Assembly (NCBI RefSeq): GCF_006345805.1 | Contig: NW_021825760.1 | Coordinates: forward strand, 1 to 14,527 | Reading direction: 5' to 3' | Length of the DNA: 14,527 nt | Origin: Octopus sinensis | Taxonomy: Eukaryota | Part shown: positions 1 to 14,527 of the stretch, piece by piece | Numbering within the stretch: the stretch's first letter is position 1 | How the letters are laid out: every line of letters begins with the position of its first letter | Notes under the pieces: generated by a model | What the model was told of the DNA's origin: nothing | The model's database searches: none | What the model saw: the letters and a program-made list of their open reading frames with translations, nothing else | Position numbers and translations under genes: made by a program

Positions 1-288
1 AAAAAAAAGTATGTATACACACCTGTATGTATACACACACATACAGATAACTTGTTCACATACACCACTTCATATTAACTCTGGTTTGTATGTATGGATA
101 AAAGAAACTAGGGCAAAGAGGAAGTGAGAGGGAGAAAGAGAAAGACAGACGGGAGACAACGAAGACGGAGTCGGGGTGAGATGGAAAGTGAGTGGTGGTG
201 AGTGTGATGCTGTCCTTGAAACCCCCTCCCCTATTCCTAACCATCTCACACTGCAAATATCTCTACCTTTGTTTACAACCTTTACGAA

Positions 289-430
289 CACCACCGCCAA
301 CATCACCGCAACCACCACCACTATCACCACTACAGCCACCACAACTACTAACAACAATACCAATGCGACAATTATCTTCAAATCATTATTATGATTGACT
401 CTCCATCATCACCACTTTCGCCATCACAAT
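289..430. repeat. degenerate (ACC/AAC/ATC)n low-complexity tract
   Basis: Runs such as accaccgccaacatcaccgcaaccaccacc. The tract continues on the far side of the SINE. Confidence 0.8.
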
Positions 431-460
431 CATCTCAAATTCATATACCATTACCTATAC

Positions 461-691
461 CTATTTCTTTATTACCCACAAGGGGCTAAACACAGAGGGG
501 ATAAACAAGGACAGACATAGGTATTAAGTCGATTACATCGACCCCAGTGCGTAACTGGTACCTAATTTATCGACCCCGAAAGGATGAAAGGCAAAGTCAA
601 CCTCGGCGGAATTTGAACTCACAACGTAACGACAGACGAGACACCACTAAGCATTTCGGCCGGCGTGCTCACGTTTCTGCCAGCTCGCCGC
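461..691 (-). mobile_element. tRNA-derived SINE, family A, full-length copy
   Basis: The minus strand reads GCGGCGAGCTGGCAGAAACG (A-box-like), then GAGTTCAAATTCCGCC (B-box), a central GCCTTTCATCCTTTCGGGGTCGATAAATT..GTACCAG, and a tail ending TAATAAAGAAATAG. It aligns end to end with 10796-11030 at roughly 90% identity by eye. Confidence 0.92.
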
Positions 692-1275
692 TTACAAAAC
701 TGCCATCAGTAACACCACCGTCACTACTGCTAAACCGTACAACAACCAATGCTACCACCATCACCTAATCACCACTTCGACACCCCGCTACCACCTCAAC
801 CTCTACCATCACGACAATCTCCGCCACCACCACGAATAGCGCCTCTACCGTGCCTTGATCTTTACTACCCCATGACATCACCAACAATACTTTTAAAGTC
901 GTCATACCATCACTACTGCTCCACTCCAGCGCCGCCACCACCGTCATGACAAATATCTCCAAAGGATCCACAATAACTTGCGCCACTACCACCATTGATA
1001 CCACAACCACCATCACCAGTAACACCATCGATACCAGTACCACCGTCGCCACACCACCACTACGACCACCTCGCCATCACCGTTATCACCACCACCACTA
1101 CCATCACCAACATCTCCGTATATGTGCACAACCACTAACGCCACCACCTCCACAACCAAACCATCGCCCGACCTCTACACCATTGCTCTCCACCGCCGAC
1201 GCATCTCCAGACCGCCCACCACCACCATAACAACAACAACAGCAATTCGGACACTACAGAACCACAACTATCACT
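692..1275. repeat. degenerate (ACC)n trinucleotide cryptic repeat
   Basis: C/A-rich 3-periodic sequence (caccaccactaccatcacc...). It produces the poly-T/P/H pseudo-ORFs. Confidence 0.85.
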
Positions 1276-2094
1276 GCTCTCTGTTACAACAATAGGCTCT
1301 AATAAATAGATCACAACTTGCGTAATGTTTTCTGTTTTTTTGTTGTATATTTTTGCGGAATTCTTTTTGCTGTGTCAGAAATATATAGATAAAAGATGAG
1401 TAATGTGTGTTTAGAGAGTGTATATGCAGACAACAGATGAGTAATGTATGTATACAGTGTATATATGAATGAATAGCATTAAATGGGGAAAAATACCCCC
1501 CAGGAGTGCGTTTTGTTCGCTAAATACATATCTTGAAGGGATTCACCTACATAATATACTGAGTTGAAAAAATTAAAATAAAACAGAAAAACTCTCCGTT
1601 CTATTAGATGTATTATCCTTGCAATTAGTAAAAAAAAATTCCCTCTATGAGAGTTTAAATTTTAAAAACAGAAAACAAGGGAACAAGTTCAATAGGTTAA
1701 CAAGTTAAAAATTTTGGGGCAATGATTTGACTAAAACCTGGATATGGAAGGGTTTCTCTATTCAATATTTCTCACCGGATCTAATATGTAATACCCCTTC
1801 TATGAAGTCCTCACACTTTGTGGTTTTTTGGGGTGTTTTTTTTTGAAGACTGAGAGGTTGGTTTATTAGAGACCCCTAAATTTTTTTTATACCTATTTGC
1901 TTTTTTTTTTACGAGGAGGTATCAAGGATATCGTGCCTTGCTTCGGTGGAGAATTTAATATGAAACATTTGTCCAAATATAAGGTAGCTAGGTGTGGTCC
2001 CTGATTGTTAAAGCCGGCTGATGAAAGTAACAGTAATGTTTCTAACTTATTAGACCTCATCAGCAGAATACAAGGTGTTGCACACATACATACA

Positions 2095-2418
2095 TTTTTT
2101 TTTTACTTGTTTCTGTCATTAGACAGCGGCCATGCTGTCGAATGAATCGACCCCTGTACTTATTTGCATAAACTCAATACTTATTCTATCGGTTTCTTTT
2201 GTCGAACTGCAAATTTACAGTGATGTTAACAGACCAACACCGGTTATTAAGCGGGGGTGGGGGACTAACACAGACACAAAGACACACACATACACGACGA
2301 GCTTCTTTCAGTTTCAATGTCCTAGATCCACTGACTAGGCTCTGGTCGACCCGTGGCTATAGAAGAGGACTTTTATCAAAAGTGCTGCGCAGTGGGACTG
2401 AACTCGAAAACACGTGAC
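2095..2418 (-). mobile_element. tRNA-derived SINE, family B, 5'-truncated near the B-box
   Basis: Shares blocks with 3958-4400 and 5806-6258: GCGGCCATGCTG, AATCGACC, ACTTATTCTATCG, an internal (CA)n, GCTTCTTTCAGTTTC and GGCTATAG..GA. Minus-strand B-box GAGTTCAGTCCC at 2394-2405. Confidence 0.85.
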
Positions 2419-2420
2419 AG

Positions 2421-2421
2421 C

Positions 2422-2463
<42 letters not shown>

Positions 2464-2590
2464 TGTACGCACACATATGTATACACACACACACATATAT
2501 ATATACACACATACACACACAGATACACACACACATATATATATATATACACATACACCCATATATTAACACACAAACATATATATATAC

Positions 2591-2621
<31 letters not shown>

Positions 2622-2830
2622 CGCACATACATATATATATATATACGCACACACATATATATACACATATATATACATATATATATATATATACACACAC
2701 ATACACTCATATATATATATATATACACGTACACACATACGCGTATATGTATATATATATATACATAGACACACACATATATATGTATGAGTGTGTGTGT
2801 TGTTTGTACATGTGTGTGTGTGAATATATA
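2421..2830. repeat. compound (TA)n/(TG)n/(CA)n microsatellite
   Basis: Directly visible alternating purine-pyrimidine runs. Confidence 0.95.
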
Positions 2831-2896
2831 GTTATGTAGGTTAGTAATACAATTCTCAACAACGACAACAACAATAATCAAGAGCAACGGCAATAA

Positions 2897-3078
2897 AACT
2901 GAGTGGTCGCATGTAAGGCAAGAAATAGCAGTCTATCTCCCTCAAAGTGATGCTTTAAGGTCTTAAATAAACGAAAAACATTTGCATTGTAGTGCTTGTT
3001 TTTACAAAATAAATAGACTGTGTTGTCACGGGTGGAAAGCCTTCGCTCCATCGCAACGGAACTGAGACTAAACAACAA
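2897..3078 (+). mobile_element. retroposon 3'-end fragment (family D), ending in an (AAC)n-like tail
   Basis: GTGGTC..AGAAATAGCAG..CCCTCAAA and GTCACGGGTGGAA blocks recur at 12434-12570 (+) and inverted at 13419-13665. The copy ends CTAAACAACAA. Confidence 0.55.
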
Positions 3079-3109
3079 GGGCAACGATAGCAGTTCTTTT
3101 GCCAACGCT

Positions 3110-3500
3110 GTCATCAACATGATTAACGTAATTATCATCATCATCATTCAACATATTTCTCGACATCACCTTCATCATCATCATCATAATCATCATCATC
3201 GTCATCGTCATCATCATCAACATATATATCGACATCACTTTCATAAACATCATCATCATCATCACCGTCGTCACAACCATTATCATCATAATCGTTATCA
3301 ACATGATTAACATAACTATTATAATCACCACCATCATCCTTACTATCATTATCAACACCACGCTCATCACCATCATCATCATCATCATCATCAACATCAT
3401 CATCGTCTTTGTCGTCGTCGTCGTCATCATCACCAACATAACGTATCGACAACATCACATTCTCGTCATCGTTACTATTATCTCATCAGCATCATCATCA
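3110..3500. repeat. degenerate (CAT)n/(CGT)n trinucleotide repeat
   Basis: catcatcat runs. These are the source of the poly-H/D/M/I pseudo-ORFs. Confidence 0.95.
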
Positions 3501-3507
3501 CCCGTTC

Positions 3508-3547
<40 letters not shown>

Positions 3548-3573
3548 TAGTAGTAGTAGTAGTAGTAGTAGTA
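3508..3573. repeat. (TAG)n microsatellite
   Basis: Near-perfect tagtagtag run with a single 1-nt phase shift. Confidence 0.97.
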
Positions 3574-3829
3574 AGTGGCGCCCTCTCCTGCCTCAGGTAG
3601 ACGAACAGACCGAAATCCATTCAACTTCAACACAACAGCTACAGCGTAACAAATGCCGGCATCACCACCACCAGCAGCGCCACCGTGCGACAGACACGCT
3701 GACTTATTAACACGGATTCATGCTCATTGGCTGAGCTTTGATGGTGGGTCTGAGATGCTGAATGGGTGAGGCAGGTGTGTCTAAGGTGTGTCTGATGATC
3801 CCGGATACCTGGGTATATGAAGGGGTCTA

Positions 3830-3896
3830 TGTGTGTGTGTGTCTGTGCGTCTGCGTACATGTATTTGTGTTTATGCTTGCGTACAACTACACTCAG

Positions 3897-3942
<46 letters not shown>

Positions 3943-3956
3943 CAACACGTGTGTGT
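3830..3956. repeat. (TG)n/(CA)n microsatellite
   Basis: Perfect (AC)20 at 3901-3940 with a degenerate TG flank. Confidence 0.95.
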
Positions 3957-3957
3957 A

Positions 3958-4400
3958 TTTTTTATCTTTGACTTGCTTTAGTCAGCGGCCATGCTGGGGC
4001 ACCGCTTTGAAGAACTTGTTCTTTGTCCAGCGAATCGACCTCAGTTTCTTTTTCTTTTTGCTTTTCTTTTTGGTTTGTTAAGCCTTTGCACATCCGTCTA
4101 GCTTTGCGAACTGCTAAGTTATTGGGATGTAAATAACAAAACCAGTTGACGAACAGTGAGGTGGTGTGGTGGCAAACACAGATAACACGCACGCACACAC
4201 ACACATACACAAACACACATACATATATATATATATATACGATGGGCTTCTTTCAGTTTCCATCTACTAAAACCACTCACAAGGCTTTGATCGGCCCGAG
4301 GCTATAGCAGAAGACACTTGGCCAATGTGCCACGCAGTGAGACTGAACCCAGAACGATGTGATTGGGAGGCAAAAATCTTAACTCTCACCATACAACCGT
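3958..4400 (-). mobile_element. tRNA-derived SINE, family B, near full-length, with internal (CA)/(TA) microsatellite
   Basis: Minus-strand head with B-box GGGTTCAGTCTC (4339-4350), followed by a CORE-like GTGGCACATTGGCCAAGTGTCTTCT. Homologous to 2095-2418 and 5806-6258. Confidence 0.88.
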
Positions 4401-4403
4401 ATA

Positions 4404-4411
4404 ACACACAC

Positions 4412-4461
<50 letters not shown>

Positions 4462-4492
4462 CACACGCACACACACATACACACACACATAT
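4404..4492. repeat. (CA)n microsatellite
   Basis: Directly visible. Confidence 0.95.
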
Positions 4493-4495
4493 ACT

Positions 4496-4707
4496 CTTTT
4501 TCTCTTTTACACATTTAAGTCAACTTTTTGCAGCCATGCTGGAGCAGCAGTTTTAGTGAAGTGACCGGCCCCAGCACTTATTCTTTGTAAGCCTAATAAT
4601 TATTTTATCGATCTCTATTGCCAAAACGCTAACTGGGGACATAAACGCATAAACACCGGTGTGTCAAACGATGGTGGGGACAAACAAAGACGCAGGACAC
4701 CACACAT
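4496..4707 (-). mobile_element. SINE family B, 3' half only
   Basis: GCAGCCATGCTGGAGCA, CCCCAGCACTTATT, AACACCGGT and GGTGGGGACAAAC match the other family-B copies. The copy ends at the internal microsatellite and has no head. Confidence 0.8.
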
Positions 4708-4711
4708 AAAC

Positions 4712-4853
4712 AATATATATATATGTTATAATATATATATATATTATATATATATACCATATGCAAATATACGTTTATACATGCATAGATGGTTACATAC
4801 ATGCATATACGCATATACACAGACATACGTGTATTATATATATATATATATAT
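4712..4853. repeat. degenerate (TA)n microsatellite
   Basis: Directly visible. Confidence 0.9.
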
Positions 4854-4895
4854 AATTTCAACAATTGAGGTTCCCAAATCCGATTCAAGGAATTC

Positions 4896-4947
4896 TGAGC
4901 TGAAGAAAGAAATGTCGAATTGACTAATCTAGAAACGTACGTTCTCA
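4896..4947 (+). ncRNA. candidate minimal type I hammerhead ribozyme (Penelope/retrozyme type)
   Basis: The sequence reads TGAG-CTGAAGA-[stem II region]-GAAAC-GTAC-GTT-CTCA. The CUGANGA and GAAA core motifs are intact, stem I is TGAG/CTCA, stem III is the palindrome AACGTACGTT, and the NUH site is GUU. Stem II is imperfect, with an A-A closing mismatch. Confidence 0.65.
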
Positions 4948-5041
4948 AATAACCTTTGCACTTGATTTTTTAATGTTTTTTCCCCCATACTTTTGTGAGT
5001 TAGTTTAGACAAACACTATCTGAGAGAGATCTTCTTTAAGT

Positions 5042-5084
5042 ATTAGAAATAGCTGAAGAAATTTCTTTAGCTGCTATTTCTAAT
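5042..5084. repeat. 43-bp imperfect palindrome
   Basis: ATTAGAAATAGC (5042-5053) and GCTATTTCTAAT (5073-5084) are perfect 12-bp arms enclosing TGAAGAAA/TTTCTTTA. Confidence 0.85.
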
Positions 5085-5183
5085 GAGTTCAGTATGTGGC
5101 AAAGTAATTTATTTTACTAAGCCCTTTTATATAATGTTATATATATATATATATATATATATAGTACATACATACATATATAT

Positions 5184-5401
5184 GACAATTAATTGGTTTT
5201 CATAATAAAACTCCGAGTTTCGGATGCCGGGGCTGAAGTCTGCTTCGGCATCTCGTTTGTCTCAATAACTAATGAAATGCCGAAGCAAACTTCAGCCCCG
5301 TCATCCGAGTTTTATTATGACAACATTGTCACTTATTATATTTATAGATAAATTCCTCTGTCTTACATAGTATCGAGGTCTCATTCATTCTTTCGTTGTC
5401 A
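5184..5401. mobile_element. short Penelope-like terminal-repeat relic containing a foldback (5184-5330) of two degenerate hammerhead motifs, bounded by (TA)n
   Basis: Arms 5200-5260 and 5268-5320 are reverse complements apart from an 8-nt indel and about 5 mismatches. GACAAT/ATTGTC closes the outer ends. The inverted repeat is certain; the Penelope assignment is inferred from the hammerhead architecture. Confidence 0.6.
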
Positions 5402-5539
5402 TATTATATATATATATATATATATACATGCATTAATGTAAACGCACACACAGACACATACTCACATTCACATACATTGTATATTGTGTAACCATCTTAT
5501 AACATAACGTTACGGTTTTGCATCAAAGCGAGTGTCTAT

Positions 5540-5632
5540 GTTTGGGTGTATGTTTGGGTGTATGTACTCGTGTGCACGTGTGTGTGTGTGCCTGTGTGCA
5601 TGTGTGTGTGCGCGCGTGCATCTGCGTATATG
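5540..5632. repeat. degenerate (TG)n with a TATGTTTGGGTG x2 duplication
   Basis: Directly visible. Confidence 0.85.
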
Positions 5633-5651
5633 CTTTCCAGTTGCTCTGTTT

Positions 5652-5795
5652 GTATAGGCATGATCGAGTAGTTATGAAATTTCCCTCCCGATCCTGAGTT
5701 CTTGAGTTCGATCCCGGACCCTTGCATTTTGAGCCAGACTGACCGCTGCCTTGTGGGTGAATATGGACAGGCGGGAGTTTTGGGGAGCCCTTCGT
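5652..5795 (+). mobile_element. degenerate SINE head, family B-like
   Basis: B-box GAGTTCGATCCC at 5704-5715. GCCTTGTGGGTGAATATGGACAGGCGG..GAGCCCTTCGT resembles the reverse complement of 4239-4286. Confidence 0.6.
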
Positions 5796-5805
5796 TCCCA
5801 ACTTC

Positions 5806-6054
5806 ATCTTTTATCTCATATTTATTTTAGTCACTGAGCCGCAGACCATGCTGGAGCAACGCCTTAATCTACCTCTCTACTTATTCTTTTAAAAGTTTGG
5901 TACTCATTCTATCGTACGCTTTTGCCTGAACCGCAAAGTTAACAGAACATAACCAAACCAACACCGCTCGTGGAGCGGTGCATTGGAGAGAACAAACACC
6001 GCAAATACAAAGACACACACATATATACATACATGCATATATATATATATATGC

Positions 6055-6090
<36 letters not shown>

Positions 6091-6258
6091 CATTTCCATA
6101 CACATATACGACAGGCTTCCACACAGTTTCCGCGCACAAGATCCAATCACAAGGCTTCGGTCTACCCTGGGCTATAGTGGAAGGCACATCCCCAAGGTGC
6201 CACACCGAAGGACTGACCCCGAAACCACATGGTATCTAAGCGAGCCACGCTGCACCTG
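5806..6258 (-). mobile_element. SINE family B, diverged, near full-length, with internal (TA)n expansion
   Basis: CCATGCTGGAGCA, GGTACTCATTCTATCG, CACAAGGCTT, GGCTATAGTGGAAG, CCCAAGGTGCCAC and GGACTGACCCCGAAACCAC occur in the same order as in 3958-4400. Confidence 0.85.
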
Positions 6259-6398
6259 AAAATTACGCTAAATGTACACGCGTTCGCGGTAAACTTAGCC
6301 ACATTCACAATAATCTAAAGAGTAGATAGTCTTCTTGATCGACACGCATGTAAAAGCTCACCGTCGACAGCGACGGAAGATCTTTTGCTTCGATACCT

Positions 6399-6700
6399 GA
6401 GTGTATGTGTATGTATGATCGCATGTCTATGTTTTCTATGCATTTACATATATGTTTACGTACGTGACAGAGCGTGTATGTATGCGCGTATATGTGTGTG
6501 TGTATGTATGTGTGCGCATGTGTGTGTGCATGTGTGTGTATGCGTGTGTGTGTGTGAGTGTGTGACTTTACGAATGCATACATGGTTTCGTATTTGTTTA
6601 TGTGAAAGTATGAGTACGATACGCGCGCGCACCCGTGTGTGTATGTATGAGCACCTGTGCGTGTGTTCGTAGGTGTGTGAGTGCGTGTATGAGTGCGTGT

Positions 6701-6735
<35 letters not shown>

Positions 6736-6851
6736 TATGTGTACGTACAAATGTGAGTGCATGTGTATATGTAGACCTGTGTGTTTATATTTGTATATAT
6801 TGTGTATATGTATGCGTGTGTGTGTCTACGTGTTATGTGTATGTGAATTAG

Positions 6852-6896
<45 letters not shown>

Positions 6897-7082
6897 GTGT
6901 GTGTGTGTGTGTGTGTTAGTCGGTATCTGCGTGTGTGGATTGTCAATATAATGTGTATGTACAAGTGTGTATATATGTGTTTACATGTGTGCGCGTATGT
7001 ATGATTATGTGATTTTATCTACATGTATGTGTGTGATGTGTATGTGCGTATATATATACATATATATACAAGTATGCATTTG

Positions 7083-7114
<32 letters not shown>

Positions 7115-7220
7115 GGTAGGTAGGTAGGTAGGTAGGTAGTATTTGCATGTGTGTGTGTGTATGTGTGTGTGTGTGCACATGCCTGATTATGCGTGTATGT
7201 ATGTATATGTGTACGTATGT
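6399..7220. repeat. compound microsatellite field: (TG)n, (GA)n 6703-6731, (TA)n 6856-6891, (TATG)n/(TAGG)n 7085-7139
   Basis: Directly visible. Confidence 0.92.
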
Positions 7221-7224
7221 TCAA

Positions 7225-7600
7225 GACCCAAGCGTTTAAGAAGGTAGCCTTGCAATCATGAAATCGCGGGTTCGATTCCATTGCATGGCATATTAAGTAA
7301 TTACGTTTTATCATATCCCCGGAGGTCATCCATATCTGGTGAATTCAATCGGGGAAACGGAAACTATGTAGAATCCCACTGAACGGGCACCACATAAAAA
7401 TGTAGACGTCCACTTTCGTCTCACTCCGTGTCACGCTGATTCGACCTGAGCATTACGCAAAGAATACACGTGGTTACGGTGTACTCAGCCACTTATGCAA
7501 TAGTCATTAAAAATAATCAATAAGTTCTCTGTGTCAGTTGGATAACTGAAGAGGGGCCATAAATAGTCATAAGTAAATAGTCATCGTCGTAAGAGGTGGA
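7225..7600 (+). mobile_element. old tRNA-derived SINE with a family-B-like head and a different 3' tail
   Basis: B-box GGTTCGATTCC at 7269-7279. ACGGAAACTATGTAGAATCCC resembles the family-B ATGGAAACTGAAAGAAGCCC block. The downstream sequence (CCGTGTCACGCTGA...) differs from the family-B tails, and the 3' boundary is uncertain. Confidence 0.6.
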
Positions 7601-7649
7601 GGATCCAGTTACGTACATGTGTATTTTCAAGTCTCTGTCTATCTACTAA

Positions 7650-8221
7650 ATGTGTATGCGCGTGTGTATTTGTACTTATGTACCTATGTGCGTGTGTGCG
7701 TGTGTGTGTGTGTGTGTGTGTCTGTTTGTGTTAGTACGTATGTGAATGTGTGCTTTATGTATATGTCTGTGTATGTCAATGTATATTTATATATACATAT
7801 ACACACACACACACACACATATGCATATATGTATAAATAATTGTAAGTATATTTGTGTGTTTGTGTGTGTGTATACATTTATACATACTTACATACATAC
7901 ATATATATTCCTGTGTATGCGTATATGCGATATATATATATACATACAGGAGCCATACGGAAAAATAAGCGTGTGAGCATATGCATATACACACACTCAC
8001 GCATGCACGCACACACACATATACCGATACATACACACACGCACAAATATGCACACACACACACAAACATATATATATGCATGTGTATATGAATGAATAC
8101 ACACTCACATAAAAAAGAGACCCACACATACATAAGTACAGAAGTGAATATATGTATATATATTCGTGTGTGTGAGTGTGTGTATGTGTGAGTGAGTGTG
8201 TGTGTGTGTGTGTCTGTGCGT

Positions 8222-8255
<34 letters not shown>

Positions 8256-8445
8256 TTGTGTGTGTGTGTAAGTGAGTGTGTGTATGTGTGTGTGTGTGAG
8301 TGTGGGTGTATGTGTGAGTGTGTGTGTGTGTATGTGTGTATGTGTGTGTGTGTGTGTAGTTGTGTGTGTGTGTGTGTGTGGTGTGTGTGTGTGTGCGTGC
8401 GTTGTTTGTGTGTTGAGGCACACAAACAGACAGACAGAGAGAGAT
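7650..8445. repeat. compound (TG)n/(CA)n/(TA)n microsatellite field
   Basis: Directly visible. Confidence 0.95.
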
Positions 8446-8647
8446 GGTTAAGTTACGTAAGTTCACCGAAGAAAAAGCAAGTTTCATTTTAGTTTTGCTG
8501 ATTGGCAATTTGTAGAGTTCAATCACTGCTGAGTTGGCAAATTGGCAAATTGCTGGATTGGCAGATTTTTATGATAACTTGCAAGTTATATATATATGTA
8601 TATAAAACAACAACTAACTGCAGTAGAAGACTGCCGGTGGCGACTTT

Positions 8648-8744
8648 GATGAAGATGATGATGATGATGGTGGCGGTGGTGGTGGTGGTGGTGGTGGTGG
8701 TGGTGGTGGTGGTGGTGGTGGTGGTGGTGGTGGTGGCGGTGGTG
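8648..8744. repeat. (GAT)n followed by (GGT)n microsatellite
   Basis: About 25 GGT units with two GGC variants. Confidence 0.97.
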
Positions 8745-8756
8745 AGCTGAATGGCA

Positions 8757-8986
8757 GAGAGAGAGAGAGAGATAGAGAGAGAGGGGGAGAGAGAGAGCTG
8801 GGAAGACACAAGATGATAACAGGTAGTTTTGAATATGAAAAGAAATGAAAATTGATATGGCGGAGTGGGGGGAGAGTGTGTATGTGTGTGCGTGTGGGGG
8901 ATTTAGAACGATGATAGAGTGTAAGAGGGGGGTAGTTGAGAGATAGAGAGAATGAAGGACTATGCGACAGACAGACAGATACAGAG

Positions 8987-9073
<87 letters not shown>

Positions 9074-9135
9074 CAGAATATAGAGACAGACAGATGGATG
9101 AAAGGACGGACGGATAATCAGAGAGATAGATAGAT

Positions 9136-9172
<37 letters not shown>

Positions 9173-9315
9173 GAGAGAGATGAAAAGAGAGAGAGAGAGA
9201 GATGAAAAGAGGGAGACGAGATAGAAGCGAGTGACAGACAGAGAGATGTGTTGATGGATAGAGAGAGAGGAGAGAGAGAGAGAGAAAGACAAAAGAGAGA
9301 AAGAGAGAGAGAGAA
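8757..9315. repeat. purine-rich field: (GA)n, with (GATA)n at about 8987-9072
   Basis: Directly visible. A short unique spacer lies at about 8800-8960. Confidence 0.9.
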
Positions 9316-9366
9316 TGGAGTAAAAATTTATGGACGAACGATGGAACCAAAAGTAAATACTACTAG

Positions 9367-10657
9367 ATGTGTGTGTGTGCGAGTGTTGTGTTTATGTGTG
9401 TGCTTGTGTGAGTGTATGTTCGTATGTGTGTTTGTGTGTGTGTGTATGTGTGTGTGTATGTGTGTGCGCGTATGTGTGAGTGTGTGAGAAAGGCACTCAA
9501 AGACGTTCCTTACACACAACAGTTTTACGTGCGTACGTATACGCTGAAACGCACATACAAGCAGACGAAAGCACTCATACATGCGGTTGTGTGTGCGTGT
9601 GAAAACACACACACACACACACACATACATACGCATAGAAGGACTGTGATATATAGGAGTGTGATGGTGGTTGTGGTGGTGGTGGTGTGTGTGTGTGTGT
9701 GTGTGCATACGCTTTTCTCATGTGTGTGAATGTAATTGTGTATGTGTGTGTGTGCGTGTGGTCACTTCCTTTCAAAATAGTTGTAACCTCAAGTGCGAGC
9801 GACAAAATGTTTGCGTATATCTTATGTGTGTGTGTGTGTGTGTGCGTGTGTGTATGAGTGATTGTGTGTGTATGTGTGTGTGTGTGTTTGTGTGTATGCG
9901 TGTGTGTGTGTGCGTCTGTGTATGAGTGATTGTGTGTGTGTGTGTGTGTGTGATTGAGTGTGTGTGTTTGTGTGTATGCGTGTGTGTGTGTGTGTGTGTT
10001 TGTGTCTATGTGTGTGTGTGTGTGAACACGTGTGAAAATGTGCGTGCGAATGTGTGTGCGTGACTACGTGTTTGTACGGTGAATGCGTGTGTGAATACGC
10101 GAACATGTGCGAGCGTGTGTGTGCGTGCGTGTATGTGTGCGTATGTGTAGATGTGTAATGCTTGTACGGACAAGTGTATCTGTACACACATGTGTATGTG
10201 TTGTGTGTGTGTGGTGTTTGCGCGTGAGTTTGGGTGTACGTGCGTTTATTTTTTTTAATGTGTGCTTCCGTATGTGTGTGTATGTGTGGGTACATGTTAG
10301 TCTGAAAAGTTAGCGGAATGGCTAAAAGTTACACACACGCACACACACACACTCAGATCCATTTATCCATCCATCCATACATTCATACATACATACACAA
10401 ATAAATATATACACAAATATGCGAGAGAATCCACTATGTGGACGCTCTAACGCTAAAGATAGATCTGTATAGATATATAGATATATATATATATATATAC
10501 GTATATACATACGTGTGTATGTGTGTGTGTGTGTATGTGTGTGTGTGTATGTGTGTGTGCGTGCGAAGTAAAGACGCGTACGCACACACAGAAATATACT
10601 TAATAATGAAAACGCATGTTCAAACCCTGATATCAGCGCATGCACCTTCACAGCCAG

Positions 10658-10722
<65 letters not shown>

Positions 10723-10735
10723 CAAACATATGCTT
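9367..10735. repeat. extended degenerate (TG)n/(CA)n microsatellite field
   Basis: Directly visible, with short unique interruptions. Confidence 0.92.
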
Positions 10736-10795
10736 AGTATCAGAAGCGACAACAAAAATAATGATTTGCACAATTGAAATAGACAACATGTTTAA

Positions 10796-11030
10796 GGCGG
10801 GGCGAGCTGGCAGAAACGTTAGCACGCCGGGCGAAATGCTTAGCGACATTTCGTATGCCGTTACGTTCTGAGTTCAAATTCCGCCGAGGTCGACTTTGCC
10901 TTTCATCCTTTCGGGGTCGATAAATTAAGTACCAGTTACGCACTGGGGTCGATGTAATCGACTTAACCCCTTTGTCTGTCCTTGTTTGTCCCCTCTGTGT
11001 TTAGCCCCTTGTGGGCAGTAAAAGAAATAA
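10796..11030 (+). mobile_element. tRNA-derived SINE, family A, full-length copy
   Basis: GGCGAGCTGGCAGAAACGTTAG head, B-box GTTCAAATT at 10872-10880, and the same tail as 461-691. Confidence 0.92.
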
Positions 11031-11224
11031 GAAACGTTAGCACACCGGACAAAATACTTAGCGGCATTTTGTCCGTCCTTACGTTCAGTGTTCAAATACT
11101 GCCTGGGTCGACTTTGCAATTCATCCTTTCAGGGTCGACAAAATAAGTACCAGTTGAGTATTAGGGGTCGATGTAATCTAGTCTTCCAGTAGAATTGCTG
11201 GCCTTGTGTCAAAATTTGAAACGA
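11030..11224 (+). mobile_element. SINE family A, older copy lacking the first ~15 nt, with a second tail type
   Basis: AGAAACGTTAGCAC..GTTCAAAT..GGTCGACTTTGC..TCATCCTTTC..AAGTACCAGTTG..GGGGTCGATGTAATC, followed by the tail GGCCTTGTGTCAAAATTTGAAAC. Confidence 0.85.
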
Positions 11225-11248
11225 TATTGATAACATACACACACACAC

Positions 11249-11451
11249 CTGCCAGAAACGTTTGCATGCCGGGCGAAATTCTTAGTGGTGTTTCGTCTGT
11301 CTTTACGTTCTTAGTTCAAATTCCGCCGAGATCGACTTTGCCTATCATCCTTTCGGGGTCGATAAATTAAGTACCAGTTGCGTACTGGGGTCGATCTACA
11401 GGACTGGCCCCCACCCCAAAAATTTCGGGCCTTGTGCCGAGAGTAGAAAAG
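11249..11451 (+). mobile_element. SINE family A, copy with a third tail type
   Basis: Same head and core as the copies above. The tail is GACTGGCCCCCACCCCAAAAATTTCGGGCCTTGTGCCGAGAGTAGAAAAG. Confidence 0.88.
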
Positions 11452-11507
11452 TATATATATATATATGTGAGTCTGTGTGTGTAGAGAGAGTGAGGGGGGC
11501 GGGGAGA

Positions 11508-11572
<65 letters not shown>

Positions 11573-11625
11573 CACACACACACACACACACACATATTGT
11601 ACCCACAGAAGCACATACACACACA
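11452..11625. repeat. (TA)n, (GATA)n at about 11508-11571, and (CA)n
   Basis: Directly visible. Confidence 0.95.
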
Positions 11626-12120
11626 AATGTATCTAAGACAGCATCATATTAACAGGTTGTTACATGCATTGAATTTCCGAAAATATTAGCGTGTGAGTAT
11701 GTTTGTGTAAGTAGATGTGTGTGTGTGGTGTGTGTGTGTGTTACAGTAAAGGGGTTTTAAGGTAAAGATTAGCGTCATTTAAGCAGAAAGGCTTAATCCT
11801 AAACCCCACCGGCCGTAACCACCTCTCACACACAGTAACCTCATAGTGCTCTCTCGTTGGACAAACCCTGATCACACACTCGCCATTCTCTCTGCTCAGT
11901 CATTGGTCAAACTCTAGCCACAGCCTGGCCACTCAATCACCGGTCACTCTGCTCAATCATCGATCACCCGCTGACCATTCATTATTCACAAATTAGTCGG
12001 AGACTACCCCCAGTCTGGTTACATACTGGTCAAGCTCTCTTCGTTCTCTGGCCAGCCATTAACCACTCATTATTAAGACACTGGTCAAGCATTGGTCAGG
12101 CATTGGTCATGGACCTAGCT

Positions 12121-12356
12121 GTTTCGAGTTCTAGGACTCTTCGGGCCGGTTACCCAGTTTCCATGGCCTATAAGCGACCAAGATTAAAATATTCCTCTAG
12201 GACGGGACGCTAATCCTTCACAGGGTTACTCATTTACAGCTGAATAACGTGAAAATGATGTTTTACTCAAGAACACAATGCATGGCCAGTGCGTGAATCG
12301 AAACCACGACCTTACGATTGTGAGAGCATCACACTACCACTAGGCCACGTATCTTC
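12121..12356 (-). mobile_element. tRNA-derived SINE, family C
   Basis: The minus strand has an A-box TGGCCTAGTGG and a B-box GGTTTCGATTC, then TTGTGTTCTTGAGTAAAACA..GTAAATGAGTAACCCTGTGAAGGATTAGCGTCCCGTCC. It is the only copy in the window. Confidence 0.75.
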
Positions 12357-12433
12357 AGTCACACTGGTCACTCATATTTACATCATAAGGACACCACTTT
12401 GGTCAACACTATTCCACACAAAAGGTGCATTGT

Positions 12434-12570
12434 TGTGGTCAGACCTGTTAGAAACAGCTACCAAGTCAACCTCAAGTCAAACCAAACTAACTTAGAAAAT
12501 AGACACGTTGAATAAGATGGTGCTTGATAGGGGAAAAAGATGAAATGGTCACGGTTGGAACACAACACCG
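12434..12570 (+). mobile_element. retroposon 3'-end fragment (family D)
   Basis: TGTGGTCAGACCTGTTAGAAACAGC..CCTCAAGTCA..ATGGTCACGGTTGGAA is collinear with 2897-3078. Confidence 0.5.
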
Positions 12571-12869
12571 CCTGCATCCCCTGATAGACGACCAACTGAC
12601 CACCACCGTATACTATTATTCAATGATCTCCATATGTTATGCACTAAACCGGACAGCGGTCACCGAGTGGCCGCTCACTGGTCAACACTTGTTTCTCACC
12701 ACACACCCTTAAACATCACTCCTTGTCACATGTAGGGCTCTAAATTGTCCCCTAATTGTCAAACACTGATGACCCACCTGTTGAACTACTTGTCACACAG
12801 CACGCCTAAACACCTTTCGACACACCCCACTCACTACTATAAAATACTATATTTCCTACATACCCAATG

Positions 12870-13030
12870 CATACAAGTGTGTGTATACATACATAAATAC
12901 ATACATGTATATATGTGTGTATACATACATACATACATATATATATATTATATACATACATACATGTATATATATATATATATATATTCATATACATATA
13001 CATATTTATATATATATATAGTGTGTGTGG
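12870..13030. repeat. (TA)n/(TACA)n microsatellite
   Basis: Directly visible. Confidence 0.92.
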
Positions 13031-13159
13031 ATAGCCTTAATATGAAGCAGTGGTATTCATGCCTTTCCTTATGATGTCAATTGGTGTGAATGAAGGCAAA
13101 TAATTCTATGTATGAATTGAAGCTAACTAAGCATATTTTTTTTCTTTTGATTAATTAAA

Positions 13160-13260
13160 TTAGATGACATGGTGTATTACTGGTATCTATACGACACAGG
13201 AAGAAGTAAAGACCACCGAATCAATTCAAGCTGGGATTCGAACGCAAAGTAACAGAATCA
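13160..13260 (-). mobile_element. highly decayed SINE fragment, family A-like
   Basis: ACTGGTA..CGACAC..GGAAGAAGTAAAG..GGGATTCGAAC parallels family-A ACTGGTAC..CGACCCCGAAAGGATGAAAG..GGAATTTGAAC. Minus-strand B-box GTTCGAATCC at 13234-13243. Confidence 0.45.
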
Positions 13261-13418
13261 TTCTATGACAATCATTTAAACCGGGTACCCCGGGTGGAGT
13301 AAACCCGATCACATTATGCAAGTGTTGGAGTAATGGGTATATCTTTGTTTTTGTGGTTGTTGTTGTTGATACAAGGTGATGCAACTACTGCTGGTAGCGC
13401 GGTGGTGGTGGTATTCCT

Positions 13419-13665
13419 GTTGTTGTGTTTGTTGTTGTTGTTGTTGATGTTGTTGTTTAACCCTTGGATCACCTTAGATCCAGCAGGCCTATTGTTCAAA
13501 GTCAATTCACCGATGACCATCCGCCCGAAATTTTTCGCTGGCTTATCTAGTACTGGAACAAGATTACGTAACGCCCATCCTCCACTCAACTGTGACGACA
13601 CGGCATGATTTGAAGGTAGTTTTAGCTACTATTTCTTGAAGTACACACAACCACATTGAGGCTAA
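13419..13665 (-). mobile_element. retroposon 3'-end fragment (family D) with an (AAC)n tail
   Basis: A (TTG)n run, then GTTTAACC..ATGACCATCC..TGATTTGAAGG..TTTAGCTACTATTTCT. This is the reverse complement of the block order at 2897-3078 and 12434-12570. Confidence 0.55.
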
Positions 13666-14149
13666 CACATCCCAGAACAGAAATGCCTGTTTGCATAGTG
13701 AAGGCGGCGCAAGGTGGTTGTGGAGCCAGTAGGCATGTGTAGGACTAGATGAAACCTAAGCTGAATGCTGTGCTTCTGGGTTACACGTCTTGGAACCGAA
13801 TATTTAGAAGACTAAGGAGGCGAGAAGTTGCGGTTATATTCTTCAAAAATGGTTTTAGAACAATACTAGAAATATACTTCAATTATATATAGAATTAATC
13901 AACGATATTTGAAAACTATTTTTGTGCAAATAGGTGAAGAGTTCAAATCCCAGGGAGAAATATAAAAAGTACGAGTAACATGCGTAATATAGGGTGAAAA
14001 ATCGACTGAAAGCCTTCCTTATAACCACTGACCCCCGCTCCAGATCAAACATTATGTGCGTTTGTATATATATATATATATACACGAAACCTGTATACGG
14101 TTTTGCATAGTGGTTCTACCTTTTTTCTCAAAGTTTTGATTTTTTCTTC

Positions 14150-14430
14150 ATCCCTATCATTCTCTCTGACTGGATCCCTTTCACTTTCCTTCTCTCTCTC
14201 CCTCTCTTTCACACACACGCACACGCACGCACGCAGTCACGTACTGACCACACACGCACACACACACACACACATATATATATACACAAACCGTTTTGCT
14301 GTAGAAGCAAAAATATATTACTGAGTTGCAAGTTGTAAGAGCCAATCGAATAGACATGTGTAGTAACAGATATACGTATGTGTTTGTGTATATGTGTCCA
14401 TGTGTGTATGTGTGTATGTGTGTATGTGTA

Positions 14431-14467
<37 letters not shown>

Positions 14468-14490
14468 GCATATATATATATAAAGTAAAT
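14150..14490. repeat. compound (CT)n/(CA)n/(TG)n/(TA)n microsatellites
   Basis: Directly visible. Confidence 0.9.
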
Positions 14491-14527
14491 ACAACAACAT
14501 GTGAAGTGCGCGTGTGTAGGACGCGCA

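Follow-up and report, generated by a model that had tools for sequence, protein, structure and literature searches.

An extended type I hammerhead in a young, protein-free tandem element of Octopus sinensis, likely a non-LTR retrozyme copied by a Penelope-type enzyme

The locus and its hammerhead motif

The window analysed here is a stretch of 14,527 nt of the Octopus sinensis genome (GCF_006345805.1, contig NW_021825760.1), and the feature of interest within it is a truncated insertion of 292 bp that lies in a (TA)n tract and carries a single, unmutated hammerhead (Table 1). Its two arms measure 20 nt and 273 nt. A numbered read-out found every motif where a preliminary description of this DNA had placed it, with TGAG at 4896-99, CTGAAGA at 4900-06 and GAAAC at 4932-36. 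The letters of stem II run A 4907, AGA 4908-10, AAT, GTC 4914-16, GAATT, GAC 4922-24, TAA, TCT 4928-30 and A 4931, and the 3' part continues with GTAC 4937-40, GTT 4941-43, CTCA 4944-47 and AATAA 4948-52. The cleavage site that the same description put after 4943 agrees with the predicted one. Its palindromic stem III of 10 bp holds only in part: the palindrome AACGTACGTT is present at 4934-4943, but 4934 is A14 and 4943 is the cleavage nucleotide, so the helix of the active fold is limited to the inner 8 nt (4935-4942). Stem I resumes beyond an internal loop, where 4887-90 pairs with 4953-56, and the whole motif spans about 4887-4956.

Table 1. Coordinates of the hammerhead, of the insertion that carries it and of a Penelope-like family of the same genome
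Feature	Position	Strand	Basis
Extended stem I, 5' strand: distal helix 4887-90, loop 4891-95, proximal TGAG 4896-99	4887-4899	+	RNAalifold, 17 relatives
Catalytic box C3-U4-G5-A6-N7-G8-A9 (CTGAAGA)	4900-4906	+	sequence; subfamilies: N7 = A, U or C
Stem II: A·A at 10.1/11.1, 3 bp, 3x3 loop AAU/UAA, 3-4 bp hairpin	4907-4931	+	
G12-A13-A14-A15.1-C15.2, palindromic loop GTAC, G16.2-U16.1-U17; predicted cut after 4943	4932-4943	+	sequence
Extended stem I, 3' strand: CTCA, loop strand AATAA, distal strand CCTT	4944-4956	+	
(TA)n target, left remnant	4836-4853	.	sequence; other insertions with printed flanks have the same flank type
Short inverted arm: 20 nt, unit 293 to 274, abutting (TA)n	4851-4870	-	blastn, 20/20 identical
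Long arm: unit 484-557 + 1-199, ends in (TA)n	4870-5142	+	100% over 74 nt, 98.5% over 199 nt
(TA)n target, right remnant	5138-5163	.	sequence
Young Penelope-like family	L226:1641-6460 (G000:C1:207474140-207478959); L227, L228, L233, L234		

The elements CUGANGA, GAAA and NUH stand in order with stems I-III and an open stem I, as in type I hammerheads; at 10.1-11.1, where these have a Watson-Crick pair, usually G-C, the window has A·A. Could such an arrangement arise by chance? A loose core pattern matches the window twice against 0.36 expected, and 9 of 200 shuffles do as well, which is weak when taken alone. The full type I descriptor requires a 4-bp stem I directly at the core, a stem II of 3 bp, a stem III of 2 bp and UH; its sole window match is at 4900, and it matches 2 of 1000 dinucleotide-shuffled windows. 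An Rfam scan of the motif region at E 10 returned six matches and no hammerhead, two relatives scanned likewise gave none, and no hammerhead stands among the 150 of 256 matches listed for the whole window at E 10, which are mostly microsatellite-driven noise of the microRNA type. Folding of the isolated motif is no better than that of shuffles (z about +1.1), and energy alone yields no hammerhead. Because Rfam is silent and single-sequence folding uninformative, the case for a hammerhead rests on comparison. Judged by its sequence, the motif is a genuine type I hammerhead that is predicted to self-cleave, and its assignment to the Penelope/retrozyme kind in the preliminary description is borne out.

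A young family of tandem units

A search of the window's own genome (2.7 Gb) with positions 4855-5135 gave 1695 candidates. Forty other matches are listed; 39 of them are 99% identical, and for many the spacing is about 557 nt. At the loci, units of 543-560 nt (557 nt in the monomer) follow one another head to tail in arrays, with 34% GC, a longest ORF of 62 aa and one type I hammerhead per unit, the window copy itself being a partial unit. Genome-wide, a pattern that joins core and palindrome is matched 3568 times, and its reversed control twice. The hammerhead reading had earlier been made to depend on the existence of further copies; these number in the thousands, with a conserved core and compensatory changes in the stems.

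Also earlier, the A-A mismatch and the GUU triplet had been taken as signs of decay in a copy that was weak or dead. This does not stand, since the 50-mer of the window hammerhead has 344 exact copies genome-wide, so that A·A and GUU are the state in which the element spread and not damage to one copy. As far as the sequences tell, both the GUU triplet and the A·A that closes stem II are characteristic of the family. If the window copy is a dead end, as is probable, the cause lies in its truncation, which has left it with one hammerhead only.

In sister subfamilies, which are 82-97% alike, stem II begins at 10.1/11.1 with U·U, G·U or C·A. With no constraint on the core in the pattern, CUGANGA is present in 80 of 100 listed matches and U4C in 14; 2 have other single changes and 4 are unrelated; GAAAC, when it is left free, recurs in 99 of 100 listed matches. 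Because the copies are young, core conservation by itself does not show selection. In one subfamily U4C is present in every unit, with 428 pattern matches and the same two-arm insertions (L061-L064, L239, L240), and the spread of this subfamily implies that full catalysis may not be needed. The family as a whole has the properties of a retrozyme: its tandem units are non-coding, a few hundred nt long and below 50% GC, each with one type I hammerhead, and its copies are dispersed, recently mobile and without LTR architecture. Contigs of three presumed-RNA runs and of one run of unclear kind cover parts of the unit, and give no strand, ends or level.

An extended fold with two internal loops

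Seventeen hand-picked representatives, filtered for an intact core and related to one another, were placed in a structural alignment (A1). Position N7 varies among them (A, U or C), as does H17 (U or A); at 10.1/11.1 they have A·A, U·U, G·U, C·A or U-A, and this position is unpaired in 14 of the 17 rows. In the stems 92.4% of cells are paired, compared with 30-47% in slid controls. Double changes are present in 4 of 14 pairs, a count that 60 of 500 shuffles reach or exceed and that is thus not significant; the covariation score, which 3 of 500 shuffles reach, is the only measure that clearly beats the shuffle control. Pairs 28-75, 33-70 and 34-69 of the alignment, all in stem II, show double changes. 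The search for compensatory changes among copies that the preliminary description had proposed did find them, and support for covariation of the stems is modest. RNAalifold, run on the 17 relatives, recovers stems Ia, Ib, IIa and IIb unprompted, together with a distal helix that lies past a 5x5 internal loop of stem I and has double changes of its own. Another of its proposals, in which the core pairs with the stem III strand, would be inactive.

An older family, B, was retrieved by its tail and not by its core, and is 67% identical over the unit. Its 31 aligned hammerhead regions include 23 with an intact core and 8 with differing private core changes, and the majority letter is canonical at each core position. 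Between the families the tail region is the most conserved (80%), and the hammerhead region stands at 72%. Family B has an extra hairpin inserted at the tip of stem II, for which reason the docking partner of loop I is likely to be the 3x3 internal loop of stem II. A covariance model built from the alignment detects repeat families that are unrelated and whose stems differ, yet which share the two loops. One of these, at L228:7612-7717, has canonical G-C and GUC and is without blastn similarity to seven monomers (E 0.01); the unrelated repeat at L226 has A-U, and that at L228:6522-6635 again has A·A. The AAUAA strand of the stem I loop recurs in unrelated families.

These comparisons describe a design that, as predicted from sequence, is an extended and not a minimal type I hammerhead, with internal loops in both stem I and stem II. 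The earlier label "minimal" fails on both stems, and the published min-HHR consensus, with G10.1-C11.1, is not followed. Three features depart from the fast consensus: the unpaired 10.1/11.1, U17 and the 2-bp stem III.

Cleavage as a dimer, which had been suggested on account of the palindrome, is made plausible by predicted energies. For a natural tandem pair the double hammerhead folds at -167.2 kcal/mol, two monomer folds at -155.1 kcal/mol and the free fold at -170.9 kcal/mol; the double hammerhead is thus 12 kcal/mol more stable than two monomers, yet 3.7 kcal/mol above the free fold. In these models the dimer would be favoured over the monomer and neither would be dominant. The active fold of the monomer is not its minimum-energy fold (-5.3 vs -6.5). 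When seven natural monomers are folded as circles they do better than their shuffles, and the hammerhead strand does so to a greater degree in 7/7, as measured by a rough z from 12 shuffles each.

Two further TA-inserted families were seen among the loci. At L228:6770-7860 and L234 there is a two-armed non-coding element with a unit of about 570 nt and a canonical-core extended hammerhead, and at L107, L108, L110 and L118 there is a family whose 3' tail is similar and whose hammerhead is degenerate and differs in sequence.

Insertion architecture

Retrozymes are a known class of element, and the proposal that Penelope-like enzymes mobilise them has drawn mostly on co-occurrence and terminal similarity. 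The octopus family offers a large set of young insertions whose ends display the Penelope footprint directly. Most loci consist of two arms that diverge from an inversion point. Seventy of 75 outer ends fall at two positions, 37 of them at unit 286-295 and 33 at 192-206, with 5 elsewhere; the count takes ends away from locus edges, a few being still near edges, and one end belongs to the older family. As a rule the two fixed ends are divided between the two arms, and the flanks, where printed, are (TA)n. The long arm in the window ends at the second fixed end (about 192-199) and crosses the predicted cut site once. Inner ends are scattered, with 1 of 80 within 6 nt of the predicted cut where about 1.7 are expected, and one further case beyond this set; about four of the inner ends, close to unit position 100, reflect an internal hairpin and are artefacts.

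The shortest arm measures 20 nt and the longest about 37 units, and arms run through the predicted cut site. A single insertion of 21.7 kb (G000:C13:24071073-24092821) consists of an arm of ~37 units, an inversion and an arm of two units, and 24 unit pieces compared from the ~37-unit array show 0.08% substitutions. Within an insertion the lineage markers agree in 240 of 251 cells in the youngest subfamily and in 1088 of 1146 in older subfamilies, and 6 of the 11 non-uniform cells in the youngest lie at the target junction. The insertions have an inverted 5'-truncated arm, a one-sided tail and a microsatellite target, which together are the marks of a non-autonomous Penelope-like element. Array-private variants are too few to distinguish a circle from a multimer template, and a search with the right flank of the window insertion found no allelic empty site.

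A candidate helper element

A young Penelope-like family in the same genome has an intact 781-aa frame with RT and GIY-YIG, an upstream overlapping frame of 479 aa, (TA)n at its ends, and copies that are 98-99% identical. We take its Cys-rich linker to be of the Neptune type. The family is a candidate helper. The 3' end of this one intact family has no significant similarity to the unit, as 138 of 300 shuffles did as well, and the partner search scored 150 of 5029 candidates. A simple pattern detected no canonical hammerhead in its 3' region. The hammerhead beside the intact element at L226 was considered as the element's own and rejected in favour of a neighbouring repeat, because the other full 3' ends of the family lie about 550 nt before that hammerhead. 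A broken RT/EN beside L013 was likewise considered as a helper and rejected; it is of an old family (10918 candidates, best other copy 77% identical), with no Pfam match and no protein homologue.

Relation to known hammerhead elements

On sequence criteria the element would be classed as a metazoan non-LTR retrozyme with a variant fold, and not as a min-HHR. With metazoan non-LTR retrozymes, as portrayed in parts of two studies (PMC7229834; bioRxiv 10.64898/2026.07.22.740005), it shares low-GC non-coding tandem units, one type I hammerhead per unit, a self-paired predicted circle and co-occurrence with Penelope-like elements. The unit of 557 nt compares with 150-450 nt in PMC7229834 and lies within the 51-972 nt of the survey in bioRxiv 10.64898/2026.07.22.740005. 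Unlike the retrozymes of those accounts, the octopus element has a stem II internal loop and a 4-bp proximal stem I, its family has A·A, U·U, G·U or C·A at 10.1/11.1, and its insertions are two-armed, in (TA)n and with two fixed ends, whereas target-site duplications are mentioned for metazoan retrozymes. The axolotl HHR_Amex2 is described with a 2-bp stem III closed by a tetraloop and with U·U at the base of stem II, and as weak in the monomer and efficiently cleaved as a dimer (PMC7229834); of nine Xenopus retrozyme dimers, only one is reported to have cleaved in vitro (bioRxiv 10.64898/2026.07.22.740005). No natural parallel to A·A at 10.1/11.1, unlike U·U, was found in the portions of the hammerhead literature covered. 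The main text of the two metazoan retrozyme papers (PMC7229834; bioRxiv 10.64898/2026.07.22.740005) mentions no cephalopod, and the titles and abstract openings of the papers listed described no octopus hammerhead or cephalopod retrozyme; figures, supplements or RepBase may hold the family or the fold.

The min-HHRs of Penelope-like pseudo-LTRs, in the description given by sections of PMC4209133, share with the octopus motif a 4-bp stem I at the core, a palindromic stem III region, an H17 that is often U and a predicted dimer mode. Their consensus has an extra base after A9 and then G10.1-C11.1 directly before GAAA, an uninterrupted stem II of 7-8 bp and an ill-defined loop 1. The octopus motif does not follow this pattern of CUGANGAH-G...C-GAAA with a long uninterrupted stem II: its stem II is interrupted and without G10.1-C11.1, its stem I has a conserved loop and a distal helix, and no RT/EN frame is attached to it. 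GUU itself occurs in mollusc Penelope min-HHRs (PMC4209133).

With the EN+ Penelope-like elements Neptune, Hydra and Naiad, as far as portions of PMC8557442 describe them, the insertions share 5' truncation, partial tandems, an inverted 5'-truncated copy, a tail at one end only and a bias to (TA)n. Unlike those elements, the octopus element has no protein and its whole units repeat many times, and its tail offset is ~94-100 nt, compared with 30-40 nt (PMC8557442).

A proposed life cycle and its rivals

The window hammerhead thus appears to belong to a young, protein-free tandem element of 557 nt that is likely to be a non-LTR retrozyme, copied in trans by a Penelope-type RT/endonuclease. A tandem array would be transcribed, and neighbouring hammerheads are predicted to pair through the ACGUACGU palindrome and to cut after GUU, giving unit-length RNA. 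The unit would be ligated into a circle, in which a lone hammerhead should be slow. The GIY-YIG endonuclease would cut a (TA)n tract, and the two DNA ends may prime at two fixed, TA-rich sites of the unit about 94-100 nt apart, where the ends of insertions are observed. Reverse transcription would then circle the unit, by rolling-circle copying, in some cases for less than one turn and in others for up to about 37, and the two cDNAs would be joined head to head, as in the architecture observed. The window insertion would be one very short product of such copying. A linear cut monomer is excluded as the template because the arms cross the cut site. This read-through fits uncleaved multimers as well as circles; the template is probably a circle.

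Could the hammerhead be dispensable to all this? The same element and the same type of helper would serve if the template were a long uncleaved multimeric transcript, with the hammerhead a slow or vestigial passenger from a pseudo-LTR. That the arms pass the cut site with no excess of ends there fits this reading, as do the weak features of the core and the spread of the U4C subfamily, and min-HHRs are described as poor at cleavage in vitro (PMC4209133). However, the core, the freedom of N7 and both loops are kept across the 67%-alike family and unrelated ones, folding is biased to the hammerhead strand, activity is reported to persist in U4C and U10.1-U11.1 variants (PMC3088659), and the very long homogeneous arms require either a circle or equally long parents. 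An uncleaved template with a passenger hammerhead is, on this balance, unlikely.

The repeat could also be no more than a stub, or pseudo-LTR: it would belong to an autonomous Penelope-like element, and 5' truncation would usually remove the coding part. Penelope-like insertions are indeed described as mostly truncated, tandem and inverted, and Xenopus retrozymes as resembling pseudo-LTRs (bioRxiv 10.64898/2026.07.22.740005). Arrays of up to ~37 whole units without coding DNA between them, and a unit without an ORF over 62 aa, argue the other way, and in 42 loci surrounding GIY-YIG matches the unit occurs, among the matches listed, only as short separate pieces; with 150 of 5029 candidates scored for a partner, the stub is very improbable. 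A satellite or MITE-like repeat spread at the DNA level, with a chance or fossil hammerhead, would fit the silence of Rfam and the long homogeneous arrays that unequal crossing over can yield, but is scarcely credible beside the structural covariation and is disfavoured by the insertion footprint, namely dispersal over many contigs, asymmetric fixed ends, random inner truncation and inversion.

Within the retrozyme reading a more specific version may be offered, tentatively and as something that could well prove wrong. The element would be an extended subtype in which the AAUAA loop of stem I docks on the UAA loop of stem II so firmly that the core can be detuned on purpose (A·A/U·U/C·A, GUU, even U4C), so that cutting would take place only in tandem transcripts and the unit circle would survive; in that case a Penelope-type enzyme would have reverse-transcribed the circle from two primers for up to ~37 turns, and the thousands of young insertions would be the record of this rolling-circle copying. 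The retrozyme reading describes no new kind of system, and in it the window copy is a truncated by-product. The natural core variants (A·A, U·U, G·U and C·A; GUU and GUA; U4C) have each spread, and therefore the role of the hammerhead in these elements can be tested with natural sequences. The two-loop architecture, missed by Rfam, supplies a model that finds further families.

Other repeats in the window

Positions 2015-2065 hold two CTGATGA boxes on opposite strands that point apart, with GAAAC following the minus-strand box; the full type I descriptor is not satisfied there, and the segment is perhaps a decayed two-armed piece of another minimal-hammerhead repeat. Just after the insertion, at 5180-5400, lies a MITE-like foldback repeat with long inverted arms (~5196-5324), which is a separate and older family with 1861 candidates and an identity of 73-87% in the best other copies. 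A common short interspersed repeat is found at 468-689, 10801-11022, 11030-11166 and 11249-11405, in opposite orientations and with copies 77-92% alike.

What the first reader, a model, noticed from the sequence alone, without database searches (positions are those of the whole stretch)
5184..5330. ~150-bp foldback made of two back-to-back degenerate hammerheads with complementary lesions
Seen, + arm: AATAA-CTAATGA-AATGCCG-(16 nt)-CGTCATC-CGA[8-nt deletion]GTT-TTATT (5264-5316). Seen, - arm: A-CAAACGA-GATGCCG-(16 nt)-CGGCATC-CGAAAC-TCGGA-GTT-TTATT (5259 down to 5204). Merging the arms gives AATAA CT(G)ATGA GATGCCG..CGGCATC CGAAAC TCGGA GTT^TTATT. That is a complete type I hammerhead with stem I AATAA/TTATT, a 7-bp stem II and a near-palindromic stem III (AACTCGGAGTT); the core G in brackets is inferred and absent from both arms. 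Known: Penelope-like elements often leave inverted terminal-repeat structures. Inference: this is an inverted-terminus relic of a second hammerhead-bearing family, different in sequence from the one at 4896. It would form a long dsRNA hairpin if transcribed.
Basis: partly seen in the sequence, partly recalled or inferred. Interest (0 to 1): 0.7.

Follow-up and report, generated by a model that had tools for sequence, protein, structure and literature searches.

The report
Mirror-image Penelope stubs, dead hammerheads
This hairpin is two short, decayed end-pieces of a common Penelope-type jumping gene joined head to head, a known arrangement; the family's stubs mostly begin just in front of its hammerhead-ribozyme motif, often with one extra G, so they are likely DNA copies that ran off the capped start of the element's RNA.

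Summary
The foldback is real (z about -13). It is one copy of an abundant family. They link to an RT + C-terminal GIY-YIG ORF bearing the Hydra-clade motifs of Penelope-like elements; the family differs from published Hydra-1_Obim. The lesions are not complementary: the minus arm is simply cut off inside the core at the junction, and the plus arm decayed later (G5A, 8-nt deletion). Neither arm is predicted to cleave. The plus arm runs on to about 5407. Inverted truncated copies with a one-sided tail are published PLE features. Added here: 5' ends pile up 11-21 nt before the core (26 of 66 arms at risk, about 10x background), not at the cut site. An extra G precedes 7 of 10 ends at -20/-21 (control 7 of 32). 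44 of 46 pairs have exactly one tailed arm. Best model: two run-off cDNAs of uncleaved, capped RNA joined head to head (inferred). The scan found such foldbacks before on other DNA, and the cap-G idea in another genome.

The parts
5173..5254 (-). Inverted, 5'-truncated pLTR copy without tail: begins at core G8 (C3-N7 missing), keeps stem II, GAAA, stem III, GUU site (5211-5209) and the 3' strand of stem I; outer end fades into TA repeat (about 5173-5180)
   Evidence: (unit positions 26-111, 89.7% to family majority)
5255..5407 (+). Forward, 5'-truncated pLTR copy with tail: starts 14 nt before the core; core CTAATGA at 5269-5275 (G5A), 8-nt deletion removing GAAA, GUU site 5309-5311, 6-nt deletion near 5325, tail to about 5407
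   Evidence: (unit positions 8-173, 83.7%)
5254..5255 (.). Head-to-head junction, no spacer
   Evidence: contig of run X15 spans it with 0 differences
5138..5183 (.). Left flank, (TA)n / TACA microsatellite, likely target; a target-site duplication cannot be read
5402..5430 (.). Right flank, (AT)n run

Best explanation
The hairpin is two 5'-truncated copies of the terminal repeat of a Hydra-clade Penelope-like retrotransposon, joined head to head in a TA microsatellite and since decayed, and it likely arose in one insertion when two short cDNAs, each run off near the capped 5' end of uncleaved element RNA, were joined. Shown: family membership, ORF linkage, a different junction in each copy, one tailed and one tail-less arm, a pile-up of 5' ends just before the ribozyme, and none at the cut site. 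Inferred: the RT-endonuclease cuts both strands of the TA target and primes two cDNAs at two internal sites about 47 and about 109 nt past the cut site. Each cDNA copies through the unprocessed hammerhead to a transcription start about 20 nt before the core (A of TTTC|ATAGCG; possibly also the G at -14/-15) and adds C opposite the cap. The two 3' ends are then trimmed and joined, often by microhomology. In this copy both ribozymes are predicted dead and would be locked in the hairpin.
For: 1014 candidates in G000, 40 scored. Full-length copy L074: pLTR, ORF, 3' UTR, pLTR. ORF motifs RWK, DKT, FDIVDFY, YKDD, CxCx5C, CxxC/CxH, no CCHH match the Hydra definition and resemble Hydra-1_Obim by eye. 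In 96 arms sampled by a downstream 24-mer, 26 of 66 at risk end in the 11 nt from -11 to -21: hazard 0.036/nt versus about 0.003 upstream, binomial p 2e-20. None ends at the first base after the cut site (+51) and 2 lie within 3 nt. G precedes 7 of 10 ends at -20/-21 and 6 of 9 at G|TTT, versus 7 of 32 ends elsewhere; Fisher p 0.008 (-20/-21 only), 0.001 (all), 0.004 (dropping two Gs the partner arm could supply). 44 of 46 pairs have exactly one tailed arm (p 2e-11 against 50:50). The tail-less arm reaches at least 3 nt further 5' in 10 of those 44 (hand count). The G occurs on tail-less arms (L023/L111, L165), on a tailed arm (L147) and on both arms of L150, so both arm types can be run-off products. 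Arms of a pair share 60 variants versus 8-25 expected. In vitro, PAc cuts and extends both strands, starts RT at two internal sites, and uses uncleaved RNA (PMC11167929).
Against: No 5' end of RNA was mapped: only contigs of runs guessed to be RNA were available. The G classes were chosen after seeing the data, and the numbers are small. In the wider pattern searches only 7-8 of 18 junctions at -20 had G (hand count; p 0.03 for 8 of 18), though 6 of the others are explained by microhomology or AT runs. More ends lie at -11 to -14, the base of extended stem I (21 of 90), than at -20/-21 (10 of 90), which needs trimming or a second start. PAc showed no difference in RT start between strands, so the strict one-tail rule is not explained by that paper. 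Rfam did not detect the hammerhead even in an intact copy. The predicted minimum-energy fold of an intact copy keeps stems I and II but not the catalytic core. Covariation within the family is weak. Confidence in the PLE identity alone is about 0.97; the figure below is for the run-off and joining mechanism.
Confidence: 0.55

Rival explanations
1. Same element, but the inverted arm arises by self-priming (snap-back of the nascent cDNA or of an antisense RNA), and the pile-up of ends marks RT stalling or folding at the ribozyme's extended stem I or the upstream U tract, not a transcription start.
For: Self-priming is the published reading of head-to-head PLE palindromes (PMC3846280 passages). 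21 of 90 arms end at the base of stem I. Several junctions are perfect palindromes at CG or TA, and a few are centred on stem II (L142, L098, L129). The tailed arm reaches further 5' in 17 of 44 pairs (hand count).
Against: Simple snap-back of a tailed cDNA cannot give a tail-less arm that reaches further 5' (10 of 44) or an extra G on the tail-less arm or on both arms. Only about 3 of 90 arms end in the U tract itself (hand-checked).
Confidence: 0.35
2. The foldback is itself a mobile unit (MITE-like or non-autonomous palindrome) or a selected hairpin RNA whose two ribozymes were inactivated in a complementary way.
For: Very stable hairpin; many similar foldbacks in the genome.
Against: Junctions differ among copies. 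Arms are unequal and continuous with a 3' UTR and RT-EN ORF in longer copies. No target duplication: the TATGACAA repeats at 5182 and 5317 are internal to the unit. The minus-arm 'lesion' is a truncation.
Confidence: 0.05

Closest known systems
Hydra clade of C-terminal EN+ Penelope-like elements, incl. Hydra-1_Obim (Craig et al. 2021, PMC8557442; passages, section 11, supplement part 2 of 59 and search hits seen)
   Same: RWK, DKT, CxCx5C linker, no CCHH, CxxC and CxH around the conserved E and N, about 3 kb, (TA)n targets, type I hammerhead with ACTC-N-GAGT stem III and often a U at the cut site, inverted 5'-truncated copy, tail at one end only.
   Different: The hammerhead sequence differs from Hydra-1_Obim, and a 13-nt core motif of ours had 0 hits in the supplement text (long runs in it are cut). 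The protein is only roughly 50-60% identical by eye (not computed). Longer 3' UTR (about 600-850 nt), tail about 60 nt rather than 30-40, extended stem I, one extra C before GAAA. The passages read give no 5'-end hotspot or extra G.
PAc, Poseidon of Anolis carolinensis (Frangieh et al. 2024, PMC11167929; parts 1-2 of 4 read)
   Same: Two internal RT starts bounding a tail downstream of the hammerhead, ATT/AT-rich targets, uncleaved RNA as template, both strands cut and extended.
   Different: Different clade. There the ORF starts inside the ribozyme; here the likely start codon lies about 260 nt downstream of the core. No strand bias of RT starts was reported there.
Penelope elements of Adineta vaga and Drosophila virilis (PMC3846280, PMC2377424; passages)
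   Same: Head-to-head inverted pLTRs, palindromic junctions, optional tail on one pLTR, Inr-like motif or mapped start inside the pLTR.
   Different: The authors favour self-priming; here both arm types show signs of being separate run-off copies.
Non-LTR retrozymes (PMC7229834 passages; bioRxiv 10.64898/2026.07.22.740005 part 1 of 5)
   Same: Short non-coding sequence with a type I hammerhead related to PLE pLTRs.
   Different: Retrozymes are head-to-tail arrays. This family's short copies are head-to-head or solo stubs of a coding element. The neighbour at 4870-5142 fits the retrozyme pattern better.

Membership tests
EN+ Penelope-like element | Single ORF with RT and GIY-YIG endonuclease | tested here: met
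   RT and EN motifs in order in ORF fragments of linked copies, all broken by stops or frameshifts. Pfam gave only RVT_1 at E 0.027, below cut-off, for 1 of 4 fragments; the endonuclease C-terminal part was not among the four.
EN+ Penelope-like element | pLTR with partial tandem and inverted 5'-truncated copies | tested here: met
   L074 pLTR-ORF-pLTR plus a partial tandem; inverted partner in 42 of 88 sampled loci within the fetched flank.
EN+ Penelope-like element | Optional tail at one end | tested here: met
   3' ends cluster at unit positions about 115-119 and about 175-180; 44 of 46 pairs mixed.
Hydra clade | RWK and DKT motifs, CxCx5C linker, no CCHH, CxxC/CxH in EN | tested here: met
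   RMRWK, SDKTK, CSCRVKNLC, no Cys between the GIY- and YIG-like motifs, CGLC, CPH against the definition.
Hydra clade | Insertion into (TA)n | tested here: met
   Window flanks and most printed copy ends run into TA repeats; not formally counted.
Hydra clade | Placement in an RT phylogeny | not tested
   Reference proteins were seen only as paper text; comparison by eye.
Type I hammerhead ribozyme (family sequence) | CUGANGA, GAAA, NUH with three stems | tested here: met
   66 of 126 copies core-intact; 92.4% of cells paired, slid controls 34-52%.
Type I hammerhead ribozyme (family sequence) | Covariation or Rfam model match | tested here: inconclusive
   6 pairs with two-sided changes, not above shuffles (233 of 500); cell-level measures 4-6 of 500; no Rfam hammerhead hit.
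Type I hammerhead ribozyme (family sequence) | Self-cleavage | not testable with these tools
   Needs an in vitro assay; the short palindromic stem III suggests dimer or protein help (PMC4209133).
Type I hammerhead ribozyme (this window copy) | Intact core on either strand | tested here: not met
   Plus arm G5A and no GAAA; minus arm lacks C3-N7; a core pattern scan of the window finds neither.
MITE | Fixed TIR unit with shared interior and TSD | tested here: not met
   Junctions and arm lengths differ among copies; continuous with a retroelement ORF.
Non-LTR retrozyme | Head-to-tail tandem array of short hammerhead-bearing monomers | tested here: not met
   Short copies are inverted pairs or solo; a few longer partial tandems occur (L034, L116).

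The most novel reading that the evidence does not exclude
Hydra-clade Penelope elements routinely make 'strong-stop'-like cDNAs: a dimeric RT-endonuclease primes one cDNA at each of two internal sites on opposite strands of the cut, both run off the capped RNA start just ahead of an uncleaved hammerhead, and they are joined head to head. The genome's mini-foldbacks would then be a fossil map of the transcription start, and the one-tail rule would reflect an asymmetric dimer.
Probability: 0.45. Interest if true: 0.55.

Novelty: new member of a known kind. Interest (0 to 1): 0.3.

Why it matters
The locus itself is an ordinary dead relic. Its family bears on an open question, how Penelope-like elements make inverted ends and what their hammerhead is for. 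The counts point to uncleaved, capped RNA as the template in vivo and to two separately primed cDNAs rather than snap-back. That gives exact predictions (start at -20, C addition, one start site per strand) testable by CAGE and by the existing in vitro assay.

Tried and rejected
Rfam: no hammerhead hit in the window (only generic miRNA hairpin hits below threshold at this site), in intact copy L107, or at 4860-5130. TATGACAA at 5182 and 5317 as a target duplication or Crypton-like terminus: rejected, both are internal to the unit. Neptune clade, my first guess from the linker: rejected because CCHH is absent and the linker is CxCx5C. Cleaved RNA as template: no pile-up at the cut site. Expression: no RNA holder listed. 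Contigs of runs only guessed to be RNA cover the family and the pLTR-ORF junction but cannot show a start, strand or level; none of the listed contigs of X1 or X4 spans this copy's junction. Small-RNA and editing maps could not be made. No protein-coding gene was evident among 51 window ORFs of 90 aa or more, mostly microsatellite (by eye, not scanned against families). Literature searches for a cap-derived G or start-site pile-up in PLEs listed nothing on point. The library lacks most subscription papers, Repbase and Dfam could not be searched, and I read only part of one supplement. Rows dropped before counts: 4 of 100 anchor hits as duplicates; 6 stem-II/snap-back-type arms placed by hand in the +1..+20 bin and left out of the G control.

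Full report
Observation. The quoted sequence is present. 5180-5335 folds into one hairpin of -78.7 kcal/mol, z -12.85, on either strand. The arms differ by a few substitutions and by two deletions in the plus arm, 8 and 6 nt. A contig of public run X15 spans 5218-5355 without a difference, though that run may be the window's own source.

The family. A search of the window's genome gave 1014 candidates, 40 scored, at 71-94% identity. Most other copies read AATAA CTGATGA GATGCCGG-loop-CCGGCATC C GAA ACTC T GAGT T TTATT. On 86 aligned copies the three stems are 92.4% paired against 34-52% for slid controls, and stem I extends to 11 pairs; two-sided changes are few and partly at shuffle level. Rfam has no matching model. 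The layout, with ACTC-N-GAGT stem III and U at the cut site, recurs in the published table of Hydra-clade hammerheads.

The lesions. In the window the minus arm starts at 5254, at core position G8; the letters read as a mutated core are the plus arm's leader. The plus arm starts at 5255, has G5A and has lost GAAA in an 8-nt deletion between two GA dinucleotides. It runs on to about 5407. One lesion is thus a truncation and the other later decay. They lie on opposite strands and cannot complement each other. Neither strand is predicted to cleave.

The parent element. Copies that extend upstream continue through a 600-850 nt TA/TG-rich 3' UTR into a broken ORF. L074 is full length: (TA)n, pLTR with hammerhead, ORF, 3' UTR, pLTR, partial tandem. 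Fragments show RMRWK, SDKTK, QFDIVDFY, MGSYDG, YKDD, a CSCRVKNLC linker, a GIY-YIG region without inner cysteines, CGLC and CPH. These are the listed marks of the Hydra clade (PMC8557442 section 11). Pfam support is weak (RVT_1, E 0.027). Hydra-1_Obim is clearly homologous by eye but has a different hammerhead, so this is another family. The same paper describes inverted 5'-truncated copies and a tail at one end only, and PMC3846280 describes head-to-head pLTRs with palindromic junctions. The architecture is therefore known.

How the stubs arise. I sampled copies with a 24-mer downstream of the cut site, which does not select for inversions: 158 exact hits, 100 listed and all recovered in fetched loci, 96 after removing duplicates. 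42 of 88 loci have an inverted partner within the fetched flank. 5' ends pile up 11-21 nt before the core: 26 of 66 arms at risk, about ten times the upstream hazard. None starts at the base after the cut site, so uncleaved RNA is the usual template, as for PAc in vitro. The upper edge is sharp at TTTC|ATAGCG, which fits an initiator consensus (recalled, not from a call). At -20/-21 a G not in the template precedes 7 of 10 ends, and 6 of 9 at G|TTT, against 7 of 32 elsewhere (Fisher p 0.001-0.008; classes chosen after seeing the data). Wider pattern searches gave 7-8 G among 18 junctions at -20; 6 of the rest are microhomology or AT-run joins and 4 are unexplained (hand count; these overlap the first set). 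An extra G is the recalled signature of RT copying a 5' cap. Against a single start, 21 of 90 arms end at the base of stem I and 10 at -20/-21.

Two cDNAs or snap-back. Of 46 distinct head-to-head pairs (20 from the foldback-biased search, 25 from the unbiased set, plus the window), 44 have one tailed and one tail-less arm. Arms share subfamily variants (60 against 8-25 expected). The tailed arm reaches further 5' in 17, the tail-less arm in 10, and 17 are within 2 nt (hand count). The extra G is seen on tail-less arms, on a tailed arm, and on both arms of L150. Simple snap-back of one tailed cDNA does not give this; two separately primed cDNAs joined at their 3' ends do. PAc cuts and extends both strands and is predicted to be a dimer. 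Self-priming remains a fair rival, and later deletions at hairpin tips could blur the picture.

RNA. No holder was on record as RNA, and contigs cannot show starts. Transcription, dsRNA, editing and cleavage are untested.

Earlier scan notes. The scan has reported such foldbacks in this and other genomes.

Verdict. A real but ordinary decayed insertion of a Hydra-clade Penelope-like family that I did not find in the one published set checked. The family statistics give a modest, testable mechanistic lead. Interest 0.3.

Noticed in passing
window 4870-5142 (+): 273-bp piece 99% identical to a young 557-bp tandem family with its own type I hammerhead pattern (CTGAAGA at 4900). Arrays on G000 C13, C6, C10; no frame over 82 aa in one array; no similarity to the Hydra element. 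Looks like a non-LTR retrozyme; 1695 candidates.
   Followed up: partly
window about 1990-2063 (-): A third hammerhead-like core (CTGATGA..GAAAC) flagged by the pattern scan.
   Followed up: no
window 468-689 with 10801-11022, 11030-11166 and 11249-11405: Inverted dispersed copies (77-92%) of a SINE-like repeat about 10 kb apart.
   Followed up: no
L142, L098, L129, L151: Foldbacks centred on or near stem II of the ribozyme, as if joined through the ribozyme's own complementary strands.
   Followed up: partly
family 3' ends, unit positions about 119 and 180: Both preferred 3' ends fall at a repeated TGTCA(CA)TATTAT motif, which could anneal to TA/ATT targets or be an endonuclease site.
   Followed up: no
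L074:2601-3100: Contigs of runs guessed to be RNA (X2, X4) bridge the pLTR-ORF junction at about 96-97% identity to L074, hinting at another full-length copy.
   Followed up: no
L068 upstream of the ORF match: A fragment of a more divergent RT of the same kind sits next to this family's copy.
   Followed up: no
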